Shown piece after piece: positions 1 to 64,000 of a DNA stretch of 64,000 nucleotides (its first letter is position 1; the number at the start of each line of letters is the position of its first letter). The translations under genes and the position numbers were made by a program. The stretch covers positions 89,084-153,083 of the forward strand of contig CAVYMC010000005.1 of the NCBI GenBank assembly GCA_963769535.1, in the 5' to 3' direction. The notes under the pieces are model-generated. The model searched no databases and was not told the origin of the DNA. It saw only the letters and a program-made list of their open reading frames with translations. The stretch comes from an uncultured Chloroflexia bacterium. GTDB taxonomy: Bacteria; Chloroflexota; Ktedonobacteria; Ktedonobacterales; Ktedonobacteraceae.

Positions 1-1500
1 AGTGGCACACTCAAGGGAACGACCAGCGAGTTTATCTCGGTAGGAGCGAACGCGGCGGGGCTGCCAGCCGCGCCCGGCTATTATGGCTTTATCGCCCTGA
101 CAACGCAGAATAGTACGCAAACAGTCATGGTTGCGCTGACTGTGCAGCCGCCCCCGGCACCAAACGCGCCGGTGATGAGCGCAGCGCCGCTCAACCTCAA
201 TTTCAGTAACACCTATGGGCAACTGAATCCCAAGGGCCAGGTCGTGACTATCACCAATACCGGCGAAAGCCCGCTCTATTGGAGTACCACCGTTACTCTA
301 ATTGGACCTTCCTGGTTGTCTGCATCGCCTACCGGTAGTGGCACCGTGCCTGTGCAGCCGGGTCAGACCGAGCAGCTTGTTGTCAATATCAATACGTCGC
401 AACTGTCACCTGGCACCTATGCCGGGCAGATTGGCCTTACGGGCAGGGACAGCAGTGGGAAACCCGCCAGTGGTACCGGGCAAGTCGTCTCTATCAATCT
501 TGTGGTGCAGCCGGCCTGTACCCTGACGCAGCCCTCGTCCAGTTCTCTCGCCTTCAGCAGTGTGCAGGGGCCGTATAATCCTATCTCCCAGACGTTGCTG
601 ATTACCGGTACTGGCAACTGCGCCTGGCCCCTGGTCTGGACAGCCAGTGTACCGGCTAATGCTCCCTGGCTTGTCATCCTACCAACATCGAACAGCATTA
701 AAGCCAGTGGTCAATCATCCAGTTTCGCGGTCCAGCCGAATTCAGCAGGAAAATTGCTTGCTGCTGGTGTTTACACCACCAGTTTTACTATCTCTGCCAC
801 GGATAGCGCGGGCACCGTTGCTACCGGCAGTCCGCAGACCATCTCCGTGACACTAACCGTGTTACCTCCTTGCTCACTGGTTGTCCCTTCCGCCATGACC
901 TTCACCGCGGCTCAGGGTCACGCATCTCCAGCTCCGTCGAGCGTCCAGCTTAAAGAAAAGGGTACCTGTTCTCTTCCTGTAACCTGGATGGCAATCGGAG
1001 ATGGGGTTAGCAGCGCGTGGTTGTCCCTCTCTTCGCCACCTCAAGACACCACCGGAAACGGCAGCTCGTTGACCGTCACTGTAAATAGCGCGAGCCTGCT
1101 AGCAGGAACATACACGGGGACAATCACCGCCACCGCCACCGATGGCAATGGTAATGCTGTTGGCGCATCCCAGACTATCACCGTCACCTTGACGGTGGCT
1201 CCGACCTATTCTGTCAGTGGAACAGTCATAGCCTGCCAGCCGGGTCCCGCCCCGCTTTGCACAACCTCCGCTCCACTGCCGGGAGCAACATTAACAGTCT
1301 TGAATAGTGCCAATCAGCAAGTAGAAACCGTTACGGCGGACGCATCCGGCAATTATATCCTTCCTAACCTGTCTCCCGGCAGCTATACCGTCACCATCGC
1401 CGGAACCGATGCCAGTAGCATACATTATTCGACCACCAGCATCCCTCTTGTTGTGACTGCGACAGTGACTGGCGTGATGCTTGATGTGTATCCGGGGTAG
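1..1500 (+). CDS. secreted/surface protein with tandem Ig-like beta-sandwich repeats and a C-terminal carboxypeptidase-regulatory-like domain (5' end outside window)
   Basis: Frame 1 is open from nt 1 into ORF 127..1500. It has ~90-aa repeats with 'ITNTGESPLYW' / 'LITGTGNCAWPLVW' / 'KEKGTCSLPVTW'-type motifs. The C-terminus 'YSVSGTV...ASGNYILPNLSPGSYTVTI' is typical of CarboxypepD_reg-like folds. Confidence 0.6.
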   Translation, partial: SGTLKGTTSEFISVGANAAGLPAAPGYYGFIALTTQNSTQTVMVALTVQPPPAPNAPVMSAAPLNLNFSNTYGQLNPKGQVVTITNTGESPLYWSTTVTLIGPSWLSASPTGSGTVPVQPGQTEQLVVNINTSQLSPGTYAGQIGLTGRDSSGKPASGTGQVVSINLVVQPACTLTQPSSSSLAFSSVQGPYNPISQTLLITGTGNCAWPLVWTASVPANAPWLVILPTSNSIKASGQSSSFAVQPNSAGKLLAAGVYTTSFTISATDSAGTVATGSPQTISVTLTVLPPCSLVVPSAMTFTAAQGHASPAPSSVQLKEKGTCSLPVTWMAIGDGVSSAWLSLSSPPQDTTGNGSSLTVTVNSASLLAGTYTGTITATATDGNGNAVGASQTITVTLTVAPTYSVSGTVIACQPGPAPLCTTSAPLPGATLTVLNSANQQVETVTADASGNYILPNLSPGSYTVTIAGTDASSIHYSTTSIPLVVTATVTGVMLDVYPG

Positions 1501-1587
1501 CAGGAGTAAGTGATCAGATTCATCGCGCCTCATCTGATTGTGTTCAGTCTTTCTTAATAAAGGATGAGAAAAAAGTACCTTGTGTAC

Positions 1588-1616
1588 TTGACTTTTCCTG
1601 AAAGGAAGAGTATAAA
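1588..1616 (+). promoter_or_regulatory. candidate sigma-70-type promoter upstream of the Rhs gene
   Basis: TTGACT (1588-1593), 17-nt spacer, TATAAA (1611-1616). The ~250-nt leader contains an 11-bp inverted repeat catgacgctct/agagcgtcatg (1773-1783 / 1805-1815). Confidence 0.4.
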
Positions 1617-1866
1617 TCCACTATCGATGTAAGAAACAACCGGTATTTCAGGGAGTTCGAGAGATAAGGGGAAACTCTGGTACTCCTGTGTTGTTTCAAC
1701 CCGCCACTCTCTTCGCTTTTTTTGCCTGTTTCGTGCCTTACGTATCTCAGCTTACATTGTCATACAAAAAAACATGACGCTCTATCAAGCTTGGTCCCTT
1801 GCGAAGAGCGTCATGCGTGGACGTATCCACATGGCGCAGTATACCATGTGAATATCGTCCTGTGAA

Positions 1867-4800
1867 GTGAAAGGACGTATTTCCATGCGCCTCCAACCTC
1901 CCGGTTCGCCTCGTGTTCAGAGTAAGTGGTTCGGGCGAGGTACCACTCTTCCCACACGTCGTTTGCTCGTCACTTTTTTCTTTATCTTTTTGATCCTCTT
2001 CTCGGGATTAATTGCTTCATGGCCGATCATACACCGGTCAGAAGCTTTTGCCGCAAGCAATCCGAACGCGCCTATTAGTCCGCCCCCGTGGCTGCATCAG
2101 TCGCCTGCTGGCAAGCCGAATGATCTGGGTCATTATGGAAAAATATCCACTACTCCTATCACGCTTAACGCTCATATCTGGCCTATTACTATGCCACCCA
2201 TGACTATTTCACTTACCACGCAGGCGCAGCATGTCTTGAGCAAAGATGGTCAATTAGAAATCAATATCGCGGCTGGGAGTGTCAGCGCAGCCCAGTTAAG
2301 TAGCGCCAGGGGGACCATTCACCTTACTATCACCCAGGTTCTTCCAGGTTCTGGCGGAGCTTCGAGCAACAACATTCTATTTGGCTCCTTCCAAATTCTG
2401 CTTCAAGATGCCTCCGGCGCTTTACTCTCGAACCCTTTCCCTGGCCCATCCTTTGACAATAAGCTATCACCTGCGACCGGATCAAGCCACTCTGCTTTAC
2501 TGGGGGCAGAAAGTCTATGGAATGTGGCGCTCTGGAGATGCCTCTAAACTGTTGATTGGTGTCAAACCAGTCTCTACGCAGCCTATTCCCGCTGCCTCAC
2601 AGATGCTCGTCGGAAGTGGGGACAGCACGGGATTGGTCTGGGGCTTTTCCACCAATCTCTCTGCCAACCCTGCAGGAGCGTCAGCGGCGTCCAGCTCTGC
2701 TATAAGCGCCAGTACCATCACTTTTAATACCATAGCTCCCCAGGCACTCTGGGGTATGCCACAAGACTTTCAAGTAGGCTTGAATGCCGGAGATCTCGAA
2801 TATAATTATCCTTTGACTCTCCCCCCAGGCCCGGGCGGATTTGTGCCTCCCCTAAATCTTGCCTATTCCAGCGCCTCTGTAAGTGAGAACCACAACCTGC
2901 AGGCGGCTGCTCCCTGGGTTGGGGAAGGCTGGAATCTGGGACTAGGTTCGATCAGTTGGAGCCAGGAAAATGTGACTCCTGGCGGCACCAACCGTATCGA
3001 GAACGTGTGGCGCATCAGTGATCCCAGCGGCATTAGCGGGCAACTCATTCCACCCGATCTGACCTATTCAACGGTTCCTCCCTACAATCCGGCCATGAGT
3101 TCATTAGGAGCGACAACCATCTGGCATAGCGCGCCAGAAAGTCACGCCAGGATTCAGGAGATCAAGGATACTACTGGAACCTATCCGTGCTGGCGGGTAT
3201 ATCTGCCCAATGGCGTGATGGAAGAGTTCGGCTGTATCGACTCGGTCGGTTCTGACCAAAGCTATAAGGATAGCGCGGGCAACTGGCAGCGTTATCGCTG
3301 GGACCTGGACTTGATGGTCGATGCGCATGGCAACCAGATTCATTTTAACTATCAGCGTATCTGGGGGGCTGGCAAATTCTGGATTCAGGACGCCGTGCTT
3401 TCTGATGTCGAATATGGTGATCCTACCTGTCACCAGTTCAGCATCTGTGCCAGCGCCAACTGGCACCCATCGGTGAAAATCGTCTTTGATGCCAGCACCA
3501 TTGTGAGCAATCTCACCAATCCAACGGGCAGTGGGAATTGTAGCGGCTGGAATAGCGCCACTTCCCGTTGCGACGACCCGCTTGACTTTACCAGCATCGG
3601 CGGTTTACCAGCGCCGCATGTTATGAATAGTTACATACTCAATGATATGCAAGTGCAGGTGCAGGGCAATCTGCTGCATAAATATGTCTTCTCCTACGAG
3701 CAATCTCATTCGACCGGTAGCACGAATCCCTTAATCGACCCGCTCACCGGTGAGAAAGAAAGCGCCGCCGGCTTGTTGGACCTGGCAAAAATCCAGGAGT
3801 TCGGAACCGGAGGCAATTCACCTCCCTCACCCTATCCAACCGTCAACATCACCTACGACTGGAAGTTCCAGCATTATATCGATACCTACCTATCAGCCGC
3901 CGCCGCCGCCGGTTGCCCTTCGTGGGTTCCTCCCAGCGGTGGCGGCTGCGTCCTCTGGTCAGCAAGCTTCAATTCGCGTTATATCATCTCTTTAGATAAT
4001 GGGCGTGGGTGGAACGAAGCCATCACCTGGATCGAGGCGCGTAATAACACGCGAGGGGTGGATAGTGGTCCTGTCAATGATGCTTTTGTCTGCACAGGTC
4101 AATCCACCACGCACTGTATCGAGGCTGACGACCATGCCTGGAGCCGGGAGGTGGTCAAGCAGCGAGATGCGACGACCAACGGGGAAACGTCAACCTGGAC
4201 CTACCATGATTACCTCAAGGCTGGTCTGGCAACCAATTCTCCTGGATGGCCTGCCTGCACTACCTGCAATCAAGGCGCAACCTGGGGCAACCAGAATGAC
4301 AATGATTACGCCGACTTCTACAACGCCCAGTTTATGAGCTACTACCAGGTTCAGGTTGTTCAACCGGATACATCATTTCAAAACTACACCTTTGGCTCGA
4401 CCAACGGCTGGGGTATCGCCAGGAGCGATATGTTTTGCCCGTCAGGCTTTACCTGCCAAATTGCGCCCTACTGGAGTACTGAAACAGCATTAGCTGGTAA
4501 GGTCAAAGAGATAGATAGCTATGAACTGCATGGGACGAACCTTGTTCTGTTGAGCGTGCAGCTAACAAGTTATGGTGTGAACTGTCCTCCACCAGGGGTT
4601 GCGCATAGCCTTAATGGAGGCTCCCCGGATAACCCGGGCGATGTTTACCTTGTGAGCACACTGGATCGCAATAACCCGGTGGTTGTCTGTGATCCGCGCG
4701 CGAACCAGCAGGACACCTACCAGGTGGATGGCGTGACGGATAGCAGCCACTATACGAGCGATGGCAGAGTCGTTCACAGGCAAACCAACTACACCTATGA

Positions 4801-7800
4801 TGGAGATAATCAGGGTCCCAATCACATTTCAGGCTATGACTACGGCAATGTCAGCGATGTAGACGTTAGCGGGAATGACCTCGGCGGGTCGCATGTTATC
4901 ACGCACCAGACATACTATCCCAATGACAATGTCACTTCCAGTAGTTTCATCTACCTGACGAACCTGGCCGCCATCAACCAGTTGAAAGACAACACCGGCA
5001 AAATCTGGTCCTGCGACCAGTACACTTATAAAAACAACACCAATCCAACCACGCCGCCCACGCTTCCCGATCTCATCCAGAGCCAGTCCTTCTTGAGCGT
5101 CGGGCAGCTGCAGCGGAAGCAGCACGAGTGTCCAGCATACCTACGATGCAACCGGCCAGGTGATCACGTCTATCGATGGAGATACCCACCTGGGCTGTAC
5201 CAGTGGCAGCACTCAATACAGCGCCTGCGCTGTCTATGACGGCGCGGACACGCACCTGGTGACAGCCAGCAATGCGCTCAGCCAGCAGACCGCCTACGCC
5301 TACGACAGCAGCTCTTCAGGCGGCTTTGGGCAGTGGCTGACCTCTACCACCGATGTCAACGGGCAGACTACCAGCTACCAGTATGATGTAATGGGCCGCC
5401 TCACCGCCGTCATTCGCCCAGGAGACAGCAGCAGCAGCCCGACCATCACCTATAGCTATAGCAATAGCTGTAGCAAAGGAAGTACGACGCCCTGTCTCGA
5501 GTTGGATACAGCCACGCGCTTTACCGCAGGTGGCTCAACCTCGACGGTCAAACAGTGGTACGATGGATGGGGACACCTGATCGAGACGCAGACCCCCAGT
5601 CCGGTGAGCGGACAGACCATCATCTCGTATATCGTCTACTATAACGATACAACCAATGGCGTCGAGGTCGTCAAGAGTCTGCCCTATGCCATTGCAACCC
5701 CATCTGGCTATGTCGCGCCCGACCTGACGAAAGCCCGCTCATTGACGAAATCTGATGGCCTGGGTCGCGCAGAGGGGAGCGTCACATATAGCGATGCCAC
5801 CACCATTGTACTCAGCGCCAGTCTCAGCTACGTAGTGGCGCAGGGCGTGACGGGCCTCAGCAGTGAGAACAACAATGCGTATGAGCAAACCACCGCGCTG
5901 GATGCCTACAATCACCACTCCATCAGCTACAGCGATGCATTCGGCAGGACGCGCTTCGACCAACTCTTTAGTGGGACAACCAGCCCCTACAGCGTTGTGC
6001 GTACAGTCGAGTACAACTATGACGTACCTGGTAATACCATACAGACGCAGACCTTTGACAGCAGCGCCGCCTTGCAGGCCAGTTATAACGCTACCTACGA
6101 CGCGCTGGGGCAGCGCGCGGGCTTCAACGACTCCGACCTGGGATCGTGCAGCGCCACGCCGCTGCCGCCCGGTTGCGCCAACAGCAGCGACACCGCCTGG
6201 CATTTCACCTACGATGCCGATGGCAACCTGCTCCAGCAGACCGACCCGCGCAACCAGAATACCTACACGAGCTACGACAAGCTGGATCGTCCCCTGTGCC
6301 GCAGTACGCAGAACAATCCGTGCAGCACCAGTCCTTACTCGGTCTACTTTTACGACAGTTACAACAACGGGAGCAATGCCGGACAGACCTTTCCGTCGGG
6401 ATGTGTTGCACCCGGTGGCTCCCTTGCTTCTGATCCAATAGGGGGACAGGTAGCGGAAACATTTAGCAATGCAGCAGGAAGCGGCTGGCGCTGTTATGGC
6501 TATGATACGCGCGGCAAGCTTGATCAAGATACACTATCCGTCACTGCGGCTAGCCCGGTGAATCAGACCGTGACTCAGACGGTCACGCTCAAGTATAACG
6601 ACGGTGGTGAAGTCTCCGCAATGACCTACCCTGATGGAGATGTCGTCACAGCCAGCTATAACGCCGATGGTTACTTCCAGGGGACGAGCGACGCCAATGG
6701 CGCGATCATGAGCGATGTGCACTATACCAATGCTGGCCTGATCTCCAGTTTCACGATCGGAGGGTTGACCTATCAAGGATCAGCAACAACGCCGCTCACG
6801 ATTAATGTGGGATACGACGGTATCCAACGTTCACTTTCAGTGAATGCTGTCGTGAGCGGGAAAACACTGCTGAGCCAGATGCGCACCTACGACAACGTAG
6901 GGAATGTGGAAAATCTCAACACGACGCTGCCCACCACTAGCGGCGGAACAAAAACCGACAACCAGACCTTCTGCTACGACGCCTTGAATCGACTGGTCTG
7001 GGCGGGTAACACCGGCACGCCGATTGGCGGCGACCACTGCGGCGCTGCCCCAGGTGGCACGACCACGCCCACCTATCAACAGTCCTTCAGTTATGATGCG
7101 TTAGATCGCCTGTCCAATGGGCCATCGGGGACCGAGACTTATACCGATCCGGCGCATGTCCATGCAGCGACCGGGTTGGGTTCAGTCCCCAACCAGTACG
7201 CGGCTTACGACGCGATGGGCAACATGACCTGCCGCAACGTCGATATCACGAGCGGACATACTTGCTCCGGCAGTACGCCCACCGGCGCGAGCATGAGCTA
7301 CGATAACGAGAGCCGCCTCGCCTCCTGGACGGCGCCCGGCGGCACAACCGCCACCGATGCCTTCCTCTACGACAACGAAGGCCATCGCGTCTTGCAGCTC
7401 GCAAGCCGTACCACTGGTGGGAATACGACCACGAGCGCCATCATCACCTTTGATGGCGTTACCGAGACCACCATTACCAACGGAACGACCTCCACGATCA
7501 AGTACTACACCCTGGCCGGACAACCGTTCGCGATGGCGACGGGAAGCGCGTGGTATTCCCTGGTGCCTGATCTGCTGGGCAATATGAGTGTCGCGGTGAG
7601 TGGAAGTGGCGCCGTGCAAGCTGTTGAGTTCTATGCCCCCTATGGAGGGGCGCGCTACGGCGATGGGACCCTGCCGACTTCCTACAATTATACGAGTCAG
7701 CGGCTGGATAGTCAGACCGGGCTGCTCTACTACCAGGCGCGCTATTATGATGCCGCGAGTGGCGCTTTCCTTTCTCCTGACGTGGCACGGGGGAACTCAG

Positions 7801-8000
7801 AGGGCATGAATCCCTATGGGTATGTGGATGACAACCCGGAAACCTACGTCGACTCCAGTGGTCAAGAAGGCGGTCCTACCATATGGGACATTCTCACTAT
7901 CATCATAAGCGCTCCGGGGCTTGGGACAGCGCTCTTCCCAGTTATTTTGGCCCTGGACGAGTTATCACGAACGATCCAGGCTTTTCGCAAGATACAGTAA
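1867..8000 (+). CDS. RHS/YD-repeat polymorphic toxin with SpvB-like and TcdB-middle-like N-terminal region (fused TcB/TcC-type); reading frame broken by two 1-nt frameshifts as sequenced
   Basis: ORFs 1867..2547, 2381..5239 and 5160..8000 read as one protein. It has an N-terminal TM/signal 'LLVTFFFIFLILFSGLIA', an SpvB-type motif 'GDLEYNYPLTLPPGPGGFVPPLNLAYSS', and many YD repeats ('YDADGNLLQQTDPRNQNTYTSYDKLDRP'). The RHS core ends 'YYQARYYDAASGAFLSPD...NPYGYVDDNPETYVDSSGQ'. The frames join at C-run ~2433-2436 and at ~5094-5097, and frame 3 already reads 'TYDATGQVITSIDGD' upstream of 5160. Confidence 0.85.
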
Positions 8001-8026
8001 TTTCCAGCCCTGCGCCAGAGACCAAC

Positions 8027-8550
8027 ATGAATGGTGATCAGGTGCTGGTGAAGGACAAAATACAAGAAATAAAAGATAGAGGTGGTGACAACGGTGATAA
8101 CGAGAATGGGAAAGGTAATGGCGGTGATGGTAAGGGTGTCAAGGGTGGCAAGAGAGATACTGGATTTCGTAGCAAGACAAATCCGAAGAAAAACATAATT
8201 AGGGGGAAAAGCGGTACTAGTGGTTATGGATATCAAATACCGTCTAGTCAGTTGAGTGGGAGAAGCAGTGGTTTGCCCGGTTGGCAGATGACAATGGGGT
8301 ATCAGTTTCACCGGCATCTAGCCAACCCTGGTTGTTGCCAAAGATAAATCCTGGCCCTACAACGTCTCAAGAGCCGTCTGCATGGGATCAGTTTACAGGA
8401 TGGCTCGGAACCCAATATAATTACGTCACAAATTTCTTTGGTCAAAGCCCGTTGCCTGGTTTTGCACCCGTACTATCACCATTTGTACTACCACCGGTAG
8501 ATGTAGAGGAAATTCAGGCACTCTTAGCCAACCTGGCCGAATTCGCTTAA
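8027..8550 (+). CDS. low-GC, Gly/Asn/Ser-rich ORF(s) downstream of the Rhs core; either a continuation of the Rhs C-terminal tip or a separate small protein/immunity gene (frame changes near ~8290)
   Basis: ORFs 7883..8347 and 8281..8550 overlap in different frames, and both are open directly after the Rhs stop. The DNA is markedly AT-richer than the Rhs body, and a hairpin follows at 8561-8589. I recognise no family. Confidence 0.25.
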
Positions 8551-8560
8551 TAGATACAAG

Positions 8561-8589
8561 AAGAGAGAGGATTACTTTTCCTCTCTCTT
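8561..8589 (+). terminator. hairpin terminator after the Rhs locus
   Basis: aagagagagg / cctctctctt 10-bp stem with a 9-nt loop, immediately after the last ORF stop (8550). Confidence 0.5.
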
Positions 8590-8700
8590 CTACACGTTAC
8601 TTGAGAAAGCAAGTCATTGATGATTTGCTCAATAAAGTGGATTCTGCGGGATCGTGTTATACTATCAACCAGATTTTTCTGCGACAGGAGAATGAAATAT

Positions 8701-9873
8701 ATGGCAGAAACCCCTCAGCAGAGGAACAACGACGAAGTGAATTCTCAGCAGACTAAAGAAGAATGGCTTCGGCAAGGCGATGATCTCGCTGCCCAAAAGC
8801 GATTCCAGGAGGCGTTACAAGCATATGAGCAGGCTATTCGTCTTGATGCGCAGGACTGGTTGCCTATGAAGGCTAAAGGCGTTGCTTTGGGAGAGCTTGG
8901 ACAAAATGAAGAGGCATTGGCTGCTTTTGAGCAGGCTATTCGTCTCGATCCTACTCATGCTGTGACCTACTATGATAAAGGCCTCGCTTTGTCAAATCTT
9001 GAACAACATGAAGAGTCAATTGTTGCCTATAACCAGGCCTTGCGTCTGGACCCTAGTTATGTTGATGCCTTTAACAACAAAGGCAATAGCCTGGTTGATC
9101 TTAGGCGACATGAAGAGGCACTTATTGCCTATGAGCAAGCTCTGCGCCTGGATCACCATAATGTCGTAGCTTATAACAACAAAGGCTTAGCCTTGGATAA
9201 TCTGGAGCGCCATGAAGAAGCACTCATTGCCTATGAGCAAGCACTTAATGTAGACTCCAACTATGCTCAGGCATACTTCAACAAAGGAAATAGTCTGGCT
9301 GATCTTGAACGGTACGAAGAAGCACTTATAGCTTATGAGCAAGCACTCCAACTGGACCCCAACAATGCTCAAACTTTCTACAACAAAGGATATGTCCTGG
9401 ATGACCTGGGGCGGTTCAAGGACGCAATTACCGCCTATGACCAGGCACTCCGCTTGAAGCCCAACGACGTTCGGAGCATTTTCAATAAAGGTTTGACGCT
9501 AGACAAATTAGAGCGGTTCGAGGATGCGATTACCGCCTATAATCAGGCGCTTCTCCTGGACCCAAATGATGCCCAGGCATATTACAGCAAAGGGAACGCT
9601 CTGGCCGATCTGGGGCGTTCTGAAGAAGCTCTGGCTGCGTATGACCAGGCGCTTTATTTGGATCCCAATTACGCTTTTGCCGTTTTCAACAAAGGAAACA
9701 GTTTAACCAGCCTGGGGCGATACGAGGAAGCAATCGCAGCCTTTGAGCAGGCATTCCGTCTCGATCCCAGCGATGCCAAAGCTCCTATCAACAAAGGAAT
9801 GGCACTGGCTCATCTAAAACGGTACGAGGAAGCAGTTGCCGCTTATGATGAAGCTCTGCAGCTGGAACCCTGA
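8701..9873 (+). CDS. tetratricopeptide (TPR) repeat protein
   Basis: About 10 consecutive 34-aa repeats of the type 'EEALIAYEQALRLDPNNAQAYYNKGNSLADLGR'. ATG 8701 is preceded by AGGAGA. An extended -10 'TGtTATACT' lies at 8655-8663. Confidence 0.9.
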   Translation: MAETPQQRNNDEVNSQQTKEEWLRQGDDLAAQKRFQEALQAYEQAIRLDAQDWLPMKAKGVALGELGQNEEALAAFEQAIRLDPTHAVTYYDKGLALSNLEQHEESIVAYNQALRLDPSYVDAFNNKGNSLVDLRRHEEALIAYEQALRLDHHNVVAYNNKGLALDNLERHEEALIAYEQALNVDSNYAQAYFNKGNSLADLERYEEALIAYEQALQLDPNNAQTFYNKGYVLDDLGRFKDAITAYDQALRLKPNDVRSIFNKGLTLDKLERFEDAITAYNQALLLDPNDAQAYYSKGNALADLGRSEEALAAYDQALYLDPNYAFAVFNKGNSLTSLGRYEEAIAAFEQAFRLDPSDAKAPINKGMALAHLKRYEEAVAAYDEALQLEP

Positions 9874-10011
9874 TGATACTCAGGCTTATGAGATGAAGGG
9901 AGAAGCCCTTCTGGCTCTCTACCCGTATATCCCACCCAGGCGAACGGCAAATAATGAATGATGAAGCAGGCTTGCAGCGAGCTAAACAGCATTAGCCGCT
10001 GCAAGGTTTTA

Positions 10012-11270
10012 TCACGCCTTATACGCCACATAATACCCCTTGAGCGAACGGGGGATGCGCCCGACCAGCAAGGTGCCATCGGGCATATGTTCCTCCTGTT
10101 CGACATGGCCCCGGCGGTGAAAGAGTTCGACCAGTTCGCTTTTGTCGAAGGGGATCAGAACGCGCGCAGCTTCCATGCTGGCGGCCAGCACCTCGGCGAT
10201 TTTCTCGCGTAGCGCGTCCAGGCCCACTTTTTGTAGCGCGGAGACCGGGACAGCGTTGGGATAGAGGGTGGTATCAAGCTCGGATGCGTCTTTCGAGCAG
10301 GTCGATTTTGTTGAGGGCGGTCACACGTGGCTTATCGCGCGCTTCGAGTTCGCCCAGCACATCGCTGACCGTTTCGCTCTGTTCGATGGCGTTTTCGTGG
10401 CTCACATCGACCACTTCCAGCAACATATCGGCATCGATGACTTCTTCGAGCGTAGCGCGGAAGGATGCGACCAGCTTTGTGGGCAGCTTCTGGATGAAGC
10501 CGACGGTATCGGTGAGCAGCGCCTCCTGGTTATTGGGTAACAGCACATGGCGCGTAGTGGGATCGAGCGTGGCGAACAGTTTGTTTTCCGCCACCACCTC
10601 GGCCTCGGTCAGCGCGTTGAAAAGGGTGGACTTGCCGGCATTGGTATAGCCTACCACCGCCACAACCGGCATGGACTGCGCGGTGCGCTGCATCCGGTGG
10701 GTTTTACGCTGCTCGCGCACCGCTTCGATCTCTTCGCGCAATTCAGAGATGCGGCTGCGAATGCGGCGGCGGTCGATTTCGAGTTTTGTTTCACCGGGGC
10801 CGCGCACGCCAATAGCGCCGCCCGCGCCAGCCTGCGCCCGCGCTACGCGAACCGCCAGCCTGCCGCGAAAGATCCACGCCGCGACCTGCCAGGCGAGGCA
10901 GACGGTATTCGAGTTGCGCCAGTTCAACCTGTAAACGGCCTTCGCGTGTGCGAGCGTGTTGCGCGAAAATGTTGAGAATGAGCGCGGTGCGATCCAGCAC
11001 GCGCGCATTGAGCAACTTTTCCAGGTTGCGCTGTTGCGAAGGGGAAAGCTCATCGTCAAAGATCACCAGGTCAAGGTGCAAATGCTTTTCTGTGTCGCAT
11101 AGCTCCTGGGCGCGGCCCTTTCCAATGTAAGTGGCTACGTTGGGGTGGCGCAACCGTTGAATCATGCTGCCCACCACTTCTGCCCCGGCAGTGCGAGCCA
11201 GCGTTCCCAGTTCGCTTAGCGAATCCTCCACACTCCATAAACTATCACTCTCTTCGTGATCTACCGCCAC
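10012..11270 (-). CDS. hflX: GTPase HflX (frame broken twice as sequenced)
   Basis: N-terminal HflX domain '[58 protein letters not shown]', '[17 protein letters not shown]', G1 '[14 protein letters not shown]', 'NKID', and C-terminal '[16 protein letters not shown]'. The protein is split over ORFs 10791..11270, 10274..11059 and 10012..10227. Confidence 0.9.
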
Positions 11271-11398
11271 CAGAAAGGCTTGTTCGTACCTGCGCGAGCC
11301 GCTTTCAATACGTTGTTTTGGCGTAGTCTTCCTCCGCTCGTATTTTCGATGGGCGTGTTACATGACACCCCTTACCTATTGTACCATCTACCGTCCGC

Positions 11399-11962
11399 TT
11401 ACAATCCGCTCGTTTTCAGGGCAGGCAACTTTGAGAGGATAAAACTGTTGACGTGAGCGAACAGGCTGTTGGTCAACGCCTGGTTATAGGTGTCATGCCA
11501 GTTCGTGTATTGGGCTAAGGTAATATTAAAGCCTGGAATGATATTCGAACCGGCGGTAATTGCGTGCTGCGCATTGTTCAGAAATCCACCAATGACCAGC
11601 AGGATGATCACCCACAACAGCCACGCTTCGATAAACCCGACCACACCGCCGATGAGTACATCGCCAACACCAAGCAACGGCACGGCTCGAATGACGCCGC
11701 GCAGCATCGTACCGATAATGTGGATGATAAGCACCGCGGCGAAAAACAGCACGATATACGCCAACAGGGGAGAAATGGTGAGGCGATTCGAGGCCAGGAA
11801 GAGTGTGAAGGGCTTGCCCAGGAAGATGGCTACCCCCAGCGCGATAGGGATACTGAGCAAGTTGACTATACTAAAAATCGCGCCATTGCGAATACCGTTA
11901 AAGACAAGCAGCACGATAGTGATAAGAAAAAGCAGGTCAATCCAGTTAAAGGGTCCGATCAT
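11399..11962 (-). CDS. CvpA-family (colicin V production-like) integral membrane protein
   Basis: 'MIGPFNWIDLLFLITIVLLVFNGIRNG' start and 4 hydrophobic helices typical of CvpA. Confidence 0.7.
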   Translation of the reverse strand: MIGPFNWIDLLFLITIVLLVFNGIRNGAIFSIVNLLSIPIALGVAIFLGKPFTLFLASNRLTISPLLAYIVLFFAAVLIIHIIGTMLRGVIRAVPLLGVGDVLIGGVVGFIEAWLLWVIILLVIGGFLNNAQHAITAGSNIIPGFNITLAQYTNWHDTYNQALTNSLFAHVNSFILSKLPALKTSGL

Positions 11963-12094
11963 CTTTGATGTCCTCCGGTCACGTCATAATATATTTTTAG
12001 CAGATGCGCAATTATACCCTACTATATCTCATATGCATAGACGTTGCGGCAAGCTTTCTTGTAACAAAACAGAGCAGAATGCGAATGGCGCTGC

Positions 12095-12679
12095 TCATAG
12101 CCACTCCTTTTTCTCCGCCTTTGTCATGCTGCTTTTCTCGATGGCCTCCGCCAATGATTGCTTCCTGGCCGGTTGCTGCTGGCTTTCATGCGCGGCCTGG
12201 GCGGTCTGACGGCGATTGAGCGTAGGGACAGGCGAGCTGCTCAGCAGCAATGTGCTAAATTCCTCCGCGCTGACCTGGAAGAATTGCGCCAGGCGACCAA
12301 GCTGGCGTTCGCTCAGGCTGAGGAGGTCGATGACGCCATCCTCGAACTTTTTCCACACATCCGCGCCCAGGCGCAATCCGCGCGCGGCCTGGGTCAGGCT
12401 CAACCCTTTGCGGGCGCGCAGCGAGCGCAGATCGGCGGTAGCAAGCGGACTGCCGAACACTCGCTGCATAGCAGTCTGCGCGGCGCGTTCCGTCAGAGGC
12501 AGCAGAGCCTTGCTCTCAGCCGGAGCCGTTTCGGTTATGTGGTAGGTCGCGATGAAGTCGGTCAATTCGTCCTGCGCGTCCGGGTAGTCGCGCAGCAGCG
12601 CGATTTGCGCGGCTCTGTCGCCGCTATCTTCGGCAGCGAGCCAGGCCATTTTAATGTGTTGCAAGTCTATTGTATTCAT
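12095..12679 (-). CDS. helix-turn-helix (XRE-like) protein coupled to the upstream sigma factor; possible anti-sigma/regulator
   Basis: HTH 'GLSLTQAARGLRLGADVWKKFEDG'. ATG 12679 lies 1 nt after the sigma gene stop, with GGGAGGA upstream. Confidence 0.6.
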   Translation of the reverse strand: MNTIDLQHIKMAWLAAEDSGDRAAQIALLRDYPDAQDELTDFIATYHITETAPAESKALLPLTERAAQTAMQRVFGSPLATADLRSLRARKGLSLTQAARGLRLGADVWKKFEDGVIDLLSLSERQLGRLAQFFQVSAEEFSTLLLSSSPVPTLNRRQTAQAAHESQQQPARKQSLAEAIEKSSMTKAEKKEWL

Positions 12680-12680
12680 G

Positions 12681-13442
12681 CTACTTATCCTCCCGTCGGC
12701 TATGTTGTGGCGCTTTGCGAATAGTGGTTTGCTCTTCACTGACAAGTCGTATCTTCAATACGCTGCACGCTTTTTCGTAGCGCAGGCGAATGGTGCGTTC
12801 GTTGCGCTTACATGCCTGCGCGATCTCATCCCATTTCCAGGCCCGAAGCACGCGCAGCACCATAATCATGCGATCCAGCGGATCATCCAGCATATTCAGG
12901 ATGCGCAAACTTTCCTCGCGCGCGTGTAATTGATCATATTGGTCGAGCGGATCGGCCACATCGGCGGCAGGCGGCGCATCGCTATCCACAGGCATAGGCT
13001 GGAGTGGCTCCATCATCGAGCGCGGCACATGGTGCGGACGTCCGCCTGGCCGTCCTTCGCTATCGCGCCGGTAAAGCAGACCCTCCTGGCGCAACGTGCG
13101 CTTGAACTCATCAATGCAGAGCATACGCAGCGCGTGGATAAAGTTCTGGGTAATGAAGACTTCTTTGGGGTCCCGCGCCTCTCGCAGGAGACGCTCGACC
13201 ATGTTTGCCTCGGCCTCTTCGCGCAAATCTGGCCGGTGGCTCAGTCCCCTGGCGCAATGCTGGAACGTTGATTTGCTGCGCTCAACCAGCACCTCGCAAA
13301 GCATACGCGACCCATCCGTATTTCCGCTGTCATCGCACTCGCGAATAGCCAGCACCAGTTCAATTTCGCTGATCTCGTAGCGGCCCTCCGGCGTGCGCCG
13401 CCGCAGCCGCTCCTGTAACGTGGGGTCTTGCAGATTGATCAT
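12681..13442 (-). CDS. sigma-70 family (ECF-like) RNA polymerase sigma factor
   Basis: Region-4 HTH 'WKWDEIAQACKRNERTIRLRYEKACSVL'. Start 'MINLQDP' is preceded by GGGGGAGAG. The longer ORF-track start runs into repeat DNA. Confidence 0.7.
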   Translation of the reverse strand: MINLQDPTLQERLRRRTPEGRYEISEIELVLAIRECDDSGNTDGSRMLCEVLVERSKSTFQHCARGLSHRPDLREEAEANMVERLLREARDPKEVFITQNFIHALRMLCIDEFKRTLRQEGLLYRRDSEGRPGGRPHHVPRSMMEPLQPMPVDSDAPPAADVADPLDQYDQLHAREESLRILNMLDDPLDRMIMVLRVLRAWKWDEIAQACKRNERTIRLRYEKACSVLKIRLVSEEQTTIRKAPQHSRREDK

Positions 13443-13539
13443 ATCTCTCCCCCAAAATAGTATAAGTAATCCCGGGTTTCTTATTAGTGGTTCCAATAAC
13501 CTTATTCTTTTTACAGGATAAAAAGCGGAAATGGAGCCC

Positions 13540-13637
13540 GGGGCGACCACAAGGGTCTCGCCTGGCACCCCTGCCCTATACGAACGGCAAGACAAAAATA
13601 TGTGGTATTGTAGGGGCGACCCTTGCGGTCGCCCTGG
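13540..13637. repeat. family A GC-rich palindromic (REP/BIME-like) element, degenerate inverted pair
   Basis: 'gggcgaccacaagggtctcgcc' ... 'attgtaggggcgacccttgcggtcgccctgg'. It belongs to the same family as 15267-15384 and 34630-34793. Confidence 0.8.
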
Positions 13638-13953
13638 CTTCCAACAATGCTATATACTGTAATGTATCACAAGTGCCAGATTTTTTCTTGACGAGAGACT
13701 ATACAATGAAAGTAGGCAATACAAGATACATTTGTACCCCTCTCATGATACCAACGTTGCTTGCATGGATGTCAATCGTTCTATAGACTAGAAATGCGGG
13801 ACGCTCCGCAGGTTCAGTATTGTGCGAAAATAGGATCGCCAGGGGGAATTGGGCTACCTGCTCTCAGGTTTAGCTATTTCTGGCCGAAAATAAAAGAGAG
13901 AAATCCATAAATGTACTGCACTTTCAGGCTAACTAAAGGGAAGGGAATGAGAC

Positions 13954-15255
13954 GTGCTTGAAGTTTTACCAAAGATTGCGAAAATGCAGGCGTCATACGC
14001 GCTTGGCAAACCTCTTGCTCTTCCAATGAATCTCACCATCAGTGTGAGCTATCGCTGTAACTCTCGTTGTAAAACGTGCAATGTCTGGCAGCGCCCCAAC
14101 GATGATTTTACCATTGAAGAGTACGAAAAGACGTTTGAGTCTGTAGGGCATGCCGCCTACTGGTTCACCTTTAGTGGTGGCGAGCCGACACTGCGTAAAG
14201 ACCTGCCGGAAATGGTGGAAGCCGCCTACCGGCATTGCCGACCGGGCGTGATCAATATTCCCACCAACGGCATCCAGGATAAGATTATCCCGGAGCGCGT
14301 TGAGCGCGTGCTACAGGCGGCTCCCGGCTCTGAGGTGATTATCAACCTTTCGCTCGACGGCATAGGAGTCAAGCATGATATTGTGCGCGGCGTCAAAGGC
14401 AATTTTGAACGCTCCATGCGTACCTATGCCGGGCTGAAGGCGCTCAAAGGGCGCTACAAGAACTTCACATTGGGCGTGCATACCGTTATCTCCAATTTTA
14501 ACGTGGACGAGTTTGATGCCATCTACGCCTTCGTGCGCGATGAACTGAAGCCCGACTCTTTCATCAGCGAAATCGCCGAGGAGCGCGTCGAACTGGATAC
14601 CGTCGGCATGGGCATCACGCCGCCTATTCAGAAATACCAGCCCGTTATCGAACGCTTGCAAGAAGGCATTCACAAGGCCGAATTCGGCGATGTCACGCGC
14701 CTCACGCCGCGCATCACCCAGGCGTTCCGCGATCGCTACTACGACATCGTGAAGCGCACCTTGGTCGAGAAGCGGCAGATTATTCCCTGCCTGGCAGGTG
14801 TGGCCTCGGCGCAGATCGCGCCTAATGGTGACGTGTGGACGTGCTGCATTCGCGCCGAGTCGGTGGGCAACCTGCGCGAGCACAACTATGATTTCAGGTC
14901 GGTCTGGACAACATCCAAAGCCGACGAATTGCGCCGCAGCATCAAAGCGGGCGAGTGCTATTGCCCGCTGGCTAACGCCTCTTATACCAATATGTTGTGC
15001 CACGTTCCCACATTGACAAGCGTCGCGCTTGAGGTGGGGAAAGGCTCCGTCGCGAAAGTCTTTTCATCCGGTAATCGCGGCAAATCCGCCAAACTGCGCG
15101 AACTGCCTGTCATCAACGCGAGCGCCGAAGCATCCGCGCACAATGGTAATGGAGTGAAAGCGCGCGCGTTGCCCGTTATCAATGTCGTGGATGGCTCGCC
15201 CATCTCGAACAGCAACGGTCATGCATCGGATGATAGCGTAGAGGCGACAGCATAA
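13954..15255 (+). CDS. radical SAM enzyme with C-terminal SPASM-like Cys cluster
   Basis: 'SVSYRCNSRCKTCNVW' (CxxxCxxC), 'FSGGEPTL', and the C-terminal cluster 'CLAGV...WTCC...CYCPLAN'. A GTG start is preceded by GGGAAGGGA. Confidence 0.85.
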   Translation: MLEVLPKIAKMQASYALGKPLALPMNLTISVSYRCNSRCKTCNVWQRPNDDFTIEEYEKTFESVGHAAYWFTFSGGEPTLRKDLPEMVEAAYRHCRPGVINIPTNGIQDKIIPERVERVLQAAPGSEVIINLSLDGIGVKHDIVRGVKGNFERSMRTYAGLKALKGRYKNFTLGVHTVISNFNVDEFDAIYAFVRDELKPDSFISEIAEERVELDTVGMGITPPIQKYQPVIERLQEGIHKAEFGDVTRLTPRITQAFRDRYYDIVKRTLVEKRQIIPCLAGVASAQIAPNGDVWTCCIRAESVGNLREHNYDFRSVWTTSKADELRRSIKAGECYCPLANASYTNMLCHVPTLTSVALEVGKGSVAKVFSSGNRGKSAKLRELPVINASAEASAHNGNGVKARALPVINVVDGSPISNSNGHASDDSVEATA

Positions 15256-15266
15256 AAAAGAGAGGG

Positions 15267-15384
15267 CCAGATTGCCAGGGCGACGGGCCAGGGCGACCGC
15301 GAGGGTCGCCCGTACAATACACGAGTGACCAGGCAAAGCCGTAGTATTGTACGGGCGACCCTCGCGGTCGCCCTGGCAATCTGG
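15267..15384. repeat. family A palindromic element (inverted pair), probably acting as a bidirectional terminator
   Basis: 'ccagattgccagggcgac..ccagggcgaccgcgagggtcgcccgtacaat' faces 'attgtacgggcgaccctcgcggtcgccctggcaatctgg'. It lies between convergent genes ending at 15255 (+) and 15397 (-). Confidence 0.85.
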
Positions 15385-15396
15385 TCATGTACCTTT

Positions 15397-15735
15397 TTAT
15401 TCCTTGTTGCGCATAGGTGAGATTGCGCGTAGTTGGGGATTGGTTTCTTGCAGGAAAGCGCGGCGCAACTGTTCGATTTCTTGCCGCAGTTCAGCGATCT
15501 CTTCAAGATGTAGTTGTTCGTAGGCCACGAGGCGTTGTTGTAGAAGCAACAGTTGATAGGCAAAACTTTCCTGGTCCACAGGTAATGGCTGATCTCCAAC
15601 TTCTAAGGTTGGCGAAGCCTGCCAGTCTTCCGAAGCCTGCTCTTCAGTGTTTGACGAGCGAACGTATCGTTTCTGATGGGCTGTGACGCGAGAAGACTTT
15701 TCCGGGAAGTCTCCGTGCTTGTCTCTCCTGTGCAT
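15397..15735 (-). CDS. hypothetical coiled-coil protein
   Basis: 112-aa ORF with the heptad-like segment 'LLLLQQRLVAYEQLHLEEIAELRQEIEQLRRAFL'. I recognise no family. Confidence 0.45.
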   Translation of the reverse strand: MHRRDKHGDFPEKSSRVTAHQKRYVRSSNTEEQASEDWQASPTLEVGDQPLPVDQESFAYQLLLLQQRLVAYEQLHLEEIAELRQEIEQLRRAFLQETNPQLRAISPMRNKE

Positions 15736-16038
15736 AAATACCTTCTCCTGCTGCGTAATCCACCTCCGCCCTCAGCATATTATCCTGTATTTCTCTGTGT
15801 GGTGCATACTCCAACCGTATCTTGATAGCTATTCATTCGTATCAATGATCAGGTTAGCCGCTTGCTTGTTCTCTAGGAAGAATATCCTATAAACATGAAG
15901 GAGAGATGAAATGTGGCGGCAAATAGTGTTTAATGGATGAGAGCAATGGGACGATGTATCTAAATGGGACTATTGCTCTTTGTTGGGCCTAGCCCGTGTT
16001 GCATGACGATGAGCCGAACTTTACATGATGGAGTCAAA

Positions 16039-16833
16039 ATGTCATCTGCGTTTTTCCCGTCTCAATATGCCGCTAGCTCGCAATCTTCGGCATCCAACCT
16101 TGAGCGCGTACATGAGGAGTCAGCAAACACTCCAGATGGCGCAATGCAGGTGGGAGCTTCTGCACCTGCCGGGTGCGGTTCTACGGGACAGACCGTCATT
16201 CGCGTACTGGTCGTGGACGACCATGAGCTTATCCGGCGAGGGTTAAGCGCTGTGCTGGGCGAGCAGGAAGACTTTCAGGTAGTAGGCCAGGCGGGAACGG
16301 GCAGCATGGCGGTAATGCTGGCAAAACAATTGCAGCCGGATATTGTCTTGCTCGATATCTTCCTGGGCAATGCCAATGGGCTTGATGTAGCGCAGCAATT
16401 GCAACGCGCTTGCCCGGATACCCGCGTTGTGATTGTGACGGGCTATGCTGCTGATGATCATATGCTGCGCGCTATGCGTATCGGTGTGTATGGCTACCTG
16501 CAAAAGACGCTGCCCACCGCTGAGTTGCTGGCGGCGTTGCGCTCGGTCTACCGGGGAGAGCGCGTGATTGGTGAAGCCCGCGCTATCACGCGCGTCCTGA
16601 GCGAATATGAGCGGCTCACGAAAGAGCAAGAGCGCGTGCGTTCAGGGCTGAACGATCTTGAAATTGAGCTTGTCCGGTTGGTAGCCGAGGGATGCAGCAA
16701 CAAGGAGATAGCTGCGCGCCAGTTCTGGAGTGAAGTGACCGTCAAACGCAAAATGCAGGATATTTACCGTAAGTTGCAGGTGACGGACCGGGCGCAGGCG
16801 GTAGCCGAAGCTATGCGTATGGGCCTTATATAA
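16039..16833 (+). CDS. NarL/FixJ (LuxR-type) response regulator, no adjacent kinase
   Basis: Receiver 'IRVLVVDDHELIRRGL ... DIVLLDI', and LuxR HTH 'EIELVRLVAEGCSNKEIAARQFWSEVTVKRKMQDIYRKLQV'. ATG 16039 is preceded by GGAG. Confidence 0.85.
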   Translation: MSSAFFPSQYAASSQSSASNLERVHEESANTPDGAMQVGASAPAGCGSTGQTVIRVLVVDDHELIRRGLSAVLGEQEDFQVVGQAGTGSMAVMLAKQLQPDIVLLDIFLGNANGLDVAQQLQRACPDTRVVIVTGYAADDHMLRAMRIGVYGYLQKTLPTAELLAALRSVYRGERVIGEARAITRVLSEYERLTKEQERVRSGLNDLEIELVRLVAEGCSNKEIAARQFWSEVTVKRKMQDIYRKLQVTDRAQAVAEAMRMGLI

Positions 16834-16901
16834 TACAATTGTTAGGTATGTAGGGATGCGATGCATACATCGTAGTTATGAACTAAAAGGGGGCAATTAC
16901 C

Positions 16902-17177
16902 ATGACAGTTTGTCCACAGTGTGGAGCCGAAAACGAAGATGATATCAAGAATTGTAAATCGTGCCGCGTCAACATGTACTGGGCTTTCCAGCACTACTCG
17001 GAACTCGCATCGCTGCGCGAATCCAACGAGTTGCCGCCGCGACCTCAGTCGGCCACCTTTCTCGTAGAGACGAGTAAGAAAATCGACGATGGCCCGACGG
17101 CTGGCTGGCTGCGCACTACCATCAAAAAGTTCGGCTTCAAGGGAGCAGGAAAGAAAGTCTCGACTACTGCTGAATAA
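16902..17177 (+). CDS. small zinc-ribbon protein
   Basis: 'CPQCGAENEDDIKNCKSC' at the N-terminus; 91 aa. Confidence 0.55.
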   Translation: MTVCPQCGAENEDDIKNCKSCRVNMYWAFQHYSELASLRESNELPPRPQSATFLVETSKKIDDGPTAGWLRTTIKKFGFKGAGKKVSTTAE

Positions 17178-17200
17178 TTTGGCAAAGTGGCGCGCAATTA

Positions 17201-17227
17201 CCAGGGCGGGGCTTGCCCCCGCCCTGG
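17201..17227. terminator. GC-rich palindrome (family B-like) between convergent genes
   Basis: ccagggcgggg-cttg-cccccgccctgg, between the stop at 17177 (+) and the stop at 17270 (-). Confidence 0.7.
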
Positions 17228-17269
17228 TTAATGCCGGCTGACCGCTTTGCATTGCCCGTTTCTGTAAAT

Positions 17270-18310
17270 TTAGCGAGCAGCTCCGGCCAGGGGCGCGTTC
17301 TGGCTGGCCTGCGTGACGGCTACCTCGTTCATGCCGCCAGCGTTGAACCATTCGGCGGCCAGTTTGATGCCGGTGCGCAGGTCCACCTGTGGTTCGAAGC
17401 CCAGTTCGCGGCGCGCCTTCTCTACGCTGTGCATGTTGTCACTGCCAAACATCAACGCGCCAAGTTGCGTCACAATAGGCTTGGTGCGTGTGATGCGCGC
17501 AACCACTCTCTCCGCCACGATGCTGCCGTAGTAGATGGGCATATAGGGCAGGTGGCGAGTTGGGCGCACGCCCCCAACCGCGTCCGCGATGGCGTCGAAC
17601 ATCTCTTGCTGCGTCAGGGGACGGTCATTGGTGATGTTGTAGACGTTGCCGGGCGCGTTCTTATGATAGGCCGCCAGCATGAAGCCATCCACCACGTCGG
17701 TAACATAGCAGAAAGGCAGGTGATTATTGCCGCGACCAACAATCAGTCCCTTGCCATCTTTAACTTTTTGCGCCATACGCCCGAAGTGCAGGCGATCTCC
17801 TGGCCCGAAAAATGTGCCGGGGCGCAGGATAACCGTTTCCACCGGGCTGTTGAGCATCAAGCGGCGCATCATGCGGTCGCCTTCGGCTTTGGTGATGCTG
17901 TATGGATCGGGGTCGGGACGCAGTGGATCGTTTTCGGTCATGAAACGACCATAGCCCAGACCATACACCGTATGCGAACTGGTATGCACGAAACGGCGCA
18001 CTCCGGCTTTTTGCGCCGCCATGTACAGGTTTTCAGAGCCGTTGACATTCACCAGGCGATAGTCAGCCAGTGGCCGCCAGACACCCATCATACCCGCCAG
18101 GTGGAAAATAAGCTCGACATCTTTCACGGCGGGCGCCAGTGTGCTCGCGTCGGTAATATCTCCCCGCACCACCTCAACCCCTTGTTTCACCAGTTTATCC
18201 GCATTTTCAATGGGCAGCACCAGCGCGCGTATGTCCTCGCCGCGCTGCTGCAATTGTTTAATCAGGTGTCCACCTAGCAATCCGGTGGCGCCTGTGATGA
18301 GTACGCGCAT
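17270..18310 (-). CDS. NAD-dependent epimerase/dehydratase (extended SDR) family protein
   Basis: 'MRVLITGATGLLGGHL' Rossmann motif and catalytic 'YSITK'. Confidence 0.85.
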   Translation of the reverse strand: MRVLITGATGLLGGHLIKQLQQRGEDIRALVLPIENADKLVKQGVEVVRGDITDASTLAPAVKDVELIFHLAGMMGVWRPLADYRLVNVNGSENLYMAAQKAGVRRFVHTSSHTVYGLGYGRFMTENDPLRPDPDPYSITKAEGDRMMRRLMLNSPVETVILRPGTFFGPGDRLHFGRMAQKVKDGKGLIVGRGNNHLPFCYVTDVVDGFMLAAYHKNAPGNVYNITNDRPLTQQEMFDAIADAVGGVRPTRHLPYMPIYYGSIVAERVVARITRTKPIVTQLGALMFGSDNMHSVEKARRELGFEPQVDLRTGIKLAAEWFNAGGMNEVAVTQASQNAPLAGAAR

Positions 18311-18500
18311 GTATCATCCTTCCCTAAGATAATAGATAGTCTTCTCAAGTTCAGTTCGTAGAAGGACAAAAGTGTCCTTTACCCCTATTATGTAACGAGC
18401 GTGGGCTGGCGAATAGGGACGAACGGCCCTGAAGTACCAGTCCACCTGGTCTAAACGTGCTAAAATATGCACAGGAAACACATTTTAGGAGAGTATAGAC

Positions 18501-18707
18501 ATGGATCAGGCTAAACAACTGGAAACAATCCCGGAGAAAACGCTCCAGCATTCCAAACTTCCCCCACTTCCCCACTGGCCCACCTCTAAACGCGGCCCAA
18601 TGGTAACAGAACCGCCTCCAGGCACCAAACGTATGCCCTTGCGTTCAGAACAGGTCGTCGAGACCAACTATGACCAGGAACAGGGCAAGAAACGCGACGA
18701 CGAGTAG
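18501..18707 (+). CDS. small hypothetical protein (Pro/charged-rich)
   Basis: 68-aa ORF preceded by AGGAGAG about 8 nt upstream. No recognisable family. Confidence 0.35.
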   Translation: MDQAKQLETIPEKTLQHSKLPPLPHWPTSKRGPMVTEPPPGTKRMPLRSEQVVETNYDQEQGKKRDDE

Positions 18708-18989
18708 GGGCGCGATACTAAATTTTGTGCCACTGTGTATATTTGTAAAAGAGCGCTGTAACAGGCGCTACTATCCATTTACGCTGTTGAATGGAGGTAG
18801 TTCATTGTACCTTTTAAACTGCGTAGTGGAAGAAAACAAGCTTGCGGGTGTTGCAATCTCAGTCGGTTGCAAGTTGTCTAGCAAAGGAAGGAAATATTGC
18901 AAATACACCATCAAGCCTGGAAGAACTTTGGTAAACCATTAAATAAGTGGATAGCTGATAGCTTCCGGCGGTATACACTGGTAGGAGTG

Positions 18990-19637
18990 ATGCGGTGCAT
19001 CGTTGTGATGCTAACCCTGCTCGTTCTGGGAACGACTTTAGGCTTTGATAGCGGAAATGCGGAGGCGCAAACTTTTTGTCCGCGAGGAGCCATATCATAT
19101 GTTGTGGCGCATGGCGATACTTTGAGCGCGATAGCATCGCGCTATAGAGTTAGTTGGAGACGCCTGGCCTCTGATAATCGTCTCACTAACCCCAACCGTA
19201 TATACAGAGGGCAGCTCATCTGCATCTTCCAGGTGAATGGCTACATCCGGCAGATCAATAAGCAGCATGACCCTCGCCCTCCCGCAGGATCGAGAAATGT
19301 CTTCCCCTATGGAGCCTGTACCTGGTGGGCCGATCAACGCTATTTCCAGTTGCACGGCATATTTGTTCCCTGGAAAATGCAGGCCAACGCCTGGCAGTGG
19401 GTGGCGCGCGCCTATCAATTCGGCTGGCGCGTCTCCTCCAGTCCCTCGCTCGGAGCCATCGTTGTGCTCCAACCCTGGGTCGAGGGCGCCTATGGGCTGG
19501 GCCATGTAGCGGTCGTGGAGCGGATACTCAAAAATGGTCATGTCATTGCTAGCAACATGAGCTGGGGAGGCAATCCCCTGCGCATCACCGACGTTCAATT
19601 CGCTCCGGGACCAGGGGTGAGGTTCGTCAGCCAGTGA
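18990..19637 (+). CDS. secreted LysM + CHAP-domain peptidoglycan hydrolase
   Basis: Signal peptide 'MRCIVVMLTLLVLGTTLG', LysM 'YVVAHGDTLSAIASRYRVSWRRLASDN', and CHAP 'GACTWWADQRY...GLGHVAVVERI'. Confidence 0.85.
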   Translation: MRCIVVMLTLLVLGTTLGFDSGNAEAQTFCPRGAISYVVAHGDTLSAIASRYRVSWRRLASDNRLTNPNRIYRGQLICIFQVNGYIRQINKQHDPRPPAGSRNVFPYGACTWWADQRYFQLHGIFVPWKMQANAWQWVARAYQFGWRVSSSPSLGAIVVLQPWVEGAYGLGHVAVVERILKNGHVIASNMSWGGNPLRITDVQFAPGPGVRFVSQ

Positions 19638-19716
19638 TTGGCTGGCATTTACCTGTCTCGGAAATGAAAATCATGTTCTGCTAAAGAACATTTTGGACAC
19701 ATCATTCGCAAGCGTA

Positions 19717-19744
19717 GGGGCGATTCTCACATGAGAATCGCCCC
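19717..19744 (+). terminator. perfect 13-bp hairpin after the LysM-CHAP gene
   Basis: ggggcgattctca-ca-tgagaatcgcccc followed by AT-rich sequence. It overlaps the ORF-track start (19731) of the next gene. Confidence 0.55.
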
Positions 19745-20285
19745 TATTATATGTATTGCTGCAAATTTGCAAAATGTCTTTACAATTACGCTTCCTGCAA
19801 AGAAAACGGCCCTTCCCATTACAAATACGCCTGTTCACACTACGCCGGTAGTGAATCCACCTGTGCGGAGTACGCCAATGGCGAATCCACCCACTCGTAC
19901 GGGTACGCCAACACCGGTACCGTCAGGCCCGAATCCAGGCGTCAATGTCTTCCCCTACCCCTCCTGCACCTGGTGGGCCGACCAGCGTTACTATCAGCTT
20001 CACGGCGTATTTGTGCCCTGGCACACGCAGGCCAACGCCTGGGAATGGACGGCTCGCGCCTACCAGTACGGCTGGCATGTCTCCAGCTCTCCGGTCATTG
20101 GAGCAATCATCAACCTGCAACCAGGGGTGCAGGGCGCAGGCGGCCTGGGACATGTCGCTGTTGTCGAGAGGATTCTTAGCAACGGCCATGTCATCGCCAG
20201 CAACATGAGCTGGGGTGCCTATCCCTCATCCGTCACGGATGTTGAGTTCACCCCCGGCTCCAGCGTGACGTTTATCTGGCGATAG
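19731..20285 (+). CDS. CHAP-domain peptidoglycan hydrolase paralog (start uncertain, Pro/Thr-rich linker, no LysM)
   Basis: 'PSCTWWADQRYYQLHGVFVPW...GLGHVAVVERILSNGHVIASNMSWG' is nearly identical in pattern to the upstream gene. The N-terminus overlaps a hairpin, so the true start is unclear. Confidence 0.7.
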   Translation: MRIAPIICIAANLQNVFTITLPAKKTALPITNTPVHTTPVVNPPVRSTPMANPPTRTGTPTPVPSGPNPGVNVFPYPSCTWWADQRYYQLHGVFVPWHTQANAWEWTARAYQYGWHVSSSPVIGAIINLQPGVQGAGGLGHVAVVERILSNGHVIASNMSWGAYPSSVTDVEFTPGSSVTFIWR

Positions 20286-20353
20286 CCTCGCGCAATGCAA
20301 GCGCCAGGATGTTGTTCGCGATGCGAGCAAATGAAGACCTGGTGATTTATAAT

Positions 20354-20389
20354 AAGGCCATCCACTACATAAAGTGGATGGCCTTTTGT
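20354..20389 (+). terminator. rho-independent terminator
   Basis: aaggccatccact-acataa-agtggatggcctt followed by ttgt. Confidence 0.8.
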
Positions 20390-20540
20390 CTGTCTAATAC
20401 GAACAGTATGTCTTGCCACGCCGGGGTGTGCCGTTAAAACCCTTGATCGTCTGGTATCTCCAGTGGAGCATGAAAAAAAGAATTGCGTGACCTGCAAGCC
20501 GTCATCCTGAAACGAGCAGCTAAAGTACAATCAACGAACA

Positions 20541-21248
20541 ATGACCGGGAATGAAAACATGACGAACACGATACCCCAGCAGTTTAACGAGGCATTCCTC
20601 CTCTGGTTTCGCGACCGGACTGAAGATACGTGGCGGAATTATCGGACGAGGACATTCGAGGAGTTCGTAGCTTCGCGAGTGGGCGGACGCGACTGGCAGC
20701 AGGGAACACGCTGGCTCAAAGGGTTGGATGAACAGAGAATCGCTGCCATCGAGCAACAGTATCAATTGTGTTTTCCTCCTGATTATCGCCTCTTTCTCAA
20801 CATGTTGCACAGCGTAGACCGGCCATTGGTAAGTGCGAAATATAGCAATGACAGGCATATGATCCCCCTGACCGCGCCATCATTCTACAACTGGCAAACG
20901 GATACCGAGGCGATTCGGAAAGCTTGTGAGTGGCTTGTCGAAGGATTATTTTTCGATGTCCAACATAATAACCTGTGGCCGCAGAGTTGGGGAGCGAAAC
21001 CCACAGAGATAGACGTGCAAGAAGCTCGTGTGCGAGCATTAGTACACGCTGCACCCAGATTGCTTCCGATTTTCGGGCATCGCTACCTGCTTGCAGAGCC
21101 ATGCGAGGCGGGGAACCCGGTTCTATCCATCTGGCAGTCAGATATGATTGTCTACGGTGTTGACCTGTACCACTACTTTCTGACGGAATTCGGGAAACTG
21201 ATCGGAGTGGGTAGAGAGGATCTCCAGCGCCTGAAATCTTGTCAATGA
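20541..21248 (+). CDS. SMI1/KNR4 (SUKH-1) family protein
   Basis: 'IAAIEQQYQLCFPPDYRLFLNMLH' matches the SUKH/SMI1_KNR4 signature. TACAAT lies 10 nt before the ATG, so the mRNA may be leaderless. Confidence 0.6.
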   Translation: MTGNENMTNTIPQQFNEAFLLWFRDRTEDTWRNYRTRTFEEFVASRVGGRDWQQGTRWLKGLDEQRIAAIEQQYQLCFPPDYRLFLNMLHSVDRPLVSAKYSNDRHMIPLTAPSFYNWQTDTEAIRKACEWLVEGLFFDVQHNNLWPQSWGAKPTEIDVQEARVRALVHAAPRLLPIFGHRYLLAEPCEAGNPVLSIWQSDMIVYGVDLYHYFLTEFGKLIGVGREDLQRLKSCQ

Positions 21249-21353
21249 CCAGGAAGAACATGTGAAGCAGGAAATGTACCGGACGCTTCCTTTCTGGGGA
21301 GAGTTATTGTCTTAGAACGGTATGTAAAGTGGGCAAAAGATTACGAGTTATAG

Positions 21354-21426
21354 CGTCGATGGGGAGACTCAAACTCCCGGCCTGCGGTTTAGGAAACCGA
21401 TGCTCTATCCACTGAGCTACACCGAC
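21354..21426 (-). tRNA. tRNA-Arg (anticodon CCU)
   Basis: Cloverleaf folded by hand: acceptor gtcggtg/catcgac, D arm gctc/gagc, anticodon loop ttCCTaa, T arm gggag-tttgagt-ctccc. No encoded CCA. Confidence 0.85.
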
Positions 21427-21572
21427 ATGCTGTTCTCACGCCGCTAGTATAGCACGCCCCCACATGTGTGACAAGGGCAATTTCGCCGTATCATGTTGTC
21501 TTGTCCGTAGGACGTTTGTGCGGTTGGATAAACCGTGCTATACTTTCCCCAGTGCATTAAGGAAGGGACTGT

Positions 21573-22334
21573 ATGGAGCGGCAAAACGACCGGCCTGGTT
21601 CCGAGCAAGCATGGATCAAGCCTCCTGAAAACCTATCGCTTGCAGAAAACGAGGCGCATGTCTGGCTGGCTTCTTTAGAGCAACCGGAAGCTGTTATGCT
21701 GCCATTGAAACAAACGCTTTCGTCTGACGAATTGCTCAGAGCCGGAAAATTCCACTTTGACAAAGACCGCCATCATTTTATAGTGGCGCGTGGGGTGCTA
21801 AGAACTCTACTGAGTCGCTACCTGCAAATGCAACCTGCCCAATTGCAATTTGCTTATAATGCTAACGGAAAACCCTCGTTGGATATGCCCTTGCCGGGAA
21901 AAACGCTACATTTTAACCTCTCGCATTCCCACAATCTCGCTCTTTTAGCCTTCTCGTATGCCGGGTCGATTGGCGTTGATATCGAGTATATGCGCGCCGA
22001 TCTCGATTTTGAGCAGGTCGCCCGGGTAAGCTTTTCACCACGCGAGCAGGCGCTATTGCTCGCCATGCCCACTGAAAGGCAACAACACGCATTTTACACC
22101 TGCTGGACGCACAAGGAAGCCTATATCAAGGGCAAGGGAACAGGTTTGTCGTTAGAACCAAACCTGTTCGATGTCACATTCCTGCCCGGCGAGTCGGCCG
22201 CTTTGCTCGCCAGCCGCGAAGATCCGCGAGAACCTGCGCGCTGGATGCTTCAATCATTAGAGCCGGGTGTGGGGTACGCGGGCGCGCTGGCCATAGAGGG
22301 GCACGGGTGGTCATTACGCTGTTACAACTTTTAA
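21573..22334 (+). CDS. 4'-phosphopantetheinyl transferase (Sfp-type)
   Basis: 'SIGVDIEYM' and 'CWTHKEAYIKGKG' motifs, with RBS GGAAGGGA. Confidence 0.85.
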   Translation: MERQNDRPGSEQAWIKPPENLSLAENEAHVWLASLEQPEAVMLPLKQTLSSDELLRAGKFHFDKDRHHFIVARGVLRTLLSRYLQMQPAQLQFAYNANGKPSLDMPLPGKTLHFNLSHSHNLALLAFSYAGSIGVDIEYMRADLDFEQVARVSFSPREQALLLAMPTERQQHAFYTCWTHKEAYIKGKGTGLSLEPNLFDVTFLPGESAALLASREDPREPARWMLQSLEPGVGYAGALAIEGHGWSLRCYNF

Positions 22335-22549
22335 TTCACCGAAACATCCTCACTTTACATAGTGTTGTACAAGCGCAACTACATGTCCAATATTTCTACT
22401 TCGTCCCCTTTGAGATAGCGCGTAATGGCATCGTACGACGAAAGATACGAGTCGTACAGGGTACGGGCTGGGCTTGCCCTCGTCTTGTTCAATCCCTTAC
22501 AATAGGGACAGCTACAATGGAAATAGAAATGTAGCGTTGAGGAGAGTTC

Positions 22550-23416
22550 ATGAAAATTCGTAAAGCGGTGTTGCCGGTCGCGGGGCTTGGGACGCGGGTA
22601 TTACCCGCCAGCAAAGTAATCCCCAAAGAGATGCTGCCCATCATCGATAAACCGACATTACAATATATTGTGGAAGAAGCTGTGGCCGCTGGAGTCGAAG
22701 AAATTATTTTTGTCACCAGTCGCAGTAAACGCAGTATAGAAGATCATTTTGACTCGTTCCCAGAGTTAGAGGCGACTCTGGAACGCAAGGGCAAGCGCAA
22801 AGAACTGGCAGAACTGCGCGCGCTGCAAGCGATGGCTACCTACACCTCTGTGCGCCAGCCAGAGCCGCTCGGCCTCGGGCACGCGGTCTTATGCGCGAAA
22901 GAACTGGTGGGGGATGAGCCGTTTATCGTCATGCTGGGTGACATCATTATTCCACCAGAGGCGCCGTGTCTGCCACAGTTAATCGAGGTTCATGAACGAT
23001 ACGGCGGCTCGGTACTCTCACTTGTAAGCCTGCCACCGGAAGTTATCCCGACCTATGGCATTGCCGTCGTTGAAGAACTGGACGAAGGTGTGCTGAAAAT
23101 CACGCACGTAGTTGAGAAGCCGCCGTTGGAAGAAGCTCCGTCGGATCTAGGATCTTATGGTCGATATGTGCTCACGCCCGATATTTTTCCCCTGCTAGAG
23201 AAAACGTTACCTGGAACGGGTGGGGAAATCCAGATCACGGATGCCATCGAGGTGCAGGCCAGAGCGGGCAATTGCTATGGCCTGCGTTACAACGGCGAAC
23301 GTTACGATACAGGCACGCCCCTGGGCCTGCTAACCACGTCGATCTCTTTTGCCTTGAAAAGGCCCGATCTTGCCCCCGGCCTGCGTGAGTATATGCGCCA
23401 CGCGCTAGAAATGTAG
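22550..23416 (+). CDS. galU: UTP--glucose-1-phosphate uridylyltransferase
   Basis: 'KAVLPVAGLGTRVLPASKVIPKEMLPIIDKPTLQYIVEE', 'GLGHAVL' and 'VEKP' motifs. Confidence 0.92.
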   Translation: MKIRKAVLPVAGLGTRVLPASKVIPKEMLPIIDKPTLQYIVEEAVAAGVEEIIFVTSRSKRSIEDHFDSFPELEATLERKGKRKELAELRALQAMATYTSVRQPEPLGLGHAVLCAKELVGDEPFIVMLGDIIIPPEAPCLPQLIEVHERYGGSVLSLVSLPPEVIPTYGIAVVEELDEGVLKITHVVEKPPLEEAPSDLGSYGRYVLTPDIFPLLEKTLPGTGGEIQITDAIEVQARAGNCYGLRYNGERYDTGTPLGLLTTSISFALKRPDLAPGLREYMRHALEM

Positions 23417-23420
23417 GGAC

Positions 23421-23440
23421 GCGGGGGCAATTGCCCCCGC
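23421..23440. terminator. perfect GC palindrome between convergent genes
   Basis: gcgggggcaattgcccccgc, between the galU stop (23416) and the stop at 23461 (-). Confidence 0.7.
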
Positions 23441-23460
23441 CTCTCTCAAGTCTGGAACAA

Positions 23461-23965
23461 TTACGACAACGGGATTACTATCGAACCTGCGTTGCCGCAT
23501 GTCTCAATGTGGAGTCCATCGGTCTGCATGTTCATACTGGCGCAGGAATAGGTAATGGTGCCAACAGGCGGATGAGGCGCGATGTAATGCTGCCACCCAT
23601 CGCTAATTGCGCAGGAACCGTTGGTATTCTTCACCGCTAAATTATTGATGACTCCCGCGTCTACACCGAAGCTCGAAAAAGACCAGCGTGGCGGGCTGGC
23701 ATTTTTGATAAGCCTGGTAGAAGCATTGCGCGGCTTGCTGCGCGGCTGCTTTGTCCGAAGGCGCAATGCCATTGGCGCGGCTCTGTATTTTGCCACAATC
23801 CACCGTTTGCGCAGGCCGCGTCGGTGTAGGGGTTGGCTGACCGCCCCCGGCGGTCGTGGTATTGGAGCCGCAGGCAACCAGGAAGAATCCCAGCAATAGG
23901 AAGCTGGCAACAACACAAGCTAGCCGTCTGAATGAGTTTTGCGAGAAACGTTGGGTTCGTGACAT
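23461..23965 (-). CDS. small lipoprotein (frameshift in an A5/T5 run as sequenced)
   Basis: Lipobox 'LLLGFFLVACGS'. ORFs 23642..23965 and 23461..23916 join if the T5 run (plus strand A5 at 23676-23680) is read as T4, giving '...PATLVFSSFGVDAGV...'. Confidence 0.6.
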
Positions 23966-24174
23966 CAGGTACTCCTTAATAGTAATGCTATTACAGGTTG
24001 ATCCACCTGTGGTTATTGACGCCCTTTATACAAAAAAGGTTCCCCGAAATCTCGCCTCTTGTTCCAACAGAAGAGATGCGTTATAGTAGGAATGCTTGGA
24101 ATAATCGCTATTCTGGCCTCGAAGAAGAATAACCTGGAAAGATACGAACGCTTTCAGGCGTTCGGAGGAATTGT

Positions 24175-24567
24175 ATGGTAGATATCATCAAAAATCTGCA
24201 CTTTTTTAACGCTCTATTGATCCTGATAGCTGGTACCGTAACGGGCGTCTGGGGGCTGATCCTCTTCTTTATGAAAAAGCAGACCATCATTCGACCCTGG
24301 CGCATTGCCCTGATTTTTACAGCAGTTGTCGGGTTATTACAGGCGTTGTTCGGCATTATCCTGTTGCTGCTGGGGCAGCATCCCGGTACCGGTACAGGAC
24401 TCTTTTACCTGCATTTCGTCTATGGAGGCATCGTCGCCCTGGCTATCCCGGTAGCCGTTACCTATGCCACTGGCGGAAAAAATCCCCGGCGCGACATGCT
24501 CATCTTCAGCATTATTTCGCTGGTGCTTGTTGCGGCGGCTTTACGCGCGCTCATGACGGGGTACTAA
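24175..24567 (+). CDS. integral membrane protein (4 predicted helices)
   Basis: 130-aa hydrophobic ORF with RBS GGAGGA 7 nt upstream. Confidence 0.6.
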   Translation: MVDIIKNLHFFNALLILIAGTVTGVWGLILFFMKKQTIIRPWRIALIFTAVVGLLQALFGIILLLLGQHPGTGTGLFYLHFVYGGIVALAIPVAVTYATGGKNPRRDMLIFSIISLVLVAAALRALMTGY

Positions 24568-24588
24568 TTATACAAGTGGAGAACAACT

Positions 24589-25921
24589 ATGAAAGCTTCT
24601 TTTATTCATATTGCGGATACCCATCTCGGTTATGAACAATACGGTGTGCGCGAGCGTTTTAATGATTTCAGCCGGGCATTCTGGGACATCATCGACGACG
24701 CCCTGTACCGCGAAGCTGATTTTCTGGTCATTGCCGGAGACCTCTTTCATAAACGCGCCATCGATGCCCTGACGCTTATTCATGCCATCGAGGGATTAAA
24801 GAAGCTGAAAGCAAAGGGCATTCCGGTCATCGCCATCGAGGGCAACCATGATCGCAGCTATTACCGCGAAGGCATTTCATGGTTACAGTTTTTATGTCAC
24901 GAACAGTATGTCACTTTGCTCAATCCCAGGATGCGCGATGGCGCGCCCGGTTATCGCGCCCTGGGAACAGTCCACGATGGCTGGTTCGTACATGGATGTG
25001 CTCGATGGCAAGGTGCGCGTCTATGGCCTGCCCTGGCAGGGAGCCGCCACCGCTCGTAGCATCGAGGGTCTGGCGCAGGCGCTGGAAGCGGCTCGCGCGG
25101 AAGAAGAAGCCGCCGGCATCGAATACCGCCTCTTGATGATGCATACCGGCGTTGATGGCGTAGTGCCTCGCGTGCAGGGCTTGCCAACTATGGCCCATTT
25201 CCAATCGCTGCGTCGCCATGTCGATTACCTGGCCCTCGGCCATGTGCATAAACCCTACGAGTTCGATGACTGGATATACAATCCCGGCTCAACCGAGACC
25301 TGCGGCGCGGAAGAAGCAGCCTGGGAGGATCGCGGCTACTATTTTGTCGAAATCGATAGCAACAATAATGCGCAATCTGACGAGGCGGATGCCCCTCCCT
25401 CAAAGCATCATGCCAGCCATCTTGTCAGCAAACGCCGTCCTTTCGCCCGTCTCGAAGTGCGCGTGGATGGTCTGAGCGAACCCAACGAAGTCTATAACCG
25501 TCTCGAAACATATTGTCGCCGCGAGCTGATCCGCTACGAAGGGGATGCGCTGCGTCCTCTGGTGCAGGTGCAGCTTATCGGCACGCTGGCCTTTGATGCT
25601 GGCTCGCTGGATATAGCCTACATGGAAAAACTGGTGTATGACCTCTTTGAGCCGCTCTACGCGCGTATCGAGAATAACACCAACGACCGCGACTACATCC
25701 CCGAAGGCAGCGACATCGACGGGCGCGACCGCTCCACCTGGCACGAACTGGAACGCCGCATCTTTGAAGACCTCGTCAGCCGCGACTCCCGCTACCTCGC
25801 TCATCGCGAACAATGGAGCCAGACGCTGGCCGACCTGAAACGCATGGCGCTCGAAAAGGAAGACCCGGCAGAAATCGCACAGTTCTTGCGCAATAAACGC
25901 GCGGAACTGTTGGAAGCATAA
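24589..25921 (+). CDS. sbcD: Mre11/SbcD-family DNA repair exonuclease (1-nt frameshift ~24948 as sequenced); no adjacent SbcC/Rad50
   Basis: Calcineurin-like motifs 'IHIADTHLG', 'AGDLFH', 'EGNHD', 'MMHTG' and 'LGHVH'. ORFs 24589..25059 and 24848..25921 join at 'RDGAP/VIAPWEQ'. Confidence 0.8.
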
Positions 25922-25927
25922 AATCCA

Positions 25928-27601
25928 TCAGTTACTTTTCTTCGTCGTCTCCCGAATATCCTTCGGGTTGTACCAGCAGTGGTCGCACTTTGTGCGCACG
26001 TACATTGCCGCCGAATCTTCAACTGGCTGCACCTCTTCATGGGTGTGGACATGCGTTTCTTCCGACGCGTCTTCGTTCTCAAGCGGCTGCGCGTACAACG
26101 GATGTCCCTCGGAACTCAAACAGCGTCCGGTGGCAAGCTCGAATTGCCAGCCATGCATGGTACAGGTCAGCACTCCGTTTTCGATTTTGGCGAAGCGCGT
26201 CAGGTCGGCTTTCAGGTGCGGGCAACGGCGCTGAATACGATAGCCGTTGCTCTCCCAGAGTTGCTGCACTGCCGTCTTTTCGGCGTAGTAGCCTTCGGCG
26301 TATTGCAGGCGTTCGGGCGTGAGGCACTTGAAGAAGTTGTAGACGTATTCGTTGTAGGCTCCCTTGCGCTGCGCCTCGAAGCGGCAGGAGAGGAAAATCT
26401 GGTTGATCCAGTCCTCTTCATGGTGGATGATGCAGTACTCCAGCAGGGCGCGGTCAATGTGGAAGCGGTAATCCCACTCTTCCTCGTGCCAGGCGTAGAC
26501 ACGTCGCGTATGGAAATCCAGCACGATCTGCTGCGCGTCGCAGTCGATCAGCACGCGCCCATTAATGCCAACCGCTGTTAAATCGGCCTGTTCCATCAGC
26601 GGCTCGAACCATATTCGTATCGAATCCAGGATATCCACCTGCCCGCGCGGCCATGACGCCTTTTGCGCGTCGATTACCGGCTGCTGGCGCGCCCGGTAGC
26701 GTTCCAGGTAGGCGCGTTTATCGCTAAAGATCGCCTGTACCTCATTGTCGGGCAATGGATGCTCAACCGTAAAGCTCTCTCTGGTAATCGTGCCAACAGT
26801 GCCGGGAATCATCAAGCGGCCATTATCCAGTCCGTTGGCCTGCATATACTCGATAAAGACGGTCTGGTCAGGAAAGGTATTGGCGGGGTTGCGGTCGAAG
26901 TCATTGAAAGCGAAAAGGTGGTCGTCCAGAAAACAGGGCGGCCCGGCAGACGGCACGACAAAGTTCGCGCCAATTTCATTGATATAGCGCAGGGCGCGCG
27001 CCATCTCGTTTTCGCGTTTCTTGCGACCCAACGCCTGCATCATCTTCTCCGGGAACTGGTAGACCATAGGGTACCAGATCGCGCCGGAGAACTGCACAAA
27101 GTGCGCGTCAAAAGGACCAAAACTATTAAGCTTATCCAGGTCGATGGGGCGCGAATCATTCTGATCGAGGATGCGCGTTTCGCCGTCGTCCACCATTAAT
27201 GTTGAGTCGCCCAGGGGGCCATCAATGGGCGCGGCCATCGCCATCACCATGAAGCGCAGCCCATCAACCTCTATAGCCTCTGTATTCTTCGTCTGGATAA
27301 ACTTTGTAAAGCCTAAATCGCGCATTCGCCGTTCCAGCAGGTTCAACGGGTAATCAGGCAAAATGACCGTCGCCTCTTTCCAGACATGCTCTCGCAAAAA
27401 TTGCGGATCAAAATGATCGTGGTGCAGGTGCGAGACATACAGATACGTGGGTCGCGCCAGTTTCTCGCGGTCGACCTCTTCGTTGCTGGGAAACGGGAAC
27501 CACGAAGCGAAGTAGGCAGGATTGAACCAGGGATCGCACAGGATACTTCCATGCCGGGTTTCAATAAAAATGCCAGCCTGTCCGAGGAACGTAATCTTCA
27601 A
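25928..27601 (-). CDS. metallo-beta-lactamase-fold protein fused to a C-terminal Rieske [2Fe-2S] domain
   Basis: 'HLHHDHFD' MBL motif, and Rieske 'CPHLKADL...CTMHGWQF'. Confidence 0.8.
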   Translation of the reverse strand: MKITFLGQAGIFIETRHGSILCDPWFNPAYFASWFPFPSNEEVDREKLARPTYLYVSHLHHDHFDPQFLREHVWKEATVILPDYPLNLLERRMRDLGFTKFIQTKNTEAIEVDGLRFMVMAMAAPIDGPLGDSTLMVDDGETRILDQNDSRPIDLDKLNSFGPFDAHFVQFSGAIWYPMVYQFPEKMMQALGRKKRENEMARALRYINEIGANFVVPSAGPPCFLDDHLFAFNDFDRNPANTFPDQTVFIEYMQANGLDNGRLMIPGTVGTITRESFTVEHPLPDNEVQAIFSDKRAYLERYRARQQPVIDAQKASWPRGQVDILDSIRIWFEPLMEQADLTAVGINGRVLIDCDAQQIVLDFHTRRVYAWHEEEWDYRFHIDRALLEYCIIHHEEDWINQIFLSCRFEAQRKGAYNEYVYNFFKCLTPERLQYAEGYYAEKTAVQQLWESNGYRIQRRCPHLKADLTRFAKIENGVLTCTMHGWQFELATGRCLSSEGHPLYAQPLENEDASEETHVHTHEEVQPVEDSAAMYVRTKCDHCWYNPKDIRETTKKSN

Positions 27602-27614
27602 TGCGCGATCTCCT

Positions 27615-28805
27615 TTATTTTAGAAAGTCCATCGCGGCACGCGATAGCACTTCGACAGCGACGGGCATGGCTTCCTCATCGATGTTGAAGCGCGGATGAT
27701 GGTGCGGGTAGTTGGCTCCTTTGGCGGGATTTTTCGCGCCCACGATGAAGTAGCAGCCCGGCACGGCCTCGAGGAAACAGGCCATATCGTCGCTGCCTGC
27801 CGTCATGACCTCCTCGCTGGTGTCCACATCCTTCTCGCCAACGGTGGCGATAGCGGCGTTTTGTACCAACTCGGTCATACCAGCGTCATTGACGCAGGGC
27901 GGACAACCATCGATCAATTCCACATCGCACGAACCGCCCATAGCGCTTGCTACGCCCGATGCCACCTCTGAGATGCGGCGCAGCAGTTTGGCGCGGTGTT
28001 CTTTCGCGAAGGCGCGCATCGTGCCGTGCATCACCGCCGTTTCGGGGATGATATTGAAGGCAGTCCCGGCTTGAATCTGGCCGATGGTGATGACTGCCGG
28101 GCTGAAAGGCGATGTCTCGCGGCTGATGAGCGTTTGCAGCGCGGTCACGATGTAGGCCGCGATAACGATAGGGTCAACCGTCGTTTCGGGCATAGCGGCG
28201 TGACCGCCCTTGCCGTGAACGGTCAGAACAACCTTATCCGCGCTGGCGAAGACCGCGCCTGAGCGCACTCCGACGCGCCCCAGTGGGTAGTCGCTGATAA
28301 GGTGCAGGCCAATCACGCCGTCAACGCCATTCATCGCTCCCTCTTTGACCATCGGTGCCGCTCCGCCAACCCTCTCCTCGGCAGGCTGGAAGACAAATTT
28401 GACGTTGCCCGCCAGGTCATCCTTGCGTTTCGTCAAGATATCGGCGACAGCCAGCAGGATCGAGGTATGCCCATCATGACCGCAAGCGTGCATCTTGCCA
28501 TCCGTTTGCGAGCGATAATCTATCTCGTTCAACTCGTAGATGGGCAGCGCGTCCATATCGGCGCGGATGGCAATCGTTTTCGCGCCGGGCTTGCTCGCTC
28601 CCCCGCGCAAGTATCCGATCACGCCGGTCTTCGCGACTCCTGTCTGCACCTCTAACCCCAGTTTTTGCAAACGCTGCGCCACAATGCCAGAGGTGCGCAC
28701 CTCTTCAAAGGCCAGTTCAGGGTGTTCGTGCAGATCGCGGCGCGTGGCAATCAAATCCGGCACAAGTTCATCAATATCAGACTTCAAACGGTCAACTTCG
28801 GACAT
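27615..28805 (-). CDS. M20-family amidohydrolase (N-acyl-amino acid/hippurate hydrolase-like)
   Basis: 'DLHEHPELAFEE', 'RADMDALPI' and 'HACGHDGHT'. ATG 28805 is preceded by GGAGG. Confidence 0.85.
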   Translation of the reverse strand: MSEVDRLKSDIDELVPDLIATRRDLHEHPELAFEEVRTSGIVAQRLQKLGLEVQTGVAKTGVIGYLRGGASKPGAKTIAIRADMDALPIYELNEIDYRSQTDGKMHACGHDGHTSILLAVADILTKRKDDLAGNVKFVFQPAEERVGGAAPMVKEGAMNGVDGVIGLHLISDYPLGRVGVRSGAVFASADKVVLTVHGKGGHAAMPETTVDPIVIAAYIVTALQTLISRETSPFSPAVITIGQIQAGTAFNIIPETAVMHGTMRAFAKEHRAKLLRRISEVASGVASAMGGSCDVELIDGCPPCVNDAGMTELVQNAAIATVGEKDVDTSEEVMTAGSDDMACFLEAVPGCYFIVGAKNPAKGANYPHHHPRFNIDEEAMPVAVEVLSRAAMDFLK

Positions 28806-28986
28806 GGAACCTCCAGGGGGTATGGTAAATAAACTCGACTTCTCCTGGTACATTGTATCACGTAGCAGAGGGGTGCTGGATCCGGTTCGCTGATGGCCTT
28901 TCTCTTATATCATCTCCATCAGTCTCTCGCGTCTAGGTTTCTGACGCTAGAAAAGCTGAATCAATTAGGGAAGCTTTGAACTTAAA

Positions 28987-29583
28987 ATGATTCGGGTTAA
29001 TGTTCTTGTAGAAGGCAGTACGGATGAACCAGTTGCTAAACGTTTATTGAAGTATAGCGGGCTGGAAGCGGGTATAATATTTGGCAAAAAAGGAAAGCCA
29101 GATCTACTGAAACGCTTGCTTAATTATAATCGAGCAGCTCAATTTGCGCCCTGGTTTATCGTAGTAGATTTGGACATGGATAGCCAATGTCCATCGCAAG
29201 CTCTTAGTAAATGGTTACCTGATCCATCCATAGGTATGCGATTCCGCATTGCAGTTCGAGCTGTTGAAGCGTGGTTACTGGCCGACAAAGAAAACATGGC
29301 TCAATTTTTAGGTGTCTCCTCTTCAAGGCTACAGCATAATTTCGATCTTGAGAATGATCCAAAAGAGACCCTGGTTAATATTGCTCGTCACAGTCGCAAT
29401 AGAAGTATCCGTGAGGATATAGCGCCTCGACCGATGAGCGGGGCGAGAGTTGGTCCGCTCTATGTTCCACAATTAACTCGGTTTGTCAACGAGCTCTGGA
29501 GACCAGATACAGCTTCAGCTGAGTCAGAAAGCCTGCGTCGCTGTTTACAAGCACTATCAACACTGGCTGAGTGGGAATCTTAG
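28987..29583 (+). CDS. stand-alone Toprim-like (DUF4276-like) protein
   Basis: 'IRVNVLVEGSTDEPVAKRLL' (Toprim Glu) and 'FIVVDLDMD' (DxD). The gene is noticeably AT-richer than its neighbours and has its own terminator. Confidence 0.5.
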   Translation: MIRVNVLVEGSTDEPVAKRLLKYSGLEAGIIFGKKGKPDLLKRLLNYNRAAQFAPWFIVVDLDMDSQCPSQALSKWLPDPSIGMRFRIAVRAVEAWLLADKENMAQFLGVSSSRLQHNFDLENDPKETLVNIARHSRNRSIREDIAPRPMSGARVGPLYVPQLTRFVNELWRPDTASAESESLRRCLQALSTLAEWES

Positions 29584-29606
29584 TCACAGATTACTTCAAA
29601 TGGTTT

Positions 29607-29636
29607 GCCCCAGAAAACAGAATTGTTTTCTGGGGC
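29607..29636 (+). terminator. 13-bp hairpin after the Toprim-like gene
   Basis: gccccagaaaaca-gaat-tgttttctggggc. Confidence 0.65.
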
Positions 29637-29775
29637 AATATTGTATAATCCCCAAGTTTTCAGAGAAATGAAATTGTGTGCGCATTGGTTGTAACAGCAA
29701 GAAACGGATAGACTCTCCCCTCAAGGTATCTTATCATATACCTGTGAGGATGTGAAAAATCAGGAGAAACGCGCA

Positions 29776-30849
29776 ATGCAAGATGTCAAAGAAAATATTG
29801 AAGAGCAATACTGGCAGGCAGTCGTAGAGAAGGATAGCAGCGCCAACGGCACATTTTACGTCGCGGTACGCTCCACAGGCGTTTACTGCAAACCATCCTG
29901 TCCATCGAGGCGGCCAAAACGCGAGAACGTCTCGTTCTATGCTTCGCCAGAAGCGGCAGAGCAGGCGGGTTATCGCGCCTGCAAGCGTTGTCGTCCGCGT
30001 GAGACGGCGCAAACAGACCCGCAGGTAGAAATCGCGCAGCGCATCTGCCGCTACATCGAACAGCATCTTGAAGGCGCGATCAGCCTGGCCGACCTGAGCG
30101 AACAGTTCAATATAAGCCCCTTCCATTTGCAGCGCATTTTCAAGCGCGTGATGGGCATTTCGCCGCGCCAGTACGCGGAAGCCCACCGTTTAGACCTGTT
30201 CAAGGCGCAATTGAAAGAGAGAGAATCTGTGACTGAAGCATTATATGAGGTCGGGTATAGTTCGAGCAGCCGCCTGTACGAACGCGCGCCAGTACAGCTT
30301 GGCATGACGCCCACCACGTACCAGCGTGGCGGCGCTGGTATGCATATCAGTTACACTATCGTCGATTCGCCCCTGGGTCGCCTGTTAGTAGCGGCGACGG
30401 AGAAGGGCGTATGTTCCGTATGTATCGGCGACGAGGATACCTTGCTTGAAAAAGCGTTTCAAAAAGAATACCCGATGGCAGACATCAAGCGTAATGTTGA
30501 TGGTACCCCCCTGCACAACTGGGTTGAGACGCTGGTAAGACACCTCAACGGGCAGCAGCCACACCTTGATTTGCCGCTTGATGTGCGGGCGACTGCCTTT
30601 CAACGGCGCGTCTGGCAGGCGCTGCAAGCCATCCCCTACGGTGAAACCCGTTCTTATAGCCAGATTGCGCAAACCATCGGTCAACCCACTGCCGCTCGTG
30701 CCGTGGCGAATGCCTGCGCCACCAACCCCGTCGCCATCGCTGTCCCCTGCCATCGCGTCGTGCGCGAAAACGGCAACATGGGCGGCTACCGTTGGGGAGA
30801 AACTCGCAAACAACAATTGCTGGAGCAAGAAGCGGAACACATATATTGA
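29776..30849 (+). CDS. ada: bifunctional Ada-type regulator/methyltransferase (Ada Zn domain + AraC HTH + O6-alkylguanine-DNA alkyltransferase)
   Basis: 'CKPSCPSRRPKRENVSFY...CKRC', AraC HTH 'ISLADLSEQFNISPFHLQRIFKRVMGISPRQY', and MGMT active site 'PCHRVV'. Confidence 0.9.
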   Translation: MQDVKENIEEQYWQAVVEKDSSANGTFYVAVRSTGVYCKPSCPSRRPKRENVSFYASPEAAEQAGYRACKRCRPRETAQTDPQVEIAQRICRYIEQHLEGAISLADLSEQFNISPFHLQRIFKRVMGISPRQYAEAHRLDLFKAQLKERESVTEALYEVGYSSSSRLYERAPVQLGMTPTTYQRGGAGMHISYTIVDSPLGRLLVAATEKGVCSVCIGDEDTLLEKAFQKEYPMADIKRNVDGTPLHNWVETLVRHLNGQQPHLDLPLDVRATAFQRRVWQALQAIPYGETRSYSQIAQTIGQPTAARAVANACATNPVAIAVPCHRVVRENGNMGGYRWGETRKQQLLEQEAEHIY

Positions 30850-30983
30850 CTTTCCCATTTTTTCGCCTTTGGCTGTAGCAGCAAGCGGCATTCTCTGTTA
30901 CTATAAATTGTATAGTGAATATGTGTACCGAAAATTGTAGAAAAATTTATGCAAAACACATGGTTTTTAACCAGGAGGGTGAA

Positions 30984-31115
30984 ATGGAGTTCCTTATTCT
31001 ACTCGTCATGTTGATGCTATTAGACTTCGCTGCTATACGTTGGGGCGCAATCAGCCTGGATGGCCCCGGCAGTCCCGAATGGGAACAGCGGCAGCGCTGG
31101 TACGCTTTCCACTAG
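30984..31115 (+). CDS. small membrane protein (43 aa)
   Basis: 'MEFLILLVMLMLLDFAAIRW...' with a strong RBS AGGAGGG 4 nt upstream. Confidence 0.4.
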   Translation: MEFLILLVMLMLLDFAAIRWGAISLDGPGSPEWEQRQRWYAFH

Positions 31116-31132
31116 ATTTAGCGGATTACTTC

Positions 31133-32101
31133 ATGCAAGAGCAACAACTAAGCGGTTCAGAAGTGGTAGCAACTACGACACCTGCATCTACTGAAGCGCC
31201 AATATCGTCAAGTTCCACTGCAGCGCCTCAACCAAAGCGACTGATTATTATCCTGTCACTACTTTCGCTGTACGCGCTCTGGGGCGGCACGTATCTTGGG
31301 ATGCGTATTGCCCTGGAAGGCTTTCCGCCCTTTTTCGTGGCGGGCTTTCGCCAGTTAATAGCCGGTATCATCCTGTATGTCTTCCTGCGATTACGTGGAG
31401 CGGCGCGACCGACGCGCGCCCAGTGGTCAGGCGCGGCTGTCGTTGGTGGCTTATTGCTGGTAGTTGGCAACGGCGGCGTTGTCTTCGCGGAGCAGTGGGT
31501 TTCGTCGGGATTGGCGGCGTTGGCCCTGGGCGCCATACCACTATGGGCGGCCCTTTTCTCCGGCCTGTTCGGGCGCTGGCCCCGGCCTCTCGAATGGTGC
31601 GGGCTGGCCATAGGTTTCGCCGGACTGGTGCTGTTAAACCTGGAGAATGGCCTGCACGCGAACCCGTTGGGCGCAATCGTGTTACTCATCGCACCCATAA
31701 GCTGGGCGCTCGGCTCCATCTTAAGCCAGCACCTGCCCAGCCCGAAGGGCTTGATGGCAAGCGCGGCCCAGATGCTCGTAGGCGGTGTCATGCTCTTTAT
31801 CGTAGGGTCGGTCATTGGCGAGCGCATGACCGCTTTTCCCGGCCCGCGCGCATTGGGAGCTATGGCCTACCTGATCGTGGGCGGCTCGTTGATCGGTTTC
31901 ACCGCCTATGGCTACCTGCTGCGCTATACGCGGCCAGCCATGGCAACCAGCTACGCCTACGTCAACCCACTTGTCGCGGTGGGCCTGGGTGTCGCGTTGG
32001 CAGGCGAACATATCACGCTGATCGGCGTGCTGGCAATGTTTACCATCCTGTCGGGTGTCGTGCTGGTGACGATGGGACGCGAGCGTAGCCGCGCTCGTTG
32101 A
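31133..32101 (+). CDS. EamA/DMT-family transporter
   Basis: 10 hydrophobic helices in two EamA-like halves ('LYALWGGTYLGMRIAL', 'ATSYAYVNPLVAVGLGV'). Confidence 0.85.
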   Translation: MQEQQLSGSEVVATTTPASTEAPISSSSTAAPQPKRLIIILSLLSLYALWGGTYLGMRIALEGFPPFFVAGFRQLIAGIILYVFLRLRGAARPTRAQWSGAAVVGGLLLVVGNGGVVFAEQWVSSGLAALALGAIPLWAALFSGLFGRWPRPLEWCGLAIGFAGLVLLNLENGLHANPLGAIVLLIAPISWALGSILSQHLPSPKGLMASAAQMLVGGVMLFIVGSVIGERMTAFPGPRALGAMAYLIVGGSLIGFTAYGYLLRYTRPAMATSYAYVNPLVAVGLGVALAGEHITLIGVLAMFTILSGVVLVTMGRERSRAR

Positions 32102-32113
32102 TAGGTTGATGCC

Positions 32114-33409
32114 TTAAGTACGTGTGAGTATAGTGATCTCGAACGTCCCATCTGGCAGAACTCGAAGAAATTGTTTTGCACCGAGATGATAATGAGTAGG
32201 GCGTGTGTTTCGACCGTGCAATAGACGTTCTCCCGTTGTAATATCCCATATAGCAGTGCCATGTTCGTCCGAATAGGAAAACAGATAATCGTCAAAGAAT
32301 AAATTACCCTGTGGTCCTGCAAACCACCTGAGTTCTTTTCCTGATACTACATCAAAAATAACTATTGCCGGAAGTAACCAGATGTCGTCTTCACCGTATC
32401 CCCATACAGCCAGTGTGCGATTATCAACCCAACAAAGCGGCCCATCCCAGTAATACCACCTGTTACCAAGACTCATCTTTGATGGCCCGTCTTCTGATTC
32501 CCATACATTTTCATGGAACCAGCGCTGCAGGTTCCATGTTCTCAAAAAACCAATTGGTGTCCACCTCCAACCATTATCTACTATCCATTCCTGGTCAGGT
32601 GAAACAGTCAGCCCACAGTGGAAATAGTCCAGGTAATGTTCTGGAAGTTTATCTTTCTTATAGGGTTGAATAGTACGCTCGGTAAGCAACGTTCCCGTCC
32701 GGGGATCAGAGATATCCAGGCGGTTCCAGAGTGTACCGTGAACGAGCAATGTACGACCATCCTGCTCAAAAAAAACCAGAGGAAATTGAGAGTGTTGGAT
32801 ACAATAATTGTCGCGTTGCAAATGCATGGTGGCTCTGCCAGTCGCAAGGTCAATGACAACGCCATGTTGACCATGTGTATTTGCAACAGCTGCATACCGA
32901 CCATCTAATGAAAGACGAAGTAATAACGGTTGTTTGAAATTGATAGAATTTGCAGGAAGTTGAGCTAATACTGAGGCCGTGTAGCTGGCAAGATTAATAT
33001 GCCAGATGTTTTCCTCTTCCGTTATTCCTATCCATACACTTTCGCGTTGTGAGTCAAGCGGCTGGATTGCCAGTAATTTTTCATTGATAGGCACTCGCAT
33101 GGTTACGATTTTTGATGAAAAGGCCAGGCTGGTTGCGCGTTCATATATCTCAGGTTGTCCTAAAAGCCCGTCAAAGGATCCCTCTGTTTCTATGTTTGCA
33201 AAACAAGCAGCACAAATAGCTTGCAATTCAATGTCACTACTACCCTTATCAAATTGTTTATGACAATCCAGGCATATCAGGTGATACTCATGCTCCTTGC
33301 CAGTAAACCATTTATGATAATCTGTCCTATCCGGCGGGCGTTCAGTAAGATGAACACATACTAATTTTGTAGCCGTTGCATCCTGATGAGGGCAGTAGAT
33401 CTTTATCAT
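32114..33409 (-). CDS. hypothetical protein: N-terminal Cys-rich (zinc-ribbon-like) segment + beta-propeller-like repeats
   Basis: 'CPHQ..CVH..CLDCH..CAAC' followed by W/D/G-rich repeats. GC is about 45% by my hand count of one 60-nt line. The ATG lies 1 nt after the ychF stop. Confidence 0.5.
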   Translation of the reverse strand: MIKIYCPHQDATATKLVCVHLTERPPDRTDYHKWFTGKEHEYHLICLDCHKQFDKGSSDIELQAICAACFANIETEGSFDGLLGQPEIYERATSLAFSSKIVTMRVPINEKLLAIQPLDSQRESVWIGITEEENIWHINLASYTASVLAQLPANSINFKQPLLLRLSLDGRYAAVANTHGQHGVVIDLATGRATMHLQRDNYCIQHSQFPLVFFEQDGRTLLVHGTLWNRLDISDPRTGTLLTERTIQPYKKDKLPEHYLDYFHCGLTVSPDQEWIVDNGWRWTPIGFLRTWNLQRWFHENVWESEDGPSKMSLGNRWYYWDGPLCWVDNRTLAVWGYGEDDIWLLPAIVIFDVVSGKELRWFAGPQGNLFFDDYLFSYSDEHGTAIWDITTGERLLHGRNTRPTHYHLGAKQFLRVLPDGTFEITILTRT

Positions 33410-33410
33410 T

Positions 33411-34592
33411 TTATGCTTTCCCAACATTGAATCGAAAGTGCGCGATATCGCCATCCTGTATCACGTATTCTTTGCCCTCAAGCCTTTGCAAGCCCTTTTT
33501 CGCTGCGGCAGCGAACGAGCCACCGGAGGCCATGAAGTCTTCGTAGCGCGTCACTTCGGCGCGAATGAAGCCGCGCTCGATGTCGGAGTGAATCTTACCG
33601 GCGGCTTCTGGAGCTTTCGCGCCTTTCGTCACCGTCCAGGCGCGCACTTCGTCTTCGCCTGCGGTCAGGAAGGTAATCAGGTTGAGCAGGCGATAGCCCA
33701 CCTGGATGACGCGATCCGCGCCGAGTTTGGGCAACCCAAGTGATTCAAGGTATTCCGCCGCGTCCTCTTCTGGCAATTCTGCCAACTCGGCTTCCAGTCT
33801 GGCCGAGACTGCCGCTACTTCCGCGCCCTCGGCTTTCCCGCGCTTCGCAATAATGGCTATGCCTCGAAGTTCGCCTTCCTGTTTATCGAGGTCAACATCC
33901 TCGCCAGCCGCGATGCGTTCCAACAGATAGCTGGCTGCGCCTAGTGCATCTTCGCTGACGTTCAGTACGTACATGCGCGGTTTCAGGGTGAGCAAGAAGA
34001 GTTCGCTGAGTACGGCGCGATCCTGCGCGAGGAGTTCAAGCGAACTTACCGGCCTCAAATCGTTCAGCGCCTCCTGCAACAGTTGCAGGATATCGAGTTC
34101 CTGCTGGTACTTCTTATCGCCCGATTTGGCAGCTTTTTTGGTGCGCTCGATGCGTTTTTCGACGGTAGCGAGGTCTGTCAGCGCCAGTTCCGCGTTCAGG
34201 CTATCCAGGTCGCGATTCGGGTCTATCGAACTGTAGATATGCGGGACGTTGCTATTCTCGAAGGTGCGCAGCACGATAGCCAGCGCGTCAGCATTGCGAA
34301 TATGCCCGATAAACTCCGCGCTCAACCCCTCGCGTTTCTCGCCGTCTCCATGCGCGGCCTGACCCACGCCCGCCACGTCCACAAATTCAACGGTGGCATA
34401 CGTGGTCTTTTTGGGATGAAAAATATCCGCCAGTGGCTGCAGGCGCGCATCAGGTACCTGCACAACGGCAAAATTCGCCTGCACCGTGCTGGTCGCGTAG
34501 CCGCTCACCGGCGCGCCAGCCCTGGTGATTGCATTAAACAACGAGGTCTTCCCGCTCTGGGGCAGACCAATCATTCCAATAGTGAGAGCCAT
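33411..34592 (-). CDS. ychF: redox-regulated ATPase YchF
   Basis: G1 'GLPQSGKTSLFNAIT', and C-terminal 'GKIHSDIERGFIRAEV' and 'GKEYVIQDGDIAHFRFNV'. Confidence 0.92.
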   Translation of the reverse strand: MALTIGMIGLPQSGKTSLFNAITRAGAPVSGYATSTVQANFAVVQVPDARLQPLADIFHPKKTTYATVEFVDVAGVGQAAHGDGEKREGLSAEFIGHIRNADALAIVLRTFENSNVPHIYSSIDPNRDLDSLNAELALTDLATVEKRIERTKKAAKSGDKKYQQELDILQLLQEALNDLRPVSSLELLAQDRAVLSELFLLTLKPRMYVLNVSEDALGAASYLLERIAAGEDVDLDKQEGELRGIAIIAKRGKAEGAEVAAVSARLEAELAELPEEDAAEYLESLGLPKLGADRVIQVGYRLLNLITFLTAGEDEVRAWTVTKGAKAPEAAGKIHSDIERGFIRAEVTRYEDFMASGGSFAAAAKKGLQRLEGKEYVIQDGDIAHFRFNVGKA

Positions 34593-34629
34593 ATGTATAA
34601 ACCTCTTCTGCTATAATCAGTGCCAGGTA

Positions 34630-34793
34630 CCAGGGCGACTGCGAGGGTCGCCCGTACAATATACGGACGCCGCGAACCGATTCGTTGTATTGTACGGGCG
34701 ACCCTCGCGGTCGCCCTGGCCTCTTTGATCCGGCCAATGTGCCGATGGATACGTTGATTGGTATTGTACGGGCGACCCTCGCGGTCGCCCTGG
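34630..34793. repeat. family A palindromic elements: one forward unit plus two reverse units (37-nt direct repeat, 74-nt period)
   Basis: 'ccagggcgactgcgagggtcgcccgtacaata' (34630-34661), then 'tattgtacgggcgaccctcgcggtcgccctgg' at 34688-34719 and 34762-34793. Confidence 0.9.
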
Positions 34794-34888
34794 CCTCTCC
34801 GCAGTCCAGGCAACTTGACGTTATCTCAACAACCTATTACAATATGCTTGTCTGAATTACATTTCCCACAAGTTGGAGGATAGCTTTT

Positions 34889-35119
34889 ATGCCATTGTAC
34901 GAGTATTACTGCTCGGACTGCAAATCTAAGTTCGAACTGCTTGTCAGCCACCAGTACGCCGATGATATTGTGTGCAAGAAATGTCACGGCGAAAAAGTGC
35001 GTCGCCTGCTCTCTGTCTTTGCTCGCACGAGTGGCGGCAGCGATGACAGCGCCTGCGACGACATGGGCGCTTCGATGGGTAGTTGTGGCTGCGGCAACGG
35101 CGGCTGCGGCTGCCATTAA
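34889..35119 (+). CDS. FmdB-family zinc-ribbon protein
   Basis: 'MPLYEYYCSDCKSKFE...CKKCHG'. Confidence 0.8.
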   Translation: MPLYEYYCSDCKSKFELLVSHQYADDIVCKKCHGEKVRRLLSVFARTSGGSDDSACDDMGASMGSCGCGNGGCGCH

Positions 35120-35133
35120 GCAGGATATACTTC

Positions 35134-35643
35134 ATGTTCAACAAAGTCAGCTATCGACGCGGCGTGGTAGAGGGTAGCATCATCTACACGCTGGGTCGGT
35201 TGGGAGCCTTGATTACGCCCGCCTTCTTCCCCGGCTGGCTTTTCATAATCGCCCCCTTGCTTTTCTTAACCCTGCAATTCCTCATCGCGCCCCTGTGGGC
35301 CACGCGCCGCCTACAGTCTACCAAACGCGAGCGATTAAGTAAACGGTTATGGCTACTTGGGCCACGCCTGGCGGGTATTTGCATTGCCATTGATGTAGTG
35401 ATCTCGCTCACGATGGGCCTGGCTATCTTCACCTTCACCAGCGCCCAGCAAGGCCCCGTCCTCTATCGTTTCTTCGCGAGCGGCCCCAACCATCTTAGCC
35501 TGCTCGATTTCGGCCTCTACGAACTAAGAAGCATCGCGCTCTTGCTGGCTCTGCATACCCTCACTGTCATCTGTACGCGCCTCGGCCAGGGCGGATTCCT
35601 ACGGTTTACGATGCCTGCAGGGGGGAATCGAGTGACATTGTAA
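35134..35643 (+). CDS. integral membrane protein
   Basis: Four hydrophobic helices, starting 'MFNKVSYRRG'. Confidence 0.55.
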   Translation: MFNKVSYRRGVVEGSIIYTLGRLGALITPAFFPGWLFIIAPLLFLTLQFLIAPLWATRRLQSTKRERLSKRLWLLGPRLAGICIAIDVVISLTMGLAIFTFTSAQQGPVLYRFFASGPNHLSLLDFGLYELRSIALLLALHTLTVICTRLGQGGFLRFTMPAGGNRVTL

Positions 35644-35651
35644 TGCTTTTG

Positions 35652-36530
35652 TCATCCCATACGCATCATCTCCAAAAAACTCCACGATTTCATATCACGT
35701 TCGAGGTGGAAACGCAGCAGGTCGTACATCACCGCTTCTAATTCGCTGTGCAGGCGCGTATCGGGGCGCATACGGGCGGCCTCGCTCCATTTGACGCGCT
35801 GCATGTAACGCAGTACCTTGAGGACATCGAGCGAGAGACGGCGTTCCCACAGGCGCGAACATTGGGGACACAGCACGCCGCCAAGCGAGGCGCGGAAGCC
35901 ATTTTCCTCCGGGCGAATCTCGCTGGCGCAACTGGCGCAGCTCTGCAAGACTGGCTCGTAACCAACAGCCATCAGCAGGCGCAGTTCGAAGTAGCGCAGT
36001 AGCAGGCGTGTTTGTCCCTCTTGCTGTTGTGGGGTTGTAGGAACGCGATTTATCGCGTCCGTCATCGTGTTCTTGTCCATCACGTCCTCACTCGCATCTC
36101 TGGCCGTGACTAAACTGGCAAGCTGTTGTTGCAGCGCGTTGGCGTCGGCGTCCAGGTAGCGCAGTGTGTCCAGCAGCAGGACATAGATGTCGTAGTGTTG
36201 CGTCTGGTCTTCCACAAAGCGATCCACCAGTTCGGCGAGGTAGAAGCCGCAGGTCATATGCCACAGGTCGTTGCGCAGGTGCAGGAAGTTCTCGCGTCCC
36301 TCAGCCTGTGTGACGATATCGAGGTTGCGCCCCACAGCTACTTGTAACTGGCTGCGGCAGAGCAAGTCGACGTGGCCGGCCAGCTTGCTGATGGGGCGGC
36401 GCGTGCCTTTGGCGACAGCGTGAATTTTGCCTTTGCCAGGCGTGAAAAGGGTGAGGATACGATCAGCTTCCCCAAGGTCGATGCGCTTGAGGACAATCGC
36501 TTCGGTGGAATAACTATGCGGAGAGCGCAT
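35652..36530 (-). CDS. recO: DNA repair protein RecO
   Basis: 'YSTEAIVLKRIDLGEADRILTLFTPGKGKIHAVAKG' OB fold and Zn motif 'CASCAS...CPQC'. The ORF-track N-terminal extension runs through two tRNA genes, so I trimmed it to 'MRSPHSY'. Confidence 0.9.
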   Translation of the reverse strand: MRSPHSYSTEAIVLKRIDLGEADRILTLFTPGKGKIHAVAKGTRRPISKLAGHVDLLCRSQLQVAVGRNLDIVTQAEGRENFLHLRNDLWHMTCGFYLAELVDRFVEDQTQHYDIYVLLLDTLRYLDADANALQQQLASLVTARDASEDVMDKNTMTDAINRVPTTPQQQEGQTRLLLRYFELRLLMAVGYEPVLQSCASCASEIRPEENGFRASLGGVLCPQCSRLWERRLSLDVLKVLRYMQRVKWSEAARMRPDTRLHSELEAVMYDLLRFHLERDMKSWSFLEMMRMG

Positions 36531-36584
36531 GAGGAACACCTTGCATACATGAAAAAAAGACGCGATAGGTAAATCACGTCGGAT

Positions 36585-36658
36585 TGGAGGCGACGAGCGG
36601 ATTCGAACCGCTGGTGCAGCTTTTGCAGAGCCGTGCCTTACCACTTGGCGACGTCGCC
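36585..36658 (-). tRNA. tRNA-Cys (GCA), CCA encoded
   Basis: Acceptor ggcgacg/cgtcgcc, anticodon loop ctGCAaa, T arm agcgg-ttcgaat-ccgct. Confidence 0.9.
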
Positions 36659-36675
36659 CTATCAAGATGAAAAAA

Positions 36676-36750
36676 TGGAGCGGGAGACGGGGATCGAACC
36701 CGCGACTTTCTCCTTGGCAAGGAGATGCTCTACCACTGAGCCACTCCCGC
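36676..36750 (-). tRNA. tRNA-Gly (GCC), CCA encoded
   Basis: Acceptor gcgggag/ctcccgc, D arm gctc-agtggta-gagc, anticodon loop ttGCCaa. Confidence 0.9.
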
Positions 36751-36797
36751 AAATGCTTGCGTTTGCATGATTAAGATACCATACCCTCCAAGATTTG

Positions 36798-39312
36798 TCA
36801 ACTGCTTTTTTCCTCTATTACGAAGCCGCGTTCGCGCAGCAACTCCAATACGCGCGCCAGGGCATCGGGTGAGACGCGCACCAGACGGCTGGCGGGGGGG
36901 ACTTCCGCGTTCGAGCAGTGCGCCGAGTTCTTCGTCGGCCTGGATGTCGCGCAGGGTCGCGGCTGACAGGCGCAGCATGGGAGCCTGTTCCACCTGGATG
37001 ACTTGCTGGCGGTCGTATCCGCCGCCCCATAGTTTGAGGCGTATGAGAAAGGAGGGCGGTACTCCGCCCTGGCAATATTGCTGCAAAAAGCGCACGATAT
37101 GCTCGAGGGGGATATGCTGGCTGGCCGCGATTGACGCCGATGTGATACGTCTCCAACCGCTTGCCTCGTCAGGTTCAGAAATGCGGTCTAGTTCTGCTGC
37201 CAGGTACAGGTTGACAACGGGGTAGAGAGGCTGTAACAGGCCATCGGTTAGCAGTTTCCACTGGGCTTCGTGTACTGGCATGTGTCCGCTTGCCAGCAGG
37301 TCATTGTAAAGCGGAGCGGAGGCCAGCGCGGGCATGTATTCTCGCTGCCAGAGCAATGTTTGTAGCGCGTCCATATGTTCGTTCTTCACTTCGGCCAGCA
37401 GGGGAGCCACGCGGCGACCAAAAAGCGAGCGCGTCTGCTCGTCCGCGAACAATTCGTCGAGGAGGGCGGCCTCGTCCACTTCGAGCAGAGCGACACGCGG
37501 CCATAGCTCGATGCGCCGCGCCTGCCGCTCCCATTCCACCAGCGAATAGCTGATGTTTTGTGGAATCGCAGTACTCCCACCTGCGGCCTGTTCCAATTGC
37601 TGCTGAATCGTTTCGGCTCGCAGCCCCATCTGTACAGCGCGGGTCACGCTGGCCTTCGTCAGACGGTATTGGGCGATCTGTTCCAGGCGGGCGCGCTCGG
37701 CAAAGCGGTCTAAATTCACTAACAGGGCTTCGGAAACGGGGGCCAGGGCAATCAATTCAAAGTTTGGCTGCACCACCAGCCTGCCCCATACCACATCGTC
37801 AGGCGGGGGTGGGTCGTCATTGATGATATCCGAAATGTGTGGGAGAATACGAAAGGTGTCCGGTTTGTCTTCTTCCTTTACTTCCACCAGCCCTAACCAG
37901 CGCAACGGGCCGTTGAGCATGGCGCGTATGAAGCCGCCTTCCACCTGGTGCCAGCCCTCGCGATGCGTCAACCAGCCGTGCCGCAGGCGGAAATCCCAGC
38001 TATAAGGATTGCTGCCGGTGGAATAGCGTTCCGCGCGCGCCCCATATTGACGCGGGAAGAGCAGATAGGGAACGTATAGCTTGGCGCGCGCGATAAATGT
38101 AGAAAAGCTTTGCCATTCGCCCGGCGTCTGCAATGACTGCTCTACCACCCGCTCCATCACCATTAAACGCGCGTGTAAGACTTCGGGGTGCGCGGGATCA
38201 AACGGTCCGGGGCCGGGGCGCAGGATGACGCCTGGCAGGTAGCCTGGTTCGTTCCAGAAAGGCGTCTCAAGCCACAGGCGGTAGCAGCGTCGCGCCCGTT
38301 CCACAAGTGGCAGGGCGAAATAGGCTTCTGCCGGCGCGGCAAATAAAGCTCCATTGCGCTCATAGAGCAGTTCCAGTTTCATGAGCAACAGGCGCAGAAA
38401 TAACAGGTGCGGCGCGTCCGCCTCGGTGCGCACCAGTTCGGTGTTCAAGGTGGGTTCAACCTGGTCGATAACCTGGCGCAGCGCGGGACGCGAAAGTAAC
38501 TTGCTGCTCACCAGCGGCAGGCCTTCGCGGGACGCGAAAACCTGCGACCAGTAGAGGTAGAGCGAACGTTGTAGGGCCAGCACCCCTTCGCTGATCAATG
38601 CCTGGCCGTTGCTCTCGCTTACCTCGCTGTCGTCGCGCGTTTCGCCAGGTAAGCTACTCACTGGGCGTTCGCTCAGAACGATTGACGCCGCTTCCATTAC
38701 GACGTGTGGCACAATCAAGACACCGTCATAGACGCCATTGGAGTAGTCGCGCCCCACGAAGTTCGTTTGTTTGCCCCAGTAGAGCAGCCCCAACAGCAGC
38801 AGGCGATGCAAGGCTAGCTCAAATACGCCGTGCGGATGCGGCGGTGGATATTGCAGGGCGTTGCTATGAGCAGTCTCGGCATAGGGACGCAGCGAAGGAG
38901 TTGCTTGCCATTGCGAGCCTGGCTCGCGTTTATGGCGCGCAGCATCCCCGGACAATTCGGTTGAGCCGGGATGCTGCGTTGAAAGCGCGCCGGACGCGGT
39001 GAGTTTATCGGTGGGTGACTTATCTTTGCTCTGACCGAGCAGTTGCGCGCTGGTGAAATATAAGGCCAGGTCGCGGCTATTGGCGCGGCCTCCGCAGGCT
39101 ACCAGCTCGCGCAGGATGCGTGTTTCCAGTTCGCCCAGTTCGCCAATGACGGCGCGGCAAGCGTCCAGATCAAAGAGAGCTTCGCCTATCTCGGCGGGAC
39201 TCAAAGTATCGAGCGAATTTTTCTGCGCCTGTGGCAAATGTCGCGCCCTTGCCACCGCCTGTAAGTGATAGGGTGGCACGTTTTGTAACAGGTAGAGATC
39301 GCTCGCTTCCAT
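36798..39312 (-). CDS. large hypothetical protein with XPB-DRD/'helicase-associated' (Helicase_C_3-like) C-terminal region; paralog of the upstream SWIM protein (frameshift in a G7 run as sequenced)
   Basis: 'YRLTKASVTRAVQMGLRAETIQQQLE...IPQNISYSLVEWERQARRIELW...ALLEVDEAALLDEL'. Reading the G7 run (36894-36900) as G6 gives a clean end '...ASRLVRVSPDALARVLELLRERGFVIEEKSS*' at 36798, instead of an ORF that overlaps tRNA-Gly. Confidence 0.7.
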
Positions 39313-39313
39313 A

Positions 39314-41840
39314 TTATCCTTCCTCGTGCAGCAAGGGTGCCTGGCCGCGTTTCTTGAGTTCTTCAACCAGTTGCTCTCCACCCTGCTTTCTGAGAAGCAT
39401 GAGGGTAGGATGAATATTTTGGATGATCTGTTTTTCGATTGAGGTGGTCAGGGCCAGCTCGCGCATCACCAGCCCATCCGCGACCTCGAGCAGCGTGGCG
39501 TCTGTATACAAACGGACACGCCCATAATTCGCCAGGCGTTTCTCAAGCTGACGCAGCAGGCGCGCCAGCGCATCTTGTCCAGGCTTCCCCATGCCCTCCA
39601 ACTCTGTAGCCCGGCGCAGTAACTCGAGCAACGGGGCGAAGGATTCCCCTCGATTCAAAGCCTCGCTCAACGATGATGGCGTTAATCGATAACAGAGCCG
39701 CCCGGCGCGCACCCCAGGCGGCTGAGCAAAGCGTTCTACCAGTTGAATGGCCGACCAATTTTCGAAAGAGGACAACAATAACAACTCATCCTGTTCAGAT
39801 ACCTCAATATGCTCGGGGGCAGCGCTCATGAAAGGCGCGCTCGCCATCACGGTATCGATGGATGCATCGTGTACAGGCGCGGTATTCGCCGGGGCAATGT
39901 GTGTAGTTGCAATAGCCTGGGCTTCTACAGGTTCGCCTTTCAAGAGTAACTCGATCATTGGTGTGAGGCGAAATGCTTGCAAACGTCCATCTTCTTTGAA
40001 GGCGAGATCACTGATACCCCACCAGTGCAGCGGGCCTTGCAGGAGTTGCGCGAGATAGCGTCCCTCGGCTCGTTGCCAGTCATTCCACTGGGCAGGCTGC
40101 AAAGGTCGTCCCTCCTCCTGTTCGATCCACCAGTGGGGCGTAGGGAAAGCGCGTTGGCGATGCTGCAAAAAGGTCGGATTCAAGCGATAGACCAGGCGGG
40201 CGAAGGCGGTGAAATCGATCCATTGCTGCGTGGGAGCCTGCGCAAGTAATGTGAGAAGCGTCTGCCGGGCCGCCTTGTTCTCTGCTTCCAGTTCGCCCGC
40301 GCGTAGTACGGGCGTGTTCATAAGGGTAGCGCGGCAACGCAACAGTAAACCTTCTTCCCGCAGGTCAAATATCTCTCTATAGCTGGATTGGCGCTGCCAG
40401 TGCGTAAAGAGTTCAAAAAGTACTTCGGAACGCGACATGCCGAGCAGCAGCCCGGTGGCATTGGGCAACATGCGCAGCACAGAGGTACCGGTTGAATTCG
40501 CTTCGTTCTCAATATAAAGAATGTCCGACAGGCGCAGCACCAGGTAAGCAAAACGTAAGAAAGCGGGGGGGAGTGGAATCAGCGCCTGCAACCGCTCCAG
40601 CAGCGACGCCGGGGGCAGTCCGGCAGGCGCGGGCAAAGCCGTGGAGCCGTCGCTGGACTGCGCATTCACAGCGCGCGCGAGGGGATTGCCCGTATCGCTC
40701 CTGCCACCACGCTCTGTGCGCCTGTCATCGCGCTCCACGAGGTAGCCATCGAGGGCGCGCGCGACCAGCAATAGATCCGGCAGCAACTGAAATGGCTCAG
40801 CGTATTCTATCGTAGAAGGCGCGTCCTGGCCCTCAATGTCAAAAGTCGTTGTCGGTAGCGCAATATGCAAAGCGGCTCGCACCTCCGGCGGTACGTACCA
40901 GTTGATGTCGAGCAGCGACGAGTTTAAGGAACTGCGTAGCTGGAAAGACATGTTCGTATTGGCGCGGAGCAACAGGACTTTCCCTTGCAATGTGACGAGC
41001 ATCTGTTGCAACTTTTCGGGCTTGCCAAGCGAGAACCGTTCAAAAAGGCCGCGCAGCTCTTCATCGTTCATATGACCGCCGGCCAGTGTGAGGGTGGCTA
41101 AGAACTGGCGCTGCGCTTTTTCCAGTGTCCCCACGACGCGCCTGACGGCTTCGGGCTGCCGCAGCTTATCCATGATGGCCTCGACCAGTTCAGCTTTGCC
41201 AGAGCCAGCGTTGACACTATCATATTCGCGCGCCATAGCCCGCAAATCTCCTAACGCAAGTTGCATGAGGGTATCGGCAGTATTTAGCGCGGGGACGGAG
41301 CCAGACATATGCAACGGAGAACTGGAATGTAACGGGCTAACCAGGCGCGCTGGTTTATAACTCATATCAGCAGACGTACTCGCTTCATTTACGCTTTCCG
41401 GCACAGGCGAGGATGGAATAACGTCAATAGGAGGAGCGAAGGTAAATGGATGAGCAAGCCACTGGTAAAGCAATGCGGCTGCATGAGCGCATATAGGAGC
41501 CGAAGCTCCGTTCATCATGGGACAGGTACAATGGACATCCCACGTTTGCGGGTCATGTACGTCAACACTGACAGTATAGCGATCAAGCGAGTAGTTTTCC
41601 AATGCTTTTGCGGCATTTGTCGCTGTTACGCCTCCCTTAAAGGCCAGATTCGAGAGGTCAACCACACCAGAGAGCCGCGCTCCCTGGCGTTTCGTTGAAT
41701 GGACAGACTCCTGAACGGCAATAGTCTTGACCCTGTGACGCTATCGCCAGCCCTGCCCGGCTGATAATATCAGCCTCACGCAGGCGCTGCAAGACGCCAG
41801 GCGCAACATCATACATCTCTCTCAGCCCATAAATACGCAT
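39314..41840 (-). CDS. SWIM zinc-finger protein with SAP/Rho_N-like segment and Helicase_C_3-like C-terminus (frameshift ~41700 as sequenced)
   Basis: SWIM 'CTCPMMNGASAPICAHAAALLYQW', 'LRAMAREYDSVNAGSGKAELVEAIMDKL', and C-terminus 'YRLTPSSLSEALNRGESFAPLLELLRR...YGRVRLYTDATLLEV'. The N-terminal part lies in ORF 41658..41870 ('LREADIISRAGLAIASQGQDYCRSG'). Confidence 0.7.
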
Positions 41841-41889
41841 TGGAATATTCGTGTCGCAATATGATAGCATGTAGTTCAGTTAAGGTCAA

Positions 41890-42055
41890 ATCCCCGTTAT
41901 TCATGAGGCGTGAAAACATTAAAGATATCTCGCGCGACATCAAAATCTACCCCGATTCAAAACACTCGTTCTTCAACGACAAAGGCCGGGCCTACGACGC
42001 CACCACCTCAGAAGACGCCTGGACGCGCATCCAGACGTTTTTCCAGGAACATATG
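41890..42055 (+). pseudogene. C-terminal remnant of a dienelactone hydrolase-family gene
   Basis: Only about 55 codons remain ('IKIYPDSKHSFFNDKGRAYDATTSEDAWTRIQTFFQEH'), with no upstream body. They run directly into the repeat cluster. Confidence 0.55.
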
Positions 42056-42298
42056 ATCCCGACCGTCCTGATGAATTTTGTCGACCGAATGGGGGAATGA
42101 TGCGAAAGGGACGCAAGCATCCCGACCGTCCTGATGAATTTTGTCGACCGAATGGGGGAATGGAGATGCCCCGGCGTCCTGATGAATATTCACGACCAAA
42201 ACCGGTAATGGGGGAAAGGGGTCGTCTTCTGTAGGGACAAGGGGCGGGGCAGTACGCATTGCTGCATTCGGTTGTCAAAGTTCATTAGGACGGAGGCA
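42056..42298. repeat. family C/D repeat cluster (two perfect 44-nt direct copies, one degenerate copy, one inverted copy)
   Basis: 'atcccgaccgtcctgatgaattttgtcgaccgaatgggggaatg' at 42056-42099 and 42119-42162, a degenerate copy at ~42167-42218, 'gtagggacaaggggcgggg' at 42231-42249, and an inverted unit at 42259-42296. Confidence 0.85.
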
Positions 42299-42315
42299 AC
42301 CGTGAAGGTTGTTGT

Positions 42316-43135
42316 CTACCGTTCCAGTTCATACATCACGCTGGCTACAGTCGCCAATGCCGCAGTCTCGGCTCGCAGTATGCGCGAACCAAGCGATACT
42401 ACCTGCGCGCCGTGTTGCTGCGCCTGATCGACCTCTTCTGCCGTCAGACCGCCTTCGGGACCGATGAAAATGATTACCGTGATTGGATTATGTAGCCCAG
42501 GTAGATGTTGACCCGAGGGCGACCGCAAGGGTCCTCTCCCCTCATCTTCACCACCCCCGCCCTTACTATGAACGGGGTTTCGTAACGCATCGCGCAGCAT
42601 CAGGGCGCGTTCTTCTTCCCAGGGCATGAGCGCGAGTGCGCCGGGCGGCATGTCGTTGAGAACGTCTTTCAAGGGGCGAATGGGCAACAATGCGGGCTGG
42701 CGGGCGCGACCTGATTGTTCGGCGGCTTCCATAATGATGCGTTGCCAGCGTTGCATTTTGGATGTCCCGGCGTCTTCTAAACCGGCCATTGAGCGGCGAC
42801 AGAGAATGGGGGAAAAGACCGAGACGCCCAGTTCCGTGCCTTTTTCCAGCACCCATTCAAAACGCGCCGATTTGAGCAAACCCTGGCAGAGGATGATGCG
42901 CACGGGAGATTCGCTTTTCCCGGCGCGTCGTTCAATTAGCCGGACATCCACCGCGCTTTTGCTGACGCTGGCAATTGTAGCCAGTATCTCATCGCCGCTA
43001 TTATCGAGCAGCGCAACCTGTTCGCCAACCTGCAAATGCAGCACGTCGCGAAGCTGGCGCGCAAGCTCTTTAGGCAATGTAACTATAGCGTCAAGGCTGC
43101 TGTACCAGTTCGGGCGCAACGAAGAAACGGTGCAT
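42316..43135 (-). CDS. rsmE: 16S rRNA (uracil1498-N3)-methyltransferase RsmE (frameshift ~43095 as sequenced)
   Basis: The canonical start 'MHRFFVAPELV' (ATG 43135, RBS GAGGAA) is in a different frame from the body ('IGPEGGLTAEEV', 'LGSRILRAETAALA'). Confidence 0.85.
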
Positions 43136-43136
43136 C

Positions 43137-44052
43137 TTATTTCCTCATTACGAGCGTAACCCAATCATCGATCATCACCTGCTCAACCAGCGTCAGGCCA
43201 GCCGCCAGCAAGTGGTTGTTCGGCTTCGTGTTTGCGCTCTTCGATGATGCCACTGGCAATCAGCAGGCCGCCGGGAGCTAACACCCGCGCCAGTTGGGGC
43301 GCAATCGAGCCAATCACACGCGCAATGATATTCGCCAGCACGAGGTCAAATTGTCCCTGCATTCGCGCCGCTTCAGTCTCATCAAGCACGCCCGGCACAA
43401 CGTTGATGGTATCGCTCAAGCCATTGACAGCCGCGTTCGCTGTCGCGCTCTCAACGGCCACGCTGCTGTTATCGATGCAGTAGACGCTGGACGCGCCCAG
43501 CTTCGCCGCAGCTAAGGCCAGAATGCCCGAACCCGTGCCAACGTCCAGCGCGCGCATACCAGATTGCGTGTAGCGTTCAACCTGCTCAAGACACATGCGC
43601 GTAGTGGGATGGAGACCCGTGCCAAAGGCCATACCGGGATCGAGTTCCAGCACAACTTCGTCATTCTGCGGAGCGTATGCGCGCCAGGATGGGCGGATTA
43701 CCAGTCGCTGGCCGATGTGCGTCACATGGAAATAATCTTTCCAGGCATTGGCCCAGTCTTCTTCGTTGACGATGCGCGTCTGTAAATCGCCCACAAAGTG
43801 CGCCCCCAGGCTGGATAGATGCCACAGCCCTTCAGCGACCCGCTGGCGCGCATCCTCTTCCGTGCCATCAACCGGCAGATAGCCATGCACCTTGACTGGC
43901 TGCCCCACCAGCACGCGATACTCCTGCCCCTCGTCGATCAATTCTATAGGTTCTTCAATGGCTACTCCGCCCGGCGTATACTGGCTCAGCAACTCGCTGA
44001 CCGATTCTATGGCTTCGGGGTGTGTTTCAACTGTTAATTCTAACCAGCGCAT
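43137..44052 (-). CDS. prmA: ribosomal protein L11 methyltransferase PrmA (frameshift ~43205 as sequenced)
   Basis: 'MRWLELTVETHPEA', 'DPGMAFGTGLHPTT' and 'DVGTGSGILALAAAKLG'. After correction the C-terminus reads '...AAGLTLVEQVMIDDWVTLVMRK*', with TAA 1 nt before the rsmE ATG. Confidence 0.88.
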
Positions 44053-44108
44053 TACACAATTTTCTCCATCTATTATAGTATCGTGGCGGGGGAGATCCTT
44101 CGCTTCGC

Positions 44109-44984
44109 TCAGGATGACAGGGCGAGATAATCATAGGTAGTCTTGATCTCGAAGCCGCAGGACAGGTACAGGCCGGCGGCGTTGGTATTGTCGGTTTCTA
44201 CATCCAGCATGATGGGTTTATTGCTTTGCGCTTTTGCGATATGGATGAGTTGTTCCAGCATTTCTCGCCCATAACCAAGACCCCGGTAGCCAAGTCGCAC
44301 TTCAAAGGCGTAAATGCCGATCAATTCATCCATGAAATCCAGGCGCACTGTACCGAGCGGCTGGCCGTGCAGCGTGGCGAGGAAAAACCAGAATTGATCG
44401 GGCTTGCCCATCAATTCCGTCACCCACCCCTTGACGCCTTCGACGTTGCCGCTATCGCTTGCCAGGAAGGAAACGATGGTATCGATATCCTCCACACCTG
44501 CGCGCCGCATCGACAGGCCCCCGGTTCTGCGCCCGCGTTCATGGAAGGTACCCAGCCACATCTCGTGCTCGGCGTAGGCCAGTTCCGCGCCGGTTGTGGC
44601 AAGAAACGCTCGCCCGGACTCCGACTTATGCTCGCAGACAAAGATCAGTTTCTGCACACCGCGCTGTTGCAGTTCCGCTTTAGCTGCCGTGAAAAGCGCG
44701 GTGAAAATACCCTGGCGGCGGAAATCGGGATGGACCATGCCGGTGAGTTCTTTTTCTTTCCCGCCGTAGCTATCCGCCTCAAGATAGCCTGCCAGTTGCC
44801 CGTCAGCATAATACAGGAAATCATTCGTTTCGTCCCCGCGACGCTCGCGCAACATCTCCACGCCAATGCGCATCCGCAGCCCGTCATGCGTATTGCAAAC
44901 GTCGATCAGGCGCGAGATTTCGGCGATTTCGCCGGGGGTCAGAGTTTGTTTTGCGACGAGGCCGTGTTTATTGTCGCTTGACAT
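44109..44984 (-). CDS. tandem-GNAT N-acetyltransferase (MshD-like architecture)
   Basis: Two acetyl-CoA motifs, 'FRRQGIFTALF' and 'YRGLGYGREML'. Confidence 0.75.
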   Translation of the reverse strand: MSSDNKHGLVAKQTLTPGEIAEISRLIDVCNTHDGLRMRIGVEMLRERRGDETNDFLYYADGQLAGYLEADSYGGKEKELTGMVHPDFRRQGIFTALFTAAKAELQQRGVQKLIFVCEHKSESGRAFLATTGAELAYAEHEMWLGTFHERGRRTGGLSMRRAGVEDIDTIVSFLASDSGNVEGVKGWVTELMGKPDQFWFFLATLHGQPLGTVRLDFMDELIGIYAFEVRLGYRGLGYGREMLEQLIHIAKAQSNKPIMLDVETDNTNAAGLYLSCGFEIKTTYDYLALSS

Positions 44985-45016
44985 GCTTTCTTCCAATGTA
45001 TCTTGAAACGTCCTTT

Positions 45017-45673
45017 CTAGAAAATATCCATGTCACCCATCGACATCGGCGCTATAAAGTCAAAGTTGCCTGCGCCCGCAGTTTTCTCCAGTTGTCGGAG
45101 GATACGGGCAATGTTGTCATTGGGACCTGCAATAAAAAAAGGCTTTCCATCCCTGCCAAAAGTTATCTTGTACGACTCCTCCAGTTCACCACGCGGTTCC
45201 AGTATATACTGGTTTAGGGCGAAGTCTCTTTCAGGCTGGAAGCCGAACTGCTCCGCGTATTCGATCGAGGCATAAATCATCTGGTGCGCAAGCTCGACGG
45301 GACAATCCTTCGCCTTTGAGCCACGGAAAACCCTGTCACGGATTTCACGCCGATAGCTAGCCAGGGGAACACCTGCATGGGCAAGCGTATTTTTGAGTCC
45401 CAGGCAGAGCTTATCCACAAGATAGAAGCCAAAACAAATATCACCATCGGGTTGTTTGCGGGCTACAAGGATTTCCACAAGCCCTGGCTGCTCTTTTTCC
45501 CAGTCACTGCTGATGCGGCATTCTAAAATAGGATATTCGCGAGCGCGACGAATGATACTCTGCTCCGAAAACGCTGTCAATGTCTGTTGTGGCGTTTTGT
45601 GTTGCGAAGCGACTTTTTGCTTGCTGCGCTTTTTCATCAGCGCTTTCTGGTGTTTTTGTTCATCGCGTGGCAT
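45017..45673 (-). CDS. hypothetical protein (218 aa), last gene of the type VII-like cluster
   Basis: Start 'MPRDEQKH' is preceded by AGGAGG. It has a basic N-terminus and then a globular region. I recognise no family. Confidence 0.5.
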   Translation of the reverse strand: MPRDEQKHQKALMKKRSKQKVASQHKTPQQTLTAFSEQSIIRRAREYPILECRISSDWEKEQPGLVEILVARKQPDGDICFGFYLVDKLCLGLKNTLAHAGVPLASYRREIRDRVFRGSKAKDCPVELAHQMIYASIEYAEQFGFQPERDFALNQYILEPRGELEESYKITFGRDGKPFFIAGPNDNIARILRQLEKTAGAGNFDFIAPMSMGDMDIF

Positions 45674-45717
45674 GTGTATCTTCCTCCTACGGAATATCAC
45701 CGTATATGCTCTGGATA

Positions 45718-45939
45718 TTAGTCGTAGATATCATCGTGATTTACCTGTGAAGGACCCTCAAACGTCCCAACCAAATCAGCGAAAGGGTCTTGCGTCTCCA
45801 TAATACCTTCTCTCATGAGAAATTGCTCCAACGCTTTGCGTAAGATAGCAGATTCGGATGTTTTCTGCTCACGAGCAAGGCGTTTTACTGCTCTATCCTG
45901 TGCAGGGGTGATGTAGAACTGTTTGCGAACCAATTCCAT
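45718..45939 (-). CDS. ribbon-helix-helix (CopG/VapB-like) protein
   Basis: 'VRKQFYITPAQDRAVKRLAREQKTSESAILRKALEQFL' is a typical RHH antitoxin/repressor N-terminus. No PIN or other toxin follows. Confidence 0.7.
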   Translation of the reverse strand: MELVRKQFYITPAQDRAVKRLAREQKTSESAILRKALEQFLMREGIMETQDPFADLVGTFEGPSQVNHDDIYD

Positions 45940-46026
45940 AAATTTGTACCTCTGAGAAGGGACTATACAACATCATAGAGGCACACACAATATATTTCCT
46001 ATGAAAGTCTAGTATTTACTGTCTTT

Positions 46027-46779
46027 TCACATGGATTCCGGCCCTGCATGAGAAGGTCCTTCGTATCGTTCTTTGCGCTCGCCTGGACTACCTTCAGATG
46101 ACTCGGTCTCGCTGCCTGATCTATTTGGGCTTCCTCCTGGACCTCTGTTTGGTCCTGATTCAGGGTTTGTTTCAGTAACCCCATCCGTTGTAGGAAGCCC
46201 TGTTGCTGGACTTGTTCCCTGCGCTGGGATTCCAAGAGAACCAGCACTTATAAAAGCGAGCGATATATCGGAACCAGTTATAGGGGAAAAAGTACCGAGG
46301 CTCTCCGACATATAAGACTCTAAAATCGCCACGCTGTTGCTTAGAAGCTGCGCTCCTTTGAGTAAATCATTATCCAGAACCTGAACCAGTTGCCGGGCCT
46401 GGCGCTGGTAGCTGACAATGGCTTCTTCAATCATTTTTATGTATTGCTGAACAATTCGCAGTTCCTGCTCTGCTTCTTCAACTCGACGCTTTGCTCGCAT
46501 GACCGCAGCTTCTAGCGGGCTGCAATCGGCATAGCCAGCGCTGGCTGCAGCCAACATCAGACAGCCCGCTAAGGCTGTTTCTGCCTCTTCCAGTTGCCGC
46601 CGTCGTCGCTTCAATTCGCTTTGCCAGTACGCCAATCGCTCTTGCAGCCAGGCCCGCGCGCGGTTAATTTCAGCATCAGCAGTCTCTAAGGAGCCTCGCG
46701 CATCGCTCTTGAAACGCATAAGCGCTGCCTTTAATTCTTCCAGTACCGCAATTGAGCGCACATTCGCGGATGAACTCAT
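46027..46779 (-). CDS. coiled-coil protein with Gly/Ser/Pro/Glu-rich disordered C-terminus (possible secretion substrate)
   Basis: Long helical N-terminal half ('LEELKAALMRFKSDARGSLETADAEINRARAWLQERLAYWQSEL'), then the tail 'GTSPATGLPTTDGVTETNPESGPNRGPGGSPNRSGSETESSEGSPGERKE'. Confidence 0.55.
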   Translation of the reverse strand: MSSSANVRSIAVLEELKAALMRFKSDARGSLETADAEINRARAWLQERLAYWQSELKRRRRQLEEAETALAGCLMLAAASAGYADCSPLEAAVMRAKRRVEEAEQELRIVQQYIKMIEEAIVSYQRQARQLVQVLDNDLLKGAQLLSNSVAILESYMSESLGTFSPITGSDISLAFISAGSLGIPAQGTSPATGLPTTDGVTETNPESGPNRGPGGSPNRSGSETESSEGSPGERKERYEGPSHAGPESM

Positions 46780-46789
46780 AGCTTTATTC

Positions 46790-47062
46790 TCATCGTTGAT
46801 TTAGATAATCACGCGCCTTTTGCGCTTTTCTCTTGAGGAATGGAATATGATCATCAGCAACACGTATAAACTGATGCAAGACGCGCATGGTTTGCTGAAA
46901 CTCTTGCGCGAACTTCACCTGCTCCTGGTCACGCCACGTATCACCCAGAGCATTAAATTGTCCCTGTAGACGAGACATGCTATCACGCATTTGAGCATTG
47001 AACTGACCAAGATTCTGAGCAAATCGATCCAGTTCTTCTGGATTAACAACCGCCTGGGGCAT
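46790..47062 (-). CDS. WXG100-like small helical-hairpin protein (90 aa)
   Basis: Two predicted helices joined by 'LGDTWRDQEQ'. RBS AAGGAGAGG. Size and position beside the FtsK-like ATPase fit this call. Confidence 0.55.
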   Translation of the reverse strand: MPQAVVNPEELDRFAQNLGQFNAQMRDSMSRLQGQFNALGDTWRDQEQVKFAQEFQQTMRVLHQFIRVADDHIPFLKRKAQKARDYLNQR

Positions 47063-47109
47063 GTGAAACCTCTCCTTCGTGTTCAGTAAACAACAGTTGA
47101 ATAGATAGG

Positions 47110-50100
47110 CTACTTCTTTCGTCGAATATCCGTAGCAGCTTGTTCTAACCATGTCTTCGCCGGCAAACCATAGGGACGAAATTTTTCAACCTGCCCGGTC
47201 TCTTCGTTTAACAGAAGCGCGCGATACGGGCCAAGTTTGTTCGCGGCAGGCAAATCTACGAGGTGCAAGGAGTCTTCCTGAGACATCTGAAAAACAATGC
47301 GCAACTCAAATTCACGCAGCAGCCCACGCTCAAGCGTGCGATTCAAGTTATTGAGTGTATCACACCATACCAACGTATGGATGCCTGATTCTGGCCCCTC
47401 GCGAAGAATCGTGGAAAACTGTTTGGCGGGACTGAGCGCCTTCGGCTCATCACTGCCAAAAGATGAGTAGCTGAAGTCTTCATCTGGACGCAGGTCACGC
47501 GCGCGCTGTAATCCATAGATGAAAAGGTAGACAGGCGATTTCTTCGCCCCGCCCCCGCCGTCTGCCTCTATACGATCCTGTAATTCATCTGCTATCTCAG
47601 TCATGACCGGAGGCAGCCCACGGCGATTGACGACCTTCACATCATGTGGCAAAATTTGCCCCACATTAGCGAGGAGGTCTGCATAGGTCGCATCCGAGGG
47701 CGTAAAGTCTATCACATAGAAACGAGCCGTGCCGGGAGCATGTTGAGCCGTTAAGCTGAGTAGCGATGTTACCAGCATACCTAACCCGGCTTCCTCCTGT
47801 TGGCCCACGATGAGCAGGTTGCAGCCCGCCTGCGCGCGAATTTGCAGATCCGTTGGCTCTTTGATGGCAATTGGATCACCTACCCAGGCTTGAACAGCTT
47901 TTTGTGGTACGATCCAGCCAGGATTCCTCAACATATCTCTAAGCAAGGCATTTTCCGCCGGATCAGCGTTTTTGCTGCCGTCGAAAATAACCTGTTTCCA
48001 TGCCACTTCATAGCGATGGTGCCGCGAAAACTCTTGAATATGATCGAGATATGTATCAAGCTCTTCATCCGAAAGCCAGCTACATTGGAAGGGGTTGTTC
48101 CCCTCGACCAGACCATTCGCGGCATTATAAATAGCCTCGCCCGGACGCGCAAGCAAGCGAGCCGCGGGATTATCGTCGCTCAATACCAGGCGCGAGTCCG
48201 ATTCTTCGCATTGCAAAGCGATACGTACAGCCATTTGACCAATGGTAGCGCGCGCCAAAGTGTATGCTCCAGCCAGCGTCTGCGAACCAAGCATCACATG
48301 CATACCAAACGCTCGCCCCTGGCGCACAAGTCGATCTAAAAGGAGCGTAGCCTCCTGAGCTACTTTATCATCCTGTGTGAAGAACTCCTGGAACTCGTCT
48401 ACCAGCAGGAGGATGCGCGGCATCCGCACACCCGGCTGGGAACCGCGATACTGCGCAATATCCTGCACGCCGGCTTTGCTAAAGATGTTCTTTCTGCGCT
48501 CCAGTTCAACATCCAGCCGCTGCAACACGCTCAGACCAAACTCGCGTTCGCTCTGAATAGCCACGACGCGAGCATGGGGCAGCGCGCGCGTGGCATAAGG
48601 CGTGAAACCGACCGTTTTGAAGTCCACCAGATACAGTTCAAGCTCATCGGGACTATAGAAGAGAGCCAGATTTGTGATGAGTAGATGCAGCAGAGTAGTC
48701 TTGCCCGATCCAGTTTTACCAACCACCAGAGCATGTTGAGCAGTTCCTTTGCCCAGGTCTAAATACTGTAGTTTTGTAGCGCCAGCGCGCCCCAGCGGAA
48801 CTTTAAGTCCTTCGCGCGTACTCCCTGTCCACCATTCTTCGCGAGGCGGCGCGATGCGCTCAAATGGAACTTTCACTCCACTGGCATCCCTGGCACCCTC
48901 ACCAATCTTTTGCAAAAGCTGATTGAAGAGTTCTAATGGCGGCGGCGTATCCAGCGTTAGCTGGCACTTCTCAATATCCTTATTGCTCTCGTTGGCTGCG
49001 GCTTTCCAGACAAAACGTTGCTCTTCCCAGGCAATCACCGTCGAGACCCGTTCCAGGTCAGCAGGGTTAAAGCTATATGGGGGAGCCTGTTCAATATCCC
49101 ACATCACAATAGTAGAGACACCACACTTCGGGCCATTGGTGGCTATCTCAACCAGCCGAGTAGCAGCTTCCTGGCTAAATTTGACCGGGAAGCCAATCAC
49201 CACCAGGATACGGTACGGCTCGGCAACCTCACCTGCTTGCTTATTGTACTCTTCAATCGTCTTGTACTGTCCGCGCAAATATTTCTGGATAATCACGCTC
49301 ATCTGTTCAGACAGGTTTGCCAGCCGCTGATCAATATCCCTCGTCTCACTCCAGGCTTTGCTGCCAACCAGGTCATTATTATAGTCAGTCAGCATCATAA
49401 ACTGTGAGACGTTCTGTCCAATCCCTACAGGATCAATCAGGGTAAACTCGACCTTCCCAGGCGGCTGAGTCGCCAGCAAACGCAACATCAGCGATTGAAT
49501 AGCAGCGATGGCTGTACTTTTTGCCGCGCCACTTGCCTTGAAGAGGATGTTTTTGTCTCCGGCACTACTGACGAAGGCGGGTATAGTCAGTAATTCCTGA
49601 CCATTCTTGATACTCAAAGTCCCAATTCGAACTGCATAAGAGTTTGTACTCGATGGTTGCCATTCATACCACGCAGCTTCAGTCCAATCAGTACGTAAGG
49701 AACCTGCTTCATGTATAAAAGCCTGAATATCGTAACCGAGTTCGTTTAATTTCTGTTTTGATTTCAGATTAAGTTGTCTTATGAATTCTGAATGAACTTT
49801 ATTAATGTCGTTAATTTTTGTTTGATATCTTCGATCTATTTGCTCTACTTTAACTTTATATTCAATATCTAATTGTTTGATATCTCTTCTATATTGTTCT
49901 TGATAACTGACTATCAGAGTCTGGCGTAAATTCTCTACGAAAGATATATAATACACTATTTTAGAATAATCCTTCATTAAATTTTGGGCTTTCATTTTTT
50001 TATTCGTAAGCTGAATAAAAAATATCAGACCGGAAATTGCGAATACTAATAACCCTGATAAAATTAAGGCAATTATCTGCGAGGTGGTATCAGTGCTTAA

Positions 50101-50637
50101 AATGATCCCAGAACTTGCTAATATAGATAATAGCACTAATGAAATAAGAGTTCCTGTTCCTAATGTTATAGAAGCGTAGCATCCCGGACGAGGCTTTATA
50201 CTTACTAATGTTGAATTCACTCGCTTACTTGCCTCTTCTATAGCGGATTGATACACTAATATTTGCTCAACAAGACTGTTACTATTCGGAATAGCTAGTG
50301 AATTTGGAGTTTCCCTAACTAATTTATCTTGCCACTTAGTTGTGCTAAAATAACTGTTGAGACCATCCCGAATAGATTTTATCCAATTATAAATATAATT
50401 CAAAGAACTATCGTGCTGATATTTTGTACTATTCCAATTTCGTTCAACTTTCTCTTTGTCGCTTTGCCATTTTGATTCTGCAGTTTCTTTGTCGCTTTGC
50501 CATTTTGATTCTGCAGTTTCTTTGTCATGTTTGAAACGAGCTTCGGCTTCAGACCTTTCTAGCTCTAAGTCATGAATGAAACTGTATGAACGCTTAATGA
50601 CCTCGCGTTGTCGTTGCATTAAATTCGTTTTTGTCAT
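47110..50637 (-). CDS. FtsK/SpoIIIE-family membrane ATPase, EssC/EccC-like (three tandem P-loop modules, only the middle one canonical)
   Basis: N-terminal coiled coil, 2 TM segments, degenerate 'FKASGAAKST', canonical 'VVGKTGSGKTTLLH' + 'ILLLVDEFQEF', and degenerate 'NLLIVGQQEEAGLGM'. Confidence 0.85.
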   Translation of the reverse strand: MTKTNLMQRQREVIKRSYSFIHDLELERSEAEARFKHDKETAESKWQSDKETAESKWQSDKEKVERNWNSTKYQHDSSLNYIYNWIKSIRDGLNSYFSTTKWQDKLVRETPNSLAIPNSNSLVEQILVYQSAIEEASKRVNSTLVSIKPRPGCYASITLGTGTLISLVLLSILASSGIILSTDTTSQIIALILSGLLVFAISGLIFFIQLTNKKMKAQNLMKDYSKIVYYISFVENLRQTLIVSYQEQYRRDIKQLDIEYKVKVEQIDRRYQTKINDINKVHSEFIRQLNLKSKQKLNELGYDIQAFIHEAGSLRTDWTEAAWYEWQPSSTNSYAVRIGTLSIKNGQELLTIPAFVSSAGDKNILFKASGAAKSTAIAAIQSLMLRLLATQPPGKVEFTLIDPVGIGQNVSQFMMLTDYNNDLVGSKAWSETRDIDQRLANLSEQMSVIIQKYLRGQYKTIEEYNKQAGEVAEPYRILVVIGFPVKFSQEAATRLVEIATNGPKCGVSTIVMWDIEQAPPYSFNPADLERVSTVIAWEEQRFVWKAAANESNKDIEKCQLTLDTPPPLELFNQLLQKIGEGARDASGVKVPFERIAPPREEWWTGSTREGLKVPLGRAGATKLQYLDLGKGTAQHALVVGKTGSGKTTLLHLLITNLALFYSPDELELYLVDFKTVGFTPYATRALPHARVVAIQSEREFGLSVLQRLDVELERRKNIFSKAGVQDIAQYRGSQPGVRMPRILLLVDEFQEFFTQDDKVAQEATLLLDRLVRQGRAFGMHVMLGSQTLAGAYTLARATIGQMAVRIALQCEESDSRLVLSDDNPAARLLARPGEAIYNAANGLVEGNNPFQCSWLSDEELDTYLDHIQEFSRHHRYEVAWKQVIFDGSKNADPAENALLRDMLRNPGWIVPQKAVQAWVGDPIAIKEPTDLQIRAQAGCNLLIVGQQEEAGLGMLVTSLLSLTAQHAPGTARFYVIDFTPSDATYADLLANVGQILPHDVKVVNRRGLPPVMTEIADELQDRIEADGGGGAKKSPVYLFIYGLQRARDLRPDEDFSYSSFGSDEPKALSPAKQFSTILREGPESGIHTLVWCDTLNNLNRTLERGLLREFELRIVFQMSQEDSLHLVDLPAANKLGPYRALLLNEETGQVEKFRPYGLPAKTWLEQAATDIRRKK
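50455..50520 (-). repeat. perfect 33-nt tandem duplication inside the ATPase N-terminus
   Basis: 'tttgtcgctttgccattttgattctgcagtttc' x2 (50455-50487, 50488-50520), encoding 'KETAESKWQSD' twice. Confidence 0.95.
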
Positions 50638-50719
50638 CTTACATTTCCTAATACTGGAAATAAGTGAATATTTCGAGTTCCTCCACGAATGAAATGTCTT
50701 ATAGATGTTTCATTCTTTT

Positions 50720-50935
50720 TTATCGTACCCTGCGTCGCGCTTCCGCAATCACCTGTGCCAGTCTCTGCATCTCTTTGAGCGTTAATTGTGTCTGGACCTC
50801 AAACAATGCCAGATAATCTTTTTCAAAGCTCCGGCTGACGGGATCATTCCATAAAGGTTTTTTGTCTTCCCAACTTTGATGTAGTACCCTACCGGCGGTA
50901 TTTAGCTGTTCCATCGATGCATCTAAGTCTGCCAT
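50720..50935 (-). CDS. WXG100-like small helical protein (71 aa), first gene of the cluster
   Basis: 'LHQSWEDKKPLWNDP' turn between two helices, with a strong RBS AGGAGGAAG. Confidence 0.5.
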   Translation of the reverse strand: MADLDASMEQLNTAGRVLHQSWEDKKPLWNDPVSRSFEKDYLALFEVQTQLTLKEMQRLAQVIAEARRRVR

Positions 50936-50971
50936 TGCTTCCTCCTAAGAACAAGTATCAAGACCATTGTG

Positions 50972-50999
50972 TTATTCTCTAGCGATAGCTACAGAATAA
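50972..50999. promoter_or_regulatory. 28-bp imperfect palindrome upstream of the type VII-like operon (candidate operator)
   Basis: ttattct-c-tagc-gata-gcta-c-agaataa. The 7-bp outer and 4-bp inner arms are complementary. It lies 37-64 nt upstream of the first start codon. Confidence 0.35.
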
Positions 51000-51167
51000 C
51001 ATATTTATCCGCAATTTCAAGAGCTATTGCAGCGAAAATGAAAGCAATAGTCAAAGATGTTTTGATAGAAATAGATGTAACTAACAATCAAGCGTAGCAT
51101 ATGCCAGACGCTCATGAATTGCGACACCTGGAAATCTTTGGTCGCGAGGGTATTCCAGAGGTCGCTG

Positions 51168-51525
51168 CATTCTAATGAATTTTGACGACCGAAGAGAGCA
51201 AGGACAGGAAATGTTTGCCCCCGTCCTGATAAACTTTGACAACCGAATGCAGTAATGCGCATGGCCCCGTCCTGTAGGGACAAGGGGTGGATGCGGGGGC
51301 CCTGTGCTTGTCCTGGTGGCAACGCGATTCGCCCGGGTTCCGTGAGGCATGAGGGTCGCACTCCAACGAGGACAAGCACAGGGCCCCCGCATCCACTCCA
51401 CCCCGCCCCTTGTCCCTACAGAAGGGAACGCCTTCCTCCCCATTCCCGATTCGGTTGTCAAATATCATCAGGATGTCGGGGTTTCTTCATTTCCCCATTC
51501 GGTCGTTACACTTCATAAGGGATGG
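51168..51525. repeat. family C/D composite palindrome (two forward units, 40-bp-arm central hairpin, two reverse units)
   Basis: Units at 51168-51198 and 51221-51252, central arms at 51274-51313 / 51370-51419 ('gtagggacaaggggtggatgcgggggccctgtgcttgtcc'), and reverse units at 51438-51481 and 51493-51525. Confidence 0.85.
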
Positions 51526-53253
51526 TTAGAACACCGCCGGTTCCATGTATTCGCCGAAGGCGGCGCGGAAGACATCCATGATCTCGCCCAGCGTGGCGTA
51601 GGCTTTGACGGCTTCGATGATGGCGGGCATGGTGTTTTCGGTGCCGTCGGTGACGCGGCGCAGGTTGTCGAGGGCGCGTTTGACGGCGGCGTTGTCGCGT
51701 TCGCGGCGCACGCGCTGAAGTCGTTCAAGGTGAGCGCGCTCGCCCACGCGGTCGATGTAGAGCGTGGGGACTTTGATGTTCTCGTCCACGATGTAGTCGT
51801 TGACGCCTACGATGGTGCGCCTGTGGTCGTCAATCTCCATCTGGTAGCGATAGGCCGACTCTGCTATTTCGCGCTGGAAGAAGCCGTTCTGGATGCAGGC
51901 CAGCACGCCGCCCAGCGCGTCGATGCGGTCGATATAGTCCATGGTGGCGCGTTCGGTCTCATCGGTCAGCGCCTCTATAAAGTAGGAGCCGCCCAGGGGG
52001 TCAACGGTATTGACGACGCCGCTTTCGCTGGCGATGATCTGCTGCGTGCGCAGGGCGATCAGGGCCGCGCGTTCGGTGGGCAGCGCCAGGGCCTCGTCGA
52101 GCGAGTTGGTGTGCAGCGAATTGGTGCCGCCCAGCACGGCAGCCAGGGCTTGAATGGCGGTACGCACGATGTTGTTATCCGCTTGTTGGGCGGTCAGGGA
52201 AACGCCGGCGGTCTGCGCGTGGCAGCGCATCATCCACGAACGCGGGTCCTGCGCGCCGTAGCGTTCGCGCATCAGTCTGGCCCACAGCCGCCGCCCGGCG
52301 CGAAACTTGGCGATCTCTTCAAAGAAGTCGTTATGCACATCGAGGAAGAAGGAGAGGCGCGGGGCGAACTCGTCGATTTTGAGTCCGCGTTTTAGCGTAG
52401 CATCCACATAGGCCAGGCCGTCCGCCAGCGTGAAGGCCAGTTCCTGCACGGCGGTCGCGCCCGCCTCGCGAATGTGATAGCCGCTGATGCTGATGGTGTT
52501 CCAGCGGGGCATGTGGCGCGTGCCAAATTCGATGGTATCTACCACCAGGCGCATAGATGGCTCAGGCGGGAAGAGAAATTCTTTCTGCGCGCTGTACTCT
52601 TTGAGAATGTCATTCTGGAGCGTGCCGCCCAGCTTCGCCATCGGGAAGCCGCGCTTCTCGGCATTGGCGATGTACATGGCCCAGATCACCGATGCCGGGC
52701 TGTTGATGGTCATGGAAGTGGTGATCTGATCGAGCGGCAGGCCATCGTACAGGATTTCCATGTCGGCCAGCGAGGAGATAGCCACGCCGCACTTGCCAAA
52801 TTCGCCCGAGGCAAGCGGGTGATCGGTATCGTAACCGTAGAGCGTGGGCATGTCAAAGGCGGTCGAAAGGCCCGTCTGACCCTGGGCGAGCAGGTATTTG
52901 AAACGCTTATTGGTATCCTCTGCCGTGCCGAAGCCTGCAAACATACGCATCGTCCAGGGTTTGGCGCGATACATGGTCGGCTGCACGCCGCGTGTATACG
53001 GGTATTCGCCCGGCAGCCCGATGTCGCGCATATAATCGAGACGAGCGTTATCCTGCGGCGCATACAAACGGTTTATGGGAACGCTGGAGGTGGTCATCAG
53101 GTTATCGCGTTCGGGCATACGCTCCTGCGATTTGCGTACCGCCGTCTCCTCCCAGTGTTGCTGTTCCGCTTTCAGGTGTTCCAATTCCGCTGTATCAAAC
53201 AGTGTTCCCTGGTCATATTTCTGGTGTGTCTGCGGCATTTTCTGCTCGAGCAT
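51526..53253 (-). CDS. methylmalonyl-CoA mutase-family large (catalytic) subunit, no B12-binding domain in this ORF
   Basis: '[45 protein letters not shown]', '[11 protein letters not shown]' and '[14 protein letters not shown]'. Confidence 0.9.
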
Positions 53254-53372
53254 GGTCGATGGCTCCTCCTCGTCGAGGCTGCATGTATCTGGAAAATGGT
53301 GTCTGCTACAAAAACCTGTCTATCTTAATGGTAATTGTACCATATTCAAGCCTGGGGTTTTTAACAGCAGAC

Positions 53373-54764
53373 CTACATCTTCACCAGCACGAGACCAGAA
53401 TATGGCTGCATCGTTACCGTCGTGATGTCGTGCCCGTACAGGTCTTTGTAGGTGTTCGCCGGCAATGTTACTGTGTAGGCCTGGTCGGGCGAAGGATTCA
53501 CGATAGCCAGGCCGGTCGAGTAGGTGCGCATATACACATTCTGATCCCGGTATATTGCGGTACGAGGATGTCCCACCTGGGCAAAGTACTCCCGCAGCGA
53601 CACGTTCAACTGACTGTACCTGTCGAATACCGAGCTAATGAAAGAGCAATAGGTGTATTGATCTTTCACCAGCAGGTAGTTTGCCAGTATCCACTGAATA
53701 TCCCGCTGATTCGGCAGATGGGTTGCATCCACTGGATACGGGACAAGGCCATTGATGATCAATGGCTTACCAAATTTGTGCTGCAAGGTCCAGAGATCCT
53801 GTATCTTGGCAAGCCAGGCATTGGTAATGTTCGTGCCACTCACCGGGGAAGCCGTCAAATAGGGGAAAATGGTGTTACCTAGCTTTGTAAAGCCGGCTTC
53901 GTCTAATACGATGTCGGCATAGGGCAACAGGTCAGCGTAATGATCGTTATACTGCAAGTTGGGATAGTAATTGAAAGCGATAGCGATGGTTTTCCCCTGC
54001 TGCTGCGCTACAGCCTTCATCTTTCCAATGAGAGCGGCATAGGCGCCAACCATAGCTTTCCGGTACGTCTCATCAACGAAATTACCGCTAAACATCTGTA
54101 TCCACTGGCCATCTGCAGTATAATGGCCCCCCACCGCGAAACGATTAAGCGTCGTGACATGATCAAAACCGACGGCAGTAAAACCCTGAGACAGGGCGGG
54201 CAGCAGGCACTGGCTGATAATCAGATTTTGCACTGCCGGGCTGGTAAAATCCAGGGGCGCGTGCGCGTAATCGACCAGGTCGCCGTAACGATAGTAAGCC
54301 AGCGTTTTACGATCATTGGTATAGGACAACCAATCGGGGTGGTTCTGCTTGAACCAGTCTATAGTCGGATCGGTCGCCGTGGCTTGCCCCCATTTGCAGT
54401 AACGCGCATGGTTTACAACTTTGCTCAGGTAGAGATTCGGGTGGTTGCCCCACATGACAAAGCCGATCAATGGCGAAGCGTCAAGCCCATTTACCGGCTG
54501 GAAAGAGCCACCGATAGCGCCGAGGTGAATATTATCCCAGGTGTTGGGCAGGTTGGGCAGATTTGAGATAGTGTTGGAGTCGATCTGTAGCATCTTCGCC
54601 TGAGACACATAGCTAGCGCAGAATGCTGACAGCAGGAAAGCCACCAGCGCCAGGTGGAGCGCGCATCCATGACGGAACATTCCAGATCTATAGCTCTGAC
54701 GATTCCATCTGCTCTGCGCATCTTTCCATAGACCTTTCCCGCCGGGTATCTTCAAAGTTTTCAA
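53373..54764 (-). CDS. secreted hypothetical protein, possibly a glycoside-hydrolase-like TIM barrel (function uncertain)
   Basis: 463-aa ORF. An internal start 'MFRHGCALHLALVAFLLSAFCASYV' (54680) gives a signal peptide. I am confident of no motif. Confidence 0.5.
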   Translation of the reverse strand: MKTLKIPGGKGLWKDAQSRWNRQSYRSGMFRHGCALHLALVAFLLSAFCASYVSQAKMLQIDSNTISNLPNLPNTWDNIHLGAIGGSFQPVNGLDASPLIGFVMWGNHPNLYLSKVVNHARYCKWGQATATDPTIDWFKQNHPDWLSYTNDRKTLAYYRYGDLVDYAHAPLDFTSPAVQNLIISQCLLPALSQGFTAVGFDHVTTLNRFAVGGHYTADGQWIQMFSGNFVDETYRKAMVGAYAALIGKMKAVAQQQGKTIAIAFNYYPNLQYNDHYADLLPYADIVLDEAGFTKLGNTIFPYLTASPVSGTNITNAWLAKIQDLWTLQHKFGKPLIINGLVPYPVDATHLPNQRDIQWILANYLLVKDQYTYCSFISSVFDRYSQLNVSLREYFAQVGHPRTAIYRDQNVYMRTYSTGLAIVNPSPDQAYTVTLPANTYKDLYGHDITTVTMQPYSGLVLVKM

Positions 54765-54970
54765 GCCTTTATTCCTCTTTCACTACGTAATAATTTATTG
54801 GAATCCTCTCCAGGCTTTGGGCATTTAAGAACATTATAAGATGGCAGCAAATTAGTGAATTAGTTTGTTACGATATATCCATTGACTGAATTCCAAAATC
54901 TAGAGAAAGCCCGCAGGTTAAGAAGGGTTATGTTGGGTGTGGGGAATATTCTGGTGAGGGGAATCAGTAG

Positions 54971-55246
54971 CTTCTTCAAAGGCACAGTCGGAGGTTTCTG
55001 GCCGCTGAAAGTCCGCTTTCGCAGGCGTATCTGGCCGATTCAGCCAGCCCGGCTATGCGCGATGCCGCTTTCGGATTGTACTTTGCGCTGGCCTTCGGTG
55101 TTGACCCGGTATGGAGCGCCATTTTAGGCTGGCTGATCGACCGTTACGGTTTCAGCACAGCCTTGTGGACGATGGCGCTCTTGTATCTCGCGGCAGGCGC
55201 GCTCCTGCTGTTCATCCCCGAAGAGAAGCCGCCAGAGCGCGCCTGA
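54971..55246 (+). pseudogene. 3' remnant (last ~2 helices) of an MFS transporter gene
   Basis: 'FLAAESPLSQAYLADSASPAMRDAAFGLYFALAFGVDPVWSAILGWLIDRYGFSTALWTMALLYLAAGALLLFIPEE' follows an in-frame stop at 54968. No N-terminal body is present, only AT-rich DNA upstream. Confidence 0.6.
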
Positions 55247-55276
55247 AATCATCTTTTATCAAATCGCGGCGTAAGA

Positions 55277-55596
55277 CCCCCGCATTCATGCGAGGGGATA
55301 CAAGCCGCGCTGCCCGCGGGCAGAGAACCCGCTTCACAAGCCGATTTCCTTGACATTGATACACTCCGATGGTATCCTTGTTCTCGTTCTTAGCACACTG
55401 ACAACTCAATAGTGTTTGGGCGTTTGTAGGTAAATCGTTCCCTACGGTAAAAGCATTAACGTACCACATGTCTCGTGTGCCAATCGTTGACGTGGACAGT
55501 GGGTCACTCCCTTCCATCGAGATTGCAACGAACACTGGCCTGGAAGAGGCCAACGTGGGGCAACCTGCGTCGAAGCCCCTGCATTCATGCATGGGG
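55277..55596 (+). other. non-coding hairpin-rich segment bounded by two copies of a 'cccc(t)gcattcatgc(r)(w)gggg' stem-loop
   Basis: Hairpins at 55277-55297 and 55576-55596 (same orientation, 299 nt apart), plus ctgcccgcgggcag (55310-55323) and tggcc-tggaaga-ggcca (55537-55553). Confidence 0.5.
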
Positions 55597-55600
55597 TACT

Positions 55601-56640
55601 TCACGGACGGGCAACTAGCGAGGAGGCCCATTTTAACGCGCCCTGGTTGCCAAGCTGTTTCAAATCGGTGCCAAACACCAGGATATAGTTCGCTCCCAGC
55701 GCGAGTGCCTGTTGAATATCACCGTACAGCGTATCGCCGGTTACATTAGTTGCAGCGATTTGTTCTTCGGGATGCGGTACCATCATAAACTGGGGTGGCA
55801 AAACGCGATGTGCCGCCAGCCCGTTATCCTGAAGCCATAGACCATGCTGGACAGCGTAATCAAGCAGTAACGCCGCTGTATACCCGGCGGTATTTTCCAT
55901 AAACACCTTATCGGGCATGACGGCCAGGGGAGTGTGATTGAAGCTGGACGTGTAGGCCTCCATGATGCGCTGGACAGCGTTCCACCAGAGAGGATTAGTA
56001 TAGCCGATAGCCTTCCACAGCTGCAACTGGTTGGGATTGCTGTTATGGGAATCGACCTTCGCTTCTCCGCCAATGCCCAGGCTGATATCTATATAAGCCA
56101 CGTTGGGATTGCCATCGTAACGGAGGGCGAACGCATGGACAAAATCAGCATAACTCTGCAGGAACAATGGGTTCCAGTACTGTGGAAGCACCGAACCATC
56201 AGTTTCTGTCACCGAAGGAACCCCCAGATTGTACACCCACTTGGGAGTGCCGCTCTGTGAATACGGAGGCATCCAACTCGTATACCCGGAGGTAGGCACC
56301 CGCAAGATAACCTTCTTGCCATGACTTACCCAGGGGGCCATAGCCTGATCAACAGCGCTCCAATTATACTGCCCATTCTGCGGCTCAAGCTGCGACCAGT
56401 AAAAGCCCAGGTGGCTCCCGCGATGTAAGGATTCGCCGCCAGGGTCGAATAGCTGCTCCCAAACTGGTAAATGCCCTTGAAATTGGGATACTTCGACGGG
56501 GTAGCTGTTGTCCGCGCAGGCAGCGAATTCGTAGAAGGTCTTCCAATAATCCTCGTGCCAACTCCTACGATGACGGCTAAAAGGAGAATGATCACGCCCA
56601 AAGTCATGATCCGCCGGCGTTTGTTCGACAATATTCGCAT
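55601..56640 (-). CDS. secreted glycoside hydrolase-like protein (TIM-barrel 'YWSQLEP' type; frameshift ~56418 as sequenced)
   Basis: Signal/TM 'MTLGVIILLLAVIVGV'. Corrected reading: '...NPYIAGSHLGFYWSQLEPQNGQYNWSAVDQAMAPWVSHGKKVILRV'. Confidence 0.65.
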
Positions 56641-56751
56641 AACGTGTTCCTTTGATTGAATGTGCCCTGAGAAGATGTTATCTCTGGCGGGCTACTACAG
56701 TTACTACCAACACACTCTATCGGCACGCATTCCCAAAAATTAATTCCTCCA

Positions 56752-59700
56752 TCATCCTCCACGTAAGTAAACCGCGCTTGAATACCCTTCATAGACCAGG
56801 TGAAAATCGGGCGGGAAAATAAACCTGCCGTTAAATTTTACCCTCGTTTGATTCTGGTACGTGCCGTCGGCGACAATCCAGATACGATCATGCGAGGCCA
56901 GCACTGCCTGAAAATCATCCTGATTCAGCAAAGGAACAGACCCGATTGGCGTATCAGTTATTTCGCTGCCACTCTCAAAGAGATAGAGCGCGTGATCTGG
57001 TGAAAAGAAGTAATCAACTCGACCAACATAATAGAGGATAGAAAAAGAGGGGCCAAGGGCGATAACAGTATCGCCCTTGCGCCAATGCTGGTGGATATAC
57101 TGAGCCGCGTTGTCATAATCTGGATGGTGACGGTAATAAGAAAAACCCGTCACCCGGCTGACGAGAAGATTGTAATTGGCAAGAGGGAAAATGGGCAGGA
57201 GCAAAATACAGGCGCATACAATACTCACCGTAAATACCATCATCGCGCCAATGAGCCGCGAGCGAGAGCTACTTGCAGGCGCGGTGTTCGGTCGTGACCC
57301 CTGGAGTATAACGCAGGAGCGATAAAAAGACCAGAGCGCGCGTAATAGGCGATACAGGGCATAAGCGCTTAGCAAGTAGTAGAAAGGCAGTAAGAGATAA
57401 AAATAGCGATCAGACTGCATGGTAAAGACGAGCACAAGAGTAAGCAAAGAAACGACCAGAAACCACGCGCAATACTTCGCGCGGCTGTCCGCCTGGCGCA
57501 TCGCCCAGAAGCATCCAGCAGTCGCAAGCAGTGAATTTACGGTAATCAAGGACAATTGGATCGTGAGCGTGCCATGATACAGCGCCCACGGGAAGAACAG
57601 CAGATTGAGGTAGTAAGGGATACCATCGGTGTTCAATTGCAGAAATGGCCTCTGACTGCTATCGGTTCCAAGCACCGCGGGATGGGCGATATGCACAACG
57701 AGTAATTGCGCCACGACAATGCTTCCCCCTATTATTCCCGCGAACCACCAGTGCTTGTTGAACAACGCGGCAAAGTAACGATGCTTCGTATCTCTGCTCA
57801 TGACTACTACCCAGAGTGTCAGCGCAGGAAAGATGATGAACGACTCCTCGTGGCTCAAATAGGTAAGAACGAGAGAGGCAACAGCAAGGTAAATCGGGCG
57901 CGCGCGTTGGCGCTCTTGCAGCGCTTTGAAGAGCAGGTAGACGGTAAGTATCGTCAGCAGTTGAGCCTGTTGGTACATGCGCATCTCCCGTCCCCACCCA
58001 AGCGCGAATGGAGAGAAGGCAAACATGGCCGCCGCCAGCAGCGCGACCCGCCGGTTAAAAAAGTAACAGCCCGCGCCATAGAGCATCGGGATGCTCGCCA
58101 GGTATTCCAGGGTAGTGAATATGCGAGGAACCCCGGCTTGATTGCCAAAAATCAGCAAGTTGAGAGCAAGCGCATACGAATACAGTTCGCCTTTCATATA
58201 GAGAAAGCCCGAGGGCAAGACAGGCAGCCCGTGAGCCAGGATACCCCTGGCAGCGTAATAGCTGGTTAATTCATCCTGCCAGTAGGGATCATAGGCCAGG
58301 TTGTACGTGACCAGTGGAATAGCTACGAGTACAATGAGGATGAGAAGCCAGTGTTTACTCAACTTGACCAGGGCGGGGGCAAGCCGTGTAGGGTAGACCA
58401 GGGCGGGGGCAAGCCCGGCCCCTACCCTACTACGAAGCGGCTGGCGAAGCCGTGTAGGGTAGGGGCCGGGCTTGTCCCCGCCCTGGTATTGGCTGCGCCG
58501 CAAGACCACTGCGCCCTGATTGGATAGTGTATGCACATAGCGCCAGAGCAACAGGAAGCCAGCGCCCAGCACCAGAATCAGCGCGACTCCCCAGCCTGCT
58601 GTATAAGGAAAAGGCTGTGGCATTTGTGGCTCTCTGGAGAGCGTCACAAGCAAAGCTTCACAGGCGAGCGCGGGCAGGTAAGCCAGGCTTGTTACCTCAA
58701 GAGCGCTCCGGTAAGAGATATGATAACGGACAGTGAAGAGCCATGATATGAGTAGCCATAGCCCAAAAACGGCCATTATACCACACAGCAGCAACACGAA
58801 CAGAAGCGACGGAGGAGTAACCTGCACATTGCGCGTAGTAGTGCTATCAGGAAGGTAAAACAGGCGGCTTAAACCCGGGCGATTGACGAGAATGGGCGCC
58901 GACCAGCCTGAAATAGCAGCGCCGCCCTGCTGCCATCCGTCAACGGCCTGGGAGGATACATGCCACTCGCTACCTGGCGTTACCCAGGTCGTATGATTTT
59001 GCGCGTCATTGATGAGCATATCCAGCGACATAGAGGCGTTGAGATCACCGAATCCGTTCAGCGCCGCATTGCTCCCCGGCGCCGAGACATGCACGGCGAT
59101 AACATTTTCCCCGGTGTGCAGGTAGGGCGAAATATCATACACGCCCGAGGCAAAGCCTGGCCGGTGCAGCGAAGTCTTGCCTGTACTCAGGTAATAGGCC
59201 AGGTCTGTCGTGGGAGCCGGGGGCTGTCCATCCCAAACCATGAGCAACTGGTCATTGATAAATATGCTTGCGGTGCCGTTCGCAACAATTCGCAGCCACG
59301 CGCTGGTCACGCTGGAAGACAACGAGAGGGAGCGCGCGAAATAGGCATCATGGCCCAGGCCAGCGCTTATCCACCGCGCTGAGGTTGTCTGCTCATAGAG
59401 CTGGGGGTCTACGTCCACCGTAGCCAGTCCGGGTGAATACGCCGCGCTCCGCACGGGTAACCAGGAACTGCTATCAAATGTCGTTTTTGTCCAGGAAGTT
59501 GAGTCATTCAACTGCGTCGTATAATGAAGATAGACCTTAGAGGAATCTCCGGTCGCCCGCCATCCATCTCCGGTCCCATAATACGAGATGGACTTGCCAT
59601 TCACAATGCCCAGACTTAATCGCAGCGCCGGAGTACGTTCATCATTATTAGTGACTCGTACGGCAATAATATTTGTATTGGGCTGCAAGAGCGAAGTCAC

Positions 59701-60123
59701 ACCGTACATATACGCTCGCGTATAATCGCCATTTCTCAACGCTAAAGTATTCGAGCCTACAAACGACCCGTTCAGGAAGAGGTAAAAACCCTGACTGGCC
59801 TGTATTGTGAAAAAGGCAGCATCCGGCTGTACGTTCAAGTTGACGCCAAAGCGGAAATATGCAACAGGACCGTTGCTATCCGCGGCCTGTACCCACCTGG
59901 CTCCTTGCCAATCGGGAACAAAACTCTTGGACTGTGGCACAAGCGCGTATTGATAGGTAAACCAGCTCATACCCAGGCAAGCCAGCAAAAGCCAGAACCA
60001 TACCATGCGGCGCAGGCCACTTTTTCCCCGCTCGTGTGGCTTTCGTCCTTCCAACGAGGCGTGCTGCAACACTTCATCGCGCGCGATGGCAGCAGGGGGC
60101 GTTAATACATCCGAAGTAATCAT
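56752..60123 (-). CDS. GT-C fold (ArnT/PMT-like) glycosyltransferase fused to an N-terminal module with two beta-sandwich (rhamnosidase-N/galactose-binding-like) domains; may be two genes
   Basis: N-terminal module: 'AFFTIQASQGFYLFLNGSFVGSN' and 'AWLRIVANGTASIFINDQLLMVW'. C-terminal half: multi-TM with 'YWQDELTSYYAARGILAHGLP'. A repeat element sits at the junction. Confidence 0.7.
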   Translation of the reverse strand: MITSDVLTPPAAIARDEVLQHASLEGRKPHERGKSGLRRMVWFWLLLACLGMSWFTYQYALVPQSKSFVPDWQGARWVQAADSNGPVAYFRFGVNLNVQPDAAFFTIQASQGFYLFLNGSFVGSNTLALRNGDYTRAYMYGVTSLLQPNTNIIAVRVTNNDERTPALRLSLGIVNGKSISYYGTGDGWRATGDSSKVYLHYTTQLNDSTSWTKTTFDSSSWLPVRSAAYSPGLATVDVDPQLYEQTTSARWISAGLGHDAYFARSLSLSSSVTSAWLRIVANGTASIFINDQLLMVWDGQPPAPTTDLAYYLSTGKTSLHRPGFASGVYDISPYLHTGENVIAVHVSAPGSNAALNGFGDLNASMSLDMLINDAQNHTTWVTPGSEWHVSSQAVDGWQQGGAAISGWSAPILVNRPGLSRLFYLPDSTTTRNVQVTPPSLLFVLLLCGIMAVFGLWLLISWLFTVRYHISYRSALEVTSLAYLPALACEALLVTLSREPQMPQPFPYTAGWGVALILVLGAGFLLLWRYVHTLSNQGAVVLRRSQYQGGDKPGPYPTRLRQPLRSRVGAGLAPALVYPTRLAPALVKLSKHWLLILIVLVAIPLVTYNLAYDPYWQDELTSYYAARGILAHGLPVLPSGFLYMKGELYSYALALNLLIFGNQAGVPRIFTTLEYLASIPMLYGAGCYFFNRRVALLAAAMFAFSPFALGWGREMRMYQQAQLLTILTVYLLFKALQERQRARPIYLAVASLVLTYLSHEESFIIFPALTLWVVVMSRDTKHRYFAALFNKHWWFAGIIGGSIVVAQLLVVHIAHPAVLGTDSSQRPFLQLNTDGIPYYLNLLFFPWALYHGTLTIQLSLITVNSLLATAGCFWAMRQADSRAKYCAWFLVVSLLTLVLVFTMQSDRYFYLLLPFYYLLSAYALYRLLRALWSFYRSCVILQGSRPNTAPASSSRSRLIGAMMVFTVSIVCACILLLPIFPLANYNLLVSRVTGFSYYRHHPDYDNAAQYIHQHWRKGDTVIALGPSFSILYYVGRVDYFFSPDHALYLFESGSEITDTPIGSVPLLNQDDFQAVLASHDRIWIVADGTYQNQTRVKFNGRFIFPPDFHLVYEGYSSAVYLRGG
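58366..58488. repeat. family B GC-rich palindromic element lying in-frame inside ORF 56752..60123
   Basis: 'ccagggcgggggcaagcccggcccctaccctac' (58398-58430) faces 'gtagggtaggggccgggcttgtccccgccctgg' (58455-58487), plus a partial direct copy at 58366-58395. Confidence 0.85.
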
Positions 60124-60167
60124 GCTCTATCATCTTCCACTTTTACTACCTATGCCAGATCTCTTCT

Positions 60168-61568
60168 TTACCGGAGACCTGATAATTCTTCACGAGCAGT
60201 ATTATTCCAATAAGCCGGGTCCAATGCTACAGCCTGCAGCAGGAGCGCCCGTTCGTCGATATAATTGCCCTGCCCGGCGTCACTTAATGCCATATAGGTA
60301 TACGCTGACGACTGGATATCCGCGTTATGACTCAAAGCGATAACCTGGGCCATCTGCGATCCACAGGCTATGTAGTTACCCAGGTCATAGTCGATGCGCC
60401 CGATCATATAGCGACTATAGACATTGCCGGGATCGGCATATGACATGATTTGTAGCCAGGACAATGCCGTCTCGTCATTCCTTTGCTCCGCCTGCGGTGT
60501 GATAACTCGCACGTTAAATCCACCGCCCCTGGTGATGCTTAGTGGCCCCACATTCTCTGCCAGATTTGTGAGCAGCGTGCTCATCTCATCCGTTATCCAG
60601 GAGACCCCGCGATGCGTTTGCCAGACGATATAGAGTTCACGGTAGGCATTCAGATTGTCCCTATGCTGAAGATAGGAAGAAGCAAGATAGAAACGAATCT
60701 CATCGCTTTGCTGGCCCGGCTGTACGTAATACAGAGCTTCTCCTCGTTGGACGTGATAGTAGACCATGTGATCGAGCTGAGGATTCAAGGCAACCGCTTT
60801 ATCCAACCACTGCAAAGCTTGCGCATAATTTCCCTGCGCCAGTAAAACTTTGGCCTGGTACTCACAGACGACCGAGGCTGGAGCGCGCCCGCATACAACC
60901 ACGAATGCGAACCCCAGGAGCAGCCAGCCGAGGATACGAGTCGATCTGCGGCGTTTCTTCGCAACACACGCGGGGGACCGTCTCTGCGTTTCTATAAGCA
61001 GCCAGCCGCTTACAATGGGAAGGAACGGGCCAATCGATAGCTGATCCACCAGCAATTCGAGGCGCATTTGCAACGTCGATGCGCTTAAGGCACGCGGATC
61101 AAGAGGAAGGAACGGCAGCGCGATCGCATAGCCGAAGTGCCTTTGTATCAACAGCATCTGTACCCTGTGCTGAGTGAGCTGGTTGATCCCGACAAGGTCT
61201 GCAAAAAGATACTGCAAGAGAAACAGCAGCACAGGCAGCAGACACAGGCAACCGGCAAGACCAGACCAGCGTGAGAAGGAGTGACGCTGTCTAAATATGT
61301 TCCAGTTCGCAATGGCGGCGACAAAAGAGCAGCACGCGCAGAGCAGGCAGAGCAATCCATAATTGAATATATCTATATGAAACTGCCAGCCAATATCGAC
61401 AGGCAAATTCCAGGCCAGATCCGCTTTGCCAAGCGGATCGTTCAGCCAGGGAAGCACACTCGCGCATAACATCAAACTACCCGCTACCACAGGCACAATG
61501 TACTGCGGGCGGCTTACGTCTTTCCAGCGCTGGAGTAGTAGCTCTTTAGAAGCAGATAGTATCATCAA
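60168..61568 (-). CDS. polytopic membrane protein with C-terminal TPR-like repeats
   Basis: Six or more hydrophobic helices in the first 230 aa, then 'AKVLLAQGNYAQALQWLDKAVALNP' type repeats. Confidence 0.65.
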   Translation of the reverse strand: MMILSASKELLLQRWKDVSRPQYIVPVVAGSLMLCASVLPWLNDPLGKADLAWNLPVDIGWQFHIDIFNYGLLCLLCACCSFVAAIANWNIFRQRHSFSRWSGLAGCLCLLPVLLFLLQYLFADLVGINQLTQHRVQMLLIQRHFGYAIALPFLPLDPRALSASTLQMRLELLVDQLSIGPFLPIVSGWLLIETQRRSPACVAKKRRRSTRILGWLLLGFAFVVVCGRAPASVVCEYQAKVLLAQGNYAQALQWLDKAVALNPQLDHMVYYHVQRGEALYYVQPGQQSDEIRFYLASSYLQHRDNLNAYRELYIVWQTHRGVSWITDEMSTLLTNLAENVGPLSITRGGGFNVRVITPQAEQRNDETALSWLQIMSYADPGNVYSRYMIGRIDYDLGNYIACGSQMAQVIALSHNADIQSSAYTYMALSDAGQGNYIDERALLLQAVALDPAYWNNTAREELSGLR

Positions 61569-61613
61569 TGTTTACCCTATCAACCTTATCATCGTGGAAC
61601 AGCGGAAACATGG

Positions 61614-62922
61614 CTAGGATTCGACGCCGTTAACACTAATTTCCTGCCCATTTTGCAAATCGTCCGCGCCAACCAGGACAACCCTGTCGCCTGCCGAGAT
61701 ACCGCCATCAATAAAGATCGTATCAACCGAGCGCGCCACAATCTGTACCTTTTGTATGTATGCGTGCTGATTGCGCACAACAAACACGATACTCTCTCGT
61801 TCGGGATTGAGTACCGCGAGACGAGGCACACCGAGCGCTTTACCCGCGTTATGTATATGCACAAAGGCATTCATGCCTGGCAAAAGTATCTGTTGCGGAT
61901 TCGCTACCATTACCCAGATCTCAAAGGTGTCTGTCTGTGAGTCTGCCTGGGGAATGATTGCGCTGACTTTTCCCTGAATGTTGACACCGGGGAGAGATGA
62001 TGGAGTAACGGTAGCTATCTGACCGAGCCTGTACCTGTGTCAGATAGGTTAGCGGTATCTCCGCGCGCACAATCACTGACGACTCGTCCATAATGACGAT
62101 CATCGTTCTGTTGGCTGCAAAAATTTCCCCAGGAGCAATATATAAAGATGTAACGATACCGCTGATAGGCGAAATGACCGTGCCATTATGCAGCGTTGAG
62201 GACGAGGCTTCGGCCTCAAGCGCGTCATACTTATCCACTGCCATGTTGTAATATTGCTGAGCCTGCGCGATAGCCACCGTGTTTCCGTTCGCTTTCACAG
62301 TAGCGAGGTAGGCGCTCGAAGAAGTCACGTCCTTTGCCGCCTGTCCAATCTGGGCATTCAATACCGCCAGATCCAGTCGAATAAGTGGCTGGTTCGCGGT
62401 AACTTGATCTCCGGGCGCAACCAGGACCGCAAGAGCGCGTTCAGCAATTGGATAGGAAATATCCTCCTCCTGGAGCGGATAGACGATGCCACCACCGCCA
62501 ATATCTTCTATGAAGCCCTGCGTTCCCACCTTATAGAGCGTCACACCAGGCGGCAAAGATTTTACATGTATCCAGACAGAGAGGCCCCCTATCATGAGCA
62601 AGACAGCCAGGCAGAGCAGCCCGCTAATCAGCAGGAATCGTTTGTTCGTCCCTCGCGCCGGTTGGGAGCGAATAGATATGCCAGGCATTTTCAGCGTGGG
62701 GGAAAAAGCCAGGGATCTGTCCTCCGTCTTTCCTTCTGGAGAGGGAGGGGGATTGTGTCCTTTTTCGACTTCGACGTGTGTAGTACCGGTATCAAGCATG
62801 ACCTGAGAGAATCGTTCTCCCTGTACCGAAGGCGGAGAGAGCTTCTGAGTGTCTTGCTGCCTCGTCGGTAAATAATCTTTCAGGCGTGATTGCCCGGTTT
62901 TTGGTTCTTTGTGATCGTCCAT
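61614..62922 (-). CDS. HlyD/membrane-fusion-family periplasmic adaptor (frameshift ~62027 as sequenced)
   Basis: TM 'FLLISGLLCLAVLLMIGGL' and lipoyl-like 'VAPGDQVTANQPLIRLD' / 'SPISGIVTSLYIAPGE'. ORFs 61921..62922 and 61614..61910 join as '...YLTQVQLGQIATVTPSS...'. Confidence 0.8.
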
Positions 62923-64000
62923 TATAAACCTCGTGAAATGAACCTGTCGGCCTGGAACGGCTCTGCCACCATAGCCGAAGGCGCTATTATTTCGTTCATT
63001 ACTGGTACATCATTTTCGTCTTTTACGAGCCTGATGCGCCTGTTCTTGCTGAATACTGCTTTAGGAGCGATATTCTGAAAGGCAGAGGTCTGTCCTCTTT
63101 TTGCTGTCCGCGCATTGATGAGCAGCATTGGTAACGTCGGCGTACTATCGTCAAATTCTAACGCTTCTGCATTAAATACATCCTGCTCCTCCTTTGTAAA
63201 CCACAAAACGTTGGCTTCTCTGCTTGCAATCGATCTACGCCCCTGACTACTATCCGGATTTTGCAGTTTTATGGTCCTCTCATCGCTGCGCGTGGTGAGA
63301 TAGAAGAGACCGCCAATCGCTCCAAAAAAGAGCACCTGCACATCCATTAGCAGAGCCAGCAGCAGTGAAGTTGCCGTAGGAACATGCACCGTCGCAAAGA
63401 TATAGACAAAGGCGCTCTCGCGTAACCCGAAACCGTTAATAGTGATGGGCAGGAATGCCACCAGCGAGGCGACCGGAATAGCGACAAAGTAGAAGTACAT
63501 GGGGACGTTCATACCCAAAGCTTCGGCGTACACATAGTAATTCAAGGCAGAGAGAATCCAGAACACCACCCCTATCAAGGTGACGATAGCTAAAAGGCGT
63601 GGGCGCTTCATAGCCATGATGAGTGCGCCACCAACCGGAATGACATTGGTAAGGATACGGTGCTTCATCCAGCTTTTTTTCAATATTCTGGGCAAAACAG
63701 CCGTCAGCAGGATCACTCCCCCGATCATGCCTCCAACTAACAGGCTCAGCAGGATGGCCCAGAGCACAAGCCCCCGATTGAAATTGACGCGCCAGATAAT
63801 CAGAGCAGTGAAAGCCACCAGTTGCATTCCGAAAAACCCGGTCAGGCGGGTCATCACGACGGCGCTGGCGGAGCCGGCATAATTGCCCGACTCGCGACCG
63901 ACATACAAGGCTTTAATCACGTCTCCTCCCATACCCGTTGGGAGAAAATGGCTGAAGCCAGTGCCTATCAGGTACAGCTTGACCAGTTTCACCAGGCCAA
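62922..64000 (-). CDS. lysylphosphatidylglycerol-synthase-TM-like ('flippase-like', UPF0104) membrane protein, 5' end outside window
   Basis: 'FLPTGMGGDVIKALYV' and many helices. The frame is still open at nt 64000. The stop TAA overlaps the ATG of the HlyD-like gene (TAATG). Confidence 0.7.
   Translation of the reverse strand, partial: GLVKLVKLYLIGTGFSHFLPTGMGGDVIKALYVGRESGNYAGSASAVVMTRLTGFFGMQLVAFTALIIWRVNFNRGLVLWAILLSLLVGGMIGGVILLTAVLPRILKKSWMKHRILTNVIPVGGALIMAMKRPRLLAIVTLIGVVFWILSALNYYVYAEALGMNVPMYFYFVAIPVASLVAFLPITINGFGLRESAFVYIFATVHVPTATSLLLALLMDVQVLFFGAIGGLFYLTTRSDERTIKLQNPDSSQGRRSIASREANVLWFTKEEQDVFNAEALEFDDSTPTLPMLLINARTAKRGQTSAFQNIAPKAVFSKNRRIRLVKDENDVPVMNEIIAPSAMVAEPFQADRFISRGL

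What the first reader, a model, noticed from the sequence alone, without database searches (positions are those of the whole stretch)
45017..50999. Compact type VII-like locus: two WXG100-like hairpin proteins around a three-module FtsK/SpoIIIE membrane ATPase with a non-canonical N-terminus
Six co-directional, closely spaced minus-strand genes make up this locus. The 1175-aa ATPase starts with a coiled coil and has no FHA domains. It then has two hydrophobic segments ('ITLGTGTLISLVLLSILASSGIIL', 'IIALILSGLLVFAISGLIFFIQL'). Three FtsK-like modules follow: a degenerate one ('FKASGAAKST...TLIDPVG'), a canonical one (Walker A 'VVGKTGSGKTTLLH', Walker B 'ILLLVDEFQEF'), and a second degenerate one ('NLLIVGQQEEAGLGM...FYVIDF'). 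The ATPase is bracketed by a 71-aa and a 90-aa protein. Each looks like two helices joined by a Trp-containing turn ('HQSWEDKKPLW', 'LGDTWRDQEQ'), which is WxG-like but has Asp/Glu where Gly is expected. Next comes a 250-aa protein with a helical N-terminal half and a Gly/Ser/Pro/Glu-rich disordered tail, which is a plausible substrate. An RHH protein and an unassignable 218-aa protein complete the cluster. I see no EccB/D/E, MycP, EssA/EssB/EsaA or YukD-like partner in the six-frame track. If this is a secretion machine, it is therefore stripped-down or divergent. WXG100 plus FtsK pairs outside Firmicutes and Actinobacteria have been noted bioinformatically, but I know of no experimental description of this architecture.
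Basis: partly seen in the sequence, partly recalled or inferred. Interest (0 to 1): 0.75.

Follow-up and report, generated by a model that had tools for sequence, protein, structure and literature searches.

The report
Minimal four-gene type VII-like export module
[quoted passage not shown] The same four-gene module occurs in hundreds of Planctomycetota and Chloroflexota species, has been mentioned only briefly in the literature, and has never been tested experimentally.

Summary
Six co-directional minus-strand genes lie at 45017-50935, and every quoted motif is present.

- **90-aa protein:** a bona fide WXG100 (Pfam 45 bits, cut-off 27). Its turn reads W-R-D, as in H. pylori HP0062.
[quoted passage not shown] It matches EccC/EssC far better than FtsK.
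- **71-aa protein:** a confident helical hairpin and a remote WXG100 relative, with invariant W-x-D...F.
- **250-aa protein:** a long coiled-coil hairpin (about 160 aa) plus a disordered tail.

Only four of the six genes form the conserved unit: WXG100, long hairpin, 71-aa hairpin and ATPase. That set recurs, usually as a tight operon, in about 60 of 85 loci. At least 597 species representatives carry the ATPase. No EccB/D/E, EssA/B, EsaA or YukD-like partner is conserved nearby. The RHH gene is unique to this genome. The 218-aa gene recurs only in the closest relative.

In relatives the long hairpin carries variable C-terminal domains. A distant Helicobacter plasmid has a WHH nuclease with SUKH immunity at the same position. 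This points to LXG-like effector export.

The ATPase architecture was noted in a 2012 footnote (Zhang et al.), and no function has been shown. I rate it a member of a known but uncharacterised T7SS-like class, of moderate-to-high interest.

The parts
50720..50935 (-). 71-aa small helical hairpin (here called S71). It is a core component and a divergent, truncated WXG100-like protein with invariant W29-x-D31 and F37.
   Evidence: The AlphaFold2 model has helices 2-29 and 32-70 at pLDDT 90.5. The family is present in 64 of about 85 loci, nearly always beside the ATPase gene. Invariant W29 and D31 are seen across 46 sequences. hhalign against the locus WXG family gives E 3.7e-4, aligned on W-x-D...F. 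The profile hits S. aureus EsxA 2vs0 at E 0.015 in register. No Pfam family matches the window protein itself.
50158..50637 (-). ATPase residues 1-160: a cytoplasmic helical N-terminal module starting with a conserved L-x-Q-R-Q-R-E motif. It has no FHA domain and contains an 11-residue tandem duplication (KETAESKWQSD twice).
   Evidence: One search gives the translation, and one search shows no FHA hit. An HMM of this region plus the TM segments matches separate membrane proteins encoded just upstream of TM-less ATPases in other loci (E 3.5e-17 to 7e-4). The module is therefore separable.
50005..50157 (-). ATPase residues about 161-211: a two-helix transmembrane hairpin with a 7-residue outer loop (STDTTSQ). 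Basic residues lie on both cytoplasmic sides.
   Evidence: Hydropathy peaks are at residues 162-180 (2.22) and 188-206 (2.76). 64 of about 75 evaluable homologues have TM segments before module 1. The N-in/C-in topology is inferred from the positive-inside rule.
49687..50004 (-). ATPase residues 212-317: a juxtamembrane helical linker.
   Evidence: One search gives the sequence. Strong family conservation begins at W318.
48844..49686 (-). ATPase module 1 (residues 318-598): a degenerate FtsK-like module. The Walker A position reads KASGAAKS, and the Walker B position lacks D-E. By position it corresponds to the EccC DUF/D0 domain.
   Evidence: Pfam FtsK_SpoIIIE on this piece alone gives E 9.2e-5, 22.4 bits. 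hhalign against module 3 gives probability 91%, E 1e-6. The canonical module that follows aligns to D1 of EccCa (model positions 413-659 of 673).
48004..48843 (-). ATPase module 2 (residues 599-878): the only canonical NTPase, with Walker A GKTGSGKT and Walker B LLLVDEF. It is equivalent to EccC/EssC D1.
   Evidence: Pfam FtsK_SpoIIIE best stretch is residues 608-787. It aligns to D1 of T. curvata EccC 4nh0 (267-506), EccC5 (462-671) and YukB (651-903). G643, K646, D747 and E748 are invariant in 17 diverse homologues.
47113..48003 (-). ATPase module 3 (residues 879-1175): a degenerate FtsK-like module with no GK[ST] and no D-E. It resembles EccC D2/D3 and is the candidate substrate-docking module.
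   Evidence: hhalign against module 2 gives probability 96.9%, E 2e-10 over 200 columns. phmmer hits EccC5 residues 867-1046 at E 0.003. The docking role is inferred by analogy with EccC/EssC.
46790..47062 (-). 90-aa WXG100 protein (EsxA-like, HP0062-type), with W-R-D at the hairpin turn.
   Evidence: Pfam WXG100 gives E 1.1e-11, 45.3 bits against a cut-off of 27.3. PDB matches are B. anthracis EsxB 4j42 at 1.3e-10, H. pylori HP0062 3fx7 at 8e-6 and S. aureus EsxA at 1e-3. Identity to window is 68-87% in L001/L002/L004, one of them Poribacteria, and the median over 53 loci is 52%. HP0062 also has WRD in the bend (PMC3397514).
46285..46779 (-). Residues 1-165 of the 250-aa protein: a long antiparallel coiled-coil hairpin (here called N160). 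It is a core component with no Pfam family, and is the proposed LXG-like targeting domain.
   Evidence: The AlphaFold2 model has helices 2-79 and 87-162 at pLDDT above 90. The domain is present in 61 loci, always at the N-terminus. No LXG, PPE or Esp match appears in Pfam or PDB. Foldseek finds only generic long hairpins, the best being YscO 4mh6 at E 0.06.
46030..46284 (-). Residues 166-250 of the 250-aa protein: a disordered Gly/Ser/Pro/Glu-rich tail. This is the variable position of the family.
   Evidence: pLDDT is below 50. The same tail occurs in P0136 and P0137, but closer relatives carry a DnaJ-type CxxCxGxG zinc finger there. Other loci carry Imm33-like, DUF6782 HExxH peptidase or DUF2380 domains, or nothing.
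45718..45939 (-). 73-aa ribbon-helix-helix protein. It is an accessory insertion, not part of the conserved module.
   Evidence: Pfam RHH_1 gives E 5.4e-4, 20.3 bits against a cut-off of 20.5. There is no homologue in any of the other loci, and it is absent from the syntenic closest relative L086.
45017..45673 (-). 218-aa protein of unknown function. It is a lineage-specific neighbour occupying the position where immunity or accessory genes sit in other loci.
   Evidence: An orthologue at 83% identity lies directly after the N160 gene in L086 only. There is no Pfam, NCBIfam or PADLOC hit. The family is large: 2760 representative clusters, often forming the N-terminal domain of 400-700-aa proteins that also carry TPR, SEC-C, PRiA4_ORF3, CcbP or DUF7309.

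Best explanation
The locus is a minimal type VII-like protein export module built from four conserved genes.

**Shown**
- The 1175-aa protein is an EccC/EssC-type membrane ATPase. [quoted passage not shown]
- The 90-aa protein is a true WXG100 protein of the HP0062 type.
- The 71-aa protein is a short helical hairpin remotely related to WXG100.
- The 250-aa protein is a 160-residue coiled-coil hairpin with a variable C-terminus.
- These four genes travel together across phyla with no other conserved partner.

**Inferred, by analogy with T7SSa and T7SSb**
- The ATPase forms a hexamer whose TM hairpins make or gate the channel.
- Module 2 hydrolyses ATP, and the degenerate modules regulate and dock substrates.
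- The long hairpin behaves like an LXG, PPE or Esp-type targeting domain. It pairs with the 71-aa hairpin (like a Lap or PE partner), and perhaps with the WXG100 dimer, to form a helical bundle that is exported across the cytoplasmic membrane.
- Whatever is fused to the long hairpin's C-terminus is carried along.

In this genome the cargo position holds only a disordered acidic tail. The local role is therefore not obviously toxic and remains unknown. The RHH and 218-aa genes are passengers or lineage-specific accessories.
For: **Homology to the T7SS core**
- WXG100 passes the Pfam cut-off and matches EsxB, HP0062 and EsxA structures.
- ATPase E-values to the EccCa, EssC and EccCb models are 1e-37 to 1e-30, against 1e-7 for FtsK. 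PDB gives EccC 2e-35, EccC5 2e-29 and YukB 1.6e-21, against FtsK 1e-9.
- Three modules, with only the middle one canonical. Module 3 matches the EccC5 D2 region.

**Membrane association is conserved**
- TM segments are fused in 64 of about 75 homologues. Otherwise they are supplied by a homologous separate gene directly upstream.

**Four-gene core**
- WXG is found in 59 loci, S71 in 64 and N160 in 61 of about 85, nearly always on the same strand and within about 1 kb of the ATPase gene in Planctomycetota.
- Clustering of all neighbouring ORFs finds no other family in more than 6 loci.

**Hairpin folds**.

**Substrate-like behaviour of N160**
- Its C-terminus is polymorphic: none, Imm33-like, DUF6782 metallopeptidase, DUF2380 or DnaJ zinc finger.
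- N160-S71 cassettes are tandemly duplicated with different C-termini in L008.
- N160 and S71 diverge at the same faster rate (31-32% median identity) than WXG and the ATPase (50-52%).
- In a distant Helicobacter plasmid version, the gene at the N160 position ends in a Tox-WHH nuclease and is followed by a SUKH immunity gene.

**Literature**
- Zhang et al. 2012 call this class 'mobile versions of T7SS'.
- Tripartite LXG-Lap targeting complexes and the EsxA requirement for toxin export in T7SSb supply the analogy (titles and abstracts of PMC10801868 and PMC13355648).
Against: - No secretion has been shown for any member of this class (PMC10765036).
- N160 has no detectable similarity to LXG, PPE or Esp domains. 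Its best structural neighbours are generic hairpins, including the T3SS stalk protein YscO.
- The Helicobacter 340-aa toxin is only a positional analogue, because the N160 HMM did not match it.
- In most Planctomycetota, N160 carries no cargo domain. Some carry an Imm33-like domain, normally an immunity module and an odd thing to export.
- No EccB/D/E, EssA/B, EsaA or YukD-like partner is conserved, and 12 TM helices per hexamer may be too few to form a channel.
- Many hosts are diderm, and no outer-membrane component is linked.
- The ATPase scores far below NCBIfam's equivalog cut-offs for EccC and EssC (127 vs 509 bits, 121 vs 778 bits).
- The W-x-G glycine is replaced by Asp.
Confidence: 0.6

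Rival explanations
1. This is a membrane-tethered ATPase machine that does not export its small partners. The long coiled-coil hairpin would act as a FliJ/YscO-like stalk or regulator inserted in the ATPase ring. The two small hairpins would be adaptors. The system would then serve another purpose, such as sensing or conflict, or export of proteins encoded elsewhere.
For: - The top Foldseek hit of N160 is YscO 4mh6 (probability 0.99, E 0.06, TM 0.56 on the target). There are weak FliJ and YscO-like profile hits (TIGR02473 E 0.018; Pfam FliJ E 0.17; YscO-like in 2 of 35 members).
- N160 is about FliJ-sized (about 165 aa) and cargo-less in most loci.
- Some homologous ATPases carry N-terminal WD40 or Ser/Thr-kinase domains, which suggests signal input.
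- An Imm33-like domain is fused to N160 in three loci.
Against: - All FliJ and YscO similarities are below significance and are typical of any long coiled-coil hairpin. SMC, HlyD and chemoreceptor hairpins score alike.
- Polymorphic enzymatic C-termini, tandem N160-S71 cassettes and the nuclease-immunity pair in Helicobacter fit exported effectors better than a fixed stalk.
- PADLOC finds no defence-system match for the small proteins.
Confidence: 0.17
2. This is a DNA translocation or conjugation function of a mobile element. The ATPase would be an FtsK/TraB-like DNA pump, and the small proteins would be accessory factors.
For: - FtsK/SpoIIIE-family membership.
- The locus has lower G+C than its flanks.
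- Zhang et al. call the class 'mobile'.
- A few distant members lie on plasmids. TA-like and HNH genes are often inserted in the loci.
Against: - Similarity to FtsK is 25-30 orders of magnitude weaker than to EccC/EssC.
- There is no gamma/wHTH domain and no relaxase, integrase or replication genes in the conserved neighbourhood.
- Only 5 of 72,556 plasmid records have a match, and no phage record covers 80% or more of the query.
- The flanks here are RsmE, PrmA, GNAT and methylmalonyl-CoA mutase, and the GNAT synteny is kept in the nearest relative.
- The obligatory partner is a WXG100 protein.
Confidence: 0.06
3. This is a decaying remnant in this particular genome. The module would be no longer functional because the long-hairpin protein has lost its cargo domain and foreign genes (RHH) have been inserted.
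For: - The window protein's tail is disordered and low-complexity, where the closest relatives have a four-Cys-pair zinc finger.
- The RHH gene interrupts the arrangement seen in L086.
Against: - All six ORFs are intact.
- Walker A and B and all 150+ family-invariant ATPase residues are present.
- The same tail is conserved in two other sequences whose N-domains are only 53% identical (P0136, P0137).
- Cargo-less N160 is the commonest state in the family.
Confidence: 0.05

Closest known systems
[quoted passage not shown] 2012, Biol Direct 7:18, Table 1 footnote 6), including H. pylori HP0062 (PDB 3FX7/2GTS; Pallen 2002)
   Same: - Three FtsK modules with only the middle one active.
- An adjacent single WXG100 gene.
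- W-R-D instead of W-x-G at the hairpin bend, as in HP0062.
- Occurrence in Planctomycetes and other phyla outside Bacillota and Actinomycetota.
- Compact, island-like loci.
   Different: The footnote names neither the long-hairpin (N160) nor the 71-aa partner, nor the separable membrane module. It also does not list Chloroflexi for this ATPase type. No member has a demonstrated function, so this is a recognised pattern rather than a characterised system.
T7SSb of Bacillota (EssC/YukB, EsxA, EssA, EssB, EsaA, EsaB; LXG toxins with Lap partners)
   Same: - A membrane FtsK-family ATPase with two TM helices and a cytoplasmic N-terminal domain.
- A single WXG100 gene.
- A long helical-domain protein with a polymorphic C-terminus, plus a small helical hairpin partner encoded beside it.
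- Toxin-immunity pairs in some relatives.
   Different: - Three ATPase-like modules instead of four.
- A helical N-terminus instead of FHA domains.
- No EssA, EssB, EsaA or EsaB/YukD.
- N160 is not detectably an LXG domain.
- The host phyla differ, and many are diderm.
T7SSa/ESX of Actinomycetota (EccB, EccC, EccD, EccE, MycP; EsxA/EsxB, PE/PPE, Esp)
   Same: - The best sequence matches of the ATPase are EccC proteins. The active module corresponds to D1, and the preceding degenerate module occupies the DUF/D0 position.
- There is no FHA domain.
- Substrates are helical hairpins.
- The pairing of a short hairpin with a longer helical protein recalls PE/PPE.
   Different: - No EccB, EccD, EccE or MycP.
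- One module fewer.
- A single WXG100 gene rather than an EsxA/EsxB pair.
- No YxxxD/E motif was identified.
T7SSc-j variants (Garrett et al. 2024, microLife, PMC11217815)
   Same: They are defined by the same two universal parts: an EccC/EssC-type ATPase and a WXG100 protein. Several lack FHA domains.
   Different: - All are from Bacillota or Actinomycetota.
- All have four NTPase domains and five or more core components, usually including a ubiquitin-like TsxB.
- The present module has three NTPase modules and no ubiquitin-like protein.

Membership tests
Type VII secretion systems in the broad sense | A WXG100-family protein encoded at the locus | tested here: met
   Pfam PF06013 gives E 1.1e-11, 45.3 bits against a gathering score of 27.3. 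Sequence matches to solved EsxB, HP0062 and EsxA structures.
Type VII secretion systems in the broad sense | A membrane-bound multi-module FtsK/SpoIIIE ATPase of the EccC/EssC type | tested here: met
   Two TM segments and three FtsK-like modules. The best matches are EccC/EssC models and structures. It scores far below NCBIfam equivalog cut-offs (127 vs 509 bits; 121 vs 778 bits), so it is not an orthologue of EccC or EssC.
Type VII secretion systems in the broad sense | Four NTPase-like domains (DUF/D0, D1, D2, D3) in the ATPase | tested here: not met
   Only three modules fit between the TM hairpin and the C-terminus. Garrett et al. 2024 report four in all of T7SSa-j.
Type VII secretion systems in the broad sense | ATPase-dependent export of the WXG100 protein | not testable with these tools
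   This needs secretome analysis of wild type versus an ATPase mutant. A 2023 review states that such systems outside Gram-positives are not functionally confirmed.
Type VII secretion systems in the broad sense | Canonical W-x-G turn motif | tested here: not met
   The WXG100 protein has T-W-R-D, and the 71-aa protein has L-W-N-D. The Asp is invariant in the 71-aa family. HP0062 likewise has WRD.
T7SSa (ESX) | EccB, EccD, EccE and mycosin encoded with EccC | tested here: not met
   No other family is conserved in more than 6 of about 85 neighbourhoods of ±10 kb. The flanking genes in the window are RsmE, PrmA, GNAT and MM-CoA mutase. The rest of the 64-kb window was not scanned protein by protein.
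T7SSb (Ess) | FHA domains on EssC, plus EssA, EssB, EsaA and EsaB/YukD | tested here: not met
   No FHA hit appears in the ATPase, and no conserved additional partner is found.
Three-module YueA-like ATPase + solo WXG class (Zhang et al. 2012 footnote; HP0062 type) | [quoted passage not shown] | tested here: met
   Walker A and B are intact only in module 2. Their residues G643, K646, D747 and E748 are invariant. Modules 1 and 3 are homologous but lack GK[ST] and D-E.
Three-module YueA-like ATPase + solo WXG class (Zhang et al. 2012 footnote; HP0062 type) | A single WXG100 gene adjacent to the ATPase gene | tested here: met
   The WXG100 gene lies 47 bp downstream of the ATPase gene. The same linkage is seen in 59 loci.
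LXG polymorphic toxins (Pfam PF04740), considered for the 250-aa protein | An N-terminal LXG domain detectable by profile | tested here: not met
   No LXG hit for the window protein or for 35 family members at E up to 1. The profile search of PDB sequences found no LXG, Lap or PPE chains. The resemblance is architectural only: a helical N-domain, a polymorphic C-terminus and a small helical partner.
WXG100 superfamily, considered for the 71-aa protein | A helix-turn-helix hairpin of about 100 aa with W-x-G at the turn, and profile similarity to WXG100 | tested here: inconclusive
   The hairpin is predicted at pLDDT 90.5 with W29 at the end of helix 1. hhalign gives E 3.7e-4 but only 36% probability. 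The match to EsxA 2vs0 is E 0.015, in register. 9 of 46 members hit Pfam WXG100 weakly. The window protein itself has no Pfam hit, and Foldseek found nothing.
FtsK/SpoIIIE DNA translocases | A single active motor domain plus a C-terminal gamma (wHTH) DNA-recognition domain | tested here: not met
   No Ftsk_gamma hit. FtsK model and structure matches are limited to the Walker region of module 2, at E about 1e-7 to 1e-9.

The most novel reading that the evidence does not exclude
The four proteins would form a self-sufficient, ancestral-grade type VII exporter. A hexamer of the three-module ATPase would be the only membrane component, with its 12 TM helices forming the channel. The WXG100 protein would be a structural co-factor rather than cargo. 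A previously unnamed hairpin pair (N160 plus S71) would be the universal targeting device. This would extend T7-type secretion to hundreds of diderm Planctomycetota, Chloroflexota, Deinococcota and Campylobacterota, and would define the minimal T7SS.
Probability: 0.3. Interest if true: 0.8.

Novelty: new member of a known kind. Interest (0 to 1): 0.55.

Why it matters
Type VII secretion is treated as a trait of Actinomycetota and Bacillota, and every studied system needs several membrane partners besides the ATPase. Here the two universal parts, an EccC/EssC-type ATPase and WXG100, travel with only two small helical proteins. At least 597 species representatives from other phyla carry a relative of the ATPase.

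If the module exports protein, it would be the simplest T7-type machine available. It could be used to ask:
- what the minimal translocon is;
- what the degenerate ATPase modules do;
- why WXG100 is universally required;
- how helical-bundle signals are read.

It would also reveal an unexplored effector-delivery route in Planctomycetota and Chloroflexota. If it does not export protein, the WXG100-FtsK pairing has a second, unknown function. This particular locus is one ordinary member of that class. The value lies in the class.

Tried and rejected
**Source organism.** I could not identify it.
- Exact-sequence look-ups of the ATPase, the 250-aa protein, the 71-aa protein and the MM-CoA mutase found no indexed contig.
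- Identical 250-aa and 71-aa proteins do exist on a 312-kb NCBI/ENA contig.
- Cluster look-ups returned no names.
- The genome scan returned nothing above 54% identity.
- Chloroflexota is therefore inferred only from the nearest named relatives.

**Fold and profile searches.**
- Foldseek of the 71-aa model against PDB found no matches.
- Foldseek of the 250-aa model found only generic coiled-coil hairpins, none at E 0.001 or better.
- PDB profile searches with the N160 family returned noise such as MHC class I and translin-like proteins.

**Anti-phage defence.** I rejected this reading. PADLOC gives only generic P-loop hits (SspH, mad8, HerA) for the ATPase and nothing for the small proteins.

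**Soluble ATPase.** I considered that TM-less homologues argue against a membrane role. I rejected this because they have homologous membrane proteins encoded directly upstream.

**Decayed zinc finger.** I first read the window's C-terminal tail as a decayed zinc finger, from the MAFFT alignment. I withdrew that reading. The tail is shared with P0136 and P0137, and no other frame holds a Cys-rich ORF, so it is an alternative tail.

**ParB-like C-terminus.** My by-eye reading of a ParB-like C-terminus in L006 and L009 was not confirmed by Pfam and is not used.

**Iterated HMM.** An iterated S71 HMM absorbed the WXG100 family. I treated this as possible profile drift and re-tested with non-iterated profiles.

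**Rfam.** The scan of the window found only three tRNAs, none near the locus.

Full report
**1. What is in the sequence**

Six minus-strand ORFs occupy 45017-50935 with gaps of 10-87 bp. In transcription order they are:
- 71 aa, 50935-50720.
- 1175 aa, 50637-47110.
- 90 aa, 47062-46790. The mechanical ORF of 120 aa overlaps the ATPase gene, but every homologue is 90-91 aa.
- 250 aa, 46779-46027.
- 73 aa, 45939-45718.
- 218 aa, from MPRDE at 45673 to 45017.

The segment has 47-51% G+C against 56-58% on either side. The next genes on both sides are housekeeping. Downstream on the same strand lie a GNAT acetyltransferase, PrmA and RsmE. Upstream lies methylmalonyl-CoA mutase.

**2. The ATPase**

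*Family assignment.* Pfam gives FtsK_SpoIIIE at 128.6 bits in three stretches, with no FHA and no FtsK gamma domain. NCBIfam ranks EccCa (7.5e-37), EssC (4.7e-35) and EccCb (5.4e-30) far above FtsK (1.2e-7). All are well under the equivalog cut-offs. Against solved structures the order is T. curvata EccC 4nh0 (2e-35), EccC5 (2e-29), B. subtilis YukB (1.6e-21) and then FtsK (1e-9). In each case the canonical module aligns with D1.

*Three modules.*
- Module 1 alone (residues 318-598) still hits FtsK_SpoIIIE at E 9e-5.
- Module 3 alone (residues 879-1175) hits at E 0.024, and hits the D2 region of EccC5 at E 0.003.
- Profiles built from 109 homologues give module 3 vs 2 probability 96.9% (E 2e-10) and module 1 vs 3 probability 91% (E 1e-6).
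- Only module 2 keeps GKTGSGKT and VDEF. Their residues G643, K646, D747 and E748 are invariant in diverse relatives.

The layout is therefore a helical N-domain, two TM helices, a linker, a D0-like module, a D1-like module and one D2/D3-like module. That is one module fewer than any T7SSa-j ATPase.

*Membrane anchor.* Hydropathy peaks at 162-180 and 188-206 flank a 7-residue loop. Basic residues lie on both outer sides, which implies N-in/C-in topology as in EccC and EssC (inference).

**3. The small proteins**

*The 90-aa protein* is a WXG100 protein by Pfam's own threshold. It aligns end to end with B. anthracis EsxB, H. pylori HP0062 and S. aureus EsxA. Its turn reads T-W-R-D. HP0062 also has WRD and lies near an FtsK/SpoIIIE gene (PMC3397514).

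*The 71-aa protein* has no library match. AlphaFold2 predicts a hairpin (helices 2-29 and 32-70, pLDDT 90.5). Across 46 family members only W29 and D31 are invariant, and F37 is nearly so. The locus WXG100 family has the same W-x-D-x5-F spacing.
- Non-iterated profile comparison to that family gives E 3.7e-4, probability 36%.
- The family profile finds S. aureus EsxA at E 0.015 with W-x-D over W-x-G.
- 9 of 46 members touch Pfam WXG100.

I read it as a shortened, divergent WXG100-superfamily member, with moderate confidence.

*The 250-aa protein* is predicted as one long antiparallel hairpin (helices 2-79 and 87-162, pLDDT above 90), followed by 85 disordered residues. It matches no Pfam, NCBIfam or PDB family, LXG included. 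Foldseek returns only generic long hairpins.

**4. Conservation**

The ATPase has more than 1000 relatives at E 1e-10 or better in the protein database. The C-terminal 78% is about 50% identical across Chloroflexota, Planctomycetota and Poribacteria, and the N-termini vary. The best 80 are mostly Planctomycetota, with Chloroflexota and Lentisphaerae.

In those loci plus five metagenomic ones, HMMs found the WXG100 gene in 59, the 71-aa gene in 64 and the long-hairpin gene in 61. Almost every locus with enough upstream DNA has them, all on the ATPase strand. The usual order is WXG100, long hairpin, 71 aa, ATPase, within about 1 kb. Clustering every other neighbouring ORF found no family in more than 6 loci. 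So there is no conserved EccB/D/E, EssA/B, EsaA, YukD, kinase or protease partner.

The window's RHH gene has no counterpart anywhere. The 218-aa gene has an 83%-identical orthologue in the same position only in the closest relative (L086), which also keeps the GNAT synteny. The conserved unit is therefore four genes, not six.

**5. The membrane module is separable**

About 30 of 117 homologous ATPases in the first protein search lack TM segments. In the genomes that carry such forms, one or two genes directly upstream encode proteins that start with the same L-x-Q-R-Q-R-E helix and carry the TM segment. An HMM of the fused N-termini matches them at E 3.5e-17 to 7e-4. Of about 75 evaluable genome loci, 64 have the fused form. 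Membrane attachment is thus a constant of the system.

**6. Evidence that the long hairpin is a carrier**

- The hairpin domain is always N-terminal, and what follows it varies. Most Planctomycetota have nothing or a short acidic tail. L019, L036 and L056 have an Imm33-like domain. L002 has a DUF6782 HExxH metallopeptidase by Pfam, and L004 carries the same HExxH sequence. One L008 copy has DUF2380. L001 and the window's closest relatives have a DnaJ-type zinc finger.
- L008 has two hairpin-plus-71-aa cassettes in tandem with different C-termini.
- The hairpin and the 71-aa protein diverge together (31-32% median identity to the window). WXG100 and the ATPase core stay at 50-52%.
- A Helicobacter plasmid carries a distant version (ATPase 29.5% identical). 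Its order is WXG100 (E 2e-19), a 340-aa helical protein ending in a Tox-WHH nuclease (PF14414, 1e-11), a SUKH/SMI1-KNR4 immunity protein, a 77-aa protein, then the ATPase. The N160 HMM does not match that toxin, so the correspondence is positional only.
- A Deinococcus plasmid has the split membrane protein, the ATPase, WXG100, a second WXG-like protein, a 326-aa coiled-coil protein and a protein with a 71-aa-like domain.

**7. Mechanism**

The best-supported reading is a minimal T7-like exporter, as set out under best explanation. What is shown is homology of the two universal T7SS parts, the folds, the membrane anchor, the four-gene linkage and the polymorphic C-termini. What is inferred is hexamer formation, channel formation by the TM hairpins, docking on module 3, bundle formation between the hairpins, and export itself.

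The main rival is a non-exporting machine in which the long hairpin is a FliJ/YscO-like stalk. It rests only on sub-significant coiled-coil similarities. It is nevertheless not excluded, because most family members carry no cargo. A DNA-pump role is unlikely.

**8. Comparison with what is known**

- Zhang et al. [quoted passage not shown] That is this architecture.
- The 2024 catalogue of T7SSa-j covers only Bacillota and Actinomycetota.
- My literature searches found no description of the long-hairpin family, the 71-aa family or the split membrane module. The library is incomplete, so this is absence of evidence only.

**9. Verdict**

The locus is an ordinary member of a widespread, bioinformatically noticed but experimentally untouched T7SS-like class. 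Two of the six genes are not part of it. Interest is moderate to high for the class and lower for this single locus.

Noticed in passing
window 42056-42299 and 51160-51521: Two clusters of a roughly 22-44-nt repeat (core CTGATGAAnTTTGACnACCGAA). Each has direct copies followed by an inverted copy. The core has seven copies in the 64-kb window, all in these two intergenic regions (0.02 expected by chance). Each cluster looks like a MITE/REP-like element. Together they bracket the 9-kb stretch that holds RsmE, PrmA, GNAT and the T7-like locus.
   Followed up: partly
window 50687-50715: A 13-bp-stem hairpin (GAATGAAATGTCT TAT AGATGTTTCATTC) sits in the 82-bp gap between the 71-aa gene and the ATPase gene. 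On the coding (minus) strand it is not followed by a T-run. It could be an mRNA-stability or attenuation element that sets the ratio of small protein to ATPase. It was not folded or compared across loci.
   Followed up: no
window about 50460-50530 (ATPase residues about 37-59): An exact 11-residue tandem duplication, KETAESKWQSD twice, lies in the N-terminal helical domain. Homologues have an indel at this point (alignment).
   Followed up: no
window 45017-45673: The 218-aa domain belongs to a large unnamed family with no Pfam model (2760 representative clusters at E 0.001 or better). It often forms the N-terminus of 400-700-aa proteins that also carry TPR repeats, a SEC-C motif, PRiA4_ORF3, CcbP or DUF7309.
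   Followed up: partly
L008 6138-6957; L004 7121-7962; L088 9073-9809; window 45718-45939: Small toxin-antitoxin-like or selfish genes are repeatedly lodged inside these loci. Examples are a nucleotidyltransferase/HEPN-like pair in L008 (judged by sequence motif only), an RHH-like gene plus HNH in L004, RHH plus PemK/MazF on the Helicobacter plasmid, and the lone RHH gene here.
   Followed up: no
L002 5787-6347 and L004 6240-6863: The gene after the N160-metallopeptidase fusion encodes a weakly PsbP-like protein (E about 1e-3, below the cut-off). Zhang et al. 2012 noted PsbP/MOG1-like proteins beside T6SS toxin genes as possible adaptors. Here it could be an immunity protein or an adaptor.
   Followed up: partly
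proteins P0019, P0026, P0033, P0035 (WD40) and P0029, P0048; locus L013 8303-12634 (Ser/Thr kinase): Some homologous ATPases carry N-terminal WD40 beta-propellers or a Ser/Thr protein kinase domain ahead of the TM segment, in place of the helical N-domain. This suggests regulated variants. L013 and L069 (Kuenenia) lack the three small genes nearby.
   Followed up: no
L019, L036, L056 (N160 genes): An Imm33-like domain (PF24719, E 1e-8 to 1e-14) is fused to the C-terminus of the long hairpin. Imm33-like is normally read as an immunity module. It is an odd cargo for an exported protein, and I have no explanation for it.
   Followed up: partly
window 39314-41665: A 783-aa protein has a SWIM-like Cys/His motif near its N-terminus (CTCPMM...CAHAAALLYQW, by eye) and a weak Helicase_C_3 match (E 4e-6, below the cut-off). 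It is unrelated to the locus.
   Followed up: no
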